Shown here piece by piece: positions 1-64,000 of a stretch of 64,000 nt of DNA. This DNA is from Candidatus Woesearchaeota archaeon (GTDB taxonomy: Archaea; Nanobdellota; Nanobdellia; Woesearchaeales; GW2011-AR4). A program made the position numbers and the translations under genes. Numbering within the stretch: position 1 is the stretch's first letter; each line of letters starts with the position of its first letter. The stretch spans positions 2,206-66,205 of the forward strand of contig JACPBQ010000002.1 of the NCBI GenBank assembly GCA_016180235.1, given 5' to 3'. The notes under the pieces were generated by a model, which saw nothing but the letters and a program-made list of their open reading frames with translations, was not told where the DNA came from and ran no database searches.

Positions 1-2185
1 CTTTCTCGGCTTCCTCATCAACCATATCAAAAGAAGGCCATTTTGAAAGATGTATGCTTTTTGCTTTTTCATATTTTTTGAAATACTGCTGGTATAATTC
101 CTCGGTTATGAAAGGAGTGATAGGCGCCATTAATTTCATTATTGAAAGCAGAGTATGGTATAAAGTATATTGCCCACTTAATTTCCCGTTTTTGCCCCTT
201 TTCTCAACATTGTACACCCTGTCCTTTACAATCTCAAGGTAATTGTCGCAGAACATGTGCCAGAAGAACTTGTCTGCTTCCAGTTTTGTATGGGAGTATT
301 CATAATTCATGAAATTTTCAGTCGATTCTTTGATTAATTTGCTTAATTTTGATAAAATCCAAATATCAATTATCTCAAGTTTTTTCGGCTTTTCAGATTT
401 GTAGTCGGAAAGATGCATAAATGTGAACTTGGAGGCATTCCATATTTTTGTTGCAAACTTAGTCCCTGTAATCAGGTCCTTTTCCTGGAACGGCAGATCA
501 TCCCCTAATCTGCTTCCTGCTGCCCAGAATCTCAAAGCGTCGGCAGAATATTTTTTTATCATCTCCCTGGGATCAACGACATTCCCCTTTGACTTTGACA
601 TTTTCTTGCCGTGAGGATCCAAAGCCCATCCGGAAATCATCGTGCTTTTCCATGGAATGCTTTGATGGTGGAAATAGCTCTTGACAACGGTATTAAAGAG
701 CCAGAAAGTGATAATGTCATGTGCCTGCGGCCTTAAGTCCATCGGCAATAATTTTTTATAAACAGCTTTATCCTTGAATAATTCAATTGCGATATCCGGT
801 GTTAATGAAGAAGTTGCCCATGTGTCCAAGACATCTTTTTCTCCTATAAATTCATTTGAGCCGCATTTGCAGCTTTTTAGCGGCTTATCAGCCAGCGGAT
901 CGACAGGTAATTGTTTCTCTTCCGCAACAATAATCTCATTGCATTTCCTGCAGTACCAAACAGGTATGGGAACTCCAAAATGCCTTTGCCTTGATATATT
1001 CCAGTCCCATTTAAGGCCTTCAATCCAGTTCTCATACCTTGCCCTCATATGGTCCGGGTACCATTTTATCTTCCTGCCATATTTTATGAAATCCGCTTTC
1101 AAATCCAAATATTTTATGAACCACTGGTCTGTATTCAATATCTCAATATCCGTTTCGCACCTTTCATGCACATTGACAACATGGTGTATAGGCTCTATCT
1201 TCTCTATCCTGTTTTCCTCTTCCAAAGCCTTTATTACAGCTTCCCTTGCCTTTTTGACATGCAGGCCTTTGAATTTTCCGGCTTTCTCATTCAAAATTCC
1301 GTCTTTGTTTAAAATCTCTATCGGCTCTATCTTGAGTTCTTCCAGCCATTTTACATCATCCATGTCCCCATAGGTGCAGTGGTAAACAATACCTGAGCCG
1401 AATTCCATGTCAACATCCTTGTTTGCTGTAATTTTGACTTCCCTGTCAGAGAAAGGTATTTTTGCTTTTTTTCCAATTAATTTATTGAACCTTTTGTCAT
1501 CAGGATGTATGTGTATCGCGACGCATGCTGGCAATAGTTCAGGCCTTGTTGTTGCTATCGTTATTTGTTTGCCCACATCTGTGTCAAATTTCATGTAAAC
1601 CAATCTTGAATCTCTCTCACTGTCTTTCATCTCTACCTGGGCTATAGCCGTCTGGCATTCAGGGCACCATACAAAAGGCGCTCTTTTCCTGTAAATCCTG
1701 TCTTTCTTATACAAATCAATAAAGCTTCTTTGGGATATTCTTTGGGAATGCTCGTTGATTGTCGTATAGAATATGCTGTAATCGGCGCTTACTCCGATCC
1801 TTTTCCAGTCATAAACAAAATCCGGCCTTATCTCTTCAAGAGTCTTTAAGCATAGATTTACAAAATCCTTCCTCTCCATTTTCTGTCCCTTGACATTCTT
1901 CATCTTCTCTATCATCCTTTCCGTTGCCAGGCCATTATCATCAGTGCCAAAAGGATAGAATACGTTCTTGCCAATCATTCTCTGGAATCTTGCAACAAAG
2001 TCCTGCTGGGAATAAGAAAAACTATGTCCGAGATGCATCTTCCCGCTTACAGTTGGCGGGGGAGTGTCTATGGAATAAGCCTCCTCTTTGCTGTCAGGAT
2101 TAAATAGATATACTTTCTCCTTCTCCCAGTATTTGAGCCATTTCTCCTCGGATTCATTAGCATTGTAGCGCTTTGGCAGTTCCAT
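1..2185 (-). CDS. valS: valyl-tRNA synthetase (C-terminus cut by window edge)
   Basis: Absent from the ORF track because it runs off the window. Reverse translation from the ATG (complement of 2183-2185) reads MELPKRYNANESEEKWLKYWEKEKVY..DTPPPTVSGKMHLGH (HIGH-type)..WNISRQRHFGVPIPVWYC..KMSKSKGN (KMSKS)..FCDNYLEIVKDR, typical of archaeal ValRS. The + strand ORFs at 423-1598 are its antisense shadows. Confidence 0.9.
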   Translation of the reverse strand, partial: MELPKRYNANESEEKWLKYWEKEKVYLFNPDSKEEAYSIDTPPPTVSGKMHLGHSFSYSQQDFVARFQRMIGKNVFYPFGTDDNGLATERMIEKMKNVKGQKMERKDFVNLCLKTLEEIRPDFVYDWKRIGVSADYSIFYTTINEHSQRISQRSFIDLYKKDRIYRKRAPFVWCPECQTAIAQVEMKDSERDSRLVYMKFDTDVGKQITIATTRPELLPACVAIHIHPDDKRFNKLIGKKAKIPFSDREVKITANKDVDMEFGSGIVYHCTYGDMDDVKWLEELKIEPIEILNKDGILNEKAGKFKGLHVKKAREAVIKALEEENRIEKIEPIHHVVNVHERCETDIEILNTDQWFIKYLDLKADFIKYGRKIKWYPDHMRARYENWIEGLKWDWNISRQRHFGVPIPVWYCRKCNEIIVAEEKQLPVDPLADKPLKSCKCGSNEFIGEKDVLDTWATSSLTPDIAIELFKDKAVYKKLLPMDLRPQAHDIITFWLFNTVVKSYFHHQSIPWKSTMISGWALDPHGKKMSKSKGNVVDPREMIKKYSADALRFWAAGSRLGDDLPFQEKDLITGTKFATKIWNASKFTFMHLSDYKSEKPKKLEIIDIWILSKLSKLIKESTENFMNYEYSHTKLEADKFFWHMFCDNYLEIVKDRVYNVEKRGKNGKLSGQYTLYHTLLSIMKLMAPITPFITEELYQQYFKKYEKAKSIHLSKWPSFDMVDEEAEK

Positions 2186-2311
2186 ACCCAAAAAGAAAAG
2201 AAACTTGTTTTTAAATGTTGTGGGGAGCAAAGTTTAAATAGGAGCTTTTTCTTAGGGTATATTAAATGAGGTGTGAAATTTACTCTGTCGATTTAATGTG
2301 GGGTTAAGTTA

Positions 2312-3016
2312 ATGAACTATGCTCAGTCAATAAGAGCAGAAACCAGAGTTCTAGCAAGACAGGATTATGACCCTTTAGATTTGCATGGAAGGATAGAATT
2401 AGTTAATTTGAATCATCTCGCCAGGGGGCCAAATAGTGCCGTTGGTGAAGTGTTAAGGAATAGCCAAAGAGTATTAGTGACAAATGGTCAGCATTTTATA
2501 GGCCAGGTTTGCCTGGTTAGGTTTGATTTAGAGCATAGAATAAGGCACAATCCTGATGTGGAGATACTGCATGGGGAAGATGAAGCAATATTTTTTGGAC
2601 AGGGGCATTCAGATGATTATTTGTATCCCTTAAAAGCAAACTTCATTTCTACTGAAATGCCCTGGGGATTTGAAGAAAGGATTAAAGGAGGCTTAAGTCC
2701 AGAGGAATTTATTTTATATGGCCGTATGAAACCTGGACCCATTCCATCTTTTGAGGCAATTAATCGTCACTATGATCCGGGTAAAATTGGGGTATTCGTC
2801 TATATTCGTGGAAATGGTGAAAATCGACAAATATATATTGTAAGCATAGACGAAGTTATACCAGTTGCCACTTACGTTGCTATATCCGATCTATTACCAA
2901 GACCTCACAGAAGATCGAGGTTGGTGGTAGTAGACTCAAAGAAGGGTATAAAAGCCCTGCGAGAAGAAATTATAGATAAAGATATAGTTCCTGTTCGAAT
3001 GGAGCCACTCTTATAA
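2312..3016 (+). CDS. hypothetical protein (234 aa), no recognisable motif
   Basis: Long uninterrupted ORF in an otherwise tightly packed region. Divergent from valS with TATA-like boxes in the 2190-2311 spacer. I recognise no family. Confidence 0.5.
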   Translation: MNYAQSIRAETRVLARQDYDPLDLHGRIELVNLNHLARGPNSAVGEVLRNSQRVLVTNGQHFIGQVCLVRFDLEHRIRHNPDVEILHGEDEAIFFGQGHSDDYLYPLKANFISTEMPWGFEERIKGGLSPEEFILYGRMKPGPIPSFEAINRHYDPGKIGVFVYIRGNGENRQIYIVSIDEVIPVATYVAISDLLPRPHRRSRLVVVDSKKGIKALREEIIDKDIVPVRMEPLL

Positions 3017-3064
3017 ATTCTCCAACCCAAAACACATAAATACTCAAAAAATATTCTTTCTTTT

Positions 3065-4273
3065 ATGCACCCTTTCACTTTCAAATACCAGCCAAAGACC
3101 TCAAAGGAGATAATAGGCCAGGAATCGGCAATAAAAAAACTAAGGGATTTTGTAATTAATTTCAAGAAGCAGAAAAAGAATGCAGCATTATTATACGGCC
3201 CTTCCGGAACCGGAAAAACAATAAGTGCCTATGCAATTGCTAAGGAACTGAACCTGGAAATTCTTGAAGTCAATGCCAGCGACGTTCGTAATGCCGACCA
3301 GATAAACTCTTTATTGGGCTCAGCAATAGGCCAGATGAGCCTGTTCTCAAAAGGAAAGCTGATTTTAGTGGATGAGATTGACGGCCTGTCAGGCACAAAA
3401 GACAGAGGCGGCTTGCAGGCAATTGCAAAATTAATAGAAAAATCATCATTCCCGATAGTGTTGACAGCAACAAACCCATGGGACTACAAGTTCAATAATT
3501 TAAGGAGAAGGGCTGAGATGATAGAATTTGCCCCATTGGACTACAAGGACATTTCCATTATCCTGAAAAGTATCTGCATCAATGAAAAGATAAAATTTGA
3601 AGAGGAAGTCCTTAAGGGCCTGGCCAGGAGGGCTGGAAATGATGCACGGGCAGCTATAAACGACCTGCAGACACTGGCAATGGAAGCAAAAGAACTGACA
3701 AAAGAAAGCCTTGAGGAATTGGGGGAAAGGAACAAATTGGAAAGCATGCCAAATGCCCTCGCCAAGATATTCAAGAGCACAGACCCGAAAGTTGCAATAG
3801 TTGCATTTGACGCTGTCGAGGAAAACCTTGATCAGCAATTGCTGTGGATTGATGAAAACCTGCCTAAGGAATACACAAATCCTGAAGATTTGGCAAAAGC
3901 ATATGACAAGTTAAGCAAGGCTGATATGTTTAGCAGAAGGATAAGAAGATGGCAGCACTGGCGTTTTCTTGTATACATAAACGCATTAATCACAGCAGGA
4001 ATTGCCGTTTCCAAAAAGGAAAAATATAAACACTATGTGCAGTATAAGCCAACAGGAAAGCTGCTAAAATTATGGTGGGCAAAGCAAAAATCAATGAAGA
4101 AAAAGGCCATTGCCGAAAAAATCGCTGAAAAAACGCACACATCAAAGAAAGAAGCCTTGAAAAGCACATTGCCATACCTGCAGGCTGCATTTAAAAAAAA
4201 CAGGGATTTCAGGGAGCAATTAACATTAGAATTGGATTTGAGCAGGGAAGAGGCTGAATGGCTGAGAAAATAA
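3065..4273 (+). CDS. rfcL: replication factor C large subunit (AAA+ clamp loader)
   Basis: Walker A LLYGPSGTGKT, then EVNASDVRN, LILVDEIDGL..DRGG and PIVLTATNPWD, the pattern of archaeal RFC-L. No SRC motif of the small subunit. Confidence 0.8.
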   Translation: MHPFTFKYQPKTSKEIIGQESAIKKLRDFVINFKKQKKNAALLYGPSGTGKTISAYAIAKELNLEILEVNASDVRNADQINSLLGSAIGQMSLFSKGKLILVDEIDGLSGTKDRGGLQAIAKLIEKSSFPIVLTATNPWDYKFNNLRRRAEMIEFAPLDYKDISIILKSICINEKIKFEEEVLKGLARRAGNDARAAINDLQTLAMEAKELTKESLEELGERNKLESMPNALAKIFKSTDPKVAIVAFDAVEENLDQQLLWIDENLPKEYTNPEDLAKAYDKLSKADMFSRRIRRWQHWRFLVYINALITAGIAVSKKEKYKHYVQYKPTGKLLKLWWAKQKSMKKKAIAEKIAEKTHTSKKEALKSTLPYLQAAFKKNRDFREQLTLELDLSREEAEWLRK

Positions 4274-4341
4274 CTTGCATAAAGTTACTACAAACTGATA
4301 ATTATTTTTCTCATTAAAACAACAATTTTCCATATCTTTGT

Positions 4342-4392
4342 CTCGGGATGCCGCAGGCATCCCAATACGCTAGTGTGCAGGCATGCACAAAA
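4342..4392 (+). promoter_or_regulatory. two-hairpin structured motif, copy 1 of 3
   Basis: GGGATGCC-gca-GGCATCCC, linker AATACGCTAG, TGTGCA-ggca-TGCACA. Differs from the copy at 43401-43449 at 2 linker positions over about 51 nt. Same architecture as 38138-38186. Confidence 0.7.
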
Positions 4393-4400
4393 AACAACAA

Positions 4401-4412
4401 ATTTTATAAAAT
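4401..4412 (+). promoter_or_regulatory. TATA-like box for glyS (leaderless-type spacing)
   Basis: attttataaaat centred about 27 nt upstream of the ATG at 4433. Confidence 0.45.
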
Positions 4413-4432
4413 ACCGATTAATCTATTACCGC

Positions 4433-5923
4433 ATGGAAAAATTAAGCATAGAGGACATGGCTGTTTTCTGCAAGAGGAAAGGTTTTGTCTATCCTTCCAG
4501 CGAGATATACGGCGGTTTTTCAGGATTCTGGGATTTTGGCCATTTGGGTGTTGAATTAAAGAACAACATAAAGGCAGAATGGTGGAGATACCATGTCCAG
4601 CAAAGAGAGGATATTGTCGGCATAGATGGCTCTATAATTACCCATCCGAAAGTGTGGCAGGCCAGCGGCCATGTCGAGAATTTTGAGGATATAATGCTGA
4701 AATGCTCAAAATGCAGGCAGGAAATAAGGGCAGACCATTTTATTGAGGAAAAATTAAAAACAAATGCAGAAGGCTCGAAGGTAAATGAAATAAACGATAT
4801 TATCAAAAAAAACAAATTGAAATGCCCAAGATGCAATTCCGATTTTGAAAAGATAGAGCAGTTCAATTTGATGCTTAAGACAAGCATTGGCCCGAAAGAG
4901 GACAAAAGCTCAGTATCCTACCTGAGGCCGGAGACAGCGCAATTGATATTTGCTGATTTCAAGCTGGTTGCTGATAATGCAAGATTAAAGCTTCCTTTTG
5001 GAATTGCACAAATCGGGAAAGGCTTCAGGAATGAAATAAGCCCAAGGGATTTTCTTTTCCGCTGCAGGGAATTTGAGATGATGGAAATAGAGTATTTTGC
5101 CCATCCGGAAAAAACCGATAAGTGCCCTTTCATAGACGAAATAAATGATGAAGAATTAAATTTCCTCACTGCAGAAATGCAGGAGAAAAAGCAAAATCCT
5201 ATAAGGATGAAAATAAAGGATGCATTGAAGAAAAAAATAATTTCGGAATGGCACGCTTACTGGCTGGCAACAGAGCAGAAATGGTTTGTAAATTTAGGGG
5301 CAAAGCAGGAAAACTTCAGGGTAAGGCAGCATCTGAAAAAAGAAAAAAGCCATTATGCCGTTGACACATGGGATTTAGAGTATAACTTCCCTTTCGGCTG
5401 GAAAGAGCTGCAGGGAATAGCTAACAGGGCTGATTTTGACCTGCAGCAGCACATGAAATTCTCAGGCAGTGATTTAAGCCTGTTTGACGAAGAAACAAAG
5501 AAAAAAATTGTTCCGCATGTTATAGCAGAGCCTTCCCAGGGAGTTGAAAGGGCTTTCCTTGTTTTTATGTTCGATGCCTACAATGATGACAAGAAAAGAG
5601 GGAATGTTGTCTTAAAATTGAACCCAAAACTTGCTCCAATAAAACTGGGGATATTCCCGTTGGTGAATAAATTAGATGATGAGGCAAAAAAAATATATGA
5701 TGCCTTAAAAAAAGATTTTAACTGCATTTTTGACAAATCGGGAAGCATTGGAAGAAGGTATGCAAGGGCCGATGAGACAGGAATTCCTTTTTGTATCACA
5801 ATTGATTTTGATACTCTGAAGGACAAGGCTGTTACAGTAAGGAATCGCGATGATACAAAGCAGGTAAGGGTAAAAATACAGGATTTAAATGAGACCATCT
5901 CCAAATTAATAAATAATCCATAA
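4433..5923 (+). CDS. glyS: glycyl-tRNA synthetase, archaeal/eukaryotic alpha2 type
   Basis: MEKLSIEDMAVFCKRKGFVYPSSEIYGGFSGFWDFGHLG, RPETAQLIF and FRNEISPRDFLFRCREFEMMEIEYF (class II motifs). I prefer the ATG at 4433 over the track GTG at 4373 because of the TATA spacing, and because the extension overlaps a repeat element. Confidence 0.9.
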   Translation: MEKLSIEDMAVFCKRKGFVYPSSEIYGGFSGFWDFGHLGVELKNNIKAEWWRYHVQQREDIVGIDGSIITHPKVWQASGHVENFEDIMLKCSKCRQEIRADHFIEEKLKTNAEGSKVNEINDIIKKNKLKCPRCNSDFEKIEQFNLMLKTSIGPKEDKSSVSYLRPETAQLIFADFKLVADNARLKLPFGIAQIGKGFRNEISPRDFLFRCREFEMMEIEYFAHPEKTDKCPFIDEINDEELNFLTAEMQEKKQNPIRMKIKDALKKKIISEWHAYWLATEQKWFVNLGAKQENFRVRQHLKKEKSHYAVDTWDLEYNFPFGWKELQGIANRADFDLQQHMKFSGSDLSLFDEETKKKIVPHVIAEPSQGVERAFLVFMFDAYNDDKKRGNVVLKLNPKLAPIKLGIFPLVNKLDDEAKKIYDALKKDFNCIFDKSGSIGRRYARADETGIPFCITIDFDTLKDKAVTVRNRDDTKQVRVKIQDLNETISKLINNP

Positions 5924-5934
5924 ATTTTATATAT
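5922..5934 (+). promoter_or_regulatory. TATA-like box for the SSB-like gene
   Basis: aaattttatatat centred about 27 nt upstream of the ATG at 5956. Confidence 0.45.
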
Positions 5935-5955
5935 CCTTCTTACTCTCTTGAAGAT

Positions 5956-6393
5956 ATGCAGGTAAAAGACTTAAAGCCGAGGCAGGGAAAGGTTGACATA
6001 GAGCTCGACATAGTTGATATGGGCGAAGTAAGGGAATTTGAGAAATTCGGAAAAGCAGGAAGGGTGGCAAACGCAATAGCAAAAGACGAGACAGGAGACA
6101 TTAAGCTGACTTTATGGAATGATGATATTGAAAAGATAAAATCAGGGGATAAGATAAAAATCACAAATGGCTATGTTTCCGAGTGGCAAGGGGAAATGCA
6201 GCTTTCAACAGGCAAATTCGGGACTATGGAAGTACTAGGGGAAAGCAAGGAAGCAAAAGAAGAAGCTACAAGCCCTCCAAATGAAAAAGAGGGCAAAAAA
6301 GCCTACCGGGAATCAGAAGAGAACTTTAAGAAAATAGAGGAAAAGCTTGAAGAAGAGCCTGACTTTGATGAGGAAGAAGTCAAGGACGAGTAA
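5956..6393 (+). CDS. OB-fold single-stranded DNA-binding protein with acidic C-terminal tail
   Basis: N-terminal roughly 95 aa looks like a single OB fold (GKVDIELDIVDMGEVREF..GDIKLTLWNDDIEKIKSGDKIKITNGYVSEWQGEMQLS). It is followed by an E/K-rich linker and the acidic tail DFDEEEVKDE, as in SSB proteins. Confidence 0.6.
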   Translation: MQVKDLKPRQGKVDIELDIVDMGEVREFEKFGKAGRVANAIAKDETGDIKLTLWNDDIEKIKSGDKIKITNGYVSEWQGEMQLSTGKFGTMEVLGESKEAKEEATSPPNEKEGKKAYRESEENFKKIEEKLEEEPDFDEEEVKDE

Positions 6394-6448
6394 GCGAAAG
6401 TAATTTAAATCAATTCTTTTTCTGAAATTAATGTCTGAGCAAAATTTA

Positions 6449-6661
6449 GGGATTTGATAAGCGCATGTTTTATCAGACTAAAAACCGTAGCTCAGACTGA
6501 GAAGACTGAGGTCTTCGGCTAAGGAGAGCATTTCAAAAATCTCAAACTACGCTGAAGACGTAGGTGATTGGTACAGGTATACTGGCCAACTTAAATCCTG
6601 GGTTCAAATATCCCAGAGGGCCATTAAAATCCCTCAGGATTTGAAATTCCCAGCGGTCCCA
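6449..6661 (+). tRNA. tRNA-Phe(GAA), interrupted by about five insertions (or a decayed pseudogene)
   Basis: Acceptor GGGA(6449-6452)+CCG(6485-6487) pairs with CGGTCCC(6654-6660), discriminator A. D-stem GCTC/GAGC. Perfect anticodon arm CTACG-CTGAAGA-CGTAG (6547-6563). T-arm CTGGG-TTCAAAT..CCCAG. Exon pieces sum to 74 nt and insertions to 139 nt. A T-run follows. Confidence 0.6.
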
Positions 6662-6668
6662 CTTTTTT

Positions 6669-8840
6669 CTATGCCCCTAAAGAGCTTGTCAGTATCTGCC
6701 CTGCAATTATATTAAATAATAGCATTACAATAAGGCTTATTATGCAGTAAAGCACTGTGCTTCTTATCATGTTATTTCCAAGCGAATATTTTTCATTCAG
6801 CTTGTCAGAGCCGTTCTCAATGCCGTTGACAAGTATTGTCAGGATATAAGTTATCTGCACAACATACAACCCTACAATTATCTGGAAATAATATGTCGGT
6901 ATTCCTTCTCCAAAAATCGCCATCAGGCCTGCTCCCTGGGCTGCAGAAGATCCGGCTGTAACATCCTGCAGCTGTGAGCCGAGCTTTCCAAGGATTGTGG
7001 TTACCATCGAAGTTATCCCTATGACAATTCCGGCTATTGCCGGTGTCAAAAATTTTATCTGGGAATTCATTGAAGAGATTATGTCTGCCAATAAATCCTG
7101 CAGCCTTTCATTCACGCTGTGTATTTCCTTTATGTACCTTGAGACGTTTGTCAGGGCCTGGGCTGCGATTACTGGCCCTTTTTTTACCGATTGGACAAGG
7201 ACCTTCATCGAGCTTTCTATGAGGTTTGACGGAAAACTTATCAAAGCCCCGTGCGCAGGGTCAAATATTGCCTGCTTTATCCCCATCCCGAGTTTTTTTA
7301 TGTTAGCGCTCACAAGGCTGAAAAAATTTCCCGAGACCGTGCCTTCCATCATGTTTGCGACCTTGTCGAATGCTATCTCTGCAGGAAGCCCGTCTCCCAG
7401 CCTGTTTCCGAGCTGGAACAATGCGGATGCAAATTCCATCTCCAGTTTTTTCGCCCTCTCCCTTATCTTTATGATGTTCTTTGACCTTAGCCTGTAGAAT
7501 ATGCCTATTCCCAGTCCTAAAGATAATGTCACCAGCAGGCTTAATATAGCCGCGCCAAGGCCGTAAGGCCCCTCTGTCTCTCCTGTTGTAGCGCTTTCCC
7601 TGTATTCAAGCAGGCAGAATTTCTTGAGGCATGGGCTTAATGCGTCTTCAGCGCCAAAGCCGATGTCTGTAAAATTGATGCTGTGCAGCAGTACAGGGCT
7701 TAATCCTATTATGAGCAGCAAAGCGCCTATAAATATGCTGAACACAAGGGGATTTATCAGGAATTCTATTTTTCCAAGTTTTATTATGACGTTCCTGTAT
7801 TTTTTGAGCTCTGGGTTTTCCTCAGAAATATCCGTCTGGCCGTATCCTGTCGGCCTCCTGGATAATACCGCTTTCCCGAGGTAATATACGGCAACAGGCA
7901 AAGCAACATTGTACAGTGCAGCTATATGGTACCATGCCACTCCTTCCATAAAGCTGACAACCAAGGGCAGTATGACCAGGCCAAGAATCGGCAAAATGAT
8001 GCCAAGCATGTGCAGCATCGTTATTGGGCTTTGGAGATTATGGGCATAATGCAGCATCTTCTCGTAAGTCTCGTCCAGTATGACGTCCAATGACTTGTCC
8101 AATGCATTCAGCCTTCTTTCCTCGCTTCCCTCGTACAATGAAGATTCAATAAGGTGGAAAGATTCTATGAACTCGAAATTCCATCTCTTCCATGTTTCCA
8201 GGTATATGTCAAGGCTTTCCTTTATGCTGTCGTATTTTTCTGTCTCGACGTCCCAGAGCACTTTCTTGAGGTCAAGGCTCAGCGGAGGCGCAAGATGGTC
8301 TGCCGCAAACTCAATTGCATTTTCCAGGTTGCTCGTATGCCTCATGTATGTTACCACATAAAATACGCAAAGCACCATCTGGTTGCTTGCCTTTAGCCGC
8401 CAGTTGTTTGCAATATAGTCCGGAAGCTTTGCAAAAGGCTTTATCAGGGAGATTCCTATTATGAAAAAGAAAAGAATGAAAAACACAGACTGCAGCAAAA
8501 GGAAGGAAAGCAGCGATCCAAGTAATATTATGAAGATCGGGGCCAAGATTGAAAAGGAGACCGCTCCTGAAGGGGTTATATCAAGATGGGATATGCTTAT
8601 GTTATCCAGCATATCCTCCTCTTTTTTCTTATCCGGCTTTATCTTCAGTATCTTCTCGCTCAGGCCGCATAGCTTCTCGTATATCGTAAAGTGCTTTGGC
8701 ATGTATTCCTGCCTGAATTCCCGGTATTCCCTGGAGGTGATTTTAGGGGAATAAGTCTTTGCGCCCAGCTCTTTCTCTATCTGCTGCCTGTAGAACTCTG
8801 CCAAGTTCTTCATCCTTTCCTTGTCGCTTTGCGTCGGCAT
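6669..8840 (-). CDS. polytopic membrane platform protein of a type IV filament system (FlaJ/TadC/PilC-like, T2SS-F-type domain)
   Basis: 723 aa with many TM helices. The cytoplasmic segment FASALFQLGNRLGDGLPAEIAFDKVANMM..IKKLGMGIKQAIFD..FPSNLIESSMKVLVQSVKKGPVIAAQALTNVSRYI fits the GspF/T2SS-F domain pattern. Same strand and directly downstream of the FlaI-type ATPase. Confidence 0.6.
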   Translation of the reverse strand: MPTQSDKERMKNLAEFYRQQIEKELGAKTYSPKITSREYREFRQEYMPKHFTIYEKLCGLSEKILKIKPDKKKEEDMLDNISISHLDITPSGAVSFSILAPIFIILLGSLLSFLLLQSVFFILFFFIIGISLIKPFAKLPDYIANNWRLKASNQMVLCVFYVVTYMRHTSNLENAIEFAADHLAPPLSLDLKKVLWDVETEKYDSIKESLDIYLETWKRWNFEFIESFHLIESSLYEGSEERRLNALDKSLDVILDETYEKMLHYAHNLQSPITMLHMLGIILPILGLVILPLVVSFMEGVAWYHIAALYNVALPVAVYYLGKAVLSRRPTGYGQTDISEENPELKKYRNVIIKLGKIEFLINPLVFSIFIGALLLIIGLSPVLLHSINFTDIGFGAEDALSPCLKKFCLLEYRESATTGETEGPYGLGAAILSLLVTLSLGLGIGIFYRLRSKNIIKIRERAKKLEMEFASALFQLGNRLGDGLPAEIAFDKVANMMEGTVSGNFFSLVSANIKKLGMGIKQAIFDPAHGALISFPSNLIESSMKVLVQSVKKGPVIAAQALTNVSRYIKEIHSVNERLQDLLADIISSMNSQIKFLTPAIAGIVIGITSMVTTILGKLGSQLQDVTAGSSAAQGAGLMAIFGEGIPTYYFQIIVGLYVVQITYILTILVNGIENGSDKLNEKYSLGNNMIRSTVLYCIISLIVMLLFNIIAGQILTSSLGA

Positions 8841-8912
8841 CTGTAGAACTGTTCACCTCTTTTTTTAAGTCATATTTATATAATAATAAACCAATAATCA
8901 TTCCTTTATTAT

Positions 8913-9072
8913 CTAGGCGCCGCCAATACCGCGGCGCATCATTGCACTGGACATTTGCGCAATCGCCCCATTACGGGCGATTATTGATGTGTTGCAGTGA
9001 TTGCCGCGCAACAATGGCGCGGCTAGGAAAGTTACGTACCAATGATGCGAGGCCGTAATGCGCCGAGCCTAT
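8913..9072 (+). repeat. GC-rich multi-hairpin element (candidate structured RNA or repeat family member)
   Basis: Hairpins GCGCCGC-caatacc-GCGGCGC, AATCGCCC-catta-GGGCGATT and GCCGCGC-aacaatg-GCGCGGC. Long-range pairings CGCATCATT/AATGATGCG and CACTG/CAGTG. Strongly GC-rich in an AT-rich spacer between the ATPase and platform genes. Confidence 0.6.
9009..9072 (+). repeat. left arm of 64-nt perfect inverted repeat
   Basis: caacaatggcgcggctaggaaagttacgtaccaatgatgcgaggccgtaatgcgccgagcctat is the exact reverse complement of 15772-15835. Confidence 0.9.
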
Positions 9073-9121
9073 TTTTCTGGGAATTATTTTCCGATTAGTC
9101 AAAATTAAATTCATCTTGCTT

Positions 9122-11413
9122 TTATTTCATATTCATCTTCTTTACGCTCCTTTTCAGCCATTCGTTCCAGTCAAAAAATATGCGCTTACTGTCCAAAGAC
9201 CCCGTCTCTTCCTTTATCCTCTCTGATATCATGTGGAACTCGTCATTTGCCATTACAACAAAATCGGCCTCGAGCAAATTGAGCATATTGGATTTTTCGG
9301 CGTAATTCAGCAAGGTTTCTTTCATTTTTGCCCTTAGCAGTATATTGTCCCAGACAGCATCCCAGCTTCCTGCCCATTCCTTGACATTTCCTGCTATTCC
9401 TTTCAGTATCTCGCTCTCCCCGTTAATCAGGTCGTCTGTAGGCTCAAGCTGGTCAGTCCTGCTGTCATATTTCATCAGGTCAACAAACCCATTTTCCAGC
9501 AAAGGGTCATTTTCCCAGTGCTTCCTCACCTCGGTTATCTGCGTGATTCTTCTCCAGCGGTGCAGGCCGTCTGCACTCCTTATGGGATTGGCAACAACGA
9601 TAATGTCAGTTGCCTTGAAGCTTGTCCTCGGCACTCCTAAGTCGTTTACAACCCTGTCAAAGACTCCGTAAGGAGAATCTCCATGGATTGTTCCTGCTAC
9701 GACATTGGCAAGTGCTCCTATCCTCATCGCCTCGTATAATGCCAAAGCCTCCTTGCTCCTTATCTCTCCGACGATTAAAGCAGAATCTCCCATCCTTAGA
9801 GTTGTCCTTATGCCTTCATCAGCAGGGACTTCCGCACTTCCCTTTGTCAACGCTGCAGCAACTTTCAGGGGCTGTATGTTATAGCCAAGCTTTCTTAACG
9901 AAGAGGTCGGCAGTTCCAGGGTGTCTTCAATTGTAATGACCCTGTATCTTCTCATCAATTCAACAAGCAAAGACCCCAATAACGATGTTTTTCCCGCGCT
10001 CCTGGTGCCTGCAACAAGCATAGTCCTGCTGCCGTCAATAATAAAGCTCAATAATCCAGCAGCCAATGGGCTTATCATCCGGTTGTGCATGAACAATGGC
10101 AATGTCCATGGCCTGTCCCTGTGCCTTCTGAAAGCGAAAGAAATGCCGAAAGGATTCAAAGGCTCCCCGACTGCAGCAACTCTTGTGTTTGCGCCCTTTA
10201 TGCTAAGCTCGGTGTCCAGGATTGGATTTGCCTCATCAAGCGGCCTTCCCGAAACAAGCCTTAGTTTTGTGGCCCACGAGTCTGCTTCCGCGCTTGTAGG
10301 GATTATGTTCGTCTTGCAGTCTCCGTAAGTCTGGTGCACGATGAAAGCAGGGACATCTCCGATCTGGTTGTTTATTGTGACATCCTGGACTTTCTCGTCC
10401 TGCAGCAAAACCTCTATCAGCCCAAAGCCTACTGTGTATCTGACAAGGATGTTCGTAAGCTGGTCAATTTCCGATGATGTAAGCTTCATGTCCCTGTATT
10501 CTGTAAGCTCCTCGATCAGGTCCTGGCCCACATTGAAGAAAACCTGCCTCATCCTTTCCGGATCCACAAACTCGCTTCTTTCCGGCTTGTGCTCTGCCAT
10601 TATCTTCCTAGCAGTGTCAAGTATCTCATATTTCTCCTCGGTAAGCTTGAATTCAGGGGGCATGATGTGGTAAAGGTACTGCACCGTGTCGGGAAGCTCG
10701 AATATTGTAACTTCAGTATCCCCGCCAATTGTGTAAGTCTCGAGCTCTTTTGCATCATGCGGGAAAGTGGACATCAGTTTCGTGAACATGAAATCCGGCC
10801 TTACTACCGGAATGAAAAATCTCCTGTAGATTTCCCTGTCTCCTATTTTGTGGCCTGCAAGATGGGGCTTTGCAAGCGCTATGATCCCTGTTTTCTCAAA
10901 CAATGCAAGGATAAACTCAAGAAGTTCAAGGTATTTCTGGCCGCACTTTGCAAACGTGCCGTCTGCAGACTTGTCGATATTGATCCTCTCGTCCCTTGCG
11001 ATCCTCACCAGCTCCACATAAGCGCCAATTGGATCTGATCTCAACAGATTGGAGATTATGTTCTGTATAGTGGAATACCAGCTGTTGGCCCATTTTGCGC
11101 AGCTTGTGTCTGAAACCAGCTGCGTATAGCTTGAAATCTCCTTTCTCCTGATAAGCTGGGAGTACAGCCTTGCTATTTCCCTCAGCAATATTGTCTGCTC
11201 ATAGTCATACTCATAATTTCTTTTTTGAGTAAATACTATTTTTGTTGCATCCTTGACCTCAATGAGCATGTCGCATGCCTTGGACATCACAACCGGGTCG
11301 TCTTCCAGGGAAGGCGCATGTGTATAATCTTCCATGTTAACTGAAAGCAGTACATCTTCCCCCTCCCTTATCACCTCGTAAGAGAAAGGCTTCTTGTTGT
11401 CGAACAGTGCCAT
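9122..11413 (-). CDS. type II/IV secretion-family ATPase (FlaI/ArlI / VirB11 / PilB-like) with long N-terminal extension
   Basis: Walker A GTRSAGKTS, Asp box VITIEDTLELP, Walker B ALIVGEIRSKEA, His box AGTIHGDSP. 763 aa. Confidence 0.85.
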   Translation of the reverse strand: MALFDNKKPFSYEVIREGEDVLLSVNMEDYTHAPSLEDDPVVMSKACDMLIEVKDATKIVFTQKRNYEYDYEQTILLREIARLYSQLIRRKEISSYTQLVSDTSCAKWANSWYSTIQNIISNLLRSDPIGAYVELVRIARDERINIDKSADGTFAKCGQKYLELLEFILALFEKTGIIALAKPHLAGHKIGDREIYRRFFIPVVRPDFMFTKLMSTFPHDAKELETYTIGGDTEVTIFELPDTVQYLYHIMPPEFKLTEEKYEILDTARKIMAEHKPERSEFVDPERMRQVFFNVGQDLIEELTEYRDMKLTSSEIDQLTNILVRYTVGFGLIEVLLQDEKVQDVTINNQIGDVPAFIVHQTYGDCKTNIIPTSAEADSWATKLRLVSGRPLDEANPILDTELSIKGANTRVAAVGEPLNPFGISFAFRRHRDRPWTLPLFMHNRMISPLAAGLLSFIIDGSRTMLVAGTRSAGKTSLLGSLLVELMRRYRVITIEDTLELPTSSLRKLGYNIQPLKVAAALTKGSAEVPADEGIRTTLRMGDSALIVGEIRSKEALALYEAMRIGALANVVAGTIHGDSPYGVFDRVVNDLGVPRTSFKATDIIVVANPIRSADGLHRWRRITQITEVRKHWENDPLLENGFVDLMKYDSRTDQLEPTDDLINGESEILKGIAGNVKEWAGSWDAVWDNILLRAKMKETLLNYAEKSNMLNLLEADFVVMANDEFHMISERIKEETGSLDSKRIFFDWNEWLKRSVKKMNMK

Positions 11414-11491
11414 TTTTGAATTTGTTGTTTTGTTTATTCGATTTTATTATCGGGATTTGATTTTTAAGTTGTTTTGATGCTTATGCAGGAT

Positions 11492-11644
11492 TTATTTGCC
11501 TTTTTTTGTTTCACTTTGCCTTAAAAGCTCCAGGGCTATCTCAATCAAATGGGACTTGTTCCTGTATTTCTTCCTGTCTTCCAGCTCCTTGTCCACCCAC
11601 TTGATTAGCTCTGCGTCAATTGTGGCGCTGATTGGCTTTTTCAT
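11492..11644 (-). CDS. ribbon-helix-helix (CopG/Arc/MetJ-type) DNA-binding protein, 50 aa
   Basis: Below the ORF-track size cutoff. Manual translation gives MKKPISATIDAELIKWVDKELEDRKKYRNKSHLIEIALELLRQSETKKGK, a beta-strand plus two helices typical of RHH. Sits directly upstream of the ATPase on the same strand. Confidence 0.6.
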   Translation of the reverse strand: MKKPISATIDAELIKWVDKELEDRKKYRNKSHLIEIALELLRQSETKKGK

Positions 11645-11773
11645 ATGACCCATATTATAAAATATATTTTTTATTATTTTTAATTATTTTATATATTTTA
11701 TATTATAAACATATCCTGATATTTAAATGTTATGGAAAGCAAGGCTTAAATAGTTCTGGCATACAGATATCCC

Positions 11774-12364
11774 ATGGATCCCATATTGCAGGCCATAATC
11801 CAGCTGGTAATCCTGTTTTTTGTCATATTTGACCCTTTTGTAAGCCTGGCTGTGTTCGTTATCGCGACAAAGAATATGGGCAATAAGGAGCGCAACTTGG
11901 TTGCTGCTCTCGCTGTCATAGTGGCTGCAATAATATCCCTGGTTGTGTTGGCCTTGGGCAACAGCTTTCTCATGCTCCTAAGCACAAGCCTTGAGGATTT
12001 TAGGGTTGCAGGAGGGATTATTCTTGGGCTCCTGGGCATCAAGATGGTATGGGGACAATCGCTTGTTAATGACGCCACTATTAAGGGCAGCTCCGGGCGT
12101 GCTATTGCAGCAATAATCGCGACTCCATTGCTAACGGGCCCTGCAGCAATAACTGCCATAATAATCAGCGTTAATGATCATGGCCATGCTATAACCGGCG
12201 CTGCTGTTGGATTTGTCCTGGGCATAAGCGCCCTTATGTTCTACCAGGCAACCAACATACAAAAAGCATTGGGAAATACTACCTTGCAGGTTATATCTAC
12301 AATTCTGGGATTAATAACGATAGCATGGGGTGTAAAGTTCATAAGGCTGGGATTGGGCATTTAG
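11774..12364 (+). CDS. MarC family (UPF0056) integral membrane protein
   Basis: Aligns by eye with E. coli MarC: FDPFVSLAVFVIATKNMGNKERN versus [23 protein letters not shown], and FRVAGGIILGLLGIKMV versus LRIAGGLIVAFIGFRML. About 6 TM helices in 196 aa. Confidence 0.8.
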   Translation: MDPILQAIIQLVILFFVIFDPFVSLAVFVIATKNMGNKERNLVAALAVIVAAIISLVVLALGNSFLMLLSTSLEDFRVAGGIILGLLGIKMVWGQSLVNDATIKGSSGRAIAAIIATPLLTGPAAITAIIISVNDHGHAITGAAVGFVLGISALMFYQATNIQKALGNTTLQVISTILGLITIAWGVKFIRLGLGI

Positions 12365-12589
12365 CCCCAGTCAAAAAAACAAAACATATATATAGCGGCG
12401 AAACTAAAATATTAATCAATATTCCGCCGCTATCATGAAAATCAAAGATTTTCAGGACACAAGCGCGAAGCGCTGTGCTGAACTTCGTTCATGCACAAAA
12501 AATCTATGATTTTTGTGTGTGTTCGAAAACACAAACTATTTGTGAATAAATTTTTTGTGTTTTCCGCTATATAAGTTAAAAAGAGGATT

Positions 12590-13033
12590 ATGAAAATGGA
12601 AGAACTTGGAATTCCGCCGGCACCAAAGCAGCATGCAGGCCTTTTCCGGGGCCAAAAGCCTGTGCAGGCTGACATCAGCCCTTTCTCAGAGGACATAGGA
12701 AATCTAAGCAGGAGGTTAAGGGTTCTTGAGGAAAGCTTCACCAACCTAAGAAGGGTTCTTCAGGTCACTGAGCAGAACATGCTGGATAAGAACCGCATTT
12801 TTACTACAGAGATAAGGACTATAGTTTCAGACATAAGCGACATGAAAAAGGAAATCAATGACATAAAGGAAAAAATAATGGAGCTCGTAAAGGAGCTGCA
12901 GACAGCAGCAAAGAGGGACGAGGTAAAAGTTCTTGAGAAATACATAAACCTGTGGAATCCCGTAAAATTTGTCACCCAGAACGAGGTCGAGCAGATAGTG
13001 AAGGAAATGCTCGACAGGGAAAAGGAAAAATAA
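12590..13033 (+). CDS. coiled-coil protein, unknown function
   Basis: 147 aa with heptad-rich sequence (LRVLEESFTNLRRVLQVTEQNM..ISDMKKEINDIKEKIMELVKELQ). AGAGGA-like RBS upstream. Confidence 0.5.
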   Translation: MKMEELGIPPAPKQHAGLFRGQKPVQADISPFSEDIGNLSRRLRVLEESFTNLRRVLQVTEQNMLDKNRIFTTEIRTIVSDISDMKKEINDIKEKIMELVKELQTAAKRDEVKVLEKYINLWNPVKFVTQNEVEQIVKEMLDREKEK

Positions 13034-13080
13034 GGGTTTGATTATTGATAATTAATAGGCGAGTCAGGAGTTTGAGTTTT

Positions 13081-13150
13081 AATAAATAGCGAAGCCGAGC
13101 GTATGCTAGAGAGCGAGGCTTCGCAGTAAATTTGCGGAGCAGATTTAAAA
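13081..13150 (+). repeat. GC-rich hairpin repeat, copy a (partner at 15843-15912)
   Basis: ataaatagCGAAGCC..GGCTTCGcagtaaatttgcggagcagatttaaaaa aligns with ataaataggCGAGGC..GCCTCGcactatagtttcggatcagattaaaaa. The stem carries a compensatory A-T to G-C change. Confidence 0.65.
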
Positions 13151-13231
13151 AATAAAATAAAGATTACTGCATGCTTAAATAGAAATGTTTATATACATTT
13201 TTTCAACTGAATTGTAAAAAAGAGGTATATT

Positions 13232-13876
13232 ATGGCTTTATTCAGCTTCGGCAAGAAAAAGAGCGCGCAACCAGTCCAATCAGCGCCTGGAAGCCCCATA
13301 GAGCAGGCAATGGTGATGAAGCAGAGGGGCATGGACAACAACTCCATAGTCCAGGAGCTTGAAAGGCAGGGCTATAATTCTTCCCAGATTTTTGATGTGA
13401 TGAACCAGATGAACATAAGCGGGGCAAACACGAGTATTGAGCAGCCTCCGGAATATGGCATGCCGCAGCAGGATTTTTCCTATCAGCAGCCGTATCCCCA
13501 GCAGCAATATGAGCAGCCAAGGGAAGAAAAAGAGTCTGTAAGCAGGGAGCAGATAGAAGAGATTGCAGAGTCGATAATAGACGAGAAATGGAAAGAGTTT
13601 GAGGAAGATGTCAGGAAAATAATTGAATGGAAAGACAAGACAGAGTTGAGGATAGGCCAGCTCGACCAGCAGATAAAAGATATTGCGGCTACTTTAAACA
13701 GCCTCCATAAAAACATAATAAACAAGGTTTCCGACTATGACCGGAATTTGACGGATGTCGGCACAGAGATAAAAGCCATGGAAAAGGTCTTCCAGAAAGT
13801 TTTGCCAAGCCTGACGGAGAATGTAAATAAGCTGGAAAGATTGTCTAAAGGCGCTAAGCCGTCAGTAAGAAAATAG
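13232..13876 (+). CDS. hypothetical protein: small helical N-domain, Q/P-rich linker, C-terminal coiled coil
   Basis: 214 aa. N-terminus SPIEQAMVMKQRGMDNNSIVQELERQGYNSSQIFDVMNQ, linker PQQDFSYQQPYPQQQYEQP, C-terminal heptads (LRIGQLDQQIKDIAATLNSLHKNIINKV). AGAGGT RBS upstream. Confidence 0.55.
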   Translation: MALFSFGKKKSAQPVQSAPGSPIEQAMVMKQRGMDNNSIVQELERQGYNSSQIFDVMNQMNISGANTSIEQPPEYGMPQQDFSYQQPYPQQQYEQPREEKESVSREQIEEIAESIIDEKWKEFEEDVRKIIEWKDKTELRIGQLDQQIKDIAATLNSLHKNIINKVSDYDRNLTDVGTEIKAMEKVFQKVLPSLTENVNKLERLSKGAKPSVRK

Positions 13877-13941
13877 GCTTAATCAGTTAATAATTATTGC
13901 TAACAAATAGTGTTGGTTAGAAAATTGAATTCTATTTTATG

Positions 13942-14445
13942 CTAAGTCTGCTTCGCAGCCAGCAATCCGATTGTAAACACTGCTATAAGGAATATAAGTA
14001 TCATACCAAGAAAATTGGGGTGGAATATGATTGTGGATGTCTTGGCAAAATCTTCCCCTCTTTCCGGAACATTGACATTTTCCCTGACGACAGCCAAGGC
14101 CCCTACAATTAATGCAACAACCAGGATGACAAGCACAATATATTTCATTGCGGGCATTTCAAGCGCTGTGGCTGAGCCTCCGAACATCTTGGCTGCTATC
14201 GCCACTATCGCAACTAATACCAGCACAACCGCAAAAACCGGGGCTATCTGCTTCACGACCTCTGTGGCTATCTCCGATATTATGACAAAGAATGATGCCA
14301 GCAGCCCTATCAGGATTATTATTATCTGGTTCTGGCCAAGCACTTTTGTATAGAGAAGCACGGCATAAACGAAAAGCCACACAAAAAGGAATACAAAAAC
14401 AACAGAAAAGCTCTGAAGGGCCGTAACATCAAGAAAAGTTGCCAT
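13942..14445 (-). CDS. polytopic membrane protein, paralog 1 of 3
   Basis: 167 aa with 4-5 TM helices. The N-terminal TM followed by ..YTKVLGQNQ resembles the ..LEKSKILG / ..LERTKVFG motif of the two upstream genes. Confidence 0.55.
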   Translation of the reverse strand: MATFLDVTALQSFSVVFVFLFVWLFVYAVLLYTKVLGQNQIIIILIGLLASFFVIISEIATEVVKQIAPVFAVVLVLVAIVAIAAKMFGGSATALEMPAMKYIVLVILVVALIVGALAVVRENVNVPERGEDFAKTSTIIFHPNFLGMILIFLIAVFTIGLLAAKQT

Positions 14446-14451
14446 TTTCGC

Positions 14452-15054
14452 TTATTTTCCGCCAAACATTCTGCCAAAATCCATTCCAAGCCTCTTGAAG
14501 CCTGCTAATTTCTCCCTTTCGCCTTCCCCGCCGGTAACGAATGATATAATGACGCCAAAGACAACAAGCATTATGAAGATTGCCAGCGCATCAGAGCCGA
14601 ATATTCTTTCCAGCCAGTCATCGAATCCTGCTGCGTACCATCCTGCTGAACTGCCAAATATTATTATTATTGCAACAATGGAAAAGAATCCTATCCATCC
14701 GGGCATGGACATCCCCAAAGTGACCTTGTCATGGGCAAAAACCCCTATCAGGATCATTAGCGAAATGATGCCGACTATAACAAGGCCGACCTGAGGCAGT
14801 GCGGCATTTATGATTAAAACGGGGTCAAATCCTGCAGGCAGGTCTCCTGTTATGTGCGGTATGACAATTATGAGGGCAAAAATAAGCGCTATCGCGCTGT
14901 TCATGTTCCTCTTTTCCTCTCCAAGAATCTTTGATTTTTCCAGAACCGCAAAAACTATTGTAAATATCAGGAGAAAAGGCAGCAAAACGTCCATAAGGCC
15001 CCATCTCTCCAGTGACCTTCCAAATTCCTCAAGCACAAAATTCTCTGAAGCCAA
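14452..15054 (-). CDS. polytopic membrane protein, paralog 2 of 3
   Basis: 200 aa. The N-terminal motif DVLLPFLLIFTIVFAVLEKSKILGEE is shared with paralog 3. Confidence 0.6.
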   Translation of the reverse strand: MASENFVLEEFGRSLERWGLMDVLLPFLLIFTIVFAVLEKSKILGEEKRNMNSAIALIFALIIVIPHITGDLPAGFDPVLIINAALPQVGLVIVGIISLMILIGVFAHDKVTLGMSMPGWIGFFSIVAIIIIFGSSAGWYAAGFDDWLERIFGSDALAIFIMLVVFGVIISFVTGGEGEREKLAGFKRLGMDFGRMFGGK

Positions 15055-15111
15055 TTAACGCACCTTTTTTGATTTAATCTAAATTATTGAAGTTATACTT
15101 TTTAAACTTTG

Positions 15112-15663
15112 CTATGATTTCTTATCATGGTGGCGATGGCTGTCCTGGGTTACATAGACAACAAACATCACTATTATAATCAACAAAAAAATCGATCCTG
15201 TAACTTCTCCCCTGCTGCTGCCGCTTAAAAAGCCGAATGTATCATCCAGAAGGTTAAGGGCGTCCAGGAAAATGAAGATGAGCACAATAAATACTATTAC
15301 CATGAATGCTGTCTTCCAGCCTCCTTCCAGAAAAACCCCTTCCGGCCTTTCCTGGAAAAAAGAGCCTACAAGCAAGAGGAATAATACCACCAAAAACAAT
15401 AAAACAACAAAGTTTGATGAAACAGCTGTTATTATCTCAACAAGCCTCGAGGATGCAATGACAAGGAATGCAATTACGAATGCTGCTACCGAGTTAAGGT
15501 TTTTCTTCGTGTATTTCTTCCCGTCTATCTCCTCAACCCCGAAGACCTTTGTCCTCTCCAATAATGCAAAAACGATTGTGAAGACAAGAAGGAACGGCAG
15601 GACTACGTCAAAGATGCCTATATTATCAAAAAAATTTATTATCTCCCTGAATTGAGTTGCCAT
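15112..15663 (-). CDS. polytopic membrane protein, paralog 3 of 3
   Basis: 183 aa. The N-terminal motif DVVLPFLLVFTIVFALLERTKVFGVEE is nearly identical to paralog 2. Confidence 0.6.
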   Translation of the reverse strand: MATQFREIINFFDNIGIFDVVLPFLLVFTIVFALLERTKVFGVEEIDGKKYTKKNLNSVAAFVIAFLVIASSRLVEIITAVSSNFVVLLFLVVLFLLLVGSFFQERPEGVFLEGGWKTAFMVIVFIVLIFIFLDALNLLDDTFGFLSGSSRGEVTGSIFLLIIIVMFVVYVTQDSHRHHDKKS

Positions 15664-15771
15664 CTTTTTTTAAATGATTTTATTCTTATGTCCATATATA
15701 AACTTTTCGAAAAGATGTATTGGAATTATACCTATAAAATATAAAAATAATACCCATAAATATAGGCTCGG

Positions 15772-15835
15772 CGCATTACGGCCTCGCATCATTGGTACGT
15801 AACTTTCCTAGCCGCGCCATTGTTGGGCGGTAATA
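15772..15835 (-). repeat. right arm of 64-nt perfect inverted repeat
   Basis: Exact reverse complement of 9009-9072. Weaker similarity continues outward (ggacattt..attaccgccc) with a deletion of about 47 nt relative to the left copy. Confidence 0.9.
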
Positions 15836-15842
15836 AATGTCC

Positions 15843-15912
15843 ATAAATAGGCGAGGCGAGTGATGTGGCAAGGCAACGAGCCTCGCACTATAGTTTCGGA
15901 TCAGATTAAAAA
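15843..15912 (+). repeat. GC-rich hairpin repeat, copy b (partner at 13081-13150)
   Basis: Stem GCGAGGC (15851-15857) / GCCTCGC (15880-15886). The flanks align with copy a. Confidence 0.65.
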
Positions 15913-15944
15913 TCATAATAAACAATGTGCTACTAATTAAAAAA

Positions 15945-15954
15945 CTTTATAAAA
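15945..15954 (+). promoter_or_regulatory. TATA-like box for translin-aspS operon
   Basis: ctttataaaa centred about 26 nt upstream of the ATG at 15976. Confidence 0.45.
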
Positions 15955-15975
15955 CCAGCGTAGTTTACGGGTGAA

Positions 15976-16548
15976 ATGCTGAACAAGAGCGAATTTGGGA
16001 AAATAAGGCAGGAGCTGGCCAGGACTGAGGAAAGGAGGGAATATGTCATTCAGCTGTCCAGGGAGATAATAAACCTGTCAAAGAGGATAATTTATGCCCT
16101 GCACAGGGATGATGTCAGGGAAGCAGATTCATTGATAAAAGAGATAGATTCTAAAAAGGGTTCTCTGCTGAAAAACAACATAAAGCTCGACATCAATATA
16201 GACCAGGTTGCTTTGCAGGAGTATGTGGAAGCCTTATGCTATTACCATTTTATTAAAAACAGGAAGATCCCGGACAAAGCTGCCCTGAAAGTGGACAGCG
16301 AAAGCTACCTGCTTGGCTTGTGCGACCTTAGCGGGGAGCTTGTAAGGAAAGCTGTGAATGAAGTTGTAAAAAACAATTTTGATATAGCTTTCGGGATAAA
16401 GGGCCTTGTCGAGGAAATTTATGATGAGTTTTTGAAGTTCAACCTGAGGAACAACGAGCTGAGGAAGAAATCCGACCAGATAAAATACAACCTGATAAAA
16501 TTGCAGGATGTCATTTATGAGCTTAAGATGAAAGGTAAATTAAAATGA
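15976..16548 (+). CDS. translin-family nucleic-acid-binding protein
   Basis: QEYVEALCYYHFI and YLLGLCDLSGELVRKAV match the translin/TRAX signature (Y-L-x-G-x-x-D-L-x-GE-L-x-R). 190 aa, all-helical. Confidence 0.75.
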   Translation: MLNKSEFGKIRQELARTEERREYVIQLSREIINLSKRIIYALHRDDVREADSLIKEIDSKKGSLLKNNIKLDINIDQVALQEYVEALCYYHFIKNRKIPDKAALKVDSESYLLGLCDLSGELVRKAVNEVVKNNFDIAFGIKGLVEEIYDEFLKFNLRNNELRKKSDQIKYNLIKLQDVIYELKMKGKLK

Positions 16549-18302
16549 GGCTTAAAAGGACAAGCACATGCGGGGAGCTTGGAAAGAAGGATATCAGGAA
16601 AGAAGTTTGCCTGGCAGGATGGATTCAGTCATCAAGAGACCATGGAGGCATTATTTTTATTGATTTAAGGGACAGGTATGGGCTTACCCAGGCAGTTTTT
16701 GACCCCAAGCATGACAGGAAAACACATAAGGAAGCTGAATCATTAAGAAGGGAAGATGTAATTTCAGTTAAGGGCAAAGTCAGGGCTCGCGGCAAAGGCC
16801 TTGAAAACCCCAATCTTAAGACAGGAGAGATAGAGGTTCTCGCAGATGAATTGGAAATTCTGAGCAGGGCTGAGACGCCGCCTCTTGAAGTTGAGGACAG
16901 GGTTGATGCCGGAGAGGAACTAAGGTTAAAGTACCGCTTCCTGGACTTGAGAAGGCCTAAGATGCAGAATCATTTATTGATAAGGCATAAGGCTGCGCAG
17001 GCTGCCAGGGAATATCTGAACAAGAATAATTTCCTGGAGATTGAAACTCCGATGCTGGTAAGGGCAACTCCCGAAGGCGCCCGTGATTATATTGTTCCTT
17101 CAAGAGTAAATCCTGGCAAGTTTTACGCACTGCCCCAAAGCCCTCAATTGTACAAGCAGATTCTCATGGTTTCAGGCTGTGACAGGTATTACCAGCTGGC
17201 CAGATGCTTGAGGGATGAGGACTTGAGGGCAGACAGGCAGCCTGAGCACACTCAGATAGATCTGGAAATGAGCTTTGTTGCGCAGGAAGATGTTTTGGAG
17301 ATGGTAGAAGGCCTGTACAAGCACATGATGAAATCTGTTTTAGGCATTGACATCAAACACAAATTCCCGAGGCTGTCGCACAAGGAATCAATGGACAAAT
17401 ACGGGACAGACAAGCCTGACTTGAGATTTGGCCTTGAGCTGATTGATGTAACCGATATTGTAAATAGTTCGGATTTTGAGGTTTTTAAGAAAGCCGAGCA
17501 GGTAAAGTGCATCAATCCGGAAAAGGATTTCAGCAGGAACGAGCTTGACAGCTACATCAGTTTCTGCCAGCAGAACGGCGCCAAGGGAATGGCCTGGATG
17601 AAAGTCACAGATAAAGGCCTGGAAAGCAACATTGTGAAATTTTTTAACAATAATCTGCAAAAGAAGATTCTTGAGAAAACGAAGGCAAAAAAAGGCTCTA
17701 CTTTGATGTTCATTGCAGACAAGCCAAAAATAGCTGCTGCAATTTTGGACAAATTAAGGCTCAAATTGAGGGACGATTTAAAATTGGTCAAAGGCAATGA
17801 TTTCAGGTTCTGCTGGATTGTTGATTTTCCCCTGTTTGAATGGGATGAGGAAAATGGGAAATGGGAAGCATCGCATCATATTTTTACCGCTCCAAAAAAA
17901 GAGCACATTCATCTGTTGGAAAAAGAGCCTGGAAACGTCTATGCTGATTTATATGATTTGGTTCTTAATGGGATAGAGTTAGGATCCGGAAGCATAAGGG
18001 AGACAAATCCTGAAACTCAGCAGAAAGTCATGAAAGTCATCGGCATCAAAAAGGAAGACGCGATAAAAAAATTTGGGTTTTTGATGGAAGCTTTCAAATA
18101 TGGAACTCCGCCGCATGGAGGCATAGGCCTGGGCTTTGACCGCATTGTAGCGTTAATGTGCGGCTATAACGACATAAGGGAAGTGATTGCATTCCCAAAA
18201 AACAAGAACGCAGAATGCCCGATGGACGGCTCTCCAAGCGAAGTTGATGAAACGCAATTGAAAGAGCTGCATATTAAGAGTGATTTGGTGAAGAAAAAAT
18301 AA
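16545..18302 (+). CDS. aspS: aspartyl-tRNA synthetase, bacterial-type (585 aa with insertion domain)
   Basis: GWIQSSRDHGGIIFIDLRDRYG (bacterial AspRS N-terminal OB), CLRDEDLRADRQPEHTQIDLEMSF (motif 2) and HGGIGLGFDRIVALM (motif 3). ATGA overlap with translin. Confidence 0.9.
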   Translation: MRLKRTSTCGELGKKDIRKEVCLAGWIQSSRDHGGIIFIDLRDRYGLTQAVFDPKHDRKTHKEAESLRREDVISVKGKVRARGKGLENPNLKTGEIEVLADELEILSRAETPPLEVEDRVDAGEELRLKYRFLDLRRPKMQNHLLIRHKAAQAAREYLNKNNFLEIETPMLVRATPEGARDYIVPSRVNPGKFYALPQSPQLYKQILMVSGCDRYYQLARCLRDEDLRADRQPEHTQIDLEMSFVAQEDVLEMVEGLYKHMMKSVLGIDIKHKFPRLSHKESMDKYGTDKPDLRFGLELIDVTDIVNSSDFEVFKKAEQVKCINPEKDFSRNELDSYISFCQQNGAKGMAWMKVTDKGLESNIVKFFNNNLQKKILEKTKAKKGSTLMFIADKPKIAAAILDKLRLKLRDDLKLVKGNDFRFCWIVDFPLFEWDEENGKWEASHHIFTAPKKEHIHLLEKEPGNVYADLYDLVLNGIELGSGSIRETNPETQQKVMKVIGIKKEDAIKKFGFLMEAFKYGTPPHGGIGLGFDRIVALMCGYNDIREVIAFPKNKNAECPMDGSPSEVDETQLKELHIKSDLVKKK

Positions 18303-18355
18303 ACATCCCATTTTTATTTAAAATTTTCTTTATATATGATTATTTTCCTGCAAAA

Positions 18356-18925
18356 ATGCCCCAACCAAAATCAATCCATCCAAAAACAAGGAAAAAATGG
18401 AGGCAATGGCTTCAAAAAAACCATAAAAAAGAATCCAAAGTTTTTCTTATAAAATACAAGAAACACACTAAAAAGCCGACCATAACCCATAGGGAAGCGA
18501 TGGATGAAGCTATATGCTTTGGCTGGATTGACACAACTGCAAAAAGGCTGGATGATGAAAGGTATGGCAATCATTTTGTCAAAAGGAATGAGAGCAGCAG
18601 GTGGAGCAGCAACACGCTGAAATACGCAGAAAGGCTCATAAAAGAAGGCAGGATGTCAGAAGAAGGTTTAAAGAGGTATGAGGAAGGCCTAAAAAAACCT
18701 GTCATCGACCATGGTTTGCCAAGAAATCCTGAAGCTCCAAAAGACTTAAAGGAAGCTTTGGAAAAAGACAAAAAAGCGAAAGAAAACTTCAATAATTTAG
18801 CTCCATCTTACAAAAGAGTGTACATTTACTGGGTTGAGAGGGCCAAAAGAAAAGAGACAAGAATTAAAAGAATAAAAGAAACCGTAAAAAGAGCAAAAGA
18901 AAATAAAAAATGGGGAATGCAGTAA
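18356..18925 (+). CDS. YdeI/OmpD-associated family protein
   Basis: WRQWLQKNH..EAMDEAICFGWIDTTAKRLDDERY and a C-terminal YKRVYIYWVERAKRKETRIKRI match the YdeI-like family pattern. Confidence 0.65.
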   Translation: MPQPKSIHPKTRKKWRQWLQKNHKKESKVFLIKYKKHTKKPTITHREAMDEAICFGWIDTTAKRLDDERYGNHFVKRNESSRWSSNTLKYAERLIKEGRMSEEGLKRYEEGLKKPVIDHGLPRNPEAPKDLKEALEKDKKAKENFNNLAPSYKRVYIYWVERAKRKETRIKRIKETVKRAKENKKWGMQ

Positions 18926-18930
18926 ATTAG

Positions 18931-18940
18931 ATTTAAATAC
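18931..18940 (+). promoter_or_regulatory. TATA-like box for HAM1 operon
   Basis: atttaaatac about 30 nt upstream of the ATG at 18965. Confidence 0.4.
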
Positions 18941-18964
18941 TCATTAAAAATCACCTTTCCTATC

Positions 18965-19519
18965 ATGCAAATAAATCTCATAACCTCAAACTTAGGAAAA
19001 GTCAAAGAACTTAAAGCCTACTTAGAGCCGGAAATAAAAATAAACCATATTAAAAAAGAATACAGGGAATTAAGAAGCGACAACCCGGAAGAAATAGCAA
19101 AAGAATCGGCAAAAAGGCTTGCAGAGGAACTAAAAAAACCAGTTGTTGTTGAAGATTCAGGATTGTTCATAAAATCTTTAAATGATTTCCCCGGAACATG
19201 CTCATCTTACATCCATAAAAGGATAGGATTAAAAGGGATCTTGAAATTGATGGAAAATACTGATGGCAGGGAATGCATGTACAAATCAGCAATTGCATAC
19301 TGCGAGCCAAAAAAAGAGCCGATAAGCTTTTTAGGCATAGAAAAAGGCACGATTTCAAAAAAAATAAAAGGAGCCCATGGATTCGGCCATGACCCAATAT
19401 TCATCCCGGAAAAAAGCAATAAAACCTATGGGGAAATGGAAAATTGCGAAAGCCTTAAAAAATTCAGGAGAAAAGCAGCTGAAAAGCTGAAGCATTATTT
19501 ACTGGAGGAGCAACAATGA
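18965..19519 (+). CDS. non-canonical purine NTP pyrophosphatase (HAM1/RdgB/ITPase family)
   Basis: ITSNLGKVKE, VVEDSGLFI..L..FPG, HGFGHDPIFIP. Confidence 0.85.
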   Translation: MQINLITSNLGKVKELKAYLEPEIKINHIKKEYRELRSDNPEEIAKESAKRLAEELKKPVVVEDSGLFIKSLNDFPGTCSSYIHKRIGLKGILKLMENTDGRECMYKSAIAYCEPKKEPISFLGIEKGTISKKIKGAHGFGHDPIFIPEKSNKTYGEMENCESLKKFRRKAAEKLKHYLLEEQQ

Positions 19520-20106
19520 TAGGAAAGATAAAAGACCTTATGAATGCAAAAGAGCAGATTGACATAATAAAGAATAACCTCAACTATGCGACAAGCTCCG
19601 TAGCGGAGCTCAAAGAGGAAGTGAGCTCGCTGAAAGGGCAGCTAAGCAGCACAATAGAAGAGATAAGCCATAAAAACAACGAATTCTTCACGAATTTCAA
19701 CGAGAATATGGAAGCAATAAGGAGCACAAGCAAGGAATTTGAGAAGGAGCTTTTCCAGTTCAAGCTGCTCAAAGCCCAGATGCAGAAAAAAGTCATGGAG
19801 AAGTTTGAGGAAGAGCTCGGCAATGAGCTCAAGCTGCAGACGGAAACTTTAAAAACCGATGCAGAAGCCTATAATGAATTAAAAGAGAACATAACAGGCA
19901 TTTCAAAGCAGGTAAACAGCCTGGGCAATGAAATAAACAAGTTCATAGACATAAGCAAGAACATAAAGAAGGAGGATTTTGAATTGACAAGGTTTGCCCA
20001 TCAGCTTAGGGAGATGGACAAGGAAAAACTGGAGCTGATGAGGAAGATTGACACTCTTGAGAGATTGGTCTCAAAGATAAGAAGGCAGGAATTCATAACA
20101 AGATGA
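19516..20106 (+). CDS. coiled-coil protein, unknown function
   Basis: 196 aa, heptad-rich. ATGA overlaps with both neighbours indicate an operon. Confidence 0.5.
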   Translation: MIGKIKDLMNAKEQIDIIKNNLNYATSSVAELKEEVSSLKGQLSSTIEEISHKNNEFFTNFNENMEAIRSTSKEFEKELFQFKLLKAQMQKKVMEKFEEELGNELKLQTETLKTDAEAYNELKENITGISKQVNSLGNEINKFIDISKNIKKEDFELTRFAHQLREMDKEKLELMRKIDTLERLVSKIRRQEFITR

Positions 20107-20573
20107 AATTCAGGAAAGCAGCCTTAAAGGATGCAAAAGGCATTGCAAATGTTCTCAAAGAAAGCTATAACATCAAAGACCTAAAAGAAGGCCTGGAAAT
20201 CTTTAAGTTCGAGAGGGAAAAGCACAATAATTATATTGTTGCCGTTGATAACGAAAAAATAGTTGGAATTATCACATGGCTTGTCCATGGCCTTCCAAAG
20301 CACCAGCTGGCAGAGCTTGACCGGATTGCAGTGCTGCCGGAATACATGGGAAAAGGTGTTGCAAAAGGGCTTTTTGATGAGCTGATAAGAGAGGCTATGG
20401 AATTCTACAAAAAAAAGAAGTCAAAATTAAGGAAGCTATATCTCCTGACCCATGAGGACAATAAAAGAGCGCATAAATTCTATGAAAAGCTGGGATTTGA
20501 GCATGAAGTGACTCTAAAGGAGCATTATTACAAAGACAGGCATGAGTATGTTTTCTCTATGTTCTTTGATTAA
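20103..20573 (+). CDS. GNAT-family N-acetyltransferase
   Basis: Acetyl-CoA-binding motif RIAVLPEYMGKGVAKGLFDELI, with a C-terminal A..FYEKLGF. Confidence 0.75.
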   Translation: MKFRKAALKDAKGIANVLKESYNIKDLKEGLEIFKFEREKHNNYIVAVDNEKIVGIITWLVHGLPKHQLAELDRIAVLPEYMGKGVAKGLFDELIREAMEFYKKKKSKLRKLYLLTHEDNKRAHKFYEKLGFEHEVTLKEHYYKDRHEYVFSMFFD

Positions 20574-20580
20574 AAAAATA

Positions 20581-20591
20581 GTTTTATAAAG
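20581..20591 (+). promoter_or_regulatory. TATA-like box for ABC transporter operon
   Basis: gttttataaag centred about 28 nt upstream of the ATG at 20614. Confidence 0.45.
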
Positions 20592-20613
20592 CTCTAAGCC
20601 TTGCATTTTCCTT

Positions 20614-21537
20614 ATGTCGGAAATAGCATTGGAGATAAAAAGCCTGAAAAAGACTTATTCCGGAAATGTAGAGGCGCTAAAAGGGATAGACCTGGTGATA
20701 AAAAAAGGCGATTTTTTTGCTTTATTGGGGCCTAACGGCGCGGGAAAAACCACGACAATAAACATAATGATAAGCCTGGTGAACAAGACTTCCGGCACTG
20801 TAAAAGTATTCGGCTTTGACATTGACAAAAATCTGAATGATGCAAAAAGGCATATAGGGATTGTCCCCCAGGAATTCAATTTCTCGATTTTCGAAAAGCC
20901 TTTCGACATTATTGTCCAGCAGGCCGGCTATTATGGAATACCAAAAAAAATAGCGAAAGAGAGGGCAGAAAAATACCTTAAGCAGCTTGACTTGTGGGAA
21001 AAAAGGAATACCATGGCGCAAAGATTGTCAGGGGGCCAGAAAAGAAGGCTGATGATAGCAAGGGCATTGGTCCATGAGCCGCAATTATTGATTTTAGACG
21101 AGCCGACAGCAGGAGTAGATATTGAGATAAGGAGGAGCATGTGGAAATTCATATCAAACTTAAACACACAAGGCCGCACAATAATCCTTACAACCCATTA
21201 TCTGGAGGAAGCGGAAAATCTGTGCAGGAACATTGCAATCATAGACAAAGGAAAAATAATAGAAAACACCTCAATGAAAAATTTTCTCAGAAGCATGGAC
21301 AGGGAAGCCTTTATTTTAGATGTTAAAGAGCCGATAAGGCAAATAACAAAGCTGGATGATTTCAGCATAAAAATGATTGATGATACAACTCTGGAAGTTG
21401 AAATATCAAAAAAGCACAGCTTAAACGCATTATTCAGCCATTTCCAGAAGAATAATATTGAGATAATAAGCATGAGGAGGAAAACGGCAAGATTGGAGGA
21501 ATTATTCATGAGGCTTGTTGAGAACGGGAAAAAATGA
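20614..21537 (+). CDS. ABC transporter ATP-binding protein (ABC-2/DrrA-like)
   Basis: Walker A GPNGAGKTT, signature LSGGQKRRL, Walker B LLILDEPT. Confidence 0.85.
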   Translation: MSEIALEIKSLKKTYSGNVEALKGIDLVIKKGDFFALLGPNGAGKTTTINIMISLVNKTSGTVKVFGFDIDKNLNDAKRHIGIVPQEFNFSIFEKPFDIIVQQAGYYGIPKKIAKERAEKYLKQLDLWEKRNTMAQRLSGGQKRRLMIARALVHEPQLLILDEPTAGVDIEIRRSMWKFISNLNTQGRTIILTTHYLEEAENLCRNIAIIDKGKIIENTSMKNFLRSMDREAFILDVKEPIRQITKLDDFSIKMIDDTTLEVEISKKHSLNALFSHFQKNNIEIISMRRKTARLEELFMRLVENGKK

Positions 21538-22310
21538 ACGCTAAAGAGCAATACTGCGCATTCAGGGCAATTGTAGACAAGGAAGTTACCCGCATTTTGA
21601 GGATTTGGATGCAGACCTTGCTTCCTTCAGCTATAACCATGACCCTCTATTTCATAATATTTGGAAAATTTATCGGCTCTCAGGTTAAGGACATAAACGG
21701 GTTTTCTTACATGCAGTTTATCGTGCCCGGAATCATAATGCTTTCCGTGATAACAAACTCATTTACTAATGTAGTCTCTGCATTCTTCAGCGCCAAGTTC
21801 CAGAAAAGCATAGAAGAGCTGCTTGTAAGCCCCACTCCGAATTACATAATAATCTTAGGATACACGGCAAGCGGGGTTTTCAGGGGACTTTTAGTTGGGA
21901 TTATTGTTTTGCTTGTTTCGTTATTGTTTTTCGCGCAACTGCATATTTACAATATTGCAATAGTCATCGCGTTCATACTGCTGACTTCAATGGTCTTTTC
22001 CCTTGGCGGCCTTCTTAATGCAATTTTTGCGAAAAGGTTTGATGACATATCCATTATCCCCACTTTCGTCCTTATGCCCCTAACCTATCTTGGCGGCGTA
22101 TTTTATTCGATAAAGCTATTGCCGGAATTCTGGCAGACAATCTCCTTATTTAACCCCATACTATACATGGTAAATGGCTTCCGTTACGGCTTTCTGGGAA
22201 TATCAGACATAAACATCTGGATAGGATTAGGGATGCTTATCATGTTTGCAGCGATATTGTTCTCTATCAGCCTCTACCTTATGAGGAAAGGCGTTGGATT
22301 GAGGACATAG
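21534..22310 (+). CDS. ABC-2 type transporter permease
   Basis: 258 aa with 6 TM helices. ATGA overlap with the ATPase gene. Confidence 0.7.
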   Translation: MNAKEQYCAFRAIVDKEVTRILRIWMQTLLPSAITMTLYFIIFGKFIGSQVKDINGFSYMQFIVPGIIMLSVITNSFTNVVSAFFSAKFQKSIEELLVSPTPNYIIILGYTASGVFRGLLVGIIVLLVSLLFFAQLHIYNIAIVIAFILLTSMVFSLGGLLNAIFAKRFDDISIIPTFVLMPLTYLGGVFYSIKLLPEFWQTISLFNPILYMVNGFRYGFLGISDINIWIGLGMLIMFAAILFSISLYLMRKGVGLRT

Positions 22311-22394
22311 TTCAAAAAGTCCCATTCGGCATTTTTGTTACTTATTCTGTTATTATAGCAATGTTTTTATAATTTCGGATGAATTATTGGATTA

Positions 22395-22763
22395 ATGAAA
22401 CCCCTGTTGACAAAAGAAAATTTCAAATGCGACCGCTACTGCGGCGAGTGCTGCAAAAAGATGCTTGTGGCTGTAAGCAATAAAGACATAAAAAACATTG
22501 AAAAGCTCGGATATAAGAAAGAGAGTTTCGTGATGAAAGATGTGTTTAACTCAAAAAGAAAATTCCTGAAAAAGGAGGAGAATGGGTGGTGCGTTTTCCT
22601 GGAAAAAGAAAAAGACGGCAAATACTCCTGCAAAATCCACAAGGACAGGCCGGAAGTATGCCAAAAATACCCTTTCTTTCCCGGAACTCCAAAGGAAATA
22701 AAAAGCTGCCTGCCTGAGGATTTGTATCCGAATGTGTTTTTTAAGATGCCTTCAAGGAAATAA
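22395..22763 (+). CDS. YkgJ-family cysteine-cluster protein (UPF0153)
   Basis: CDRYCGECCKK cluster near the N-terminus plus C..H....C downstream (YSCKIHKDRPEVCQKYP). TATA-like gtttttataattt at 22363-22375. Confidence 0.65.
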   Translation: MKPLLTKENFKCDRYCGECCKKMLVAVSNKDIKNIEKLGYKKESFVMKDVFNSKRKFLKKEENGWCVFLEKEKDGKYSCKIHKDRPEVCQKYPFFPGTPKEIKSCLPEDLYPNVFFKMPSRK

Positions 22764-22838
22764 AGGCAAAGAATTACCAAAAAAGCCATTATAGGGAGAT
22801 GAAACAATATTGTTTTTATTTTTCTTTAATCTAGTAAA

Positions 22839-23897
22839 TTACCTATATCTCTCATAAGTAAATTGGTATCTTTGTTCACACATTTTTACTAAGGCTTGAG
22901 AATCTCTGATAAGTTGTTGATAATGGTCTCTTAAAGGTGTTGAAAAGAAACTACTGGTAACCCCAAATCCATCATACTTTCTTTCATAAGTAGCGCTTGA
23001 GCCATCACCATAATTCTCAAAACTTAAACCTATTACAAGATTTGAACTGCATTGAACAATAATACTCTGTCCATAGTTTATATTGCTAAGCTTTTCGGTG
23101 TAGCCTTTAATTCCAAAATTGGTATTATTTATAGTTACATTATATTTATTAATTTTTATATAATTAATTTCAGCAATGTTTCCAGAAGCGGTTTCAGGAA
23201 AGGTTATATTGTCATAAAACAAAACCGAGGATAACTCTGAATGGCTAACATATTTAGTTTTCTCAGCGGTAGATATCTCTTTCGGATACTTCTTTAAATG
23301 AATTAGTTTTGGCAATTCCCCTTCCTCGAATTCGTTCTCAAATATTTCTTTTGATTTGAGAGCAGTATCTAAAAATATGTCCTTATTTTTGATAACAAAA
23401 TTCTGAAAATCTTTATTGTCATTTAGATAATGTTTGGAGTCGGTTATCTGTATAACCATCTCTGGTTTTTTAATTGTAAACTTAGAATAAGGATTAAACC
23501 CATACTTTCCTAAAAACTTAGAATTTTCAAGTTTATTAGAATATATTTGTGCATAATCTAATTCGGGGTCTTTAGTAAGAACTACTGTTTTTCCTAATAC
23601 GTTTCCAATATCAGCTTGTAAATCCTGAATTGTAAAAGTTTTAGTTTCTTCTGCTGCCTCTTCCGGTGTTATCTGTTTAGTTTCTTCTACCTTTGTTTCT
23701 TCTTTGACTTCATCCTTATCACAAATAGAATTATCATCTTTGTCCAAACAGCAGTCATTTCCTACAAGAATATACGGTTTATTACAAACAGGCTGCTTAG
23801 CTTGAGGAGAGCATGCACTTACCAAAAAAGCAAAAAGTATCAACAATGAGATTGCATATTTTAGCTTCAAACTAACCACCCCTTTTAATCTTAACAA
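22839..23897 (-). CDS. secreted or lipid-anchored hypothetical protein
   Basis: Signal-like N-terminus KLKYAISLLILFAFLVSAC (lipobox-like), then a Cys-rich stretch CNKPYILVGNDCCLDKDDNSICDKD. The true start may be the TTG at 23868-23870, behind GGGGTGG. Confidence 0.55.
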   Translation of the reverse strand: MLRLKGVVSLKLKYAISLLILFAFLVSACSPQAKQPVCNKPYILVGNDCCLDKDDNSICDKDEVKEETKVEETKQITPEEAAEETKTFTIQDLQADIGNVLGKTVVLTKDPELDYAQIYSNKLENSKFLGKYGFNPYSKFTIKKPEMVIQITDSKHYLNDNKDFQNFVIKNKDIFLDTALKSKEIFENEFEEGELPKLIHLKKYPKEISTAEKTKYVSHSELSSVLFYDNITFPETASGNIAEINYIKINKYNVTINNTNFGIKGYTEKLSNINYGQSIIVQCSSNLVIGLSFENYGDGSSATYERKYDGFGVTSSFFSTPLRDHYQQLIRDSQALVKMCEQRYQFTYERYR

Positions 23898-24082
23898 AAC
23901 TCTAACAAATTAAAGATTCTTTTTAAACATTTCTAAAAGAGCCCAAGCCAATCATTGTTTATCAGCTAAAGTAAAGTTTAATCAACTTGTTCTCATAATA
24001 ATCAATAAGCTTTTTAAATAACGCTTTTATCCCTTTTACCATTCTAATTTCATTTAAAAAATTAGATTTGGAGGTAATTATT

Positions 24083-24631
24083 ATGGCAAGCTTTAAGCTT
24101 AATATTGCAACAAAAGAAGGGAAATGCTACAAGACTGAGGTAAAGGAACAGCAGGCAGCTCCTTTGATGGGGCTCAACATTGGGGAAAAAGTGGACGGCA
24201 GCAAGCTTGGCCTGGAAGGCTATGAGCTGCAGGTTACAGGAGGCATGGATTACTGCGGCTTTCCGATGAGAAGCGGGATTCTCGGCCAGAGAAAGAAGAT
24301 TTCCATCTATAAAAGCACCGGCTTCAGGGGAGCATTAAAAGGCATCAAGAGGAGAAAGACCGTATGCGGCCATAAGATCAATGAAAAAATAAGCGCGGTA
24401 AACCTTAAAGTGCTGAAGGAAGGGGCAAAAAAGCTTGCTGACATGTTCGGCAAAAAGCAAGAAGAAGGAAAAGCTGAAGAAAAAACGGCTAAAAAGGAAG
24501 AAGCAAAGGCAGAGGAGAAGCAGAAGGAAGCTAAGAAAGAAGAGGCAAAAAAAGAAGTCCAGGCAGTAAAACAGGAAGAAAAGAAGGAAGCAAAGCCCCA
24601 AGCTGAAGAAAAGAAAGAGGAGAAAAAGTAA
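24083..24631 (+). CDS. rps6e: 30S ribosomal protein S6e with K/E-rich C-terminal extension
   Basis: MASFKLNIA..GYELQVTGGMDYCGFPMRSG..RKKISIYKSTGFRG..RRKTVCG. GGAGGT RBS before the ATG at 24083. Tail of about 60 aa is KKEEAKAEEKQKEAKKEEAKKE-like. Confidence 0.85.
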   Translation: MASFKLNIATKEGKCYKTEVKEQQAAPLMGLNIGEKVDGSKLGLEGYELQVTGGMDYCGFPMRSGILGQRKKISIYKSTGFRGALKGIKRRKTVCGHKINEKISAVNLKVLKEGAKKLADMFGKKQEEGKAEEKTAKKEEAKAEEKQKEAKKEEAKKEVQAVKQEEKKEAKPQAEEKKEEKK

Positions 24632-24635
24632 AAAT

Positions 24636-25892
24636 ATGCCTCGCACCAAGAAAGCAACAGATGAAGCAAACGAAAAAATAATGCAGCCCGAGCTCAATAT
24701 AGGGATGGTGGGCCATGTCGACCATGGAAAAACAACTTTGCTTGAAAGGCTTTCCGGGGTATGGGCTGACACTCATTCTGAGGAGATAAAAAGGGGCATA
24801 ACAATAAGGCTGGGCTATGCAGACACTGTTTTCTACAGGGAAGGTGGCATTTTCACTACAAAGCCGAAAGACAGGTCAAAAGCAGAGCTGCTGAGGAAGG
24901 TAAGCTTTGTCGACGCTCCGGGACATGAAAGCCTGATGGCAACAATGCTTTCAGGAGCAACTATAATGGACGGTGCCCTGCTGCTTATAGCGGCAAACGA
25001 GACATGCCCGCAGCCTCAGACAAGAGAGCACCTCATGGCACTCCAGATTATAGGCATAAAAAATATTGTAATTGTGCAGAACAAGATTGATTTGGTTGAC
25101 GAGAAAGCCGCTTTAAAAAATTATGAGCAGATTAAAAGTTTTGTAAAGGGAACAGCCTATGAGCATTCACCCATAATACCTATATCTGCACAGCATAATG
25201 TCGGCTTGAGCTCTTTGATAAAAGCCATCGAGGAAACAATAGTTACGCCTAAAAGGGACACCGGCAAAGATCCTATTTTTCTGGTAGCAAGAAGTTTTGA
25301 CATAAACAGGCCTGGCACATTGCCAAAAGACCTTACAGGCGGTGTTCTTGGAGGCTCCATGAAGCAGGGCATATTAAAGAAAGGCCAGGATATTGAGATA
25401 AGGCCCGGCAGAAGCCTGATGGAAAAGAACAAGGAAGTATGGAAGCCCATAAGGGCAAAAATTGCTGACTTAAGATATGGCGGCTTGTCTGTTGGCGAGA
25501 TTTCCCCTGGGGGAACAGCAGGAATACTGACTTCTTTGGACCCTTCAATTGTAAAATCAGACCAGCTTCTTGGCTCTATTGTTGGCCTGCCCGGCAAGCT
25601 TCCGCAAGTCCTGTTTGAAATAACATTTGCCCCTCACCTGCTTGAACGTGTGGTGGGAACAGAGCAGGAGCTTAGTGTGGAGCCTATAAAGATGAACGAA
25701 ACGCTGATGCTTAATGTGAACTCGGCAACTACAGTAGGAATAGTGACCGGCACCAGGAAAAAAAATGTTGCTTGCAGGCTGAAAATACCGGTATGCGCGG
25801 AAATAAATTCGAAAGTCACCATATCCAGGAGAATAGGCAACAGGTTCAGGCTAATAGGCTATGGTGACATCATAGAAGGAAAAACCCAATAA
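24636..25892 (+). CDS. eif2g: translation initiation factor 2 subunit gamma (aIF2-gamma)
   Basis: NIGMVGHVDHGKTTL (G1), VDAPGHE (G3), QNKIDL (G4). 418 aa. Confidence 0.9.
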   Translation: MPRTKKATDEANEKIMQPELNIGMVGHVDHGKTTLLERLSGVWADTHSEEIKRGITIRLGYADTVFYREGGIFTTKPKDRSKAELLRKVSFVDAPGHESLMATMLSGATIMDGALLLIAANETCPQPQTREHLMALQIIGIKNIVIVQNKIDLVDEKAALKNYEQIKSFVKGTAYEHSPIIPISAQHNVGLSSLIKAIEETIVTPKRDTGKDPIFLVARSFDINRPGTLPKDLTGGVLGGSMKQGILKKGQDIEIRPGRSLMEKNKEVWKPIRAKIADLRYGGLSVGEISPGGTAGILTSLDPSIVKSDQLLGSIVGLPGKLPQVLFEITFAPHLLERVVGTEQELSVEPIKMNETLMLNVNSATTVGIVTGTRKKNVACRLKIPVCAEINSKVTISRRIGNRFRLIGYGDIIEGKTQ

Positions 25893-25946
25893 GTCTACAA
25901 GTCTAAATAGAAAAACTCAAGCATATATCTATAATCCCCCTCACTT

Positions 25947-26075
25947 TCATTTTTTGCTTATTACTCTTTTTACCTTTTCTTGCCTGTATTTTTCAGGAAA
26001 TGCCATGTATTCCTTCTCTATAGCGTCCCATATCTCATGAATGTCCCTGAAACTGCGCCAGTCTTTGGTATACAT
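25947..26075 (-). CDS. possible small protein (42 aa)
   Basis: Manual ORF MYTKDWRSFRDIHEIWDAIEKEYMAFPEKYRQEKVKRVISKK, preceded by the strong RBS GGAGGTGG. No homology recognised. Confidence 0.3.
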   Translation of the reverse strand: MYTKDWRSFRDIHEIWDAIEKEYMAFPEKYRQEKVKRVISKK

Positions 26076-26340
26076 ACTACCACCTCCGAAACCATCCTAT
26101 ATTCTCAGAACTACCCCTTTTCTGGAAGAGTAAAGATTATCAGTTTTATATAGCTTTTCCTTAAAGTTTATAAAACCTTTAATTTTTATATAAAAAAGAA
26201 AAGTTTATATATGGAATATAATCTACCTTAATGCAATACAAAGACTAAGGGGTGTATTTATATAAGCTTATAATTTGTTTATTTTTTAATATTTTAATTG
26301 CTGCGTTATAATTAATTCCAATTTTAAATGGGTGGTTTAA

Positions 26341-27282
26341 ATGAAAAGACGGGTAATACAGATAGCAAACAGCACGCAGTTGATTTCTCTGCCTAGAAAA
26401 TGGACTCTGCAGTATAATATTAAGAAAGGAGATGAGCTGGAGGTTGAGGAGGATGGGAATAAGATAACAGTAAGTACTGAGAAAGCCCAAGAGTCAAAAA
26501 ATATAGAAGTGGATATTACGGGTCTGGACAGGGATTCTTTTATGTTTTTAATCAGGGTGCTATACATAAGAGGATACGATGAAATAAAGCTGATTTTTAA
26601 TGAGCCTACAGTAGATCATTACAGAATAAATCAAAAAGTAAGAGTAATATCGGAAATACATACAGAAGTTAACAGGCTTACGGGCATTGAGATTATTCAG
26701 CAAAGAGAAAATTTTTGCATACTTAAGGTTCTTTCTGAAAGTTCGATAAAAGAATTTGACTTGATATTCAGGAGGATTTTCCTGTTAGTGATGGATGCGA
26801 GCAATGATTTGATTCAGGGGGCAAAAAAAGGAGATAGATATTTAGTTGAAAGCATGGAAGAAAAGCATAATACCATTACCAAGTTCATGGCTAACGGCTT
26901 GAGATTATTAAATAAATATGGCCATCCAAATCACAAGGATACCTCCGCTTATTATCATGTGATAGAGTGCCTGGACATTATTAACGATACTTTAAAAGAT
27001 TCAGCTAGGAGCATAGTCCAAGAAGATATTAAGATCTCAAAGCTCTGCGATAGCATATTAGTTAAAATTAATGATTCCTTGCAGGATTTTCACAAGTTTT
27101 TTTACAAGTTTGATGCTAAATTAATAGAAAAATTAAGTTCTGACAGATTCAAAATTTTAGATGAAATAGTGAGATTATCAAAAAAGTTGAGCAAAGAAGA
27201 GATTAAGCTTATAATGCACATGAAGCAGATAATAGAATTAATCTACACATTGAAAGTGACAAGAATAGAGTTAGAATATTAA
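26341..27282 (+). CDS. AbrB/SpoVT-domain plus PhoU-like-domain regulator (archaeal phosphate uptake regulator type)
   Basis: The N-terminus RRVIQIANSTQLISLPRKWTLQYNIKKGDELEVEE is a swapped-hairpin AbrB fold. The remainder is helical-repeat, PhoU-like. GGGTGG RBS upstream. Confidence 0.65.
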   Translation: MKRRVIQIANSTQLISLPRKWTLQYNIKKGDELEVEEDGNKITVSTEKAQESKNIEVDITGLDRDSFMFLIRVLYIRGYDEIKLIFNEPTVDHYRINQKVRVISEIHTEVNRLTGIEIIQQRENFCILKVLSESSIKEFDLIFRRIFLLVMDASNDLIQGAKKGDRYLVESMEEKHNTITKFMANGLRLLNKYGHPNHKDTSAYYHVIECLDIINDTLKDSARSIVQEDIKISKLCDSILVKINDSLQDFHKFFYKFDAKLIEKLSSDRFKILDEIVRLSKKLSKEEIKLIMHMKQIIELIYTLKVTRIELEY

Positions 27283-27311
27283 TATGTTAAAAGTATATTG
27301 AAATTATAAAA

Positions 27312-27929
27312 TTATTGAATAGTTATGGGTTCCACCTCTTGTACTGCTTGGTCGCTAATCTCTAAATGCCTTACAAAATTATTTGGCCAATTGGAATAAG
27401 GCCTGGCTATTATGTCTCCGCCCCTTAACAAAGAGTTTATCAAATAAGTATTAAAATATTTATGGCCCATAATGCCTACTATGCCGTCCAGCTCTCTTAG
27501 GTGTTCCTCTTGGAATCTTTTAACTCTTGCCCGTATAGCATCAAGACTTTCTCCATTTCTAATCTGATCTTGCTTGAATAAAGTTTGATACAATTCTTCT
27601 CCATCTTTCGCTACTTGATCATAAACCAATGATTGTAAGTCGCCCCAGTGCCTTTCTCTTAAAAGATCGGTAGAAACAAATTTAATAGGAGTTTCTTGCT
27701 GTTGCCTTAAATAATCGACAATGCTTCTAGCAGGTCTCTCCGCCCGCTGTAAGTCGGAAGAAAAAAAATGATTAAAAGGCTTTCTTCTAGCCAACTCTGC
27801 TGCAAGTTTTTCTATGCCAACTTGGTATCCAGGCGCCAATTCAGGATCCAGCTGTCCTTGAATAATTTTTTGTTTATTAAAAACAGTTTCCGGATGCCTG
27901 ATTAAGTACAGATCTAGCATAGTAATCAA
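27312..27929 (-). CDS. histidine phosphatase family protein (phosphoglycerate-mutase-like)
   Basis: Catalytic RHxxT motif LYLIRHPETVFN, SSDLQRAERPA, and a distal His in GIMGHKYF. Confidence 0.75.
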   Translation of the reverse strand: MITMLDLYLIRHPETVFNKQKIIQGQLDPELAPGYQVGIEKLAAELARRKPFNHFFSSDLQRAERPARSIVDYLRQQQETPIKFVSTDLLRERHWGDLQSLVYDQVAKDGEELYQTLFKQDQIRNGESLDAIRARVKRFQEEHLRELDGIVGIMGHKYFNTYLINSLLRGGDIIARPYSNWPNNFVRHLEISDQAVQEVEPITIQ

Positions 27930-27939
27930 ACAATAAGTT

Positions 27940-29055
27940 TTAAGCCGCTCTTTTTTGCCCTACAGCGTATATAGCCCAACCATATTTCATCCTAAAAGCA
28001 GGATCAACTTCTGTGTGAAATACCTTCCAGCTCGAGATTATGCTTCCTATATCCCTATAAGACCCATGAGGCAGATACGTATTAAAAATTGGAAAATCTT
28101 TTTCTGGAATCGTGCTTTTTTTAACTTCCTGAGAAGGAGGTATAAGCAAACCGTCCTCTTTAATAAAATCCAGTCCAGCATCCTCCATCAATCTCCTAAA
28201 ATCAAAAGTGTGCCGTCTTTCTTCCCATGGCAGCCTAGCAAAGATTTGTTTGAACCGGTCATAAACGGACTTTTCTTTTTCTCGTAAATGCGTATAAAAA
28301 GGGCTATTCACATTAGGTATGGCTATAACCACATAGCCTCCAGGTTTTGTTGTTCTTGTCATTTCACCCAACAATTGTCTTGCCTGGTCATTTTCCAGAT
28401 GCTCAAAAACGCCGGCATTGTAGACCGCATCAAATCTACCAGGTTCAAATGGAGCCTCATAAAAACTTCCTGGGACTAAATCAATCATATTTTCTACACG
28501 GTGATGTTGAGCAAGATATCGTGAAAATTCCAAACCCATTCTTGAGGTATCCAGATTTGTTACAAAAGCTCCTTGCTGCGCCAATAATATTAGTCCTATA
28601 CCGCTTCCGCCGCCAAATTCTGCTATTTTTTTACCTTTAAGATTACCACCATTTCCATCTTTAACAAGAGATGCAATAGAATCTGCCAATAAACCATACA
28701 TAAAATGCCTTCCAGGCAAAAACTGTTGGTAATCAATTCCCCCAATTCCAATTGCCATCTTTGCAGCTGCCATTTCACGAGCCCAGAATATATCCCATTG
28801 AGTGGTATCATCACCTTTTGTTGGATCTATGCCATAATGTTCCAAATAATTGTTAGCTATTTCTATGACTTCCGGAATGCATGTTACAGGCATACCCTCA
28901 TTAAGGTCAGAGACTTCAAAAGATTTTCTAGGCAATTTAGAATTGTTAAGTCTTTCTACCAAGGTTAAAGGCTTTGAACTGCCATTAGATGAACCACACC
29001 CATTATTTTTGGGAGCCACCATTTGTCCTGAATTTTTTCCAATTACGCCATTCAT
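27940..29055 (-). CDS. class I SAM-dependent methyltransferase with N-terminal domain of about 130 aa of unknown function
   Basis: Motif I KIAEFGGGSGIGL, NLDTS, post-I/II FDAVYNAGVFEHL, KPGGYVVIAIPN. 10-nt gap to the phosphatase gene on the same strand. Confidence 0.75.
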   Translation of the reverse strand: MNGVIGKNSGQMVAPKNNGCGSSNGSSKPLTLVERLNNSKLPRKSFEVSDLNEGMPVTCIPEVIEIANNYLEHYGIDPTKGDDTTQWDIFWAREMAAAKMAIGIGGIDYQQFLPGRHFMYGLLADSIASLVKDGNGGNLKGKKIAEFGGGSGIGLILLAQQGAFVTNLDTSRMGLEFSRYLAQHHRVENMIDLVPGSFYEAPFEPGRFDAVYNAGVFEHLENDQARQLLGEMTRTTKPGGYVVIAIPNVNSPFYTHLREKEKSVYDRFKQIFARLPWEERRHTFDFRRLMEDAGLDFIKEDGLLIPPSQEVKKSTIPEKDFPIFNTYLPHGSYRDIGSIISSWKVFHTEVDPAFRMKYGWAIYAVGQKRAA

Positions 29056-29399
29056 TTTTCAATTATAATCTCATTTTTTAAAGATTTTTAATTTTTATAA
29101 ACATCTTTATTGCATTCTTACGATTTGCAACCATCACCCTTTTTTAAAGACAATATCTAAAAAACAATAATGACTAGCATAAACAAGAAAGCCAGATTAC
29201 AACTTAGATAAACAAAATTTCTTTTTTCCATAGCCGCTCTTATTAGGCCATATAATCAAATTCCGTTTTTAAACCTATCGCTTTTATATAAATTATATAT
29301 CTTGTTTTTAACTATAGTTAAGGATTTGCATATTTTTAATTTTATTTATTATTGTTGGCATATTGATTATTCTGAAAAAATTTATAAACTTGCATAAGA

Positions 29400-29564
29400 A
29401 TGGCAGATTGTATGGCAATAAATTCAAAAAAAGCCTTCGTAATAAGGATAGCTTATTTCATTATCTTTGTCTTGGCCATAATACTCCTCATTTTCCTGAT
29501 AAAAAACAAGTGGGATGTAAGCGCGGCTTTTAGCGATATGGCGAAGTTATTGAGGTTAAAGTAA
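29400..29564 (+). CDS. possible small membrane protein (54 aa)
   Basis: Manual ORF MADCMAINSKKAFVIRIAYFIIFVLAIILLIFLIKNKWDVSAAFSDMAKLLRLK with one TM helix. TATA-like tttataaac upstream. No homology. Confidence 0.25.
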   Translation: MADCMAINSKKAFVIRIAYFIIFVLAIILLIFLIKNKWDVSAAFSDMAKLLRLK

Positions 29565-29586
29565 GTTCATAGGTTATTTTCAGCTT

Positions 29587-30117
29587 TTAGCGTCTTTTTT
29601 TATGTTTTGCCTCTTTTTTGCATTTATCATTCCAAAGCCTCTTGATCGGTTTGAGCTCATGCCTGAACTCTTTTTTGAACCAGTCGTCAAGATAAGGGTA
29701 ATATTTGACCTTGATATTGAGCGGAAGCTGGAAGAAGTGCCCGTTGATGACTTTCCTGCAGTTCCTGCTGCCGCATTTGCATCTCATGCTCCATTGATCA
29801 TCAACATCGGAAATAGCATAGTCATAGAAAAGCTCCTCGCCTTTTTTGATGGTTTTCATGGCAAACAGCTCCCTGTTTCTCTCAAAGACATTTGGACTGC
29901 ATGAATGGTTGATGTACTTTTCAGGATACCCAAAAATCATGCACAAATCTTTTCCTATGGCTCCCATGTGATCAAGGTGGTACTTTGAGGCTGCAAGCAT
30001 TTCTTCGGTGCTTATCACTTTTCCTTTTAAGCTCAGGATGAATTCTCCTTTCCTTAGCGCTCTAGCCGCAAAAACCCCTCTGCCCCGGTTGCCCGTTTTT
30101 TTGACTATAATCTTCAT
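29587..30117 (-). CDS. SET-domain protein (lysine methyltransferase fold)
   Basis: GRGVFAARALRKGEFI, INHSCSPNV, ELFYDY, and a post-SET cysteine cluster CKCGSRNCR. Confidence 0.8.
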   Translation of the reverse strand: MKIIVKKTGNRGRGVFAARALRKGEFILSLKGKVISTEEMLAASKYHLDHMGAIGKDLCMIFGYPEKYINHSCSPNVFERNRELFAMKTIKKGEELFYDYAISDVDDQWSMRCKCGSRNCRKVINGHFFQLPLNIKVKYYPYLDDWFKKEFRHELKPIKRLWNDKCKKEAKHKKRR

Positions 30118-30140
30118 TTTGATAGCACACTTGCGCTTAT

Positions 30141-31034
30141 TTATCTATTTTTTGACACAGAAAACAGCACTTCCTCTTCTATTCTTTCGGGGTAGAACTT
30201 CTTCTTGAAGTCCAGCAATGACTTGTCTGACTGGCCGAAATTCACATGCCCATATCCTTTTTTCCTGAGAAGGCTGAATTCCTCCATTACAGCTGCTTCT
30301 CCAATGCCATCAAACTTGTAGTTAAGCAGCCCCAATGCGGAATAATAATCATTGCTTCCGGGTATTTTCCAACCTCCGCTTATCGTGCATGGAATGCCAT
30401 CTACCAAGAGGGATCTTGCATTCTCTATGCCCTCAAAATTACTTTCCAGGATGTTGTCGTAAAACTGCTCCTGCCACAGGCTGTCAGCCGAGTTCCTGTT
30501 TTTTTTCCAGGAGTGCAGAATTTTCCTTAATTCCACCTGATCTGTATCTCCACATGGAACAAATTCAACCTTGTGGCTGGAATAAAGATTATTCCTGAGG
30601 TTCCTGAGTTTTTTCCATTTTTTCCCGGGAATTGCTGCATCCCAATCCTTCAGGTTATAAACTGGAAAGTAAAATGTCCTGCAATGTTCTGGAATTTTGT
30701 ATTTTCTAATATTTTTTATTTTATCCCGGTGCTCCTTGGGAACTGCAACAAATATTTTCCTTGTATTGCTGTCGGCAAAAAGATAATCCAAAAATTTTTC
30801 CAGAACCTCAGGCTTTTTTTCCTCAGGAGCCAGTATTCCTGGCAGCATCTCCCATGTGCCGGCACGATTAAAGCACATTACGCCCATGCCACCATGCTCA
30901 AAAAAGGCGCTTTTAGTCCCTTTTCCATCAAGATGCCTCAGGTTCCAGTAATTATGCTCAACGCCGTGGCCGTATTTTCCTATAGAATCCTCGATAAGCT
31001 TCTTTTTTCCTGCAATGTCAAAAATCAGCTGCAT
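30141..31034 (-). CDS. DUF2156 / MprF C-terminal-like protein (aminoacyl-tRNA-dependent transferase fold, GNAT-like)
   Basis: GKKWKKLRNLRNNLYSS and SLLDFKKKFYPE resemble the conserved K-x-LR-x-x-x-N and L-x-x-FK-x-KF-x-P segments of the phosphatidylglycerol lysyltransferase C-terminal domain family. Recognition is by eye only. Confidence 0.45.
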   Translation of the reverse strand: MQLIFDIAGKKKLIEDSIGKYGHGVEHNYWNLRHLDGKGTKSAFFEHGGMGVMCFNRAGTWEMLPGILAPEEKKPEVLEKFLDYLFADSNTRKIFVAVPKEHRDKIKNIRKYKIPEHCRTFYFPVYNLKDWDAAIPGKKWKKLRNLRNNLYSSHKVEFVPCGDTDQVELRKILHSWKKNRNSADSLWQEQFYDNILESNFEGIENARSLLVDGIPCTISGGWKIPGSNDYYSALGLLNYKFDGIGEAAVMEEFSLLRKKGYGHVNFGQSDKSLLDFKKKFYPERIEEEVLFSVSKNR

Positions 31035-31135
31035 GTTGTATGCCAGAAAAGGAGATAGTATTAAAATCTTCGGAAATTTTCTACCAGCTTGTAAATAGTA
31101 AACAGCTTTTCACATTCGGAAAAAGAGAAAAAAGA

Positions 31136-31537
31136 TTAATGCTTGACATATATATAGTCAGGATGGCTTCTTGGGAAATCCATGCCGCGCTTTATTACTT
31201 TTTTGGTGAATTTTTTTGATGCAAAAACATTGGTCAGCAGTTCTGCTGCATGCTCAACATCAAAATTCTTGCATGAGAATATGTCAATAAATGCATAGTC
31301 CTTTTCCGGAAAAGTGTGTATGCTTACGTGGCTTTCCGCAATCATGACAAATCCTGAAATGCCTGGGATTGTTGCTCCGGGATCCAGCCACTTGACAACA
31401 TGCGGCAGAATCATCTTGGTCATGCCAAGCTTTTTCGGCAACTGGTCCAGAATATCATAAACAAGGCTATGGTCAGTTAGCTTGCTCCTATCACACTGAG
31501 AAGCATCAATCGTCAGATGCTGGCCGAATTCCCTCAT
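31136..31537 (-). CDS. speH: S-adenosylmethionine decarboxylase proenzyme (pyruvoyl-dependent, SpeH type)
   Basis: GFVMIAESHVSIHTFPE contains the E-S self-cleavage site and the H-x-S-I-HT-(F/W)-PE signature. 133 aa. Confidence 0.8.
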   Translation of the reverse strand: MREFGQHLTIDASQCDRSKLTDHSLVYDILDQLPKKLGMTKMILPHVVKWLDPGATIPGISGFVMIAESHVSIHTFPEKDYAFIDIFSCKNFDVEHAAELLTNVFASKKFTKKVIKRGMDFPRSHPDYIYVKH

Positions 31538-31618
31538 TTTTATTTTTAAAAAAAATTCACCTTTTTTGTTAAGAATTTTATTTCAAAAGTAGTATTTAAA
31601 CCTTTCTATTTATTAGGT

Positions 31619-32329
31619 TTATCGTCGGAATTTTCCGGTAAAAATTTCCAAAAAATTTTCCTTCAAAAAACAAAACATAACAGCTAAGCTTGCCAAAAAA
31701 ATTGCAGCCGACGGGAAAATCACCTTCAAAATTATTTTCGCAAAAGCATCAGAAAACAAACTTTCAGGATAAAGTACGACAATTTTCTCGGACTCGGGGT
31801 TGAATGTGTAAGTTCCTGCAGAAAAAAAAGTTTTGTGCAGCAGGCCAAAAGCAAAATCAAAATCAGTTTTTGAGACGGCAAAAAGCAAAAATGCGGCAGA
31901 TAAGGAAAGGGTGCATCCAAAAAGCAGGATTAAAAGAAATCTCTGAAATATAATTTTTGGGGCAAAGCCGAGCAAAAACGCCAATGATGCTGCTAAGATT
32001 AAAAATAGCGCTAAGGAGATAAAATAAATTTTAAGAGTCCTATGTATCAGGATTTTCACATCCAGCAGATGGGCTTTTTCTCTCTTATCAAAAAAATCTG
32101 TCCCCATAAGCTCATTGTTGCCGGGCATCTTCAAGTAATTCAAAACCTCGTTGTTTATGCTGTCAACATCATAATCCTGAAGATCATTGTAAACGCCATA
32201 TTGCAGGAATTCTTTTTTGTAAAACTCCCTGTCAAATGCAGTGGAATTGAGGGCATAGCCGTAAAATATTGCAGGAACAAGCAGTATCATAGCGATAGAA
32301 ACAGCAAGTGAAAGGCTCTTATTACGCAT
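31619..32329 (-). CDS. TIGR01906/DUF1461-family integral membrane protein
   Basis: N-terminal TM, F..EF.K......, and REKAHLLDVK (family motif RE..H..DVK) followed by several TM helices. Confidence 0.6.
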   Translation of the reverse strand: MRNKSLSLAVSIAMILLVPAIFYGYALNSTAFDREFYKKEFLQYGVYNDLQDYDVDSINNEVLNYLKMPGNNELMGTDFFDKREKAHLLDVKILIHRTLKIYFISLALFLILAASLAFLLGFAPKIIFQRFLLILLFGCTLSLSAAFLLFAVSKTDFDFAFGLLHKTFFSAGTYTFNPESEKIVVLYPESLFSDAFAKIILKVIFPSAAIFLASLAVMFCFLKENFLEIFTGKFRR

Positions 32330-32352
32330 AAAACAGTATTGTTCACGGAAGT

Positions 32353-32841
32353 TTAAATATCTTCTTCCTTGTTTTCAAAGAAAATTGTCCTTTTTATCTT
32401 TCTGAGCAGCAGGACATCCTCAAATTCTATTTTCCTGACCTTTCTCCTCGAGGCTTCCCTTTGGGCATTTTTTATTTCCTCAAGCGCTTCCCTGTTTGCC
32501 CTGCCGATGATCCCGTTCCTTAATTTTTCCGGCACAATGGTTTTCTCATCACTCCTTCCTGCTCCATCAGCACCAATAAGTGGGCTTGGTATGTAAAGGT
32601 CCATAGGCATTGTGTTCAAAGACTCCCTGATATCACTAAGGTTGTGGTAGCCTGCCTCAAAATTGCCGTATTTTATCGATGTTATCATCTCATGCTGGCT
32701 CGGGCTGTAGAACATAGCAGCATAATCAGGAAAATCATTTGTTGCCAGATAAGAGGCAGCGCTGCTTAAGCTGTTGTGGTCCAAGCTGTATCCTGACTTG
32801 CTCAAGACCTCATATCCGGGGGTAAATCGGTTTCTGTACAT
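32353..32841 (-). CDS. hypothetical protein (162 aa)
   Basis: ORF in the same-strand run, 1-nt gap to the upstream ORF. No motif recognised. Confidence 0.45.
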   Translation of the reverse strand: MYRNRFTPGYEVLSKSGYSLDHNSLSSAASYLATNDFPDYAAMFYSPSQHEMITSIKYGNFEAGYHNLSDIRESLNTMPMDLYIPSPLIGADGAGRSDEKTIVPEKLRNGIIGRANREALEEIKNAQREASRRKVRKIEFEDVLLLRKIKRTIFFENKEEDI

Positions 32842-32842
32842 A

Positions 32843-33292
32843 TTAATCTATAAAAACAGTTTTCTTTTCTTCTTTTATTGCCTTGTTAATCGCTTCTTCT
32901 ATAGAGCCGTGCTGCTTCCTGCTTTTCTTTTTGACTTCTTCTTTCTGCATAGCTTCAGGCCTGAACTCATTTTTTATGCTTTTGAAAAGCCCTTCTTCCT
33001 CTTCCTGATGCTGCTTTTCTTCCTTTTTTTCCTCTTCCGCTATCCTTTCTGCTATGGTGTCTTTTTCCTTTTCCTTGTCTTTATCTTCTTCTGCATTAGT
33101 TACAGACCTGTAATCATCTTTAAGCTTTTCCCCCGCATTTTTGCTGCCATAAGCATCATTCTTGTGGTAGCCTGATGGGTCATCTTTTGAGCTGTGACCG
33201 GCATAACCGCTGCCAGAGCCTCCGGCATACTTGGATTCCGATTTATGTATGTCCCACTTGTCCTCGTCCCATATATTGTGCCTTTTATACAT
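32843..33292 (-). CDS. hypothetical highly charged (K/E/D-rich) protein (149 aa)
   Basis: Low-complexity charged sequence. Position in the operon-like run supports coding. Confidence 0.4.
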   Translation of the reverse strand: MYKRHNIWDEDKWDIHKSESKYAGGSGSGYAGHSSKDDPSGYHKNDAYGSKNAGEKLKDDYRSVTNAEEDKDKEKEKDTIAERIAEEEKKEEKQHQEEEEGLFKSIKNEFRPEAMQKEEVKKKSRKQHGSIEEAINKAIKEEKKTVFID

Positions 33293-33382
33293 TTTCAGCG
33301 CTTATCATAGATTTGATGGGAGTTTCGGATATTTTTGGATTTATAAATCTTTCTATTTTTAACTACTTAAAAGTAACAATAT

Positions 33383-33889
33383 TTAATACCGAATAAGATA
33401 CTTGCTCTTGTTCAGGTCCATATCTATAAACTCATCCGCTGTTTCCTTCAGCTTTCCGGAGCATGAAGGCCCAAACGCTATAACCTCGACCCTGCACCCC
33501 ATTGCCCTCCTTAGATGCTCAAGCAAAGGCACAAAGTCTCCATCTCCTGAAACCAGAATTATTGTATCCAGCTTGTTTGCCAGCTCTATAGTGTCCATTG
33601 CAATCCCAATATCCCAGTCGCCTTTTTTTGCGCCTCCGGGAAAAGTTTGCAGGTCCTTTGTCTTAACCTCGTAGCCTATAGCCTCAAGCGCGTCATGGAA
33701 GTTTTTTTCCTCCTTTATATCCGCTTTTATTGCATAAGTTATTGCCCTTACGAGCCTCCTTCCCCTTACAGCCATCCTGAGCACCTGCGCAAAGTTGACT
33801 TTAGCGCTATACAGATTCTTTGCAGAATAGTAAAGGTTCTGCACGTCAACAAAAACTCCTACCCTTTGCTCCTTGTTTATCCTCATCAT
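33383..33889 (-). CDS. NYN-domain (LabA/DUF88-like) putative ribonuclease
   Basis: VGVFVDVQNLYYS, DWDIGIAMD, ILVSGDGDFVPL. Confidence 0.8.
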   Translation of the reverse strand: MMRINKEQRVGVFVDVQNLYYSAKNLYSAKVNFAQVLRMAVRGRRLVRAITYAIKADIKEEKNFHDALEAIGYEVKTKDLQTFPGGAKKGDWDIGIAMDTIELANKLDTIILVSGDGDFVPLLEHLRRAMGCRVEVIAFGPSCSGKLKETADEFIDMDLNKSKYLIRY

Positions 33890-33990
33890 TTATGTCTCAC
33901 CCACATTTTCCATCTCCCATCATCAGGGTCCATGGCCATAAAGTTTTGATAATTGTATTTAAATCTATCTGCTGAATGCAAAAAACACTC

Positions 33991-34003
33991 AAATTTTATA
34001 AAC
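33991..34003 (+). promoter_or_regulatory. TATA-like box for polB
   Basis: aaattttataaac centred about 28 nt upstream of the ATG at 34025. This supports the shorter start. Confidence 0.45.
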
Positions 34004-34024
34004 TGGCAAAATACTCCTTTAGTT

Positions 34025-36478
34025 ATGGAAAGGATAAGGTTCTACCCTTTGGATGCGACCTATAAGGTAATCAATGAAAAGCCGGTCATACATCTATTTG
34101 GCAGGACTCAGGATAATAGGCAGATTTGCGTGCTTTATGACAGCTTCGAGCCGTATTTCTATGTGATACCGAAACAAAATGCTGACATAGCGAATGAGAT
34201 GAAGAATTTAAGGCTCATAGCCAATGGCGAGAAGATAGCCATAACAAGAACGGAACCGGTAAAAAAAAGGTATCTTGGGGAAGAGGTAAATGCTGTAAAG
34301 GTTTTTGCAAAGCTTCCAGGCCATGTTCCTGTAATCAGAGACGAGATAAAGAAATGGAACGATGTGAAATCGGTCAATGAGAATGACATCCTTTTTGTAA
34401 GAAGGTTCATGATAGACAGAGGCATTGTTCCTTTGACTCTTTATGAGGCTGAAGGCGATTTTACCGGCATGCAGCTGAAAGTTCCTGCATTCAGGGCAGA
34501 AAAAATAGTTGCTGTGGAAGGCGAGACTTTCGTGAATCCCAGGATGCTTGCTGTTGATATTGAAACTTACACCCCAAGCTACAAGGAGATAGAGCCGGAA
34601 AAAAACCCCATCATAATGGTTGGATTCTATGGGGAAAACTTCAGCAAAGTGGTCGTATGGAAAAGGTTTAAGACTGCTCTTGAGTATGTTGAGCATGTTG
34701 ACAGCGAAGCTGAGCTTATAAAAAAATTTAAAGAGGTGATTGAGGCATATAAGCCCGACATAATAACCGGCTATTTCTCTGATGGGTTTGATTTCCCTTA
34801 CATAAAAACAAGAGCTGACAAATATAAGGTAAAGCTGGACCTTGGCCTTGATTTCTCAGAGCTGAGGATAAAAAAAGGCATGATGGTTGCAGCGCAGATT
34901 ACCGGCATAATCCACCTTGACATATTCAAGTTCATAAGGAAGATAATGGCTGGTACTTTGGATACGGACAGGTACAACCTCAATGCTGTTGCTTCTGAGA
35001 TGCTTGACGAGAAAAAGCACGATGTCAACCTGGACGAGCTATCAAAGGCATGGGACAGTAATGCCGGGAGCATGGATGCTTATTGTAAGTATAATTTAAA
35101 CGATGCTATGCTTTGCTATAAGCTTGCTGACAAGCTCATGCCCACTATCAGCGAGATGGTGAAGATAACGGGGCTTACAATCTATGATGTCAACCGCATG
35201 GGATTTTCGCAGCTTGTAGAATGGTACTTATTAAGGCAGGCTTCCCAGTTTAACCAGATAGCCCCTAACAAGCCAAGCAATGACGAGCTGATGAAAAGAA
35301 GGCTAAGTAGCCTTAAAGGAGCTTTTGTCTTCGAGCCAAAGCCCGGGCTGTACAATAGTATAGTTGTTTTTGACTACCGCAGCCTTTATCCCACGATAAT
35401 AGGCTCCCATAACATAGGAATAGGGACAATGAATTGCGCTTGCTGCAAGGGAGAGGCAAAAAGAGCTCCTTTGGAAAACGAGGATGTGTGGTTCTGTGAG
35501 AAAAGGAAAGGATTCATACCTACGATGATAGAGGAGCTGATAACAAGGAGGATGAGGATAAAGGAGATAATAAAAGACCAGAGCGGGGAAAAGTTTGCGG
35601 TTCTGGATGCGAGGCAGAACAGCCTTAAGCTTCTTGCAAACTCTTTCTACGGCTATCTTGGCTTTTATGCAGCAAGGTGGTATTCATTGGAATGCGCGCA
35701 GGCAACAACCGCCTATGGGAGATACTACATAAAACAGGTGATTGACAAAGCGCAGAAGAATGATTTTAAGGTCATTTACTCCGACACAGACAGCGTCTTT
35801 TTGACTCTTGACGGGAAGAAAGAGCAGGACGCATTAAGGTTTGTCGAGAAGATAAACCAGGAGCTTCCGGGATTGATGGAGCTTGAGTTTGAGGGATACT
35901 ACCCGAGCGGTATTTTTGTGTCTGCAAAGATGGGTGATTTTGGTGCAAAGAAAAGATATGCTTTAATTTCCAGCGACGGGATAGTAAAAATAAAGGGCTT
36001 TGAAAGCGTAAGGAGGAATACTTCCCTTATTGCAAAAGAAACCCAGGAGAAAGTTTTTGAGGTTATACTTAAGGATCATGACAATGACAAGGCTCTGAAA
36101 TACGTAAAGCAGGTTGTTGAGGATCTAAGAGGCAAAAAAGTTCCTCTTGATAAAGTCATAATCCATACGCAATTGCAGAGGGACATTTCCGATTATGATT
36201 CCAAAGGCCCGCATGTGGCGGTTGCCCAGAGGCTCAAGAACAAAGGCATAAATGTCGGTCCGGGATCTGCAATAAGCTTTGTTGTTACCCAGGGCAGCGA
36301 CATAATAAGGAACCGGGCAAAACTTCCAGAGGAAGTAAAGCAAAATGAGTATGACTCAGATTATTATATCCACAACCAGGTGATTCCTGCTGTTGAGAGG
36401 ATATTCAATGTTCTCGGATACAGGAAAGATGAGCTGTTGGAGGCAAAAGAGCAGACTAAGCTGGCTGGTTTCTTTTAA
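34025..36478 (+). CDS. polB: family B DNA polymerase
   Basis: Exo I LAVDIET, motif A DYRSLYPTII, motif B KLLANSFYGYLG, motif C YSDTDSVF. Confidence 0.9.
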   Translation: MERIRFYPLDATYKVINEKPVIHLFGRTQDNRQICVLYDSFEPYFYVIPKQNADIANEMKNLRLIANGEKIAITRTEPVKKRYLGEEVNAVKVFAKLPGHVPVIRDEIKKWNDVKSVNENDILFVRRFMIDRGIVPLTLYEAEGDFTGMQLKVPAFRAEKIVAVEGETFVNPRMLAVDIETYTPSYKEIEPEKNPIIMVGFYGENFSKVVVWKRFKTALEYVEHVDSEAELIKKFKEVIEAYKPDIITGYFSDGFDFPYIKTRADKYKVKLDLGLDFSELRIKKGMMVAAQITGIIHLDIFKFIRKIMAGTLDTDRYNLNAVASEMLDEKKHDVNLDELSKAWDSNAGSMDAYCKYNLNDAMLCYKLADKLMPTISEMVKITGLTIYDVNRMGFSQLVEWYLLRQASQFNQIAPNKPSNDELMKRRLSSLKGAFVFEPKPGLYNSIVVFDYRSLYPTIIGSHNIGIGTMNCACCKGEAKRAPLENEDVWFCEKRKGFIPTMIEELITRRMRIKEIIKDQSGEKFAVLDARQNSLKLLANSFYGYLGFYAARWYSLECAQATTAYGRYYIKQVIDKAQKNDFKVIYSDTDSVFLTLDGKKEQDALRFVEKINQELPGLMELEFEGYYPSGIFVSAKMGDFGAKKRYALISSDGIVKIKGFESVRRNTSLIAKETQEKVFEVILKDHDNDKALKYVKQVVEDLRGKKVPLDKVIIHTQLQRDISDYDSKGPHVAVAQRLKNKGINVGPGSAISFVVTQGSDIIRNRAKLPEEVKQNEYDSDYYIHNQVIPAVERIFNVLGYRKDELLEAKEQTKLAGFF

Positions 36479-36544
36479 TAGTTACTTAATAGTGGTTAAA
36501 CAATAGAAAGATTTAAATATGATAATTTTGCACTTGTGGTTTCT

Positions 36545-37300
36545 ATGCACAAAGGAGCAATTTTGGATTTTGATGGTACTTTATGGGATTCATCTTTCTA
36601 TGAAAAACGAGTAGTTGAAAATGCTGTGAGTGCAATGAGGATGACAGGACTCCCTGCTTTATCGCAAAATGAAGCCGTAAGTAGGTTAATGGAAATAAGA
36701 AGAAAAGACCCCAATGCTCCGGACCATTTTGACCAGTTATGTCATGCATATGCGTTAGGAGAGAAAGAATCAGGAAGAATTGTTAGAACAGGAATTAATA
36801 CTTATCATGCAATAAGAGATGGTTTATTTGTCCCACAGCCAGAAACAGACAGTTTTTTAGACTTTCTTGTAGATGAAGGATTTAAAAGCTGCGTGATTAC
36901 CCGAGGCATAAGACAAAAACAGATAGATAAGCTAAATAGGCTGGGGATTCTTAGATATTTCTCAGCTGATGGAGAGGATGGCAGTTTCGTTTATGTGCTT
37001 GAAAATGCTGCAGACAAAGTAGTAGGCAAAAGAAATCTTGCATTAGAAGCGATAGCTGATTTGGGTCTCGATCCTTCCTTAAGCTTCGTCCTTGATGACA
37101 GGCCTTACGGCATAGTTGCTGCAAAGATGGCTGGGGTAAAATATGGAATAAGAGTCAAACAAGGGAAGTATGCAGATGAAGATTATGGCGAGATTGATGA
37201 GCAGTTTAGGGAAGATGCTGCAGTAAGCAACCTATGGGAAGCTGCCAATGCAGTTAAAAAGTTGATAATTCCTGAAAGAGTTCTTCGGGTTGTTCAATAA
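36545..37300 (+). CDS. HAD-superfamily hydrolase
   Basis: Motif I ILDFDGTLWD, a C-terminal LDDRPYG. TATA-like aagatttaaatatg about 29 nt upstream of the ATG at 36545. Confidence 0.7.
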   Translation: MHKGAILDFDGTLWDSSFYEKRVVENAVSAMRMTGLPALSQNEAVSRLMEIRRKDPNAPDHFDQLCHAYALGEKESGRIVRTGINTYHAIRDGLFVPQPETDSFLDFLVDEGFKSCVITRGIRQKQIDKLNRLGILRYFSADGEDGSFVYVLENAADKVVGKRNLALEAIADLGLDPSLSFVLDDRPYGIVAAKMAGVKYGIRVKQGKYADEDYGEIDEQFREDAAVSNLWEAANAVKKLIIPERVLRVVQ

Positions 37301-37354
37301 AAACATTTAAATACCCTTAATCTTATTTTATAATTCTATATATTATTTTATAAG

Positions 37355-37507
37355 ATGGAAGAGAGATTCCTGAGGATGATAAGGAAGACCGGAACAAGCC
37401 TTGGTATAAACATACCCACGGAAATAATCAAGCTTCTAAGATTAAAGGAGGATGACATGGTAAGGATTACCATAGAAAAAGTAAAAAAAGGTGCTGGGAA
37501 GACTTAG
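37355..37507 (+). CDS. AbrB/MazE/SpoVT-family small DNA-binding protein (50 aa)
   Basis: Below the track cutoff. MEERFLRMIRKTGTSLGINIPTEIIKLLRLKEDDMVRITIEKVKKGAGKT has the swapped-hairpin pattern (G.S..i.iP.ei...l.l..gd.v.i). Confidence 0.6.
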   Translation: MEERFLRMIRKTGTSLGINIPTEIIKLLRLKEDDMVRITIEKVKKGAGKT

Positions 37508-37552
37508 TTCTTCCGGCACCTCTTAAAAATTTATAAAATAAATTTTTAAAAG

Positions 37553-38083
37553 GTGGTAAGGATTAACCTGGATGAGATAAAGGACAGCCTGGAAGAATTG
37601 CATGCCCATAATATCGTATTTGAAGGGCTGGAACACGGGCTGTATGAGGAAAGCCTGATTGATAATTATGACTATGCAAGGCTGGGGTCTGTCATCTCTG
37701 AAATAAAGGGGAAAAAGGGCATTGCAAATAAGCTGAAAAGCATGAGCCATAATGTTGATTTGTTGAATGGCATTGTGCTAGAAAAAAGCCATATCAAGCA
37801 TCAGAGTTTCGTGACGAGAATAATTGAGAATAACCTGAACTGCATGAACTCCGTGATTGAAGACTTGATCCTGTTAAAAGGGAATTTAGACGAGCTTGAA
37901 TATTTGAATGGAAGTTTATTGAGCAGCAGACTGCCATTGGATATAAAAATACTGCTAGAGCAGAACTTTGAAAGAAAACATAAAAAAATGAGTGAGATTT
38001 ATGCAAAGCAAAAGAATTTAATGGTAAATTTAAGCCGCATATTCATCAAGCTTGCCAAAAAATCCGTATTTAGCAGGAGATAA
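37553..38083 (+). CDS. hypothetical helical protein (176 aa, GTG start)
   Basis: ORF starts 46 nt after the AbrB-like gene. No motif recognised. Confidence 0.45.
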   Translation: MVRINLDEIKDSLEELHAHNIVFEGLEHGLYEESLIDNYDYARLGSVISEIKGKKGIANKLKSMSHNVDLLNGIVLEKSHIKHQSFVTRIIENNLNCMNSVIEDLILLKGNLDELEYLNGSLLSSRLPLDIKILLEQNFERKHKKMSEIYAKQKNLMVNLSRIFIKLAKKSVFSRR

Positions 38084-38137
38084 ACATTTAAAAAAGGCCA
38101 ATATTCTCTATCAAAATAAAAAAATCGTAAACTGCGT

Positions 38138-38186
38138 TTCGGGATATCGTAGATATCCCTAGACGCTGTTTTACGGGCACGTAAAA
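38138..38186 (+). promoter_or_regulatory. two-hairpin structured motif, copy 2 of 3 (abuts ileS ATG)
   Basis: GGGATATC-gta-GATATCCC, linker TAGACGCTG, TTTTACG-ggca-CGTAAAA, immediately followed by the ATG at 38187. Confidence 0.7.
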
Positions 38187-41100
38187 ATGGAAAAATATGA
38201 TCCTCTGAATCAGGAACCGGAAATATTGAAGTTCTGGAAAGACAATAAGCTGCATGAAAAAGCCAATCAGAAGAATGCAAAAGGCAAAAAGTTCTATTTC
38301 TGCGACGGGCCCCCATACACTTCCGGCAAGGTGCATCTTGGCACTGCATGGAACAAATCCCTGAAAGATTCCATTATCCGCTATAAGAGAATGCAGGGAT
38401 TTAACGTCCTGGACAGGGCAGGATACGACATGCATGGCCTGCCGACAGAGAATGCAGCAGAAAAAGAGCTCAAGATAAAAAACAAAGATGAAATCATGAA
38501 ATTTGGGGTTGACAAGTTCACAAAAGCCTGCAAGGACTTAAGCATAAGTAACCTTAAGATAATGAACCAGGACTTCATGCGCTTGGGCGTGTGGATGGAT
38601 TTTGAAAATGCATACCAGTCCGTGAGCAAAGAGTACATTGATGGCGAGTGGTGGCTTGTAAGGAAGGCGCACGATGCCAAAAGGCTTTATGAAGGCCTAA
38701 GGAGCATGGCATGGGACTGGAAAGACCAGACAGCCTTGGCAAAGCATGAGCTGGAATATAAGGATGTGAAAGACAAGTCAATTTTTGTAAAGATGCAGGT
38801 AAAAGGCAAAGAAAATGAGTTCCTGATAATCTGGACAACTACGCCATGGACAATAGCATTTAATCTGGGGATTATGGCTCATCCTGATTTTGAGTATGTA
38901 AAATGCAGAGTTGGAAGGGAATTCTGGATTGTCGCAAAGTCCCTTGCCTCTGTTTTCATTTCCGGAGTCGCTGGAAAAAAATTTGAGATAGTGGAGGAAT
39001 TCAGGGGCAGGGAGCTTGAAGGCATTGAATACGTTCATCCTTTTTTTAATGAGCTGAAGGAGCATTATGAAAGATTGAAGTCAAAGCACCCAAAAGTGCA
39101 TGCGGTTGTTTTAAGCGAGGAATATGTTGATACCAGCTCTGGCACAGGCTTGGTGCATATGGCCCCTGGCTGCGGTCCGGAAGATTATGAAGTTGGCCAC
39201 AGGAACAATATCCCGCCCTGGAATCTTGTCGAGGAAGATGGTGTTTATGGAAAAGCTATGGGAAAGTTTGCAGGAAGGCACGCAATAAAGGACAATTATT
39301 CTTTTGTAGAGGATTTGAAGGGAAAAAATGCAGTTGTGGGGGAAACAGAAGTTGAGCACTCCTATCCTCATGGCCAGAGGAGCCACCAGCCCGTCATATT
39401 CAGGACGACAAAGCAGTGGTTCTTTAAGGTCGAAGATATCAAGCAGGATATGATAAGGGAGAATAACGAGATAAAATGGGTTCCGACAGCAGGGTATAAT
39501 GCATTTAATTCCTGGCTGGAAAACTTAAGGGACAATTCAATTTCAAAGCAAAGGTATTGGGGCACTCCTGTTCCCATCTGGAGGAATATTGAGGATGAGG
39601 ATGATTATATTGTTATCGGCTCTATCCAAGAGCTGGAAGAATTATCGGGAAAAAAAGTCGATGAGCCGCATATACCCTGGATAGACAAGATTCTGATAGA
39701 AAAAAAAGGCAGGAAATACAAAAGGGTCCCGGATATCCTGGATGTTTGGGTAGATGCAGGCACAGCCTCATGGAATTCATTGAATTTCCCGCAAAACAAA
39801 GAAAACATGAAAAGGTATTTTCCCGCTGACTTCATTCTTGAGGGCAAGGACCAGATACGCGGATGGTTTAACCTGCTGCACGTCGCTTCAATGATTGCTT
39901 TAGGCAAAAAAAGCTTTGATGCTGCCTACATGCACGGTTTCATCAATGATGCGATGGGCAGGAAGATGTCCAAGAGCCTTGGAAATTATATTCTGCCTGA
40001 AGAAGTCATAGCAAAATACGGCGCTGACACCCTGAGGTATTACATGATTACCGGGGCAAATGCCGGGCTGGACCTGAACTATAATTTTGATGACATGAAG
40101 GTGAAGTACAGGAACCTTACAGTTTTGTGGAATATCCATAATTACATCATTGATTTGGCGAGGAACTCCGGCTTAAACCCAAAGGAAATTAAAATCAAAG
40201 CCGATGATATATCCATCGAGGAAAAATACATATTTTCAAAGCTCAACTCTGCAATAAGGAAAACAACAAAGCTGTATGACGGGTACAAGCTAAATGAGGC
40301 CCCTTTAATTGCTGAAGAATTGTTTTTGGCATTGAGCAGAATATATATCCAGATTACAAGGGAAAAATCAACGGACGAAAAAGCAAGGCAGGCAGTGTTA
40401 TATGCCATATACTATGTTTTTATGGGAATTTTGAAGCTGTTTGCCCCTGCCTCCCCTTTCATAACAGAAGCAATGTACCAGAATCTGAAGAAGGAATTTT
40501 CCCTGGAAGAGGAAAGCGTGCATCTTCTTGGCTGGCCGAAATGCATTGAGAAACTGATTAACAAAGGGTTAGAAGATGAGATGGACTCAATAAGCGAGGT
40601 TACCCAGTCGATATTGTCATTAAGGGAAAAGATAAGCATGGGCCAAAGATGGCCATTGCAGGAAGCCATTGTAGTTACAAAAGATGAGAAGACAATAAAA
40701 GCCGTTGAAAAGCTGAAAAGCATAATAAAAAGGCAGACCAATATAAAAGAGATAGAAATACAGCAGTCATTGCCAGGAATTAAAACAACAATAAAAGCGG
40801 ATTATTCGCAGCTGGGCCCGGATTTCGGAAAGAAGGCCCCGGAGATAATTGCAAAATTGATGGCAGAAAGCCCGGAAACTATCCTTAAGCATATAGAAAA
40901 AGACGGCAAATTCCCGTTAAAGATAGGCAAAGAAACTGTCAATATAGTCAAAGAGCATTTAATCGTGACAAGGAAAGTCCCTGAGCCGTATGTCGAAGGC
41001 TCGTTTAAATCCGGATTTGTTTATTTAAACAAGGACGTTGATGATGAGCTGGAAGCTGAGGGATTTGCCCGCGAACTTATGCGCCGCGTCCAGGCCCTGA

Positions 41101-41321
41101 GGAAGGAAGCCGGGCTGCAAAAGAAAGATAGGATAACACTGTTTGTAAAAACCGATGCCGAGCTTTCAAAGACACTTAATATCTTCCATGAAACAATCAA
41201 GGAGAAAGTTGGCGCAGAGCACATGACCATATCTGATTTAAATCCAAACAAAAAGCACAAATTCACTAGCAAAGAAAAGGTCAGGGACAGGAAGTTTGAA
41301 TTGTTCTTGGAGAAGGTTTAA
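38187..41321 (+). CDS. ileS: isoleucyl-tRNA synthetase
   Basis: PPYTSGKVHLGTAWNK (HIGH region), KMSKSLGN. 1044 aa with archaeal-type architecture. Confidence 0.95.
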   Translation: MEKYDPLNQEPEILKFWKDNKLHEKANQKNAKGKKFYFCDGPPYTSGKVHLGTAWNKSLKDSIIRYKRMQGFNVLDRAGYDMHGLPTENAAEKELKIKNKDEIMKFGVDKFTKACKDLSISNLKIMNQDFMRLGVWMDFENAYQSVSKEYIDGEWWLVRKAHDAKRLYEGLRSMAWDWKDQTALAKHELEYKDVKDKSIFVKMQVKGKENEFLIIWTTTPWTIAFNLGIMAHPDFEYVKCRVGREFWIVAKSLASVFISGVAGKKFEIVEEFRGRELEGIEYVHPFFNELKEHYERLKSKHPKVHAVVLSEEYVDTSSGTGLVHMAPGCGPEDYEVGHRNNIPPWNLVEEDGVYGKAMGKFAGRHAIKDNYSFVEDLKGKNAVVGETEVEHSYPHGQRSHQPVIFRTTKQWFFKVEDIKQDMIRENNEIKWVPTAGYNAFNSWLENLRDNSISKQRYWGTPVPIWRNIEDEDDYIVIGSIQELEELSGKKVDEPHIPWIDKILIEKKGRKYKRVPDILDVWVDAGTASWNSLNFPQNKENMKRYFPADFILEGKDQIRGWFNLLHVASMIALGKKSFDAAYMHGFINDAMGRKMSKSLGNYILPEEVIAKYGADTLRYYMITGANAGLDLNYNFDDMKVKYRNLTVLWNIHNYIIDLARNSGLNPKEIKIKADDISIEEKYIFSKLNSAIRKTTKLYDGYKLNEAPLIAEELFLALSRIYIQITREKSTDEKARQAVLYAIYYVFMGILKLFAPASPFITEAMYQNLKKEFSLEEESVHLLGWPKCIEKLINKGLEDEMDSISEVTQSILSLREKISMGQRWPLQEAIVVTKDEKTIKAVEKLKSIIKRQTNIKEIEIQQSLPGIKTTIKADYSQLGPDFGKKAPEIIAKLMAESPETILKHIEKDGKFPLKIGKETVNIVKEHLIVTRKVPEPYVEGSFKSGFVYLNKDVDDELEAEGFARELMRRVQALRKEAGLQKKDRITLFVKTDAELSKTLNIFHETIKEKVGAEHMTISDLNPNKKHKFTSKEKVRDRKFELFLEKV

Positions 41322-41361
41322 TCAAAACCTATAAATACTACTAAATTCTTAAAATGTTTAG

Positions 41362-41817
41362 ATGCCAAAAACAATCTCAAGAGAAATTCCATTAGCTGAA
41401 ATAACCTTAAGAAGGTATGAGAAGCCCTCTAAAGTTTCTGAAAGGGAACTGGTAAGGAAGCTATGCCTGTCAATTGGCCTTTTGCAGCCTGGAGACAGTA
41501 GAGACATAATTGTTGACATTCTTCATGTTCTAATCAAAGCAAAAAAACAGAAAAAAGAGCTGTCAAGCGATGAAATAGAAAAAGAAGTCATTGAAGCAAG
41601 AAAAAAACAGAAGCTGGCTTTGCACGGCATTGCTTCCTCAAACATAAGAAGGCAGTTAAAGAGATTAAGGGATTTATTCATAGTTGAGAAAGTAAAGAAT
41701 AATTACAGGATTAATGAGTTTGATGAGCTCGGAAATATTTTCAATGAGAAAATAAGCAAATTCTATATCAGCTCTATTGTTGACAGGGTGAAGGATTATT
41801 TTGAGGCTTTTAAGTAA
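41362..41817 (+). CDS. putative winged-helix DNA-binding protein
   Basis: 151 aa. A helical core (RDIIVDILHVLIKA..) followed by IRRQLKRLRDLFIVEKVKNNYRINEF resembles a wHTH wing. TATA-like cctataaatact 28 nt upstream. Confidence 0.4.
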   Translation: MPKTISREIPLAEITLRRYEKPSKVSERELVRKLCLSIGLLQPGDSRDIIVDILHVLIKAKKQKKELSSDEIEKEVIEARKKQKLALHGIASSNIRRQLKRLRDLFIVEKVKNNYRINEFDELGNIFNEKISKFYISSIVDRVKDYFEAFK

Positions 41818-42244
41818 GGCTTATTTTTCTTTCCCCAAGGCTCGCAGGATGAGGAACATAAAATTCAACCCAGGGATAATCCTCTTTAAACCTAAAAAAA
41901 TCTCTCTTTAGGTATATAGAATCCGTTTTTTCCCCGCTGTTGACATCGGGAGACAGCCTAACTATGCCTACAGCATCAGAAAACCAGCCGGCCATATACC
42001 TAAATTTGATATTGGCTTGGTCATATGCAGAAAGTATTATTTCTTTGCCCCTGCTATACCCGTAAGGAAGTGCCTGTTGTCCGAGTTTATATCCTTTTTT
42101 TGCCCTTTTTTTCACTTCACTAAAGACACTATCTGCAATATTAGGATCCGACAAACGTTCCCTAATACCGGGTAAATCTATTCTACCGGCCAATAAATTA
42201 TCTATTGTAGGCTGATTTTCAGCCTCGCTAGCAGTAGGGACCAT
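41810..42244 (-). CDS. hypothetical protein (144 aa)
   Basis: Convergent ORF overlapping the neighbouring gene's 3' end by 8 nt. No motif recognised. Confidence 0.4.
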   Translation of the reverse strand: MVPTASEAENQPTIDNLLAGRIDLPGIRERLSDPNIADSVFSEVKKRAKKGYKLGQQALPYGYSRGKEIILSAYDQANIKFRYMAGWFSDAVGIVRLSPDVNSGEKTDSIYLKRDFFRFKEDYPWVEFYVPHPASLGERKISLT

Positions 42245-42395
42245 TCTTAAAAGTGATTAATCATCTGTATAAAAAATAAGCGAAAATTATAGGCTATAAT
42301 TATAATTCATTAGTAGCGAATATACCGAAAAACTTATAAACCAAAACCTATTCCTTTATATATTAGGCCTTGCCTAGTGCTAAACTATTTTCTAA

Positions 42396-43391
<996 letters not shown>

Positions 43392-43397
43392 CACCTA

Positions 43398-43449
43398 GTT
43401 TCGGGATGCCGCAGGCATCCCCAGACGCTAGTGTGCAGGCATGCACAAA
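43398..43449 (+). promoter_or_regulatory. two-hairpin structured motif, copy 3 of 3 (pyrB-pyrI spacer, abuts pyrI ATG)
   Basis: GGGATGCC-gca-GGCATCCC, linker CAGACGCTAG, TGTGCA-ggca-TGCACA, then aa and the ATG at 43450. Confidence 0.7.
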
Positions 43450-43902
43450 ATGAAAAAGGAAGTAAGCATATCGGCAATAAAGGAAGGGACTGTTATAGAC
43501 CATATTCCAAGCAATGTGACATTAAAGGTAGCTGAAATACTCAATCTTGATGATGTTGCAGGAATAATATCAATAGCCACTAACCTTCCAAGCAAGAAAA
43601 TGGCCAAGAAAGGCATAGTGAAAATAGGAGACAAGCTATTAACGCAGGATGAAGTCAATAAAATAGCAGTCATAGCCCCTGATGCCACGGTTAATATAAT
43701 AGAAAATTATAATGTAAAAAGAAAACTAAAAGTTTTATTGCCAGATATAATAGAAAAAATAGTCAAGTGCTCAAATCCAAACTGCATAACAAACAATGAA
43801 AAGGCAGAAACAAGGTTTTATGTTCTCAATAAGACTCCTTTGAAATTAAAGTGCCATTATTGCGAAAGGGCAATGAATAAGGAAGATATAGTGCTTTTGT
43901 AA
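43450..43902 (+). CDS. pyrI: aspartate carbamoyltransferase regulatory subunit
   Basis: MKKEVSISAIKEGTVIDHIP plus the zinc domain CSNPNCIT..CHYCE. The in-frame ATG at 43441 lies inside hairpin 2 of the motif. Confidence 0.9.
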   Translation: MKKEVSISAIKEGTVIDHIPSNVTLKVAEILNLDDVAGIISIATNLPSKKMAKKGIVKIGDKLLTQDEVNKIAVIAPDATVNIIENYNVKRKLKVLLPDIIEKIVKCSNPNCITNNEKAETRFYVLNKTPLKLKCHYCERAMNKEDIVLL

Positions 43903-43905
43903 AAA

Positions 43906-44808
43906 ATGCTTAATGTCAATTTATGCGGGATAAAGCTACGCAACCCGACTATTTTAGCTTCCGGGATTCTTGGGGTGACAAAAGAGTCTGTCAATAGAAT
44001 AGGAAAAAACGGAGCAGGAGCAGTAACATTAAAATCATTGTGCCACGAGGAAAGAAAAGGAAACGCAAATCCGACAATGTTTGGCTATGATGATGTTTTC
44101 TTCAATGCAGTTGGATTGCCGGGCCAGGGAATTGATAATGCGCTAAAGGACTTCAAGACTCTAAACAATCTAAGCATTCCTGTGATTGGCAGCATCTATG
44201 GCTACAGGATTGAGCATTTCGGCCAGGTAGCTAAAAAAATGGCTTCGTTAAGGCCCGCTATGATTGAGATAGACATTTCATGCCCTCACATGGATTATGG
44301 AAAGCCTTACTATGCTGATCCTGAATTGACTGCAAAAGTAACAAGGGAAGTAAAAAACAATGCAGGAAAAATCCCAGTAAGCGTCAAATTAAGCCCGAAT
44401 GTCTATGATATTAAGGAAATAGCAGTTGCAGCAGAAAAAGCAGGGGCAGATGCAATAACCGCAATCAACACAGCTACAGGCATGGCCATAGACATAGATG
44501 CAAGAAAGCCTGTATTGGCAAATAAAATTGGGGGAATTTCAGGCCCTGCTCTAAAGCCAATTGCTGTAAGATGCGTCTATGAAATCCATGAAGCAGTAAA
44601 AATCCCGATAATAGGCACTGGAGGAGTAACTTACGGCAAAGATGCGATTGAAATGGTAATGGCAGGAGCCACAGCAGTCGGCATTGGGACTGGAATTTAT
44701 TACAGAGGCCTGGATGTTTTCAAAAAAGTATGCGATGAGATGGAAGTATGGATGAAAAAGAACAGAATAAAGAATTTAGAGGAAATAAGGGGGATTGCGC
44801 ATAAATAA
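43906..44808 (+). CDS. pyrD: dihydroorotate dehydrogenase, class 1B catalytic subunit
   Basis: LKNPTILASGILG, VSVKLSPN, GADAITAINT, GTGGV. Followed by pyrK. Confidence 0.85.
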   Translation: MLNVNLCGIKLRNPTILASGILGVTKESVNRIGKNGAGAVTLKSLCHEERKGNANPTMFGYDDVFFNAVGLPGQGIDNALKDFKTLNNLSIPVIGSIYGYRIEHFGQVAKKMASLRPAMIEIDISCPHMDYGKPYYADPELTAKVTREVKNNAGKIPVSVKLSPNVYDIKEIAVAAEKAGADAITAINTATGMAIDIDARKPVLANKIGGISGPALKPIAVRCVYEIHEAVKIPIIGTGGVTYGKDAIEMVMAGATAVGIGTGIYYRGLDVFKKVCDEMEVWMKKNRIKNLEEIRGIAHK

Positions 44809-44809
44809 C

Positions 44810-45622
44810 ATGGAAAAAGACAATTGCTGCAGAACTGAAATCCCAAAAATAATGGAAATATTTAAAGTAGTGAATGAAGGCAAAGGCCAAAAATCTTTCT
44901 TTTTCAAAGGAAAAATCGATTCAAAGCCGGGGCAATTTGTCATGGTATGGCTTCCTGATGTTGATGAAAAGCCGATGGCAATATCATACTGGAATAAAAA
45001 TGAATTTGCCTTTACTTCACAGGTTGTCGGGAAATTTACAACATATTTAGACTCTTTGAAAAAAGGCGATAAAATCGGAATAAGGGGCCCTTACGGCAAT
45101 AATTTCTCGATTAAAGGCAATGCGTGCGTTGTAGCCGGAGGAGTAGGGGTGTCTTCTGTCTCAACTTTGATTGACTCATTGAAAAATCCGTTGATAATTT
45201 ACGGCGCAAGGACAAAACAGCATCTGATTTACTTAAAAAGGTACAAGAATAAAAAAATGCTCATAGCGACAGATGACGGCAGTCATGGAAGAAAAGGCTA
45301 TACAACGGATTTATTGAATGAAGTTCTAAGCAAAAATAGTAAAATAAAAATGGTCTATACCTGCGGCCCGGAAATAATGATGAAAAAAGTGTTAGATATA
45401 TGTAATAGTTATAAGATTGAATGCGAGGCTTCTGTTGAAAGAATGATGAAATGCGCGTATGGCGTTTGCGGAGCTTGCATGATTAACGACAAGATAGTCT
45501 GCATGGACGGCCCTGTTTTTAATTCAAAGCAGCTTAATGCAATGCCAGAATTCGGCAGTTTTGCAAGGGCAAAAACAGGAAAGAGAGTAAGTTTGCATGA
45601 ATACCATTCGATCCATTCATAA
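44810..45622 (+). CDS. pyrK: dihydroorotate dehydrogenase electron-transfer subunit
   Basis: FAD/NAD-binding fold (GGVGVSSV) and a C-terminal 2Fe-2S cluster CAYGVCGACM..C. I prefer the ATG at 44810 (1 nt after the pyrD stop) over the track TTG at 44795. Confidence 0.8.
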   Translation: MEKDNCCRTEIPKIMEIFKVVNEGKGQKSFFFKGKIDSKPGQFVMVWLPDVDEKPMAISYWNKNEFAFTSQVVGKFTTYLDSLKKGDKIGIRGPYGNNFSIKGNACVVAGGVGVSSVSTLIDSLKNPLIIYGARTKQHLIYLKRYKNKKMLIATDDGSHGRKGYTTDLLNEVLSKNSKIKMVYTCGPEIMMKKVLDICNSYKIECEASVERMMKCAYGVCGACMINDKIVCMDGPVFNSKQLNAMPEFGSFARAKTGKRVSLHEYHSIHS

Positions 45623-45624
45623 AA

Positions 45625-46824
45625 ATGTCATTATTAATAAAAAACGGGAAAATCTACCGGAATAGCAGTTTAACTAGAAAAAACATTTTCATAAAGCAAG
45701 GCAAAATAGCAAAAATCACTTCTCAAAATTTAAAGGCAGAAAAAATCATTGATGCCAAAAACAAGATAATAATACCCGGACTGATAGACTCCCACGTCCA
45801 TTTTCGCGAGCCCGGTGCAACGCACAAGGAAGACTTCCTTACCGGAAGCATGGCAGCGGCTGCAGGAGGAATAACAACCATACTGGATATGCCAAACACT
45901 AATCCGCCAACAACTGATTTGCAAAGGCTGGAGGAAAAAAGGCAATTGGCAAAAAAAAGCGTTGTAAATTATGGCTTCCATTTCGGCTCGACAGATGACA
46001 ATATTGCAGACATAGGGAAAGCAAAGAATGTAGCATCGGTAAAAGTCTATATGGACTTTACAACTGGCGACCTAAAGCTTGATGACTACGAAATTTTGAA
46101 AAAAATATTCACAAGCAACAAGACGGTAGCCGTTCACGGGGAAAATGAGAATATAATAAAGGCCCTGGAGCTCATACAGCATTCAAAAAATCATTTGTAT
46201 TTGTGCCATGTAAGCTCAAAGGAGGAATTGCATTATGCAAAGAGGCAAAAGATAAAAAATAAGGTTTTTGTTGAAACATGCCCGCATTATTTATTCCTCA
46301 CAGCCGGGGATATCAATGAGCTTGGAAACTTTGCGGAAATGAAGCCGGGATTAAAGACTAAAGAAGATCAAAAGGCATTATGGGAAGGCATCCATAACGG
46401 AAAAGTTGACACAATAGCCACAGATCATGCCCCACATACTAAAGAGGAGAAAATGCAGGCAAATTATCCTTATGGCGTGCCTGGCTGCGAGACCATGCTT
46501 CCATTGCTGTTAAATGCATTAAATGAAAAAAGAATAGAATTAAAAAAAATTGTGCAATTATGCTGCGAAAATCCCGCTGCTATATTCAAAATAAAAAACA
46601 AGGGCCGCATAAAAGAAGGGTATGATGCTGACTTAACTATTATTGATCTAGATTTAAAGAAAGAAGTAAAAAATGAAAATCTGCTTACAAAATGCAGATG
46701 GAGCCCGTTTGACAGCTGGAATCTGAAAGGCTGGCCTGTTATGACAGTAGTCAACGGCAATGTAATATTCAGCAATGGAAAGATTAATAATATAAAAGCC
46801 AAAGAGGTCCAATACCATGAATAA
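45625..46824 (+). CDS. pyrC: dihydroorotase
   Basis: PGLIDSHVHFREPG (HxH metal site), TDHAPH. Confidence 0.85.
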   Translation: MSLLIKNGKIYRNSSLTRKNIFIKQGKIAKITSQNLKAEKIIDAKNKIIIPGLIDSHVHFREPGATHKEDFLTGSMAAAAGGITTILDMPNTNPPTTDLQRLEEKRQLAKKSVVNYGFHFGSTDDNIADIGKAKNVASVKVYMDFTTGDLKLDDYEILKKIFTSNKTVAVHGENENIIKALELIQHSKNHLYLCHVSSKEELHYAKRQKIKNKVFVETCPHYLFLTAGDINELGNFAEMKPGLKTKEDQKALWEGIHNGKVDTIATDHAPHTKEEKMQANYPYGVPGCETMLPLLLNALNEKRIELKKIVQLCCENPAAIFKIKNKGRIKEGYDADLTIIDLDLKKEVKNENLLTKCRWSPFDSWNLKGWPVMTVVNGNVIFSNGKINNIKAKEVQYHE

Positions 46825-47443
46825 GGAAGAGACAGCAAAAAACTTGCTGAAAATAAAAGCAGTTACTTTAAGGACTAATCCGCCTTACAAGTGGGTATCC
46901 GGCATTTTGGCCCCTGTCTACACGGACAACAGGCTCCTGATGTCTTATCCAAAAGAAAGGGAAGAAGTAGTGGATAGTTTTGTAAAAGCAATAAAGGACA
47001 ACAAAATAAAAGTTGATGTTGTAGCAGGAATTGCAACCTCCGGAATTCCTTGGGCTGCATGGGTTGCTGAAAAACTAAAAATTCCAATGGTCTACATAAG
47101 GAAAAAATCCAAAGACCACGGGAAGGAAAATCTGATTGAAGGCAAGCTTGAAAAGGGAAATAATGTTGCCATAATAGAAGATCTTATCTCCACAGGAGGC
47201 TCATCAATAAATGGTGTGGAAGCTGTCAGGCATGCAGGATGCAAAGTGGGTTATTGCCTCGCTATCTTTACATATGAGCTAGAAAAAGCCAAAAAGTCAT
47301 TTGAAAAAGCCAAAGTCAAGCTGATTACGCTGACAAATTTTTCAACCCTTGTTAATGTTGCAGTAAAGCAAGATTATTTGAATGAAAGTGACAGGGAAAA
47401 TGTCCTTGAATGGGCAAAAAATCCTGAAAAATGGGGAAGATAA
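46817..47443 (+). CDS. pyrE: orotate phosphoribosyltransferase
   Basis: PRPP-binding loop VAIIEDLISTGGS. Overlaps the pyrC stop. Confidence 0.85.
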   Translation: MNKEETAKNLLKIKAVTLRTNPPYKWVSGILAPVYTDNRLLMSYPKEREEVVDSFVKAIKDNKIKVDVVAGIATSGIPWAAWVAEKLKIPMVYIRKKSKDHGKENLIEGKLEKGNNVAIIEDLISTGGSSINGVEAVRHAGCKVGYCLAIFTYELEKAKKSFEKAKVKLITLTNFSTLVNVAVKQDYLNESDRENVLEWAKNPEKWGR

Positions 47444-47519
47444 GATGTCCATTACGAAAAAGCCAATAATAAAAATAACAATAAAAAATAATCAAAAATA
47501 AATAAAACAATAATAAAAA

Positions 47520-48221
47520 ATGACCATAATAAAAACCAATAAAAGCATAATCCCAAGCTGTGATGTCCCTGATTTGGAAAGGTTAAAAGTTCTTGTCAAG
47601 GAAACCTGTTCTGTAAAGGGTATAGGAGCCTATAAGATAGGATTGGAACTAGGCCTAAAATATGGCATTCCAACAACAGTAAAAACAATCAGGAGATATA
47701 CTAAATTACCTATCATCTACGACCATCAAAAAGCCGGCAATGATATTCCGGAATTAGGAGAAAAATTTGCAAAATCTGTTAAAGGGGTCAATGCAGTGAT
47801 ATTATTCCCTTTCACAGGCCCAGAAACAGAAAAAGCATGGATAAAAGCATGCAGAAACGCAAAGCTCGGAGTTATAGTTGGCGGCGAGATGACCCACAAG
47901 GGATTTTCCGAAGAGGAAGGAGGCTTTATCAGCAACAAGGAATCATTGAAAATCTATGAGATTGCTGCAAAAGAAGGCATTAAGGATTTCGTAGTTCCTG
48001 GCAACAAGCCGGAGAAAATAAGGCTGTACAGGGCATTTTTGGAGGCCCGCGGCATTAAGCCTGTATTCTATTCCCCGGGATTGATTACTCAAGGAGGCAA
48101 CATAACAGAAAGCGCAAAAGCCGCAGGAAAAAGCTGGCATGCAATAGTGGGAAGAGCATTATACGAAGCTAAAAATATGAATAAGGCTGCTAAAGAGATG
48201 GTAAGGATTTTAATGCAATAA
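47520..48221 (+). CDS. pyrF: orotidine 5'-phosphate decarboxylase
   Basis: Aligns by eye with M. thermautotrophicus ODCase: IIYDHQKAGNDIPELGEKF versus IIADFKVADIPETNEKI, VVPGNKPEKI versus VGPSTRPERL, SPGLITQGG versus SPGVGAQGG, AIVGRALY versus IIVGRSIY. Confidence 0.7.
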   Translation: MTIIKTNKSIIPSCDVPDLERLKVLVKETCSVKGIGAYKIGLELGLKYGIPTTVKTIRRYTKLPIIYDHQKAGNDIPELGEKFAKSVKGVNAVILFPFTGPETEKAWIKACRNAKLGVIVGGEMTHKGFSEEEGGFISNKESLKIYEIAAKEGIKDFVVPGNKPEKIRLYRAFLEARGIKPVFYSPGLITQGGNITESAKAAGKSWHAIVGRALYEAKNMNKAAKEMVRILMQ

Positions 48222-48257
48222 TAAAAGTTTAAATAATGATTGATAACTCTTTCTTCC

Positions 48258-48797
48258 ATGAAAATCTCAGTATGCGGCGCAAGCGATGGCGCGAATAACG
48301 ATGAAATAAGGAAAAAAGCCTTTGAAATCGGCAAAGCCCTCGCAGAGAGCAATGTTTTAGTCCTGACAGGCGCAACTTACGGCTATCCTCATGCAGCCGC
48401 AAAAGGCGCTTTTTCCAATAACGGAAAGGTCATGGGAATAAGCCCTGCCAAGGATGAAAAAGAGCATATTAACAAATATAAATTCCCGACTGATAGCCAT
48501 ACTCAAATAGAATTTACAGGCCTGGGCATACCGGGAAGAAATTACCCGCTAGTCAAAGAAGGGGGTGCTGTAATCATAATTTCAGGCCAAATCGGCACTT
48601 TAAATGAGTTTACCATGGCCTTCCATGCAAATAAGCCAATAGGCATACTAAAAGACTCTGGCGGCATAACGGATATTATAGAAAAAATAGCCGAAATCTG
48701 CAACAAGAGCGATGAAAAGGAAAACATTGTTTATTCTGATGATCCAAAAGAGCTGGTGCAGCTGGTTATAGATAAATTAAAAAACAGCGCAAAATAA
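48258..48797 (+). CDS. TIGR00725 / LOG-like (SLOG) Rossmann-fold protein
   Basis: KISVCGAS.., VLTGATYGYPHAAAKGA, GGAVIIISGQIGTLNEF. TATA-like aagtttaaataatg 27 nt upstream of the ATG at 48258. Confidence 0.6.
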   Translation: MKISVCGASDGANNDEIRKKAFEIGKALAESNVLVLTGATYGYPHAAAKGAFSNNGKVMGISPAKDEKEHINKYKFPTDSHTQIEFTGLGIPGRNYPLVKEGGAVIIISGQIGTLNEFTMAFHANKPIGILKDSGGITDIIEKIAEICNKSDEKENIVYSDDPKELVQLVIDKLKNSAK

Positions 48798-48809
48798 CGT
48801 TTTCTTTAT

Positions 48810-48953
48810 GGGCCCGTGGTCTAATCCGGCATGACGTTTCCTTCGCAGGGAAAAGACTCCGGGATGCTCGAAATTAGTTTTTCGGCACGGAAATTCAAAT
48901 ATCCCAGAGGGAGACTGCAAATCCATTGGGTTTTGAGAGTCCCGGCGGGTCCA
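48810..48953 (+). tRNA. tRNA-Ala(CGC) with two insertions flanking the T-loop
   Basis: GGGCCCG/CGGGTCC acceptor with G3:U70 (alanine identity pair). D-arm GTC-TAATCCGGCAT-GAC. Anticodon arm TTTCC-TTCGCAG-GGAAA. T-stem CCGGG(48859-63)/CCCGG(48941-45). TTCAAAT at 48894-48900. Insertions of 30 and 40 nt, and 74+70=144 nt. Confidence 0.75.
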
Positions 48954-48967
48954 TTTCAATTTCAAAA

Positions 48968-50164
48968 ATGCCAGCCTGCAAATCAGTTTATGAGCCAAGG
49001 GAAGACAGCACTATGCTGGAAAAGCATGTCAGAAAGCATGCTAACGGCCAGGTTTTGGACATGGGCACCGGCTCTGGGATACAGGCAATAACAGCCACTT
49101 ACAACAATAACGTAAAATCAGTAATAGCATTGGATATACAAGAAGAGGTTATTGAGCATTGCAAAAAAAACATTGTTAACGATAAAATAAGTTTTTTGAT
49201 TTCCGACTTGTTTGAAATATTTAAAAAAAACAAATCATTGAAAAATAAAAGGTTTGACACAATAATTTTCAACCCCCCTTACCTACCGGAAGACATCAAG
49301 CTGAAAGACCTGACATTGGACGGGGGAAAAAAAGGCTATGAGGTCATTGAAAGATTCATAAACAATGCAGGCAATTATCTAAAAAAAGACGGGATAATCC
49401 TTATTGTTTTCTCTTCCCTGACAAAAAAGGATAAAGTTGAGGAATTCATAAGAAACAACTTGTTTGAATTTGAATTATTGGAAAAAAAGGTTTATTTCTT
49501 CGAGCAATTGTACGTTTACAAGCTAAAAAAATCAGACATATCAAAAAAATTAGACAGCAATGGCATAAAAAATATAAGGTATTTCTCAAAAGGAAAACGA
49601 GGATTCATATTCACAGGCACTTTAAAAAACAAAAAAATTGCAGTTAAGATAAAAAACCCAAAAAGCGATGCAGTTTTAAGGATAGAAAACGAGATAAAAT
49701 TCCTGAAATTGCTGAATAAAAAGAAAATCGGGCCTAAATTATTGTTTTCTGGCAATGATTTTCTTGCTTATGAATTTGCTGATGGCGTTGCATTTATAGA
49801 TTTCTTGGAAAACAAAAAAAATGATAAAAAAATAGCATTAAGGATAATAAAAAGCATTTTTGGGCAATTATTTGAGATGGATAAGCTAAAAATCAACAAA
49901 GAGGAGATGTCGCATCCGCAAAAGCATATTATCATAAGCAATAAAAACAGGCCCGTATTACTGGACTTCGAGAGAGCCCATCATGTTAAGAATCCCGGCA
50001 ATGTCACCCAGTTTTGCGATTTTTTGATATCGAAAAAAATAGCGAATATGCTGAAAAAGGGCAATATTGGGATAAATAGGGTGAAAATGATAAAAGCTGC
50101 TAAAAAATACAAGAAAAATCAGAATAAAGTAAACTTTATGAATATTATTAAGGAGCTAAGATGA
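48968..50164 (+). CDS. fusion protein: Mtq2/HemK-like glutamine-N5 methyltransferase plus Bud32/RIO-like atypical kinase domain
   Basis: N-half: VYEPREDSTML, VLDMGTGSGI, IIFNPPYLP (NPPY). C-half: GKRGFIFTG..KIAVKIK (P-loop plus Lys), AYEFADGV, HPQKHIII..PVLLDFERA (catalytic or DFG-like). ATG at 48968, 15 nt after the tRNA-Ala 3' end. Confidence 0.7.
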   Translation: MPACKSVYEPREDSTMLEKHVRKHANGQVLDMGTGSGIQAITATYNNNVKSVIALDIQEEVIEHCKKNIVNDKISFLISDLFEIFKKNKSLKNKRFDTIIFNPPYLPEDIKLKDLTLDGGKKGYEVIERFINNAGNYLKKDGIILIVFSSLTKKDKVEEFIRNNLFEFELLEKKVYFFEQLYVYKLKKSDISKKLDSNGIKNIRYFSKGKRGFIFTGTLKNKKIAVKIKNPKSDAVLRIENEIKFLKLLNKKKIGPKLLFSGNDFLAYEFADGVAFIDFLENKKNDKKIALRIIKSIFGQLFEMDKLKINKEEMSHPQKHIIISNKNRPVLLDFERAHHVKNPGNVTQFCDFLISKKIANMLKKGNIGINRVKMIKAAKKYKKNQNKVNFMNIIKELR

Positions 50165-50583
50165 TTAAAAAAGCTGTTTTAGTGGGGATTGTTGCCATAA
50201 CTTTCGCTGCGCTTGCTTCAGATACCGCAATAAGCCTAAACAACTGTGCTGAATATCGCTATCAGGATGGAAATGAGCAGCAAGCCCAAAAATTTGTTGG
50301 AGGCAAATGCTTTTACTATTATGCAAATGATTCTAAACAAGAATTATTGATTTATGAGCCTCAACAAAAGCAGCAGAACATAGGAACTCTAACCGAAATT
50401 GTGCTGGATAACCTGACTGGGCAGATTGATATTAGCAGGCATGCTGTCAAAGACCTTAGAAACGGGCCGCATCCAGATGACGCCAATTATGAGTTTATTC
50501 ATGAAATTCCAATTGGTGCAAATGAAAAAAGTCTTTTTATCCAGTTGTTCCAAATGTATTTAAAGAAACTCAGCCTCATCTAA
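50161..50583 (+). CDS. hypothetical secreted or membrane-anchored protein (140 aa)
   Basis: N-terminal hydrophobic segment AVLVGIVAITFAALA. ATGA overlap and AAGGAG RBS couple it to the upstream fusion gene. Confidence 0.5.
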   Translation: MIKKAVLVGIVAITFAALASDTAISLNNCAEYRYQDGNEQQAQKFVGGKCFYYYANDSKQELLIYEPQQKQQNIGTLTEIVLDNLTGQIDISRHAVKDLRNGPHPDDANYEFIHEIPIGANEKSLFIQLFQMYLKKLSLI

Positions 50584-50599
50584 AGAGCAGAAGCATAAA

Positions 50600-50905
50600 A
50601 TGCCGACAAAATTCCAAAACAAGGTTTATGAACTGTGCAAAAAAGTGCCAAAAGGAAAGGTTACAACCTATAAGGCGATAGCACAAGCAATGAACTCGAA
50701 GGCATACAGGGCAGTAGGGCAGGCATTAAATAAAAACCCCTATGCTCCCAAAGTCCCATGTCATCGTGTAGTCAATTCTCAGGGCCATTTGCATGGTTTT
50801 GCCCATGGATTAAAAAAGAAAGCCGAGATGTTGAGGAAGGAAGGGATTAAAATCAAAAATAATAAAATTATTGATAAAAAAACAATAATAAGAAAAATAA
50901 AATAA
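50600..50905 (+). CDS. MGMT-family protein (methylated-DNA-protein-cysteine methyltransferase DNA-binding/active-site domain only)
   Basis: VPKGKVTTYKAIA..., active-site PCHRVV. Only 101 aa, so the N-terminal domain is missing. Confidence 0.8.
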   Translation: MPTKFQNKVYELCKKVPKGKVTTYKAIAQAMNSKAYRAVGQALNKNPYAPKVPCHRVVNSQGHLHGFAHGLKKKAEMLRKEGIKIKNNKIIDKKTIIRKIK

Positions 50906-50910
50906 AGAGA

Positions 50911-51840
50911 TTACTTCCTCTTCTTCCCTTTCTTCTTTTTCTTGATTTCCTTGTCCAGATCAAGCTCGTCAAGAAGTTCCTTATAGCGGTTCCTGATTGT
51001 GACTTCTGTAACTCCGGCTACATCAGCAACTTCCCTTTGGGTTCTTTTCTCCCCGTGCAATAAGGCAGATACATACAAAGCGGCAGCCGCAATACCGGTA
51101 GGGCCTCTTCCTGAAGTCAACTCAGCTTTTTGGGCCTTTTCAAGAATTTCAATTGCATTGCTTTGTGACTCTGCACTCAATTTCAGGCTTGAAGCGAACC
51201 TTGCTATGTAATCAGCCGGGTTTGAAGGCAAAATTGTAATTCCTAGCTCTCTTGTGACAAACCTGTAAGTCCTTCCGATTTCTTTCTTCTCAATCCCGGA
51301 AGCCTCTGAAAGCTCATCTAAAGTACGAGGAACATCATGCCTTCTGCAGGCAGCATATAAAGCCCCCGCAACTACAGATTCCATGCTCCTTCCCCTCACC
51401 AAGCCTCTTTGAACAGCTAAAGTGTAAATTCTTGCTGATTCCTCTTCAACAGATTTAGGCAATTTAAGGTAAGAGCTTACCCTCTTAAGCTCAGCTAAAG
51501 CCAGTTTCAGGTTTCTTTCTATTGCTGTAGAAATCCTGTACTGCCATTTCCTTAATCTGAAGAATTTGTTCCTCTCTTTCCCGCCTAATTTAAACAAATC
51601 AGCTTTCTGGCCAACTTCTGTGCCTAAGCCATGATCATACTGGGTGTAAGTCATAGGGGCTCCTGCCCTTCTCCTTGCTTCTCCGCCTTCAGAATCAAAC
51701 TCGCGCCATTCCTGCGTGAAGTCAACCATCTTCTCTTCTATGACTAGGCCGCAATCTTTGCAGATTATCTCCCCGCGCTCCTTGTTCCAGTTAAGGTTTA
51801 TTCCGCCGCATTCAGGGCATTTCTTGACTAATTCTGGCAT
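50911..51840 (-). CDS. tfb: transcription initiation factor IIB (TFB)
   Basis: Zn ribbon CPECGG..CKDCG, two cyclin-like repeats, HTH TQREVADVAGVTEVTIRNRYKEL, lysine-rich C-terminal tail KKKKKGKKRK. GGAGGT RBS. Confidence 0.9.
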   Translation of the reverse strand: MPELVKKCPECGGINLNWNKERGEIICKDCGLVIEEKMVDFTQEWREFDSEGGEARRRAGAPMTYTQYDHGLGTEVGQKADLFKLGGKERNKFFRLRKWQYRISTAIERNLKLALAELKRVSSYLKLPKSVEEESARIYTLAVQRGLVRGRSMESVVAGALYAACRRHDVPRTLDELSEASGIEKKEIGRTYRFVTRELGITILPSNPADYIARFASSLKLSAESQSNAIEILEKAQKAELTSGRGPTGIAAAALYVSALLHGEKRTQREVADVAGVTEVTIRNRYKELLDELDLDKEIKKKKKGKKRK

Positions 51841-52019
51841 TTTAACCTCCGATAACTATGCTTATTTTTATCATAAATTTAATATACATCCACCCCTTTA
51901 GACAAATTAATTATGTAATATAGTAATCAAAGCATAACAATATTTATAAAGAGTAAACGCCATTACTATATAAACCTTTCGATTACTATATAAAAATCGC
52001 CAAAAAACAAAGCCTTATC

Positions 52020-52202
52020 ATGATGAAAGACTCAATTCCAAAGGATTTGTTCGATATTCTGGCCTGTCCGCTCTGCAGAGCTGATTTAAGGTATTCCAAA
52101 GACAAAAAACAGCTTATCTGTGTCAAATGCAGCCAGAAATACCCAATAAAGGAAGGAATACCCCTCTTATTGCCCCCTAAACAGGCAAAAGGGAATAAAT
52201 AG
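52020..52202 (+). CDS. Trm112-family zinc-ribbon protein
   Basis: DILACPLCRADL..LICVKCSQKYPIKEGIPLLL matches the Trm112/UPF0434 pattern. Confidence 0.7.
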   Translation: MMKDSIPKDLFDILACPLCRADLRYSKDKKQLICVKCSQKYPIKEGIPLLLPPKQAKGNK

Positions 52203-52293
52203 GGATTTAATTCTGGGATTTTATATTCTTGAAGTTGATTTGGTATATTATGCGAAAACTATTTAATCGGCCGTAATTTTATACTCTTTTTAT

Positions 52294-52513
52294 GCCGACG
52301 TCGCATAACCTGGCATTGCGGTGGCCTTGAGAGCCACTTCCCGTAAGGGTATCTCGGTCAGCTTTTTTGCTTGCGCAAAAAACCTGGGAAAAACAGGGAA
52401 TTCCTCGTTTTTGCCCGGAATTCAAATTGCAGAGTAAGCAAATAGCTGGAGAAATTCAAATATCCCAGAGGGCAGCTAAAATCCCTCGGGATTTGGGAGT
52501 CCGGGCGTCGGCG
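52294..52513 (+). tRNA. tRNA-Ser(UGA), class II, with two insertions around the T-loop
   Basis: Acceptor GCCGACG/CGTCGGC, discriminator G. D-arm GCA-TAACCTGGCAT-TGC. Anticodon arm GTGGC-CTTGAGA-GCCAC. Long variable arm (CCC-gtaa-GGG). T-stem 3' CCGGG (52501-05). TTCAAAT at 52455-61. Insertions of about 97 and 39 nt. Confidence 0.7.
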
Positions 52514-52581
52514 TCATTACTTTTAGTAGTTATAAATCTTAAATAATTTTAATTGCCATATCTTTAGAATTAAAGGTATAA

Positions 52582-52734
52582 TCAAATTTCGACAACTAAC
52601 TTCTCATTCTTATGCTTGCTTCTAAAATGAGCTTCCAATGACTTAACATACTTTCTGCAATAAGGGCATTTGCCTTCTGTAGAGGGATCATTCAGCTTAG
52701 CAGGATTATGCCACCCTCTTTTTGCTCTTATCAT
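52582..52734 (-). CDS. small C2H2-type zinc-finger protein (50 aa)
   Basis: Below the track cutoff. In MIRAKRGWHNPAKLNDPSTEGKCPYCRKYVKSLEAHFRSKHKNEKLVVEI, the segment CPYC-x12-H-x4-H is a classical C2H2 spacing. The start is 1 nt after the stop of the upstream surface-protein gene. Confidence 0.45.
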   Translation of the reverse strand: MIRAKRGWHNPAKLNDPSTEGKCPYCRKYVKSLEAHFRSKHKNEKLVVEI

Positions 52735-52735
52735 C

Positions 52736-53812
52736 TTAATTCTGCTTCCTCTTGAATAAAAATACTGAAAGCAGTATTATAATTATCACAAGCAGAATCT
52801 CTCCAGCGATCAATGCAATAACAAACTCGTCAGTCTCAAAAAATGATGGTTCTTTGGTTTGAGTTAAAATTGGAGTGGTTACAGGCTGGGTTGTTCCTGG
52901 TGTAGTTTGTTGAGTTGGCTGCACTACAACAACCTCATCTTTTGGCTCTGCTTCTTCATGTTCCTCTTCCTCTTTCAGTTGACAAGTCCCCACAACCAGA
53001 TCAACGGTATCTGTCTTCACACTCCTTCCGTTTTCGTAGGTAACGCGTGATTGTATTGAGTAAACTTCCGGAGGAACATCAGTTGGTACTGCATATGTAA
53101 ACGTTTTGCTGAACTTGCTGTCAGAATCAAACGGGTCATTGCTTAAATCAAATGTTTCCCTGAAATTTATTCCCAGTTCTGCATTAGTCACTTCAAGCAC
53201 AGCCTCATCTTCATCATCCCTGCCGGTGTTAATAACAGCAGTTGATAATTGCACTGTTCTGCTACATTGGATTTCTGAGGGAGTTACTGCATTTCTTGTA
53301 AACCTGATTTCATGCTTTTCCTTTTCTACTTCAAGCTCCAATTCGTAAATAACCTTATGTATGGTCCTGTTTTCATCTCTTCCCTCAACTTCAATTAAAA
53401 CATCAAAAGTATCATCTTCAACTTCAAGCGGTATTTTAAATTCTAAATTTACTTTCTTATCTTTTCCAGCTTTTAAATCGAACTCTTTTGCCTCTTCATC
53501 CAGCTCATCCCCATCGTCTATGTCATCTATAGTTACAACAACTTCAATGTCCTCTATTTCCAAACCTTTGTCATCAGTAAAATTATTTTTTACTTCTATT
53601 CTAAATTCAACAGTAGAGCCAGGTTTTGCCTCTCGTTTTATTCTGTCTCCAAAATCAATGTTATTATGGCTGCTTCCATCTACCTTTACATCAACATCGG
53701 TTATCAGCAATTTTCCGCCGCTGATTATCTCGCCATCTTCATTAACAGCCATTGCTAAAGGCATCATTAGAAAAAATATGCAAATTCGAAGTATAGAGTT
53801 TAATTTTTTCAT
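52736..53812 (-). CDS. cell-surface protein: signal peptide, beta-rich repeats, T/P-rich stalk, C-terminal TM anchor
   Basis: N-terminus KLNSILRICIFFLMMPLAMA, stalk PTQQTTPGTTQPVTTPILTQT, anchor LIAGEILLVIIIILLSVFLFKRKQN. Confidence 0.55.
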   Translation of the reverse strand: MKKLNSILRICIFFLMMPLAMAVNEDGEIISGGKLLITDVDVKVDGSSHNNIDFGDRIKREAKPGSTVEFRIEVKNNFTDDKGLEIEDIEVVVTIDDIDDGDELDEEAKEFDLKAGKDKKVNLEFKIPLEVEDDTFDVLIEVEGRDENRTIHKVIYELELEVEKEKHEIRFTRNAVTPSEIQCSRTVQLSTAVINTGRDDEDEAVLEVTNAELGINFRETFDLSNDPFDSDSKFSKTFTYAVPTDVPPEVYSIQSRVTYENGRSVKTDTVDLVVGTCQLKEEEEHEEAEPKDEVVVVQPTQQTTPGTTQPVTTPILTQTKEPSFFETDEFVIALIAGEILLVIIIILLSVFLFKRKQN

Positions 53813-54172
53813 TGCCCCATTATTTTTCCTTGAATTCCATCATGTTATCATTGAGATCGCAAATCAAAAACCTCTCAAAAAAATCACTATAGTCTGTCTC
53901 TTCTGAAGGTTTTTTTGGCTTGACCATTTGCACCACTATTTTTTTCAGCAGTCTTTTTGATGATTATCTTTCCATCCTTGTCAAAACCCCAGTATTTTAT
54001 GTCTGGAATTGACGGCCTGTTATAATCGGCATCTTTCTCTTTCATTGAGTTATTAGCCCCATTATTCCTTTTTTAATCTTTCAATAAGCTCCCAATATTC
54101 CGGGCCAAAGGCTTGCTTTATCAGCTCGTTTTCAATATCCTGAGCAGTTACCATGCAAACCACCACGAATGA

Positions 54173-56707
54173 TTATTTTTCTGTTGCCCCTATGCCTGCT
54201 TTCAGCATTGATTCTGCGACAATTAATGTACTATCTGTTTGCTTGACTTCTGCTGCATTACCTTTCAAGTCATCCTTATAGTGAAGATGATTGGCAATTA
54301 CCTGTGCTACGTTTCTTGTGTCCTCTTTTGTGTAGCCAGCTACCAGCATAGCTACATTGCCGTCATTCTCATACAGCTCAATCCTTCCAACTCCTGGCTC
54401 AAACCCTAAAGTGCAGTCTTCAGGATTTCCCAATAGCTCTGCAGTTGCAACATTAGCGCATGGTCCTCCAACAAGTATTGCATTTATTTCCCTAATGTTT
54501 TTGACTTCGGATGCCAGTTTAGTTGCGCCAACATCGATTCTTTGTATTTTTACTGCTCCACCTACTGCTTTTTCAGTTTCAGTAAAAGTCGCTTTAGACT
54601 CTGTTATGTAAACTAAAGGGACTCTCTGGCTTTGAGGATATTCTATAGACACTTCTTGAGGAGCGTTGCTTGGAGTGCTTCTTTTCGCATAAGCTCCGTA
54701 GCTGCTGTATGCATATTCATTCCTATCATCATCGTCAGGCGTGATGAAGTTATGGTTCTGGCTTGGGTCTAAAGACAATCTTGCCTCTCCTCCAGTTGCA
54801 TTCAAATTAAAAATAAACGAGGTTGGCGCCAAATCATCATAGTGGTTGCTGTTCGGGGTTCCAATTAAAACTGTAACACCCTGAGATGAAGAATTTTCTA
54901 TAGAGATATTTGTGCCGTACTGCGTGTTTAAGGAAACCACGTTAGAGCCTATTGTGTTGTCACCATTTATATCAACAAGTATATCAAAATCATTGGACCC
55001 TATTGAAGATGCATTGTATACCTTAAATGTCCTTCCACCCAGCTTAATCTGTGATATCTCAAACAAATCCTGCCCATCAGGGCCAACTACTCCGCTTAGC
55101 ACAGAGCCAACAGAAATTGGCCTTTCAATCCTATCCCCGCTTCCAAGCTCATCAAACTTGATTATAGGGCTGTCTGATGTTATTTTATCCGCTCCCCTAT
55201 AGCGCAAAGCAAAGCTTGACCTTTCCCCATTCTTGTCAGTTTCATCAGTTAAAATAAAATAGTCGTCTTTTGTTATTGTTTTGTTTTCCTGGACAATAAG
55301 ATCATCGTCATTGTCGCCAAATCTTATAGTGCTGCCTGAGACAGCATGCATAATTGGCAATTTTGCCCTGTTCCCGTTCTTATCTACAAATTCCAATATG
55401 TAATCATCTGAGCCAGAGGCTTTTATCGCAATCTCCTGGGTTTTAGGGCTGCTTAATCCCTGATATGATACATCCCAGTTAGAAGTAAAAAGCAGATCTT
55501 TTTGGTCAATAACATTGCTTAGATTTCCCCCTTTTGGGACATAGTAATTGTCATCAGCCGTCATATTTATTCCTATTCTGTCAATTTTAAATATTGAATT
55601 GTCATCGCTGCCTTCTATCGTTACATGAGCGCCATCTATAGTCTTTTCATTGACTTTTAGCTCATGGCTGCTTGAGCTGTCAGTTATGTCTGTATCTTTT
55701 AATTCAAGCTTTTGCGCTCCCAGGAAAAATGAGGCCATGTGCACGCCTCCGGCATAATCCTGGTAAAGGATTTCAGTAACTCCGATTATTGTTCCATCTG
55801 AAAGCTTGCCTGTTTCGCCATCTCTAAGCAGCCTTGTTGATTCGCCATTTACCAAAAATTTTGCATTTGTAGAATCTACAAATTCAAGCGTTACCTCAAA
55901 ATCTTGGCCATTGAATGTGTATGTTTTTGTATCGCCCTCTACCAAAGAATCCTTTATTGGCCCTGTCATCAGGCCCAGCAATATCTGGCCTTGGTTTGCG
56001 CCATTCCTTGTAGCTTGCACTATTGTGTATTTCTTTCCTAATATTGTTATGTCTACATCTTCAAAATCAGAAAGGAAATTTCCCGTAGTTGAGGATCTTC
56101 CATTTATGTCATCCACATCGCTCTCTAAAGCAGAAGTAAATTCCAGCTCGTATCTTACAATCTGCTTTCCAGATTGAAAGTATAGAAAATCAGCAGTTAC
56201 GTCGGTGTCATCTTCCAATAGCTGCACAAATCCTGTTGTAGCATCCTCAAAATATAATCTTTGGTCATAGGCTGCGCTGCCCTTGGTGTTCCTGGTTTTT
56301 CCCTTTTCCAATAATACTTCCAGTTCAGCGTCATCAATAAAAGAGTTGCTGGTTATAGTAGCAATAGATTCCTTGTTTGTGCCGGATTTTAAGTTCTCAG
56401 CCAATTCCAAAATTTTTGTTGAGGTGCCAACTTTCCAAGCATCGCCTTCTAAAACGGTCTCTGTTTCTGTTGCAACAGGTGTTGTTGCGGCAAACTGCAA
56501 GCTTGCAGCTATGTCACTTGCGCCTATAACATCCTCTGCCGCAGCCCTGTCTCCTACAACCAGAACGCCATTAAATTTTCCATCCTTTATGAATGGAGCC
56601 GGGTAATTGACCAAATCAGTTGCTACCGCTCCAGTGATTGTAGCGCCTACCATGCTGGCTCCAATTCCCAGAGCCATTATCTTATTCACAATTTTTCTGA
56701 TTTTCAT
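54173..56707 (-). CDS. S-layer protein (Methanococcales-type N- and C-terminal domains)
   Basis: N-terminus ALGIGASMVGATITGAVATDLVNYPAPFIKDGKFNGVLVVGDRAAAEDVIGASDIAASL and C-terminus INAILVGGPCANVATAELLG match the S-layer N/C domain patterns of methanococcal S-layer proteins. Confidence 0.75.
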   Translation of the reverse strand: MKIRKIVNKIMALGIGASMVGATITGAVATDLVNYPAPFIKDGKFNGVLVVGDRAAAEDVIGASDIAASLQFAATTPVATETETVLEGDAWKVGTSTKILELAENLKSGTNKESIATITSNSFIDDAELEVLLEKGKTRNTKGSAAYDQRLYFEDATTGFVQLLEDDTDVTADFLYFQSGKQIVRYELEFTSALESDVDDINGRSSTTGNFLSDFEDVDITILGKKYTIVQATRNGANQGQILLGLMTGPIKDSLVEGDTKTYTFNGQDFEVTLEFVDSTNAKFLVNGESTRLLRDGETGKLSDGTIIGVTEILYQDYAGGVHMASFFLGAQKLELKDTDITDSSSSHELKVNEKTIDGAHVTIEGSDDNSIFKIDRIGINMTADDNYYVPKGGNLSNVIDQKDLLFTSNWDVSYQGLSSPKTQEIAIKASGSDDYILEFVDKNGNRAKLPIMHAVSGSTIRFGDNDDDLIVQENKTITKDDYFILTDETDKNGERSSFALRYRGADKITSDSPIIKFDELGSGDRIERPISVGSVLSGVVGPDGQDLFEISQIKLGGRTFKVYNASSIGSNDFDILVDINGDNTIGSNVVSLNTQYGTNISIENSSSQGVTVLIGTPNSNHYDDLAPTSFIFNLNATGGEARLSLDPSQNHNFITPDDDDRNEYAYSSYGAYAKRSTPSNAPQEVSIEYPQSQRVPLVYITESKATFTETEKAVGGAVKIQRIDVGATKLASEVKNIREINAILVGGPCANVATAELLGNPEDCTLGFEPGVGRIELYENDGNVAMLVAGYTKEDTRNVAQVIANHLHYKDDLKGNAAEVKQTDSTLIVAESMLKAGIGATEK

Positions 56708-56854
56708 CTTATGTCACCTCGTGTTCGTTTTGTTCGATATTTCTCCGAAATTTGTTAGAATCAGTATAGTAAAGGTCTTATAAATCCATTATTAAGGGTA
56801 GATATATAGGTACCCTTAATAAAGCTTAAAAAGGGGAAATCACTCTAATAAAGG

Positions 56855-57556
56855 ATGTTCAACCCTATAAAAGAGCCAAATTTTTTTTTCGGCTTAGATA
56901 CAGCTACAGTCCCTGCATGGTTCAAAGGGCTGGATGGAGCAATTCAGTTAACAGTAGCAATAATTGCACTAGTATTGGCAATATACACTTTTAAGATATA
57001 CAAAATATCCGGGAAAAAAAAACCATTCTATTTCGGCACAGGATTTATTTTTGTTTCTCTGTCCTATTTCGTGTGGGCAGTCCTCAACATGGCCATTATT
57101 ATCAACATAAGCAGGTACCTTTGCAGAGAAACCCATATATGCATTGTCGACATTCTGACTGATATATCCATCTATATTCATATGGCTTTACTTATGGTTG
57201 GATTGCTTCTAATAAGCTTCTCCACTTTTAAAAAAAGAAACAAGGAAACGTACATTCTTGCTTTTTTCATAATAGCTTTGGTCTTGGCACTCAGCAAGCA
57301 GACCCTTATGTTTTTTTATTCGTTTTCCTCCCTGCTTCTGCTCTATTTAGTTATACATTATGTCCGCAACTATTTCAAGCATAAGAATACCAAGACTTTA
57401 GTTGTTGGTTCGGCATTTTTATTGCTGTCAATAGCAAACCTGGAATTGGTCTTTGGTCTTACTGACGGGTTTGATTATACCATCGGCAATATCCTCACCC
57501 TTTTGGCTTTTCTTCTGATAATACTGAATTTTGTCTATATACTGATGAAAAAATAA
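56855..57556 (+). CDS. polytopic membrane protein, unknown function
   Basis: 233 aa with about 6 TM helices. Confidence 0.5.
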   Translation: MFNPIKEPNFFFGLDTATVPAWFKGLDGAIQLTVAIIALVLAIYTFKIYKISGKKKPFYFGTGFIFVSLSYFVWAVLNMAIIINISRYLCRETHICIVDILTDISIYIHMALLMVGLLLISFSTFKKRNKETYILAFFIIALVLALSKQTLMFFYSFSSLLLLYLVIHYVRNYFKHKNTKTLVVGSAFLLLSIANLELVFGLTDGFDYTIGNILTLLAFLLIILNFVYILMKK

Positions 57557-57610
57557 GTTCTAGACTGAAAATAACAAACAATAAATAACTCAAAAGCCCC
57601 TAATGCGAAA

Positions 57611-57886
57611 ATGAGCAAAAAAAGAGATCGTATACAAGTCATTTATGACATTTTAAACGCAGTAAAGGAAAAGGATGGCAAGATTAAGCCTACAAACATA
57701 CTTTATAAGGCAAACTTATCACCACAGATGCTTAACGAGTATCTAAAGGAACTAATAGGAAAAGGGTTAATAAAGGAAAACAATGCAAAAGATGGTAAAA
57801 CCTATTCCCTGGAAAACAAGGGGTTTGAGTTTTTGTCTAAATACAAGACTATAGTGGATTTTCTGGAAACGTTCGGGCTGAACTAA
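57611..57886 (+). CDS. small winged-helix DNA-binding protein
   Basis: RIQVIYDILNAVKE..PTNILYKANLSPQMLNEYLKELIGKGLIKE..YSLENKGFEFL is a typical archaeal wHTH (HTH_45-like) pattern. Confidence 0.6.
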   Translation: MSKKRDRIQVIYDILNAVKEKDGKIKPTNILYKANLSPQMLNEYLKELIGKGLIKENNAKDGKTYSLENKGFEFLSKYKTIVDFLETFGLN

Positions 57887-57962
57887 AAAGAAAATTAAGA
57901 AACATCAATAAAATCCATTTTCAGAAATTATCGCAAAAGCGTATGATGCTGGGCGTCGGCGT

Positions 57963-59621
57963 TTATATTTTCCCAGTTATGTCTTCAGGCTTCTCAACAG
58001 GCTCTATTTTCTCCTCCGAATCCTCTTTCTTTCTTTTCAAGACTCTCAGGAATACAAAGCCAACAATTAGAGAAAGAATGACCGCAACTATGGCATAAGC
58101 CATTATCGGCTTCTTTTTCTCGTCTTGCAGAATTGTTACCGGAATTTCCCGGGTTTTTTGCTCCTGTTCTTTTTCTTCTTCCTTCGGTGTGCCAGCAGTT
58201 TCTCCTGAGGTCAACGACACGTTTTCCGCTTTTTTCTCCTCAGTTAGGCTCTTTTTTTCTTCTGTTTCATCCGCACCAGCTACCTTAATGGGTATGCTTT
58301 CTTTTTGGGTAAAAACCTCCTGATATGATGATTGATAATTAGCGGTTATGTTAAAATAATATGCCCCAAAATCAGGCGCAATTACAGAAGAGCTAAAAAC
58401 TCTTATCCTTTCCCCAGGCCTGATGCTGCTGTACGTAGAAGAATGCGGCTCTATTCCCGGGACATCAGCAGCGTAGCTTATTCTGACATTCCTGAATTCA
58501 TTTGGCCCTGGATTAACAAGGTCTGCTATAAGAACTGCCCTTTGCCCCGCAACCACTATATTCTGCGAAAAATCATGCTCAATATGCAGGCAGGTGCAAT
58601 TGACATTTATTGTTTGGCTTTTATGGACTTCCCTCAAAAACTTGCTTATCTTATAGCTGCCGTCTGCATAAAGCTCATATTTCCCCGTGATTAATCCCTT
58701 CAGCTCAAAATCAAGGCTCTTTTTTTCTTTTGGGGTTAATGTCCCGCTCCAGCTCAGCAGCCTGCTGTTCCCTGCAGCTTCTTTTGGCTTTTTAATGACC
58801 AGTATTTTTTCCGGCACTTTTATGCTCAATGCAGTCACGCTAAGCTCATGCTCGTCATTTATATTTTCCAGTATTATGCTCATGTTGAAATTCTCCCCGA
58901 TATCAAATCTGCTTTTGTTTGTGCTATAGCTTATTGCCAGGGAATAATTGTAGACTTTTCCTTCAATGGCGCCTGAAACCGCGGTTTTTGTCTCGACTCC
59001 GTCAAAATAGCTCACATTCGCCACAAGCTCATAATTCCCGGGAGAAATACTTTTGGCTTTGTATGTGCACGTCCTTGTCTGCCTTGGAGAAACATCATGG
59101 TCGAACAAAATGACTCCTCCAATCTGCTTGCATCCTTCTATTTCTGTAAAGAGCAGATTTGGGGGTATAGGCATGGTTGCCGTGACATTCTGCACGGGAA
59201 CGTCCGCAGTATTCTCAAAAGACAGCACTCCTGTAACTTCTTCGTCTATCAGGATATTTTCCTTTTCTATGGTATGCGCTATATCCAGCTTTGATTTTAT
59301 CTGGTAAACTTCGACCTCAGCCTTGTAGACATCATACCAGGGGTCATAATTCCTGTAGGAAAAAGATACATTATTGACGCATATGTCAAATCTGTCCTTT
59401 ATCTTGCATTCCCCGCTTTCCACTATAACTCCTGAAATGTCAATCTCTATGTATACCTTGCTGCTCTGGGGATCTATCTTGAACGCAAACTCTTTTCCGG
59501 ATATGTTTACAGCGTCTCCATCTTCAACAGTATCAGAAAACAGGATCTCTTCATAGATTGAAAATGCATTCGGTGCTATAATAAGCATGCTGAATAAAAA
59601 AATTATCCCTCTTTTTCCCAT
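57963..59621 (-). CDS. cell-surface protein with signal peptide, beta-rich domains and C-terminal TM anchor
   Basis: N-terminus GIIFLFSMLIIAPNAFS, E/K-rich stalk, anchor IMAYAIVAVILSLIVGFVFLRVLKRKK. Confidence 0.55.
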   Translation of the reverse strand: MGKRGIIFLFSMLIIAPNAFSIYEEILFSDTVEDGDAVNISGKEFAFKIDPQSSKVYIEIDISGVIVESGECKIKDRFDICVNNVSFSYRNYDPWYDVYKAEVEVYQIKSKLDIAHTIEKENILIDEEVTGVLSFENTADVPVQNVTATMPIPPNLLFTEIEGCKQIGGVILFDHDVSPRQTRTCTYKAKSISPGNYELVANVSYFDGVETKTAVSGAIEGKVYNYSLAISYSTNKSRFDIGENFNMSIILENINDEHELSVTALSIKVPEKILVIKKPKEAAGNSRLLSWSGTLTPKEKKSLDFELKGLITGKYELYADGSYKISKFLREVHKSQTINVNCTCLHIEHDFSQNIVVAGQRAVLIADLVNPGPNEFRNVRISYAADVPGIEPHSSTYSSIRPGERIRVFSSSVIAPDFGAYYFNITANYQSSYQEVFTQKESIPIKVAGADETEEKKSLTEEKKAENVSLTSGETAGTPKEEEKEQEQKTREIPVTILQDEKKKPIMAYAIVAVILSLIVGFVFLRVLKRKKEDSEEKIEPVEKPEDITGKI

Positions 59622-59654
59622 TGGAATGAAAATTGTGCTTTAATTATAAAAAAG

Positions 59655-61142
59655 TTACTTTATTACGACAACGCCTGGGGATTTTTCCAGCTCTTCTCTG
59701 GCAAATTTTAGTTTGAGCTTATTTTCTGAATAGATTGTAAAGATTTTTTCTCCTTTTGTTGTTTTATCGTTGATATGCTTATGCAGATATATGCCCGCAC
59801 CATTGTCGGCTGGGGCTCCTGCGACCCTTGCTAATCTTGCTATAATTTTGTTGTCTATTTTTTTGACAATTCCTTTCTTTGCTGACTTGACATCAAACTT
59901 GAATCTTCCTATTTTTATATCCTCAGGGTCAAAAATTTTGCCATCCTGGGCTTTTATTATCTCTTTCATTTTTTTATAGGCCTTCCCTGAATCTAAAATT
60001 TCCTCTGCCTTGCCTTTGCTGTCTTTGATTCCAGCCATTTTAAAGAGTTCGCCAGCCATTGCTATGCATTTTTTTTCCAGGTCAGGGGGCCTTCTCTTGT
60101 CTCTCCTCAAAATCCACAGGACATCCCTTGCCTCCAATGCAGGCCCTATGCCGTTTCCTATAGGCTGCTTTCCGTCAGTGATAATGACGCTGACATGCTT
60201 CCTCAGCCTTTTCCCCACTTCATCAAACAATTTTTTTAGCTTTAAAGCCTCCTGTCTGTTTTTGACTTTGCTGCCATTGCCTATCGGTATGTCTATCAGA
60301 ATGTGAGTGCTTGACACGGAATATTTCTTGGCCATTATCGAAGCAAGCAGCTGGCTTTCCGCGTCAATCCCCAGAGTTTTCTCAACGCCTATTATCTTGT
60401 CATCTGCAGGAGCAAGGTTCAAAGAGCCGCCCCAGACAATGCATGCATTTGTTTTTGCGATGATTTCTTTCATCCTGCTGATAGGGAAGGAGACTTTTGC
60501 AAGAACCTCCATGGCATCGGCAGTTCCTGCAGGGCTTGTTATGGACCTGCTTGATGTCTTTGGCATTGTAAGGCCTGCTGCCGCAATTATAGGCACTAAA
60601 ACCATCGTGGTCCTGTTACCGGGAATTCCGCCAATGGAATGCTTGTCAATCACCGGATATTTGTCGAGCTTCAGTTTGTCCCCGTGGTTGACCATAGCTT
60701 TTGTAAGCATTATTGTCTCGTTTATTGACATGAGGTTTGTATAGCACGCAGCAACAAAGAAAGTAAGCTCTGAGTCGCTGAGCTTGTTATGCACAATATC
60801 CCACACAATCTGGTCTATCTCCTTCCTGTTCAATGTTTTGCCATCGAGCTTTTTTCTTATAAAATCTATTGAAAGGGGCTTTCTGGCAAGCGCTATGCTG
60901 ACTTTATCATTCTTTTTTAAGTTTAAAGAATCTATGACTTCCTCATATACCCCTATTCTTCCTTCCGGGACTACTTTGCTGCTTTCGGCTATATTCGCGA
61001 CTACGGTCTCAACTCTTTTTCCCTTGTTTATCTTTATCCTGTCAAGATGGTGTATATCGAACTTGATAGCGTCTTTAATGTTAAGCACAGCTACTAAAGG
61101 CCCGCCGGTTGCAATGTCCATGTCTTTTATTTTCAATTTCAT
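59655..61142 (-). CDS. AMP phosphorylase (thymidine phosphorylase family with archaeal N-terminal extension)
   Basis: MKLKIKDMDIATGGPLVAVLN N-domain. IDKHSIGGIPGNRTT (TP-family phosphate loop). 495 aa. GGTGA RBS. Confidence 0.8.
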   Translation of the reverse strand: MKLKIKDMDIATGGPLVAVLNIKDAIKFDIHHLDRIKINKGKRVETVVANIAESSKVVPEGRIGVYEEVIDSLNLKKNDKVSIALARKPLSIDFIRKKLDGKTLNRKEIDQIVWDIVHNKLSDSELTFFVAACYTNLMSINETIMLTKAMVNHGDKLKLDKYPVIDKHSIGGIPGNRTTMVLVPIIAAAGLTMPKTSSRSITSPAGTADAMEVLAKVSFPISRMKEIIAKTNACIVWGGSLNLAPADDKIIGVEKTLGIDAESQLLASIMAKKYSVSSTHILIDIPIGNGSKVKNRQEALKLKKLFDEVGKRLRKHVSVIITDGKQPIGNGIGPALEARDVLWILRRDKRRPPDLEKKCIAMAGELFKMAGIKDSKGKAEEILDSGKAYKKMKEIIKAQDGKIFDPEDIKIGRFKFDVKSAKKGIVKKIDNKIIARLARVAGAPADNGAGIYLHKHINDKTTKGEKIFTIYSENKLKLKFAREELEKSPGVVVIK

Positions 61143-61147
61143 TTACT

Positions 61148-61210
61148 TCACCTGAAAATAAAAGGCTTGAAAAATTTCAATTTTTCATTGTCTTTGATTT
61201 TGAGTTTCAT
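61148..61210 (-). CDS. mini-ORF u1 (20 aa) re-encoding the AMP phosphorylase N-terminus
   Basis: ATGAAACTCAAAATCAAAGAC.. encodes MKLKIKDNEKLKFFKPFIFR. Its TGA stop lies inside the AGGTGA RBS of the AMP phosphorylase gene. Confidence 0.35.
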   Translation of the reverse strand: MKLKIKDNEKLKFFKPFIFR

Positions 61211-61232
61211 TTTTTAAATAAAATTTCAAAAT

Positions 61233-61283
61233 TTAAGGCTTGAAAAACCTTTGTTTTTCACTGTCTTTGACTTTTAATTTCAT
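61233..61283 (-). CDS. mini-ORF u2 (16 aa), paralog of u1
   Basis: ATGAAATTAAAAGTCAAAGAC.. encodes MKLKVKDSEKQRFFKP. Confidence 0.35.
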   Translation of the reverse strand: MKLKVKDSEKQRFFKP

Positions 61284-61297
61284 TTTCCTGCAGAACT

Positions 61298-62383
61298 CTA
61301 TTCTTTTTCCTCTTCATATATGTTCACGAACGCCACAAGCAAGGCCAGCAATATAGGCCCTATCATCACTCCTATAAATCCAAGCAGTTGCAATCCGCCA
61401 ACAACTCCCAGCAGGACAAGGACAGGGTGCAAGCCTGACTTGTCACCTATTATCTTTGGCTTCAGGATATTGTCTATTGTGCCGACAACAAAAATCCCGT
61501 AAATTATGAGAAGAACTCCCTTTATAATGAAAGTTGGGTCATCAGCGGTATAGCCATTTAATATTAGGGATAATGCTGCAGGAAGCCATATTATAGTCGA
61601 GCCCACATAAGGTATAAAAGAGGCAAATATCATGACCAGGCCCCACAGCAAAGGCGTGGGCAATCCAAATATGAAAAATCCTATGCCTCCCAAAGTTCCT
61701 TGTATTATTGCTATGATTATGCTTCCGTAAATCACCGCATATGTCATGTCGCCGAGCTTATTAATCACCCTCTTCCTGTATTTCTCCTTCAAAGGCAAAA
61801 GCCTTTCAACTTTGTTTATCAGAAGATGGCCATCCCTGAAAAGGAAAAACATAATGAATAATGTGATAAACATATGCAATACAAAGACAGGTATGGATAC
61901 CAGTATATCGGATATTTTTCCTGTAATCCTTGTAGTGGCTTCTTTTATAGTGGTATCAAGATAATATTTTAGCTGGGGATCACTTGCTTTTTCAGCAAAA
62001 TAATGCATCAATTTGCATGCTGATTTATCTGCAGGCTGGCATTCTGATGAAAGAAGCTGCACATTTGATGATTTCTGCTTTGAAAGGATGTATGTGGCAT
62101 ATGCCTCTTTTGATACTGTGTTCAGGACAAAAAACAAAGGTATGGTTATCACCAAGATGACAAGAAGTGACGCGATAAAGGCAGATGCATTTTTATTCGG
62201 GATTCTTTTGAGGATTTTTCCATATATCGGGTAGAATATATACGAAAAGACTATCCCCGTAAGCAAAGCAGTAAGGAACGGCTTTATTATAAGGAAGGAT
62301 ATGGCAATCAGGGTAAGAAAAATAATGGCAAAAAACGCTTTTTGGTAAAGTTTTGATTCCATTTTGTTGTTATTGTTGCTCAT
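61298..62383 (-). CDS. AI-2E family transporter (PerM/UPF0118)
   Basis: 361 aa with 8 TM helices. WGLVMIFASFIPYVGSTIIWLPAAL matches the family's conserved IP-x-(V/I)G segment. Confidence 0.7.
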   Translation of the reverse strand: MSNNNNKMESKLYQKAFFAIIFLTLIAISFLIIKPFLTALLTGIVFSYIFYPIYGKILKRIPNKNASAFIASLLVILVITIPLFFVLNTVSKEAYATYILSKQKSSNVQLLSSECQPADKSACKLMHYFAEKASDPQLKYYLDTTIKEATTRITGKISDILVSIPVFVLHMFITLFIMFFLFRDGHLLINKVERLLPLKEKYRKRVINKLGDMTYAVIYGSIIIAIIQGTLGGIGFFIFGLPTPLLWGLVMIFASFIPYVGSTIIWLPAALSLILNGYTADDPTFIIKGVLLIIYGIFVVGTIDNILKPKIIGDKSGLHPVLVLLGVVGGLQLLGFIGVMIGPILLALLVAFVNIYEEEKE

Positions 62384-62468
62384 AGAGATGATTACATGCT
62401 ATTTTTTATAGTTATATAAATATTATGGTTTTGTGATTAAAGAAAAATTTAGGATGGAAAAAATTAAA

Positions 62469-62664
62469 TGGGCCCGAAGGGACTTTCACCAACTGCGAAC
62501 ATAGAGGGGCTGAGCGAGCGTTGCGAGCAGCGAAATGGTGAGCGAGTTTCTTGCGAACCTCGCATCTCACTGCCGCTCGAACGTGCCAGCTGAGTTCTCA
62601 GCTGTGTTGAACCCTTGACCTCCGCCGTGTCGAGGCGACGTCATAGCCACTAGACCACGGGCCC
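62469..62664 (-). tRNA. tRNA-Val(GAC) with a 123-nt GC-rich insertion in the T-loop
   Basis: Minus strand: GGGCCCG..CGGGCCC-A acceptor. D-arm GTC-TAGTGGCTAT-GAC. Anticodon arm TCGCC-TCGACAC-GGCGG (anticodon complement of 62629-62631, C rather than U at position 33). T-stem AAGGG/CCCTT separated by 130 nt that begin with TTCAA. Confidence 0.65.
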
Positions 62665-62712
62665 TTAGAAAAAGAAAAATAAGGCGGTTTATATAAAAAT
62701 ATTGTTATCTGG

Positions 62713-63192
62713 CTAAGCCAAAGATCTCCTTAACGACTGGCCCAGGGGGCTGAAAAAGAAGAGGAAAAATGCTGTGACAAGGCCGAATACGGTCAAAATC
62801 ACTTCCTGCATCACCTGATGGAACCTGGTAAGGTCTCTTGTCGCATCCACGATGTCGGTTTCTGTTATTATCCCAAAAAGCTTGCCGTTTTCAATAACAG
62901 GGAACAGCTTTATTTTCTCTTCCCTGAGTTTTTTTATTATAAAAGCGTAACTTGTGTCTGGATTTATGATGAAAAAATTCTTGCTCATAACATCCTTCAC
63001 TTTGCCTGCTTTTTTGCCGGCAAAGCCCTTGATTATGCTATTTTCGGTTAATATGGCTACTGGCTTGCTGTCCCTTGTCACCATTAGCGTGCTTACATGC
63101 CTGTTCAGCATCAATTTTGCGGCTTCATTGAGGCTTGCAGTTTCTTTGACTGTTACAACGTTTTCCGTCATTATTGTTTTTGCTCTTATCAT
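62713..63192 (-). CDS. CBS-pair domain protein with C-terminal TM helix
   Basis: Two CBS motifs (IMTENVVTV.., VMSKNFFII..GIITETDIV), then VILTVFGLVTAFFLFFF. Confidence 0.75.
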   Translation of the reverse strand: MIRAKTIMTENVVTVKETASLNEAAKLMLNRHVSTLMVTRDSKPVAILTENSIIKGFAGKKAGKVKDVMSKNFFIINPDTSYAFIIKKLREEKIKLFPVIENGKLFGIITETDIVDATRDLTRFHQVMQEVILTVFGLVTAFFLFFFSPLGQSLRRSLA

Positions 63193-63196
63193 TCTT

Positions 63197-63685
63197 TTAC
63201 CTCAAAAACGGGAAGTAATCTATCAGATATCTGTATAATATGAAAACAAAGAACTCGAACAATACAAACAGGACAAGCACAGCATTCTGCAGGTTCCTGT
63301 GGAATCTTATGTTGTCATTCATAGCCTGGACGACCTCATTCTCGCTGATTAAACCGGCAAGATTGCCTTCATTATCCACAACTGGATACCTCCTGAAACC
63401 TTTCGTATCAATTATCTTGTTTGCATTCTCCAGCTTTGAATCCTTGGGTATTGATATTACAGAAGAGCTCATAACTTTTGTAACTTTGGTGTTTGCGCTT
63501 ATTTTTTTTGATGCCATGCTTCTGACCAGGTCTGACTCTGTTATTATGCCTATGGGCTTTTTGTTCTCTGTCACTATGACGCAGCCGTGCGGCTTGTTTG
63601 CCATCAGCTTGGCAGCTTCAGAAATCGTTGCCTCTTTTTTTACTGTAAGCAGATTGGCATTCATTATTTTGCTTATCCTTGCCAT
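63197..63685 (-). CDS. CBS-pair domain protein with C-terminal TM helix (tandem paralog)
   Basis: MARISKIMNANLLTVKK..GIITESDLV..GLISENEVV, then AVLVLFVLFEFFVFILY. I prefer the start at 63685, because the track's longer version would overlap the upstream gene's 3' end. Confidence 0.7.
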   Translation of the reverse strand: MARISKIMNANLLTVKKEATISEAAKLMANKPHGCVIVTENKKPIGIITESDLVRSMASKKISANTKVTKVMSSSVISIPKDSKLENANKIIDTKGFRRYPVVDNEGNLAGLISENEVVQAMNDNIRFHRNLQNAVLVLFVLFEFFVFILYRYLIDYFPFLR

Positions 63686-63767
63686 GCTGGAATTACTGGA
63701 ATGACTGTTTAAAAAGTTTTCTATCGGCTGCAAAATCAGCCGGCACTTTGTGAGACATTCGCTTCGC

Positions 63768-64000
63768 TCAGTCTCCCTGATCAAAACTGCAATAAGCGAT
63801 GGTCGAAGGCGCTCTTCTTCCAACACTGGGGCCGTCAGTAACTCTGAATCCGGCATCAGTCAGGTTTTTCCTTACAATGCTAGCGCAGGAATAAGTTGAG
63901 AGTATCGAATCCTTTTTCATAAGTTTCCTAATGTCAGAAAAAAATTCCTTTGTCCACAATTCCCGGCATTTCTTAGGGGAAAAAGGGTCAAGGAAAACAG
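63768..64000 (-). CDS. MnmC-like (DUF752) SAM-dependent tRNA methyltransferase, N-terminus outside window
   Basis: The reading frame continues to the window edge. DPFSPKKCPELWTKEFFSDIRKLMKKDSILSTYSCASIVRKNLTDAGFRV matches the D-x-F-(A/S)-P-x-K-N-P-E-L-W..TYS signature. Confidence 0.6.
   Translation of the reverse strand, partial: VFLDPFSPKKCRELWTKEFFSDIRKLMKKDSILSTYSCASIVRKNLTDAGFRVTDGPSVGRRAPSTIAYCSFDQGD

Follow-up and report, generated by a model that had tools for sequence, protein, structure and literature searches.

A two-hairpin element stands directly in front of the start codon of ileS in DNA from a Candidatus Woesearchaeota archaeon, which raises the question of whether it is a regulator of that gene or a member of a more general class of sequence. 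The window, by which we mean the whole 64,000-nucleotide stretch that was analysed, holds two related sequences, at pyrI and at glyS (Table 1). The original prediction, made from the letters of this DNA, read the element as a cis-regulatory RNA under selection for its secondary structure. Its observation is confirmed, while its interpretation finds partial support, in that the hairpin structure is genuine and under selection yet does not make the element a gene-specific regulator.

Copies in the window and spread of the family

A repeat search of the window groups three same-strand copies into one family (D3), and a covariance model built from 75 relatives scores them at 73.7–75.1 bits (E ~1e-17). 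The best other match of the model reaches ~7 bits, so that there is no further copy in the 64 kb, and its minus-strand matches (18.8–26.4 bits) overlap the same three sites as palindrome echoes. RNA folding yields two hairpins in each copy, with z values of −4.7, −4.0 and −2.9 against dinucleotide shuffles.

Table 1. Positions of the element copies and neighbouring features in the window
Feature	Position	Strand	Details
Third copy, GTCTC ... TGCACA aaaaa	4340–4394	+	Upstream of the glyS promoter, away from the start codon
glyS TATA box, TTTATAAA	4403–4410	+	Followed by 22 nt, then ATG 4433; leaderless geometry; downstream of third copy
ileS TATA box, ancestral, TTTAAAAA	38087–38094	+	BRE-like aaaca upstream; kept in element-free orthologous loci
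5′ module of inserted block, aaaATAAAAAAATcgtaaactgc	38113–38135	+	Missing from empty sites; boundary good to ~±4 nt
ileS copy, whole element	38136–38186	+	ATG of ileS at 38187
ileS copy, hairpin 1 with frame	38136–38164	+	GTTTC, GGGATATC-gta-GATATCCC, TAGAC
ileS copy, conserved linker GCT-G, portion of ACRCT(A)G	38165–38168	+	75-sequence alignment
ileS copy, hairpin 2, type A: TTTTACG-ggca-CGTAAAA	38169–38186	+	Final base adjoins ileS ATG 38187
ileS, isoleucyl-tRNA synthetase, 1044 aa	38187–41321	+	Pfam; element inserted at the start of the gene
Second copy, pyrB–pyrI junction	43398–43449	+	pyrB stop 43391, pyrI ATG 43450

In the ileS copy, GTTTC (38136–38140) is followed by hairpin 1 proper (38141–38159), and the hairpin comprises an 8-bp stem, a GNA triloop, three invariant outer Watson–Crick pairs and two non-canonical positions; the linker reads TAGACGCTG. 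The product of the gene is identical in a homology search to a protein annotated as IleRS of Candidatus Woesearchaeota archaeon. The pyrI copy consists of GTTTC, GGGATGCC-gca-GGCATCCC, CAGACGCTAG and TGTGCA-ggca-TGCACA, and is separated from the ATG by aa. It fills the pyrB/pyrI junction within an otherwise tightly packed pyrBI-DKCEF operon and is very likely co-transcribed with it, since the remainder of the operon in the window, pyrI-D-K-C-E, is tightly packed. The glyS copy is flanked by AACAACAA(A)TTTT.

These data bear out the predicted three-member, two-hairpin family, with the ileS copy ending at the ATG, as well as the two compensatory pairs by which stem 1 differs between the ileS and pyrI copies (GC/GC versus AT/AT). 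The third copy, by contrast, had been counted as a start-codon element, and this does not hold, as BRE and TATA lie between it and the glyS ATG. The prediction that no archaeal cis-regulatory RNA of such shape had been described agrees with Rfam 15, which returns zero matches at gathering score over the entire window and noise only, up to E = 10, on the element and on a seven-hairpin array from a related locus; a known RNA family is thereby ruled out as its identity. No known ribozyme or processing motif was matched either. A tRNA-like or split-tRNA origin was rejected, as ARAGORN finds zero tRNA in the window with or without introns, and so was a viral or plasmid origin, since a scan of viral contigs gave only two GC-rich chance matches with mismatched stems.

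Outside the window, an IUPAC pattern scan of one genome per species returned 21 archaeal matches in six DPANN metagenome-assembled genomes (MAGs) and five bacterial chance matches with non-complementary stems. The six MAGs are labelled Nanoarchaeota or Woesearchaeota, two labelled ‘Methanosarcinales’ being alike in their AT-rich, DPANN-type sequence context. When metagenomes were scanned with a looser pattern, 86 stretches matched. After removal of duplicates there are ~85 distinct copies from AT-rich Woesearchaeota/Nanoarchaeota MAGs and metagenomes, and the covariance model gives ~105 matches of at least 45 bits in 472 kb. There are three copies in the 64 kb of the window, and 7–10 strict matches per partial MAG.

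Hairpin structure and modular build

Both hairpins are maintained by compensatory change. In an alignment of 75 sequences (A1), in which hairpin 2 lies outside the search pattern and hairpin 1 has four pairs left free by it, hairpin 1 is 99.7% paired with double compensatory changes at 4/4 free pairs, and hairpin 2 is 91.6% paired with double changes at three pairs, counts that come from related repeats and hence do not represent independent events. For covariation, the observed score of 0.343 is attained in 0 of 500 shuffles, which average 0.133, and a shift of the pairing partner by 1–3 columns lowers the paired fraction to 27–52% and the score to ≤0.117. GTYTC and NAKAC frame hairpin 1 with three invariant Watson–Crick pairs, one never-paired C.N and one odd covarying position, where C stands with T 50 times, T with G 18 times and T with C 5 times. 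The loop of hairpin 1 is a GNA triloop in 59 of the 75 copies, and the other loop set is GGCA/GGCG/GGAA/GGTA.

The two strands are not equivalent. Stem mismatches comprise 16 G.T versus 2 A.C (p = 0.0013), and the strand running towards the downstream gene is therefore the structured one. Head-to-head dimers, in which two copies face away from each other, are likewise G.T-biased (8:0). It may be observed that these dimers show the bias yet have no canonical promoter able to transcribe them in the sense direction. A duplex-DNA operator for a transcription factor was rejected as the main explanation, the non-constant stem positions being always complementary and the wobble bias strand-specific. 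An intrinsic terminator was likewise discarded: what follows the hairpins on the sense strand is an A-run, T-runs being confined to the antisense strand.

The element is modular. Every hairpin unit starts with GT and ends with AC, and one to seven such GT...AC hairpins make up an element. Hairpin 1, of consensus GTYTC-GGGNNNNC-GNA-GNNNNCCC-NAKAC, is 19 nt long (29 nt with its frame) and is followed by an ACRCT linker and then by one to about six more hairpins of 6–9 bp with GNNA loops, plus an A-run. Hairpin 2 belongs to recurring types (TTTTACG, TTGTACG, TTCTACG, TGTGCA, TGTGCG, TATGCA, TGTCCC and others) that are linked by compensatory steps. The seven-hairpin array is found at L015 (4337–4548), four hairpins stand ahead of the ATG at L082 and L096, an additional insert separates hairpin 1 from the terminal hairpin at L103, and L008 carries two hairpin-2 modules in tandem, first a variant of type A and then one of type B. 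Modules also combine across types, a CCGTAAAATA-type 5′ module being joined to a type B hairpin 2 at L102, L067 and L010. A switch in which a 5′ CCGTAAAA module pairs with the 5′ arm of hairpin 2 was rejected, as the module is unchanged when hairpin 2 is of type B; so was, on manual inspection, a pseudoknot of the hairpin-2 loop (GGCA/GGTA) with the 5′ flank, for which a matching UGCC/UACC exists in few copies only and covariation is inconsistent.

These properties refine the picture drawn at the outset. The family is non-chance by covariance model and by covariation. Stem 2 does preserve pairing through a change of sequence, but as a small set of recurring module types and not as free covariation. 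The linker is conserved, as had been stated for the unpaired parts in general; GTYTC and NAKAC, however, are not simply unpaired, since they contain the three invariant Watson–Crick pairs. Selection on structure, which had been set against plain repeat copying, is upheld in that both hairpins covary in a strand-specific manner, but the element is nonetheless a dispersed, insertion-polymorphic repeat.

Gene context and insertion sites

Position was analysed for 81 copies with flanks. Single copies ending 0–3 nt, A-only, before an ATG account for 24 of the 81; another 25 were binned as single copies upstream of BRE/TATA, a bin that takes in a few multi-hairpin arrays ending at an ATG (L082, L096, L103) as well as one copy flanked by convergent genes (L015, 5370); and 32 are halves of head-to-head dimers. 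The distance from element to ATG is bimodal, at ~20 or ~52–64 nt. By crude ORF calls, the element faces the start of the downstream gene in ~65 cases and a gene end in ~10. In tandem context, sense copies outnumber antisense ones by 28 to 5 (p = 7e-5), and 28 copies lie in divergent against 3 in convergent intergenic regions (p = 5e-6). Thus the copies show a 5′-side and an orientation bias together with strong covariation, and are not the generic repeat, unrelated to gene starts and free of covariation, that had been named as the alternative. Avoidance of convergent intergenic regions runs counter to the expectation for a selfish repeat with harmlessness as its sole filter.

About 30 distinct head-to-head junctions were found, the majority between divergent genes and with partners that differ in their stems. 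Most have a 15–16-nt spacer with a recurring TG..ATCTCAAGCC-like motif, and their outer hairpins adjoin BRE/TATA on both sides. The usual order is ATG, 22 nt, TATA/BRE, hairpin 2, hairpin 1, GAGAC, spacer, GTCTC, hairpin 1, hairpin 2, BRE/TATA, 22 nt and ATG. About half of all copies, the glyS copy among them, precede the BRE/TATA of the gene to which they point and would therefore lie outside its mRNA. Start-adjacent copies often have a TATA-like 8-mer 5–6 nt upstream of GTYTC. The downstream genes are varied housekeeping genes (S19e, S8e, L18e, fibrillarin, aIF2-beta, PurQ, PdxT, TatD, Lhr helicase, Rpe, AroDE, TreT, PDCD5-like, ABC ATPase, RimK and NMD3). One element, at L087, lies in frame inside an ORF and by hand translation adds 24 codons after Met-Lys; its orthologue L096 has the start-adjacent array instead.

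Most first genes of the window have a purine-rich BRE, a TATA 8-mer, ~22 nt and then the ATG, a geometry by which most of them are taken to be leaderless; a minority of window genes carry a GGTG-type Shine–Dalgarno (SD) sequence. Many window promoters have no element. No SD precedes ileS or pyrI. A promoter inside the element that would keep ileS leaderless was considered and rejected, no TATA-like sequence being found 22–30 nt upstream of the ATG. Counting 22 nt from the ileS TATA box, the transcription start site (TSS) is predicted near 38117; if it lies there, the ileS mRNA would begin with an SD-less leader of ~70 nt consisting almost wholly of the two hairpins, the AUG standing at the foot of hairpin 2.

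Comparison of orthologous ileS loci, which have a common upstream synteny (PolB, small ORFs, ileS), defines the insertion. At L115, whose IleRS is 87% identical, the intergenic region is 35 nt long, reads GAGATAAACATTTAAAAAAGGCCAAATTTTCTTCAAATCCAA|ATGGAAAAATAC and lacks the element, and its ATG lies 24 nt after the TATA, a leaderless geometry. The window and L115 have the promoter and most of the spacer in common, after which the window continues with ATAAAAAAATCGTAAACTGC, the element and ATGGAAAAATAT; the GAGATAAACATTTAAAAAAG block is identical in the alignment of the window, L115 and L118. The element is missing, and the plain leaderless promoter kept, at the ileS loci of L115 (87%), L116/L117 (81%), L118 (79%) and L010 (77%). 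Since an 87%-identical locus is empty and has an intact leaderless promoter, the window holds an insertion of ~70–75 nt at the start codon. Judged from sequence, this block (~38113–38186) sits where the TSS and the start codon of an ancestrally leaderless ileS coincide. Its 5′ module, which may also contain a degenerate duplicate of ATGGAAAAAT, is similar to the CCGTAAAATA-N5 module on the 5′ side of many start-adjacent copies.

Other loci show the same polymorphism. The glyS site is filled in the window and in L105, the two orthologous copies lying upstream of the promoter and differing by compensatory changes in both hairpins, and the glyS locus of L043 (79–84% identical) has no element. The pyrB|pyrI junction is filled in five cases (the window, L086, L017, L045 and L081), and in L116, where PyrB identity is comparable (76–83%), pyrB and pyrI overlap at ATGA, as is typical for coupled genes, with no element. 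The L081 copy has a different hairpin-2 type and a different 5′ module, so this junction was probably hit more than once. Four more filled/empty pairs were found (L003/L085, L005/L041, L095/L070 and L030/L003); at L003 versus L085 the site resembles replacement of the old spacer rather than a simple insertion.

The start-codon region is apparently duplicated across the insert. The class-wide test supports this modestly, giving 7.38 of 11 matching positions against a null of 6.99 ± 0.16 (p ~0.01), with duplication lengths varying from 4 to 30 nt; the ileS copy matches at 8/11, ATGAAAAA flanks the insert on both sides in L017 and L045, and L011 has a 30-nt flanking repeat. Pfam scans of ~29 of the ~60 window ORFs found no transposase or other mobilising enzyme, and the loci examined show no autonomous parent element, which would appear as an ORF between two outward-facing copies. 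Copies with intact hairpins persist at deep divergence, namely at the S19e gene (L003/L085, 66% amino-acid identity) and at pyrB|pyrI (~70% PyrI identity). The copies at these two sites carry compensatory changes, among them an intermediate with G.T in L045, and their persistence is suggestive of purifying selection, or of concerted evolution, more than of neutral junk.

Competing explanations and known counterparts

Any explanation has to start from what is observed: family membership, modularity, covariation, strand asymmetry, bias in position and orientation, presence/absence polymorphism and insertion boundaries. We consider the ileS element to be probably a copy of a lineage-specific, modular, hairpin-forming mobile repeat of Woesearchaeales-type DPANN archaea, of a REP/BIME-, BOX- or MITE-like kind. 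Its units would insert 5′ of genes in sense orientation, either at the start codon or immediately upstream of BRE/TATA, and in the latter position often as head-to-head dimers between divergent promoters. At ileS, the block of ~70–75 nt would have entered between the ancestral leaderless promoter and the ATG after the split from the 87%-identical relative, converting a leaderless gene into one with a structured, SD-less leader. Mobility may be provided by an enzyme acting in trans. The hairpins may be kept since only compactly folding, sense-oriented copies would be tolerated in transcripts, antisense copies placing T5–6 runs, which are archaeal terminators, in the mRNA and so providing a plausible orientation filter; an effect on mRNA stability or translation is conceivable.

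The G.T-biased dimers, the avoidance of convergent regions and the deep retention keep functional readings alive, each at a low probability. One of them, and an unlikely one, is that the repeat is a functional RNA module that has been taken over by, or spread for, gene expression in an organism with leaderless translation, through cleavage that regenerates a leaderless mRNA (punctuation), through an AUG at the foot of a helix that serves SD-independent initiation, or through protection from 5′–3′ exonuclease. The A-only distance of 0–3 nt between start-adjacent copies and the AUG fits such a module, as does pyrI, which lies in a tightly packed operon and is not preceded by an SD, although it is no longer coupled to pyrB through ATGA; the wobble bias on the sense strand and the GNA/GNNA loops point to a single-stranded sense molecule, and copies at S19e and pyrI have been retained over the long term with compensatory changes. 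However, in half of the cases the element precedes the promoter of the gene towards which it points, many such copies having no promoter able to transcribe them, the same genes are expressed in close relatives that lack the element, no known ribozyme or processing motif matches, and manual inspection reveals no consistent pseudoknot or SD-like sequence. It is possible, with a probability that we also rate as low, that the repeat is a mobile expression cassette for leaderless-translating organisms, its hairpin array allowing the adjoining AUG to be used. Cleavage at the A-run would then restore a 5′ end without a leader, much as tRNAs punctuate mitochondrial transcripts, or initiation would proceed next to the hairpin independently of an SD, and promoter-upstream copies would process or stop read-in transcripts. 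If true, the family would represent a novel type of RNA element in archaea as well as a novel means of uncoupling operon genes.

Distinctly doubtful is a promoter-associated element that acts at the DNA level, with a protein binding hairpins of the non-template strand or the constant flanks TCGGG/CCC.A.AC.CT, or with arrays insulating neighbouring, especially back-to-back divergent, promoters from each other or from read-in transcription. The 9:1 preference for divergent over convergent regions would suit it, and so would the head-to-head dimers, most of which have both ends a few nt from a BRE and which show the wobble bias even when apparently not transcribed; moreover, with the TATA-like 8-mer upstream of GTYTC, standard geometry would put the TSS inside hairpin 1. 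Recognition of duplex DNA would, however, not be expected to produce compensatory change at non-constant stem positions, and in a true cruciform a G.T on one strand would not be tolerated, as it leaves A.C on the other. Copies in operons and the ORF copy at L087 have no promoter context, and many window promoters function without an element. The dedicated cis-regulatory leader of the original prediction, taken here as one whose hairpin 2 responds to a signal, as riboswitches, T-boxes and attenuators do, by masking the translation start region of aminoacyl-tRNA synthetase and other genes, has become very improbable, being largely refuted by the distribution of the copies. It agrees with the covariation and with the position at the ileS and pyrI AUGs, and on manual inspection the type A 5′ module CCGTAAAA could in principle form an alternative structure with the 5′ arm of hairpin 2; that module, however, does not covary with hairpin-2 type (L102, L067, L010), and beyond short linkers there is no conserved unpaired core resembling a ligand pocket. 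The proposed occlusion of a ribosome-binding site by the 3′ arm of hairpin 2 is not applicable because ileS and pyrI have no SD to mask, in a mostly leaderless organism. Nor does the suggested link to aminoacyl-tRNA synthetases stand: the downstream genes are diverse and functionally incoherent, ileS orthologues at 77–87% identity lack the element and the glyS copy lies outside the predicted mRNA, so that the presence of two synthetases among the three window genes is a coincidence.

Small interspersed palindromic repeats are well studied in bacteria and barely described in archaea, and we found no description of them in the literature for DPANN lineages, with their small, compact genomes. The woesearchaeal family is abundant and under structural constraint on one strand; viewed as a mobile repeat, it is unusual in its 5′/promoter bias and sense orientation, and in its insertion exactly at leaderless start codons. 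It indicates that essential leaderless genes such as ileS can take on a structured leader of 70 nt that lacks an SD without loss of function, and that a hairpin block can separate operon genes coupled through ATGA, such as pyrB/pyrI, which raises testable questions on translation initiation and mRNA processing in uncultured archaea. In practical terms, the element is a source of false ‘riboswitch-like’ calls and of assembly and annotation artefacts (spurious GTG/ATG starts within hairpin 2, in-frame insertions), and a potential marker for strain typing.

Among known systems, T-boxes and similar leader RNAs of aminoacyl-tRNA synthetase genes share with the ileS copy the placement of a structured element directly upstream of the start codon. 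The woesearchaeal element, however, has no specifier/antiterminator architecture and no Rfam match, is not confined to synthetase genes and is missing from close ileS orthologues. Rickettsia palindromic elements are palindromic repeats able to sit in frame in a protein-coding gene, as seen here at L087, but in the present family such a copy is exceptional (one seen) and there is no sequence similarity.

The closest known kinds are REP/BIME sequences and MITE- or BOX-type modular repeats. REP and BIME sequences, to which the REPINs belong, are short (about 20–40 nt), GC-rich imperfect palindromes scattered through the intergenic DNA of one lineage, with frequent head-to-head dimers of unlike partners and mosaic clusters, which correspond here to arrays of up to seven hairpins (PMC3733652, PMC2817692, PMC3116915). 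They also have a conserved unpaired ‘head’ beside the stem, here GTYTC, and several stem variants within one genome, and are often co-transcribed with neighbouring genes. REPs are described mainly from gene 3′ ends and from between operon genes, whereas the woesearchaeal element is strongly biased to the 5′/promoter side and to sense orientation. It differs further in belonging to an archaeal, AT-rich DPANN lineage, in a head (GTYTC, other strand AGYGT.T) that is neither the GTAG nor the CGTC tag, in arrays that join different hairpin types in fixed order and in its apparent target duplications; among the ~29 window ORFs scanned with Pfam there is no RAYT (REP-associated tyrosine transposase, IS200/IS605-like).

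MITEs, the Correia/NEMIS elements of Neisseria and the BOX elements of Streptococcus pneumoniae (boxA-boxB(n)-boxC) are, like the present family, non-coding, 50–250 nt long and multi-copy, show presence/absence polymorphism between close relatives and lie near gene starts. In a census of MITEs, a woesearchaeal genome ranks with the archaea richest in them, at 105 per Mb (PMC11602168). Further common traits are an architecture akin to inverted repeats, the 5′ module here resembling a partial reverse hairpin 2 and hairpin 2 itself lying on the 3′ side, a variable number of internal modules, and co-transcription with folding into a stable RNA. Unlike these elements, the woesearchaeal one has no clearly defined terminal inverted repeats with target duplications of fixed length, each of its ‘terminal repeats’ being itself a hairpin, no parent insertion sequence was seen in the loci examined, and its insertions fall precisely at start codons or BRE edges of leaderless genes. 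With neither a GTAG nor a CGTC head, and no transposase among the scanned ORFs, it is therefore not assigned to a named family but classed as an element that works like REPs and MITEs.

Diversity of the hairpin units

The two-hairpin element belongs to a family with more unit types than the two found in the window. At locus L015 (4337-4548, minus strand), and likewise at L021, L044 and L104, an array of up to seven differing GT...AC hairpins is placed between hairpin 1 and a promoter, with units that include GTGGGGTGC-aaa-GCACCCCAC, GTGTGGTAC-ttc-GTACCACAC, GTGCAATGC-aaa-GCATTGCA and GTTGTACG-ggaa-CGTACAAC besides others. At L116 (2415-2500), where the ileS orthologue is 81% identical and the element is absent, a stretch of other, non-repeat DNA about 60 nt long lies between the conserved TATA box and the ATG, so the lineage has remodelled the interval between the ileS promoter and start more than once.

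Gene starts and expression signals

The repeat can lead gene callers astray. Mechanical ORF calling places the pyrI start at 43441 (the ATG of GGCATGCACA) instead of 43450, and that of glyS at a GTG at 4373 instead of 4433, both spurious starts lying inside hairpin 2. Window promoters follow a very regular order, in which a purine-rich BRE (cGAAA-like) precedes a TATA 8-mer, 22 nt and the ATG, and this grammar indicates that the mRNAs are mostly leaderless. A GGTG-type SD is present in a minority of genes (for example, 6669-8840, 14452-15054, 54173-56707 and 59655-61142). No tRNA genes were found in the 64 kb window.

Other repeats in the window

A second structured repeat family, unrelated to the two-hairpin element, has the consensus TTCAAATATCCCAGAGGG-N11-AAATCCCTCrGGATTTGrrA-TCCcGGCG and a predicted hairpin fold of 15 pairs. 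Every copy is intergenic; ARAGORN detected no tRNA with introns allowed, and Rfam returned no known family at E values up to 1.

Copies of the second structured repeat family
Location	Positions	Strand
Window	6603-6655	+
Window	48894-48946	+
Window	52455-52507	+
L043 (other locus)	2936-2953	

Two tandem 59-nt repeats, 73 nt apart and 81% identical, occupy 61155-61286. Related 31-nt pieces (59944-59974, 61117-61147 and 61185-61215) are, in addition, copies of sequence at the start of the minus-strand gene 59655-61142 (reverse complement ...AAAATGAAACTCAAAATCAAAGAC), and together these repeats look like duplicated gene-start segments.

Insertion of the two-hairpin element

At L011 (~3560-3700, minus strand), one copy of the element is flanked by a direct repeat of ~30 nt (ATGATTTAyGGkTTTATwGCTTTAGGGTrA), far exceeding the 4-9 nt duplications at other sites, so that insertion may not proceed by means of a classical transposase. 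At L087 (~1860-1950) the element lies in frame within a CobW/GTPase-like ORF, giving the product MKKTENISVSGYRRYPNTLFYGHVK-TPITIITG; the L096 orthologue starts MKTPITIITG directly 3′ of a four-hairpin array. The L087 copy resembles in-frame insertions of Rickettsia palindromic elements.

Follow-up and report, generated by a model that had tools for sequence, protein, structure and literature searches.

The pyrB-pyrI junction and its spacer

The DNA considered here, to which we refer as the window, is a stretch of 64,000 nucleotides from a Candidatus Woesearchaeota archaeon, with a GC content of about 40%, and belongs to a 1.04-Mb genome in nine contigs (G000). It contains a pyr operon in which the genes for the catalytic and the regulatory chain of ATCase, pyrB and pyrI, follow each other on the forward strand. 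An earlier, sequence-only reading of this locus had drawn attention to a two-hairpin element that fills the gap between the two genes, and the sequence is indeed as described there. The features relevant for the following discussion, including the two further copies of the element in the window, are:

42477..43391, + strand: pyrB, ATCase catalytic chain (open reading frame list; Pfam OTCace_N and OTCace)
43385..43389, + strand: left-junction AAAAT, recurring at 43447-43451; possible remnant of a target-site duplication
43389-43391, + strand: pyrB stop codon TAG (window sequence)
43390..43449, + strand: inserted repeat copy of about 60 nt (covariance model R1: 84.6 bits, E 1.5e-17)
43403..43421, + strand: hairpin 1, GGGATGCC-GCA-GGCATCCC, with an 8-bp stem and the loop GCA
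43432..43447, + strand: hairpin 2, TGTGCA-GGCA-TGCACA, with a 6-bp stem and the loop GGCA, followed by AA and then by the ATG at 43450
43441..43443, + strand: in-frame ATG within hairpin 2, straddling the border between loop and 3' arm; not the PyrI start
43450..43902, + strand: pyrI, ATCase regulatory chain, with the start MKKEVSISAIKEG (Pfam PyrI and PyrI_C; N-termini of 29 relatives)
4316..4405, + strand: glyS copy including its flanks (core 4338-4393), directly upstream of the glyS promoter
38113..38195, + strand: ileS copy including its flanks (core 38134-38189), between the ileS promoter and the ATG at 38187

Six bases, followed by GTTTC, lie between the pyrB stop codon and hairpin 1, which can be extended by an outer helix GTTT/AGAC (43398-43401 / 43423-43426), and the linker CAGACGCTAG joins hairpin 1 to hairpin 2. 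In terms of the repeat family described below, the insert consists of a left extension AGCACC, a 56-nt core (model columns 1-56, corresponding to 43396-43451) and an A-rich tail. The start codon of pyrI was correctly placed at 43450 from the sequence, since the N-terminal MKKE... of PyrI from relatives aligns with this ATG. The other in-frame ATG, at 43441, does lie inside hairpin 2 as had been noted; it is, however, a piece of the repeat consensus GGCATGCACA and is found in every variant-1 copy, including the one upstream of glyS. Inspection of the pyrI-site element revealed no TATA-like or otherwise promoter-like box at the right distance, so that pyrI probably continues to be expressed as part of the operon transcript.

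A dispersed hairpin repeat with a patchy distribution

A repeat search of the window returned three copies of the element (4340-4392, 38136-38188 and 43398-43450), confirming that the element of the pyrB-pyrI spacer recurs upstream of glyS and ileS; the 19-nt sequence of hairpin 1 occurs twice in the window, compared to zero expected from 100 shuffles. The covariance model built from these three copies (R1) identifies four strong copies in G000, the fourth one located before the gene of ribosomal protein uL1, along with weak partial modules. Among 60 relatives of the same family or order, matches were obtained in six, numbering 61, 49 (G021), 36 (G035), 7, 4 and 3 when weak ones are counted, and none below E 0.01 in the remaining 54. 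A search with a degenerate 50-nt pattern against 185,579 species genomes (one genome each) yielded 40 stretches in eight MAGs, which, bar exceptions, are labelled Woesearchaeota or Nanoarchaeota, with no placeable one outside Woesearchaeota. The labels of certain records differ: two repeat-carrying MAGs, which share contigs with G021 and G025, bear the title 'uncultured Methanosarcinales archaeon', and Thaumarchaeota is the label of one contig. Mislabelling, or the mis-binning of a contig, appears to be the reason.

The genes located 3' of the copies are unrelated to one another and encode glycyl- and isoleucyl-tRNA synthetases (GlyRS and IleRS), PyrI, ribosomal proteins uL1, eS19 and eS8, a PDCD5-like DNA-binding protein, an ABC ATPase, TatD, PdxT and a trehalose-synthase-like glycosyltransferase. 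An all-against-all comparison of 378 open reading frames from 40 loci detected no recurrent open reading frame beside the copies. The whole window gave no Rfam match at the gathering score, with chance-level matches only (E above 5) for 43370-43470, and no tRNA or tmRNA was found in it. Our literature searches yielded no account of repeats of this kind, whether for Woesearchaeota or for other DPANN archaea.

The core of the element comprises 56 nt, to which 0-20 nt are added at the left, and is made of two modules, hairpin 1 and hairpin 2. The repeat family is a mosaic of such modules; the reversed control of the hairpin-2 motif scan gave no matches. In G000, hairpin-2 modules without hairpin 1 were observed at C9:175718-175773, C9:888-903 and C5:70703-70718, including a tandem pair 40 nt apart.

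Empty and filled sites

To judge whether the spacer is an ancestral part of the pyr operon, it is instructive to look at the same junction elsewhere. We measured the distance between the pyrB stop and the pyrI start in 29 relatives. In 16 of these, including the same-genus genome G001 as well as G021, which has its 49 matches elsewhere, the two genes overlap by ATGA (-4), leaving no spacer at all; in five more, the distance is -1 to +6 nt, and the remainder have assorted spacers or an intervening gene. The R1 element is found at this junction in none of the 29. Given the ATGA overlap in the relatives and the absence of the element from their junctions, the spacer in G000 is to be regarded as an insertion. 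The PyrB proteins of the relatives end with ...GK(I/V/A)K, the TGA stop overlapping the ATG of pyrI, and these junctions indicate an ancestral junction of the form ...ATAAAATGAAAAAGG. In G000, some 60 nt now separate ...ATAAAAT from ATGAAAAAGG, and the TAG stop codon consists of the T of the old junction and the AG of the insert, so that a stop is rebuilt and the length of PyrB is kept.

The same dispersed repeat sits at the pyrB-pyrI junction of a second, non-sister genome, G035, where ATGAAAAA is found on both sides of it and the left copy supplies the TGA of pyrB. The left copy in G000 appears to be about 11 nt shorter than that in G035, with only AAAAT left at pyrI. The pyr genes follow the species tree, PyrB of G000 being 78% identical to that of G035 and 83% identical to that of G001, and the pyrI-site copies of G000 and G035 are each nearest to a paralogue from their own genome (0.94 vs 0.86). 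Since the pyr genes of G035 are not the nearest to those of G000, the junction must have been filled either by two hits at a hot spot or by an old insertion followed by several precise losses; the latter possibility is kept alive by the unusual left edge, CACC|TAG, that both copies have in common.

The other two sites in the window tell a similar story. The glyS copy is flanked by AAAACAACAA(A)TTTT at 4316-4329 and 4391-4405 (13-15 nt) and precedes the glyS promoter, with a TATA box at 4402-4411 and the ATG at 4433. In 11 relatives, including the same-genus G001, the glyS site is empty and the promoter is uninterrupted; in G025 the site is filled and shows the same flanking duplication, and in both G000 and G025 it is the right duplicate alone that runs into the TATA box. 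At the ileS site, a plausible target duplication is AAAATAAAAAAA (38113-38124) / AAAATGGAAAAA (38184-38195), with 10 of 12 positions matching. The site is empty in G001 (TTTAAAAAAggccaaattttctcctcatccaATG, a leaderless promoter) and in many other relatives, and in G000 the ATG is separated from the ileS promoter by about 73 nt. Yet another case comes from an operon junction of G025 (L115), where ATGAAAG is found on each side of the element; the orthologous site of G000 is empty and contains a single ATGAAAG. The comparison of filled and empty sites shows that the element inserts, and flanking duplications of 7-15 nt are seen at several sites. An exact target duplication as a general feature was rejected: exact flanking repeats of at least 8 nt are seen in 6 of the 33 single copies, as compared to about 6% in controls with swapped flanks.

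Register with respect to gene starts

The orientation and register of the copies with respect to gene starts are strict. In 16 of the 59 distinct copies, the ATG of an open reading frame of at least 80 aa overlaps the last model positions, that is, abuts the element, and in 19 of the 59 the ATG is found 30-52 nt downstream, mostly at 36-42 nt, the copy lying directly upstream of the BRE/TATA of a leaderless gene. In none of the 59 does a gene start abut the opposite end; the nearest divergent starts are at least 52 nt away and are mostly those of the other copy in an inverted pair. Such head-to-head pairs comprise 27 of 60 copies, always with the minus copy followed by the plus copy and with spacers of about -3 to 40 nt; in the high-copy genomes, around half of the copies are paired in this way, between divergent genes. 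All four copies in G000 are single.

The two registers can be understood from the way in which genes begin in this organism. A TATA-like box at -31 to -28 from the ATG is found for about 38% of the 887 long open reading frames of G000, and Shine-Dalgarno-like motifs at -15 to -9 for about 14%, positions -3 to -1 being A-rich; the organism is mostly leaderless. Hence, the two registers of the copies correspond to the start of leaderless transcription and translation and to the upstream edge of the BRE/TATA, respectively.

Folding and maintenance of the stems

When the 56-mers of the window copies are folded in isolation, two hairpins are obtained, with z = -3.5 to -5.6. In a 111-nt context, however, the minimum free energy fold of the pyrI copy is a single long hairpin (43391-43436, z = -2.8), in which GCAC from the left flank pairs with the 5' arm of hairpin 2 and both ATGs are unpaired. 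Hence, hairpin 2, and with it the two-hairpin form, is one of two alternative folds. Hairpin 1 forms in all 32 copies that were folded in context. The extended stem that competes with hairpin 2 is seen in the pyrI and ileS copies and in 11 of the 32 copies overall, as compared to 26% with swapped flanks, and was accordingly rejected as a family-wide feature.

Both stems are well maintained across the family. In an alignment of 26 copies from seven genomes, 95% of the cells are paired, and 8 of the 18 pairs (five in hairpin 1 and three in hairpin 2) show compensatory change on both sides; the covariation score is 0.375 as compared to 0.176 in shuffles and at most 0.09 in slid controls. Within the window, the ileS copy differs from the others by compensatory changes in both stems. 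At sites shared across genomes (10 copy pairs), 22 stem pairs differ, of which 19 are compensatory, three are wobble and none is broken. Furthermore, the stems contain 13 G-U as against 3 A-C, an asymmetry indicating that folding takes place on the sense strand of the downstream gene.

It is a different question by which process the stems are maintained. Some of the shared-site copies are nearest to each other, and others, both G000 cases included, are nearer to a paralogue from the same genome. Stem maintenance could reflect selection in place, gene conversion, or hot spots at which copies able to form the hairpins are inserted again and again. The integrity of the hairpins would be kept either for the sake of mobility or because only compactly folding inserts are tolerated before a start codon.

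A probable MITE-like insertion between overlapping genes

Taken together, these data make it very probable that the pyrB-pyrI spacer is a copy of a short dispersed hairpin repeat that was inserted in a MITE-like manner, rather than a dedicated regulator of pyrimidine synthesis. The following chain of events can be envisaged. A copy of the repeat would have landed in the A-rich pyrB/pyrI junction, ...ATAAAATGAAAAA..., where most relatives have the ATGA overlap, and insertion at a staggered cut would have duplicated the target. The left duplicate would have preserved a stop codon for pyrB and would later have been shortened in G000, yielding the TAG from the T and the AG of the insert, while the right duplicate would have preserved an intact start codon of pyrI, the ATG at 43450. 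Such an insertion with duplication accounts for pyrB and pyrI now being 58 nt apart, with a strongly folding RNA in between, instead of overlapping; and it is the long staggered duplication, by leaving each gene with its own copy of the junction, that would make an insertion into an overlapping stop and start tolerable. The spread of the family would be MITE-like, perhaps with an IS481-like transposase acting in trans.

As to the consequences for the operon, ribosomes that terminate on pyrB would face a stable hairpin, the first base of which is the last base of the stop codon, and the AUG of pyrI follows 58 nt further on, 2 nt past hairpin 2. The insert would loosen the translational coupling of PyrI to PyrB; a looser coupling is likely from this geometry, and the output of PyrI may be lower or more variable. 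An effect on the PyrB:PyrI ratio may follow, and a side effect of the repeat on PyrI translation appears possible. A feature that sits less comfortably with the MITE-like explanation is the strong covariation, which the DDE route leaves unexplained, because a DDE enzyme needs no intra-strand hairpins.

An unlikely alternative is that the inserted repeat has become a working RNA module, with the hairpin and the A-tract 5' of the AUG acting on the sense transcript. The module might serve as a signal for cleavage or entry and thereby provide an internal or leadered cistron with a leaderless-like 5' end, or it might be a stabilising cap against exonucleases; selection acting in place would then preserve its structure, both at pyrI and at the other sites. 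This would fit the absence of any broken pair among the 22 stem changes at shared sites, the 13 to 3 excess of G-U over A-C on the sense strand of the gene and the strict orientation and register relative to start codons. Moreover, in a mostly leaderless organism, a 60-75-nt ileS leader or pyrI spacer needs some route to translation, and the shared-site copies that are nearer to each other than to any paralogue are as expected under vertical inheritance with constraint. However, the absence of matches below E 0.01 from 54 of the 60 relatives, with 3-61 matches in the other six, leaves no conserved regulon; about one third of the copies lie upstream of the promoter and hence outside the downstream mRNA; the other shared-site copies, which are nearer to same-genome paralogues (0.94 vs 0.86), fit re-insertion or gene conversion; and the element has no match in Rfam. 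A related and more speculative proposal, which we consider doubtful, is that the hairpins and the A-tract constitute a portable start-site module (for example, one in which cleavage leaves a leaderless AUG and thereby rescues displaced cistrons), or else that the registers of +1 and about -38 result from integration guided by the archaeal pre-initiation complex, similar to that of Ty3 at Pol III starts.

The sequence-only reading had suggested a device specific to the pyr operon, in which folding would hide the ATG at 43441 and the region before the ATG at 43450 so as to set the PyrB:PyrI ratio, or would mark a pyr-specific processing site. The element does lie exactly between the two cistrons, with hairpin 2 ending 2 nt before the start codon, and the same repeat occupies this junction in a second genome, G035. 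Nevertheless, we give this suggestion very little credence: it is largely refuted by the comparison with relatives, in which the conserved structure that was to be looked for in the pyrB-pyrI spacers is lacking from 29 of 29 junctions, 16 of them with the ATGA overlap. The repeat precedes many unrelated genes, the ATG at 43441 belongs to its consensus, and the minimum free energy fold in context leaves both ATGs single-stranded. Finally, it is scarcely credible that a dimeric transcription factor acts on the downstream genes by using the palindromes as double-stranded DNA operators, even though the arms of hairpin 1 form a perfect inverted repeat of 8 bp around a 3-bp spacer and copies occur at promoter edges or at the start of transcription, because the half-sites vary freely as long as they remain complementary (five covarying pairs in hairpin 1), the asymmetry of G-U over A-C implies single-strand folding, and the pyrI copy lies inside an operon.

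The search for a mobilising enzyme

One lead comes from G025, where an IS481-like element is inserted within hairpin 2 of a repeat copy (L107, contig C10, 5493-6425). It encodes a 279-aa HTH-rve transposase (L107, 5521-6357), the best match of which is IS481 (NF033577, E 2e-52, full-length alignment), with a score of 178 bits, which is below the NCBIfam cut-off of 224 bits; the ends of the element are TGTGATGTCC(C/T)G, and it is flanked by a 15-bp duplication, GGGCACGTAAAAAAC. In G012 (L176), a transposase that is 71% identical is found together with the same ends and a 13-bp duplication. When hairpin 2 is read outward, it gives TGTG(C)ATG.CC(T/C)G / TGTACGTTCCCGTACA, so that TGTG....CC(C/T)G is in register with the ends of the IS481-like element, and the sizes of the duplications of the IS481-like element and of the repeat agree. 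The distributions of the two do not coincide, G012 having the insertion sequence and no copies of the repeat, and G021 having 49 matches and no such insertion sequence; the variant-2 copies end with TTTT/AAAA and not with TG/CA. On balance, we consider the IS481-like transposase a possible, although rather unlikely, mover of the repeat. The DDE_Tnp_1 and rve families showed no correlation with the element, and G021, with its 49 matches, contains no match to Y1_Tnp, RVT_1, DDE_Tnp_1 or rve, with the reservation that these searches for transposases and reverse transcriptases covered incomplete MAGs.

The combination of an A-rich 3' end, a variable left end and variable duplications brought target-primed reverse transcription into consideration. 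However, reverse transcriptase (PF00078) is absent from all seven carrier genomes, and a target-primed retroelement (non-LTR, SINE-like) was therefore rejected.

Another well-known route of dispersal is that of REP/REPIN-type repeats, which move as single-stranded DNA hairpins by means of a Y1 (HUH) transposase of the RAYT or IS200/IS605 kind. Several features of the repeat are reminiscent of these systems, namely, a short GC-rich palindrome in an AT-rich genome, REPIN-like head-to-head pairs with spacers of about -3 to 40 nt, covariation of the kind expected for hairpin recognition in single-stranded DNA and, in addition, the fact that Y1_Tnp genes are common in the family. Still, such a mechanism is very unlikely here. 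The occurrence of Y1_Tnp (PF01797) does not track the copy number, the family being absent from G021 and G035; no R1 copy lies within 1.5 kb of any of 12 Y1 genes; neither end of the element carries a GTAG/CGTC tag; and Y1 transposition proceeds without target duplication, whereas duplications of 7-15 nt are seen around the repeat. G000 itself contains a sole IS200/IS605-type Y1 transposase gene (C9:194521-194868, 147 aa, HUH motif HVHLF), with flanking hairpins of its own that are unrelated to the repeat. With a presence that does not follow copy number, no case of adjoining copies and unrelated hairpins in G000, the link to Y1/RAYT was rejected.

Comparison with known small repeats

The element works like a MITE or a REP-type small repeat, and it is useful to consider where the resemblance ends. 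The features of MITEs are present only in part. The element shares with them the small size, the lack of coding capacity, the intergenic location, the very patchy copy number between close relatives, the occurrence of filled and empty sites with 7-15-nt flanking duplications at some of them, and the long inverted ends of the head-to-head pairs. Terminal inverted repeats are found in the head-to-head pairs and in a few copies of the composition hairpin 2 - hairpin 1 - hairpin 2 (e.g. L077). Unlike in MITEs, most single copies, including the one at pyrI, have no inverted left end, and duplications are not seen at every copy. Furthermore, the candidate autonomous element, which is IS481-like and has similar ends, does not co-occur with the repeat, and hairpin covariation is not something that a DDE transposase requires.

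The REP/BIME/REPIN elements (PMC3733652, PMC3116915) are likewise extragenic palindromes rich in GC, found as single units, as inverted pairs and as mosaic arrays; they are presumably transcribed as RNA hairpins and can sit between the cistrons of an operon; inverted pairs with a short spacer, as in REPINs, are found here as well. By definition, however, one end of a REP palindrome bears the conserved tetranucleotide GTAG or CGTC (PMC3733652). The element described here has no such tag: among the 26 copies, its ends are CAGTCTC... and ...ACAAAA, and GTAG occurs only as a variant of the hairpin 1 loop. It also differs from REPs in that it lacks an associated RAYT, resides in an archaeon, shows target duplications and is held strictly in orientation and register at start codons and promoters.

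There is also a certain analogy with Correia elements of Neisseria and with ERIC, BOX and RUP, which are similarly small, gene-start-adjacent, co-transcribed repeats that fold as RNA and can alter the expression or processing of adjacent cistrons (see the review PMC3184786), as the repeat might do, although the sequences are unrelated and the hosts of those repeats are bacteria. No promoter-like box was seen in the woesearchaeotal repeat, which sets it apart from the Correia elements. The latter duplicate TA and carry promoter and IHF sites.

Implications

The pyrB-pyrI spacer is a case for caution: a structure between two cistrons that covaries and catches the eye can be a repeat of recent arrival and not an evolved regulator. 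At the same time, it shows how an insertion into a 4-nt overlap of stop and start codons can be survived, namely, by way of a target duplication that regenerates both the upstream stop and the downstream start. Where a genome measures about 1 Mb, has next to no intergenic DNA and makes mostly leaderless mRNAs, such repeats could be a real source of variation in expression, and they could provide a handle on the translation of leadered or uncoupled cistrons. If the start-site module reading, which we consider doubtful, were nonetheless true, a mostly leaderless DPANN archaeon could translate cistrons with a displaced promoter or a displaced overlap. The points that appear most important to us are the register relative to start codons, the rescue of an overlapping gene pair by duplication, and the strict maintenance of the hairpins.

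Additional observations

Several features of the pyr genes and of the window deserve mention in their own right. In G009 (L067), a different, GC-rich insert of 189 nt (…GGGGGACGTCCCTTACGGGGAATGTCAGCC…) directly follows the conserved ATGA between pyrB and pyrI, which suggests that insertions may hit this junction repeatedly. In the genera g5, g9 and g11, PyrI carries a Lys/Arg-rich N-terminal extension of about 25-55 residues before ...ELxISAI (L053, L054, L057, L059, L062, L065-L067, L073 and L074); PyrI of the window's genus is without it. Further downstream in the operon, the start listed for pyrK, the electron-transfer subunit of dihydroorotate dehydrogenase, is a TTG at 44795 that overlaps pyrD (window 44795-44812); the ATG five codons downstream (MEKDNCC...) looks more likely. 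Lastly, the window harbours a second, unrelated family of 53-nt repeats (TTCAAATATCCCAGAGGG...AAATCCCTC.GGATTTG...), with copies at 6603-6655, 48894-48946 and 52455-52507 and at least one similar sequence elsewhere in the genome (C1, about 38454).

Follow-up and report, generated by a model that had tools for sequence, protein, structure and literature searches.

A tRNA-Ala(CGC) gene of a Woesearchaeota archaeon with its T-loop between two introns, and its predicted co-transcription with a downstream Mtq2-kinase gene

How could a tRNA gene whose T-loop lies isolated between two insertions give rise to a tRNA, and how would a protein-coding gene be transcribed if it begins almost at the last base of that tRNA? 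Both questions are raised by a short segment of a 64,000-nucleotide stretch from the genome of a tiny groundwater archaeon (Candidatus Woesearchaeota), in which a reading made from the sequence alone had recognized a tRNA-Ala(CGC) with an interrupted T arm and an mRNA start close behind it. We refer to the whole 64-kb stretch as the window; all coordinates given here are window positions, and all of the features described are on its forward strand. The window covers positions 2206-66205 of its contig, and the assembly from which it derives is 1.04 Mb in length, with a G+C content of 40% and an estimated completeness of 81%.

The gene occupies 144 nt (48810..48953), the sum of a 74-nt tRNA and insertions of 30 and 40 nt, and its identification draws on reading of the sequence, on an ARAGORN call for the spliced form, and on its orthologs. 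Exon 1 (48810..48863; 54 nt) contains the acceptor 5′ strand, the D arm, the anticodon arm, the variable loop AGACT and the T-stem 5′ strand CCGGG (48859-63). It is followed by intron 1 (48864..48893; 30 nt, position 53/54), which has a strict bulge-helix-bulge (BHB) core, then by the T-loop micro-exon TTCAAAT (48894..48900; 7 nt), by intron 2 (48901..48940; 40 nt, after the T-loop), which is a member of a conserved family of T-loop introns, and finally by exon 3 (48941..48953; 13 nt), consisting of the T-stem 3′ strand CCCGG (48941-45), the acceptor 3′ strand CGGGTCC and the discriminator A. The acceptor strands GGGCCCG (48810-16) and CGGGTCC (48946-52) pair so as to form G3:U70, the discriminator A73 occupies 48953, the D arm is normal and intact, and the anticodon arm TTTCC-TTCGCAG-GGAAA gives the anticodon CGC; reading of the sequence shows no CCA encoded at the 3′ end of the gene. 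In all of this the coordinates, the G3:U70 pair and the intact D and anticodon arms of the sequence-only reading agree with the sequence to the base. With G3:U70, A73, an anticodon for alanine and a cloverleaf of canonical form, evident both from the sequence and from ARAGORN, the segment 48810-48953 is a genuine tRNA-Ala(CGC) gene with its T-loop set apart by two introns. The predicted spliced junctions are CTCCGGG|TTCAAAT and TTCAAA(T)|(T)CCCGG, with the junction words CTCCGGGTTCAAATCCCGGCGGGTCCA. We also considered a single 77-nt insert within CCGGG...CCCGG and rejected it, as the loops that it would leave, such as TGAGAGT or ATGCTCG, are without T54-Ψ55-C56.

The gene order in which this tRNA is found, with a SLOG-family gene upstream and an Mtq2-type methyltransferase-kinase fusion downstream, recurs in relatives, and the 25 orthologous tRNA-Ala(CGC) loci range in gene length from 72 to 190 nt. 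The syntenic ortholog in genome G002 has no introns and is 73 nt long, whereas that in G010 has an insert in the D-arm region together with the 40-nt element, and no insert at 53/54. A third ortholog, in G001 (a member of the same genus), has an intron of ∼47 nt at 37/38, followed behind the T-loop by a different insert of 28 nt, and is without intron 1; in the intronless ortholog at locus L011 the T-loop is identical to TTCAAAT. The inserts thus vary separately among syntenic orthologs, which bears out the earlier view of the T-loop as a micro-exon flanked by two insertions, and on these comparative grounds the proposal that each of the two insertions behaves as an archaeal tRNA intron in its own right is supported. 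The orthologs keep the cloverleaf by compensatory changes, from C5:G68 to U5:A68 in the acceptor stem, from TTTCC/GGAAA to TTGCC/GGCAA in the anticodon stem, and from CCGGG/CCCGG to GCGGG/CCCGC in the T stem, which puts the tRNA call beyond chance.

The gene that follows the tRNA (48968..50164) encodes a 398-residue protein in which an Mtq2/HemK-type methyltransferase (PF05175, E = 1.3e-15) is fused to a small kinase-like domain. Its ATG is at 48968, just behind the discriminator base as the sequence-only reading had placed it, leaving a spacer of 14 nt (48954..48967; TTTCAATTTCAAAA) that lacks a Shine-Dalgarno sequence, a TATA box and any run of four or more Ts. The start codon can be regarded as fixed, since 50 orthologs share the N-terminus M-x-x-C-K-S-V-Y-E-P-R-E-D-S, which is the same whether or not the tRNA abuts the gene. 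A scan for sigma-70 promoters and terminators found nothing, this being a method that is not relevant to archaea. Upstream of 649 long ORFs of the genome, TATA-like hexamers peak at −32 to −27 from the ATG (306 matches, versus ∼15 per 2-nt bin elsewhere), indicating that genes here are typically leaderless and have a fixed promoter geometry. For the Mtq2-kinase gene the corresponding positions are GC-rich tRNA and intron sequence (AGTCCCGG; GAGAGTCCCGG); they contain no TATA box, and the best 8-mer has A/T at five of its eight positions. The earlier remark that there is no room for a TATA box of the gene's own therefore holds, in that the interval where the genome normally has one is taken up by tRNA and intron.

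The fusion gene is present in 60 of the 70 genomes of the family; 55 loci were read, the start codon was resolved in 50, and 49 were scored. In 18 of these 49 loci, which are spread across several genera, tRNA-Ala(CGC) lies 1-14 nt before the ATG of the Mtq2-kinase gene, with spacers of 1 nt in 13 loci, of 2 nt in two, and of 5, 13 and 14 nt in one each. The spacer is 22-40 nt in five others, some of which hold new A/T-rich boxes or hairpin-repeat inserts, and the tRNA is distant or absent in the remaining 26. An all-A/T 8-mer is found in the TATA interval of only one of the 18 abutting loci compared with 16 of the 26 non-abutting loci, a contrast that is partly trivial as a GC-rich tRNA gene fills that space; the TATA box of the non-abutting loci is typically TTTATAAA or TTTAAATA, starting at −30. 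The comparison shows the Mtq2-kinase gene to be without a promoter at the place where the genome normally puts one, and it indicates that the adjacency to the tRNA is conserved by selection and not accidental.

The tRNA gene itself is preceded by a TATA-like box, TTAAAAAA (48777..48784), which is contained in the 3′ end of the preceding SLOG-family gene and is likely to serve as promoter for both the tRNA and a co-transcript. All 25 tRNA-Ala(CGC) loci have an all-A/T 8-mer upstream; relative to G1 it starts between −29 and −33 in 24 loci (about −32 to −33 here) and at −42 in one, and this distance agrees with the TATA-to-ATG distance seen genome-wide; such a geometry would start transcription at or just before G1. 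We propose that transcription would begin from this box, ∼33 nt upstream of G1, or from farther upstream in the same-strand row of genes, and would continue from the tRNA into the Mtq2-kinase gene. Cleavage by RNase Z after A73 would then make the tRNA 3′ end and the mRNA 5′ end at once, giving a leader of 14 nt here and of 1 nt in most relatives. Co-transcription of tRNA and mRNA had been suggested from the sequence, and the conserved adjacency and the contrast in TATA boxes now lend it comparative support; we infer that the Mtq2-kinase mRNA is most likely released from the tRNA transcript by tRNA 3′ trimming. The explanation as a whole, combining a spliced tRNA with two BHB-type introns, a TATA-driven co-transcript and release by RNase Z, seems to us a probable one.

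Alternatively, the Mtq2-kinase gene could have a weak promoter of its own inside the tRNA gene, for which the candidate would be TTTTGAGA in the T-rich tail of intron 2 (−37 to −30), in which case the adjacency would reflect compaction, with neither co-transcription nor a role for RNase Z. Promoters that overlap upstream genes are normal in this genome, the TATA box of the tRNA inside the SLOG gene being itself an example, and spacers of 12-16 nt behind several intronless tRNAs would put the A/T-rich T-loop near −30. The spacers of several other tRNA-ORF pairs in the genome also hold runs of T5-T9 that resemble terminators and may act as such. Nonetheless, the stereotyped interval of −32 to −27 is without a TATA-like hexamer, and relatives with spacers of 1-2 nt have the variable loop, the T stem or unrelated introns at −30, with nothing conserved. 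Moreover, the tail reads GGATTTGGGAGT in the intron's other copies, and pairing with the T-loop, described below, accounts for its conservation. An internal promoter of this kind is therefore unlikely, and the reading that we prefer remains a shared transcript in which the tRNA is spliced and its 3′ end processed.

What does splicing of this tRNA require? Substrates of the archaeal EndA endonuclease have a 4-bp helix, each strand of which is followed by a 3-nt bulge, and the cut is made after the second bulge base. Intron 1 conforms closely to this rule as read from the sequence. Its central helix is a perfect pairing of exon TCCG (48858-61), composed of the last base of the variable loop and the three that open the T-stem 5′ strand, with intron CGGA (48888-91). 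GG|A (48862-64) and AA|U (48892-94) form the bulges, and an inner helix joins 48865-73 to 48879-87 (UGC.../...GCA, extended by UCGAAA/UUUCGG). The succession of 3-nt bulge, 4-bp helix and 3-nt bulge that defines a BHB is thus present, although the outer exon-exon helix is absent from the motif.

Homologs of intron 1 (ATGCT...GCACGGAAA) are found at 53/54 in the tRNA-Ala(GGC) genes of two other genomes (G013 and G012), and the tRNA-Ala(GGC) of a third (G033) has a homolog at 53/54 with a different inner helix (AGTTGCAA/TTGCAACT). A covariance model of the junction recovers this class of intron in 17 of 301 genomes of the order. In an alignment of 22 copies, which was fitted to the covariance model and so favours structure but leaves a margin that is nonetheless large, 94.6% of the cells are paired, and double changes occur in 11 of the 12 pairs, with 79 doubly changed cells in total. 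None of 500 shuffles reaches the observed value on four of the five measures and 7 of 500 do so on the fifth, the count of pairs with double changes, and slid controls are 47% paired at most. The central helix between exon and intron takes part in this covariation, such that exons with TCAGGG are matched by CTGA, and those with CCCAGG by TGGG.

The 40-nt element that constitutes intron 2 had been described as conserved, and this is correct to the extent that it has four relatives elsewhere in the genome, but it is not exactly repeated within the window, where a search for exact or near-exact repeats returns none beyond the element itself; the family was recovered only by anchoring on TTCAAAT+ATCCCAGAG. 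The four additional copies are of 39 nt each and lie behind the T-loop of other tRNA genes, which reading of the flanks identifies as Gly(UCC), Lys(UUU), Phe(GAA) and Ser(UGA), making five isotypes with Ala. Two of the four are inside the window, one in a tRNA-Phe(GAA) gene (6603..6653, including the T-loop and the T-stem 3′ strand) and the other in a tRNA-Ser(UGA) gene (52455..52505) that also has an insertion before its T-loop. A locus in G001 (C31; L015/L132) was examined as a third tRNA with two T-arm introns and was set aside, there being no acceptor 5′ strand within 230 nt. In nhmmer searches the five copies have E values of 1e-12 to 1e-15 and the next match has E = 0.3, and in three of the five host genes the T-loop is directly preceded by a T-stem 5′ strand.

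A covariance model extends the family of intron 2 to 31 of the 301 genomes, and to 23 of the 216 genera, of the order, and it has the properties of a spreading family, with homologous introns at the same position in non-homologous tRNA genes of several genomes. In an alignment of 45 copies the constant elements are the T-loop, a dinucleotide AT, a hairpin with a covarying stem, the tail GATTTGARAGT and the T-stem 3′ strand. Overall, 92.5% of the cells are paired and 9 of the 15 pairs have double changes, and the observed values are reached by 0 of 500 shuffles. The ATTTGAA of the family tail is the exact complement of TTCAAAT, and the tail would therefore pair with the universal T-loop. We suggest that one and the same intron could be functional in any tRNA because its tail pairs with an invariant tRNA element, which would offer a simple and testable account of the spread of archaeal tRNA introns from one tRNA gene to another, unrelated one.

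In the copy within tRNA-Ala(CGC), the hairpin is formed by 48903-10 and 48923-30, the TGAG of the tail (48934-37) pairs with TTCA of the T-loop (48894-97), and the 3-nt bulge AG|T (48938-40) adjoins the T stem. The 3′ site has the expected shape, in which the T stem is followed by the AG|U bulge and this by a helix with the T-loop that has 4 bp or more; the 5′ site has a 2-nt bulge if that helix is of 6-7 bp, or a 3x1 internal loop if it is of 4 bp. The predicted motif of intron 2 is consequently a relaxed one and not a strict BHB, so that the region around 48859-48945, where a search for BHB motifs had been put forward as a check, has a strict core at intron 1 and only this looser structure at intron 2. 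If the cleavage rule for BHBs is applied, 59/60 is a more probable junction than 60/61, and the T-loop exon, first read as 7 nt, would more likely be of 6 nt (48894-99). The mature RNA is the same with either junction, and the columns concerned are invariant A/T and beyond the reach of covariation.

Since the 5′ splice site of intron 2 is without a clean 3-nt bulge, one could imagine that this intron is excised by some mechanism other than EndA acting on a BHB, or at other junctions; judging from the family alignment, cuts after loop positions 3-5 would also yield a legal T-loop, TTCAAGT, and the hairpin loop GGGAGACYRCAAATCC is conserved beyond the needs of splicing. The 3′ site, however, is a textbook one (helix, 3-nt bulge, helix of at least 4 bp), and the more diverged members of the family keep just the T-loop, the AT dinucleotide, the covarying hairpin and a GATTTGAAAGT tail. 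Moreover, we know of no other pathway for removing tRNA introns in archaea. We regard excision of intron 2 by such different means as quite improbable, and take both introns to be candidates for removal by EndA.

The split structure of the gene has consequences for its detection. ARAGORN, and Rfam at its gathering threshold, report no tRNA in the whole 64-kb window, and a relaxed Rfam search has as its sole output a 13.9-bit partial tRNA match. ARAGORN calls a tRNA-Ala(cgc) of 74 nt solely on the doubly spliced sequence, and makes no call on either of the singly spliced forms. Standard tools therefore detect none of the at least three tRNA genes in these 64 kb, and just 11-12 are found by Rfam and ARAGORN genome-wide. 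A custom scan of the whole genome anchored on the acceptor and T arm, a crude, partial and noisy procedure that served for context, gave 99 candidates, of which ∼26 are credible; because most of these are 85-220 nt long, interrupted tRNA genes are the rule in this genome.

Only one gene with a GGG.../...UCC-A acceptor bearing G3:U70 was found in the assembly, and this is the tRNA-Ala(CGC) described here. A decaying pseudogene, its T arm broken by two unrelated mobile hairpin insertions and its RNA never matured, would be in keeping with rejection of the gene by standard finders and with the hairpin inserts seen at loci L116 and L118, but it is scarcely credible given that this is the sole detectable tRNA-Ala gene of the assembly, that excision gives back a perfect cloverleaf, that both inserts are exactly at splice-motif-forming sites and show covariation, that the same inserts are present in many single-copy tRNA genes of several isotypes, and that promoter and synteny are conserved. 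Among DPANN archaea, an alpha4-type EndA has been linked with greater disruption of tRNA genes, and predicted tRNA sets are incomplete, implying that disrupted genes go undetected (Kaneta 2018, PMC5829648). The interrupted tRNAs of this genome fit that report, to which the present locus adds one concrete, resolved case with comparative support, and it illustrates concretely why DPANN tRNA sets appear incomplete.

EndA, RtcB and an RNase Z-like enzyme, for which such processing would call, are encoded in the genome. There is one alpha-type EndA gene (192 aa; PF01974 and PF02778), the product of which is nearest, among solved structures, to the alpha subunit of N. equitans and the alpha4 enzyme of M. 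jannaschii. A tblastn search with the alpha subunit revealed no paralog that might provide a second subunit, and in a pairwise alignment with the M. jannaschii enzyme no insertion is apparent and no L3 loop insertion can be made out. The alpha4 EndA enzymes have long been thought to require strict motifs. RtcB is also encoded (PF01139, 576 bits), and the EndA gene is adjoined by an RNase Z-like gene, the product of which is a 302-aa metallo-beta-lactamase protein with an HxHxDH motif; it scores 76.5 bits against PF12706, and 27.6 bits against PF13691 (tRNase Z), where the cut-off is 27 and assignment to that specific family is thus borderline.

The central helix of intron 1 takes three bases of the T-stem 5′ strand, and the motif of intron 2 needs the T stem as its outer helix, so that both motifs lay claim to the T-stem 5′ strand and would be mutually exclusive. 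If all four cuts came at once, nothing but the tail of the departing intron would hold the free 6-nt exon. For both reasons it is likely that splicing is sequential with ligation between, EndA cutting and RtcB ligating for one intron and then the other, and most simply intron 1 being removed before intron 2. The BHBs are not displayed in minimum-free-energy folds of the precursor, which have z-scores of about −1.7 to −1.9, and in one fold the intron-1 segment CUCGAAA pairs with the intron-2 tail as a mimic of the T-loop; we have treated precursor folding as uninformative.

The position of the introns also bears on how the mRNA would be released. RNase Z reads the acceptor/T-arm unit and both introns disrupt the T arm, so the cut that frees the mRNA could need both splicing reactions to occur first, and the presence of two introns in that arm directly raises the question of whether splicing or end-processing comes first. 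Splicing of the tRNA might then act as a gate on translation of the Mtq2-kinase gene, and in Woesearchaeales tRNA punctuation on the chromosome might regularly take the place of a promoter, a pair of suggestions that we make tentatively and that must be considered doubtful. If they are true, expression of a modifier of a translation-termination factor depends on the capacity of the cell for tRNA processing.

Some of these features have precedents. Archaeal tRNA genes with multiple introns were reportedly described by Sugahara in 2007 and 2008. They are found in Thermoproteales, ARMAN and Asgard archaea (PMC4033280, PMC4090602, PMC3239211, bioRxiv 10.64898/2026.10.13.758758), and share with the gene described here BHB-type introns away from the canonical position, in the T arm among other places, invisibility to standard finders, and the EndA and RtcB machinery, with up to three or more introns per gene in that class. 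The present case differs in that the host is a member of the Woesearchaeota (DPANN) with a single alpha-type EndA, that both introns are in the T arm and isolate a T-loop exon of 6-7 nt, and that the splice motifs are predicted to be mutually exclusive, which implies ordered splicing. Transposed tRNA introns of near-identical sequence, at the same position in different isotypes and genomes, are known in Thermoproteales (Fujishima et al. 2010, as summarized in PMC4033280), and the family of intron 2 likewise occupies one position across isotypes and genomes; as far as that summary goes, it differs in having a tail complementary to the universal T-loop and in its range, which takes in 23 genera or more within a single DPANN order. 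Both tRNA genes with several introns and families of spreading introns are thus already known, and the tRNA part of this locus belongs to that kind. Its distinctive features are a T-loop exon of 6-7 nt flanked by splice motifs that exclude one another, a family of introns for which the universal T-loop appears to be the pairing partner, and a family-wide case in which a tRNA gene seems to replace the TATA box of a leaderless gene.

Punctuation of transcripts by tRNAs was reportedly recognized in mitochondria by Ojala, Montoya and Attardi in 1981. Mitochondrial tRNAs are excised from a longer transcript, and the cut by RNase Z/ELAC2 makes the 5′ end of an mRNA that has no leader or almost none; it is mainly for mitochondria that the making of leaderless mRNAs by tRNA 3′ processing is established. 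The RNase Z cut proposed here would likewise create a near-leaderless mRNA 5′ end, but it concerns one conserved, chromosomal archaeal pair, tRNA-Ala(CGC) and the Mtq2-kinase gene, rather than a whole polycistronic genome, and the tRNA would also need two splicings in the very arm that RNase Z recognizes. Archaeal co-transcripts are known as well, with a tRNA-Lys in the 159-nt 5′ UTR of TK0306 in T. kodakarensis, and with tRNA and C/D sRNA co-transcripts that are released by RNase Z (PMC4247193). These resemble the arrangement proposed here in that a tRNA is joined to a downstream RNA and RNase Z is the proposed releasing enzyme; the differences are that the spacer here is only 1-14 nt, such that the cut itself would create a translatable end, and that comparison with relatives documents how the downstream gene has lost a TATA box of its own.

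Within the family, the same gene is found either with a TATA box at −30 or with a tRNA that ends 1 nt before its ATG, which amounts to a natural experiment on promoter replacement and constitutes comparative evidence that tRNA 3′ processing may replace a promoter for leaderless mRNAs in archaea. Close spacing of this general sort is also seen elsewhere in the genome, where 8 of 26 tRNA genes have an ORF start 7-21 nt downstream.

The transcription signal ahead of tRNA-Ala(CGC) (48810-48953, plus strand) can be compared with those of protein-coding genes across the whole of G000, the genome to which the window belongs. Among its 649 ORFs of at least 200 aa, TATA-like hexamers form a sharp peak between -32 and -27 relative to the ATG, from which G000 mRNAs appear to be almost exclusively leaderless, with a fixed distance from promoter to start. 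At tRNA-Ala(CGC) and 24 orthologous loci a TATA-like box (48777-48784 in the window) lies about 29-33 nt upstream of G1. Because this spacing equals that between TATA and start codon, the tRNA-Ala(CGC) transcript may have almost no 5' leader; if so, it would resemble the tRNAs of Nanoarchaeum equitans, for which transcription with almost no 5' leader has been reported.

Like this tRNA with the Mtq2-kinase gene, other tRNA genes of G000 lie close ahead of an ORF. About 26 tRNA genes are credible, and eight of them, tRNA-Ala(CGC) included, precede a same-strand ORF of at least 70 aa with its ATG 7-21 nt past the discriminator; the other seven pairs are at C1:95819, C1:38427 (minus strand), C4:46343, C5:66696 (minus), C6:57871 (minus), C9:49238 and C9:221324, and T5-T9 runs are present in some of the spacers. 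A mechanical ORF list starts the Mtq2-kinase gene at a TTG inside the tRNA gene (48926-50164, 412 aa), but the orthologs rule this out and place the start at the ATG at 48968. In two relatives (loci L116 in G091 and L118 in G089) the distance from the tRNA-Ala 3' end to the Mtq2-kinase ATG has grown to 34-40 nt through insertion of a GC-rich hairpin repeat, gtgagcgag...ctcgctcac, into the spacer. In a third (L040, on contig C18 of G008) the SLOG-family gene adjoins the Mtq2-kinase gene with the usual GATTAAAAAAC box kept and no tRNA between them; apparently this locus kept the promoter context when the tRNA disappeared or changed place.

The T-arm introns themselves also have counterparts. In G001, of the same genus, a minus-strand tRNA gene (L016/L138; C32, ~3937-4030) has introns on both sides of its T-loop (TCAGGG|ATGTC...CTGAA|T TTCAAAT ATCCC...), so that the double T-arm arrangement is recurrent within the genus. 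A second G001 locus (L015/L132; C31, ~30700-30780, minus strand) comprises a T-arm and acceptor 3' part with a 53/54-type intron and a 59/60 intron of the conserved T-loop family. A TATA-like box lies ~30 nt upstream, no matching acceptor 5' strand was found within 230 nt, and this portion may be the 3' half of a split tRNA or a remnant. Within the window, the plus-strand tRNA-Phe(GAA) gene (~6495-6661) has the same T-loop family intron as tRNA-Ala; two or more additional inserts seem to interrupt it in the D-arm and variable regions, and its 5' end was not found in our tRNA scan. The tRNA-Ser(UGA) gene (52294-52513, plus strand) carries an insert ahead of the T-loop and the family intron behind it; the first insert, which starts with AATTCAAAT, has the appearance of a T-loop and intron that were duplicated and then decayed.

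In one minimum free energy fold of the tRNA-Ala(CGC) precursor, CUCGAAA of intron 1 (48868-48874) pairs with the intron 2 tail UUUUGAG (48931-48937), taking the place of the real T-loop, and this intron 1 segment may act as a competing T-loop mimic. As to processing enzymes, the G000 gene for the splicing endonuclease EndA adjoins that of the RNase Z-like protein (L013; C9, ~285-287 kb), on opposite strands with divergent starts ~230 nt apart.
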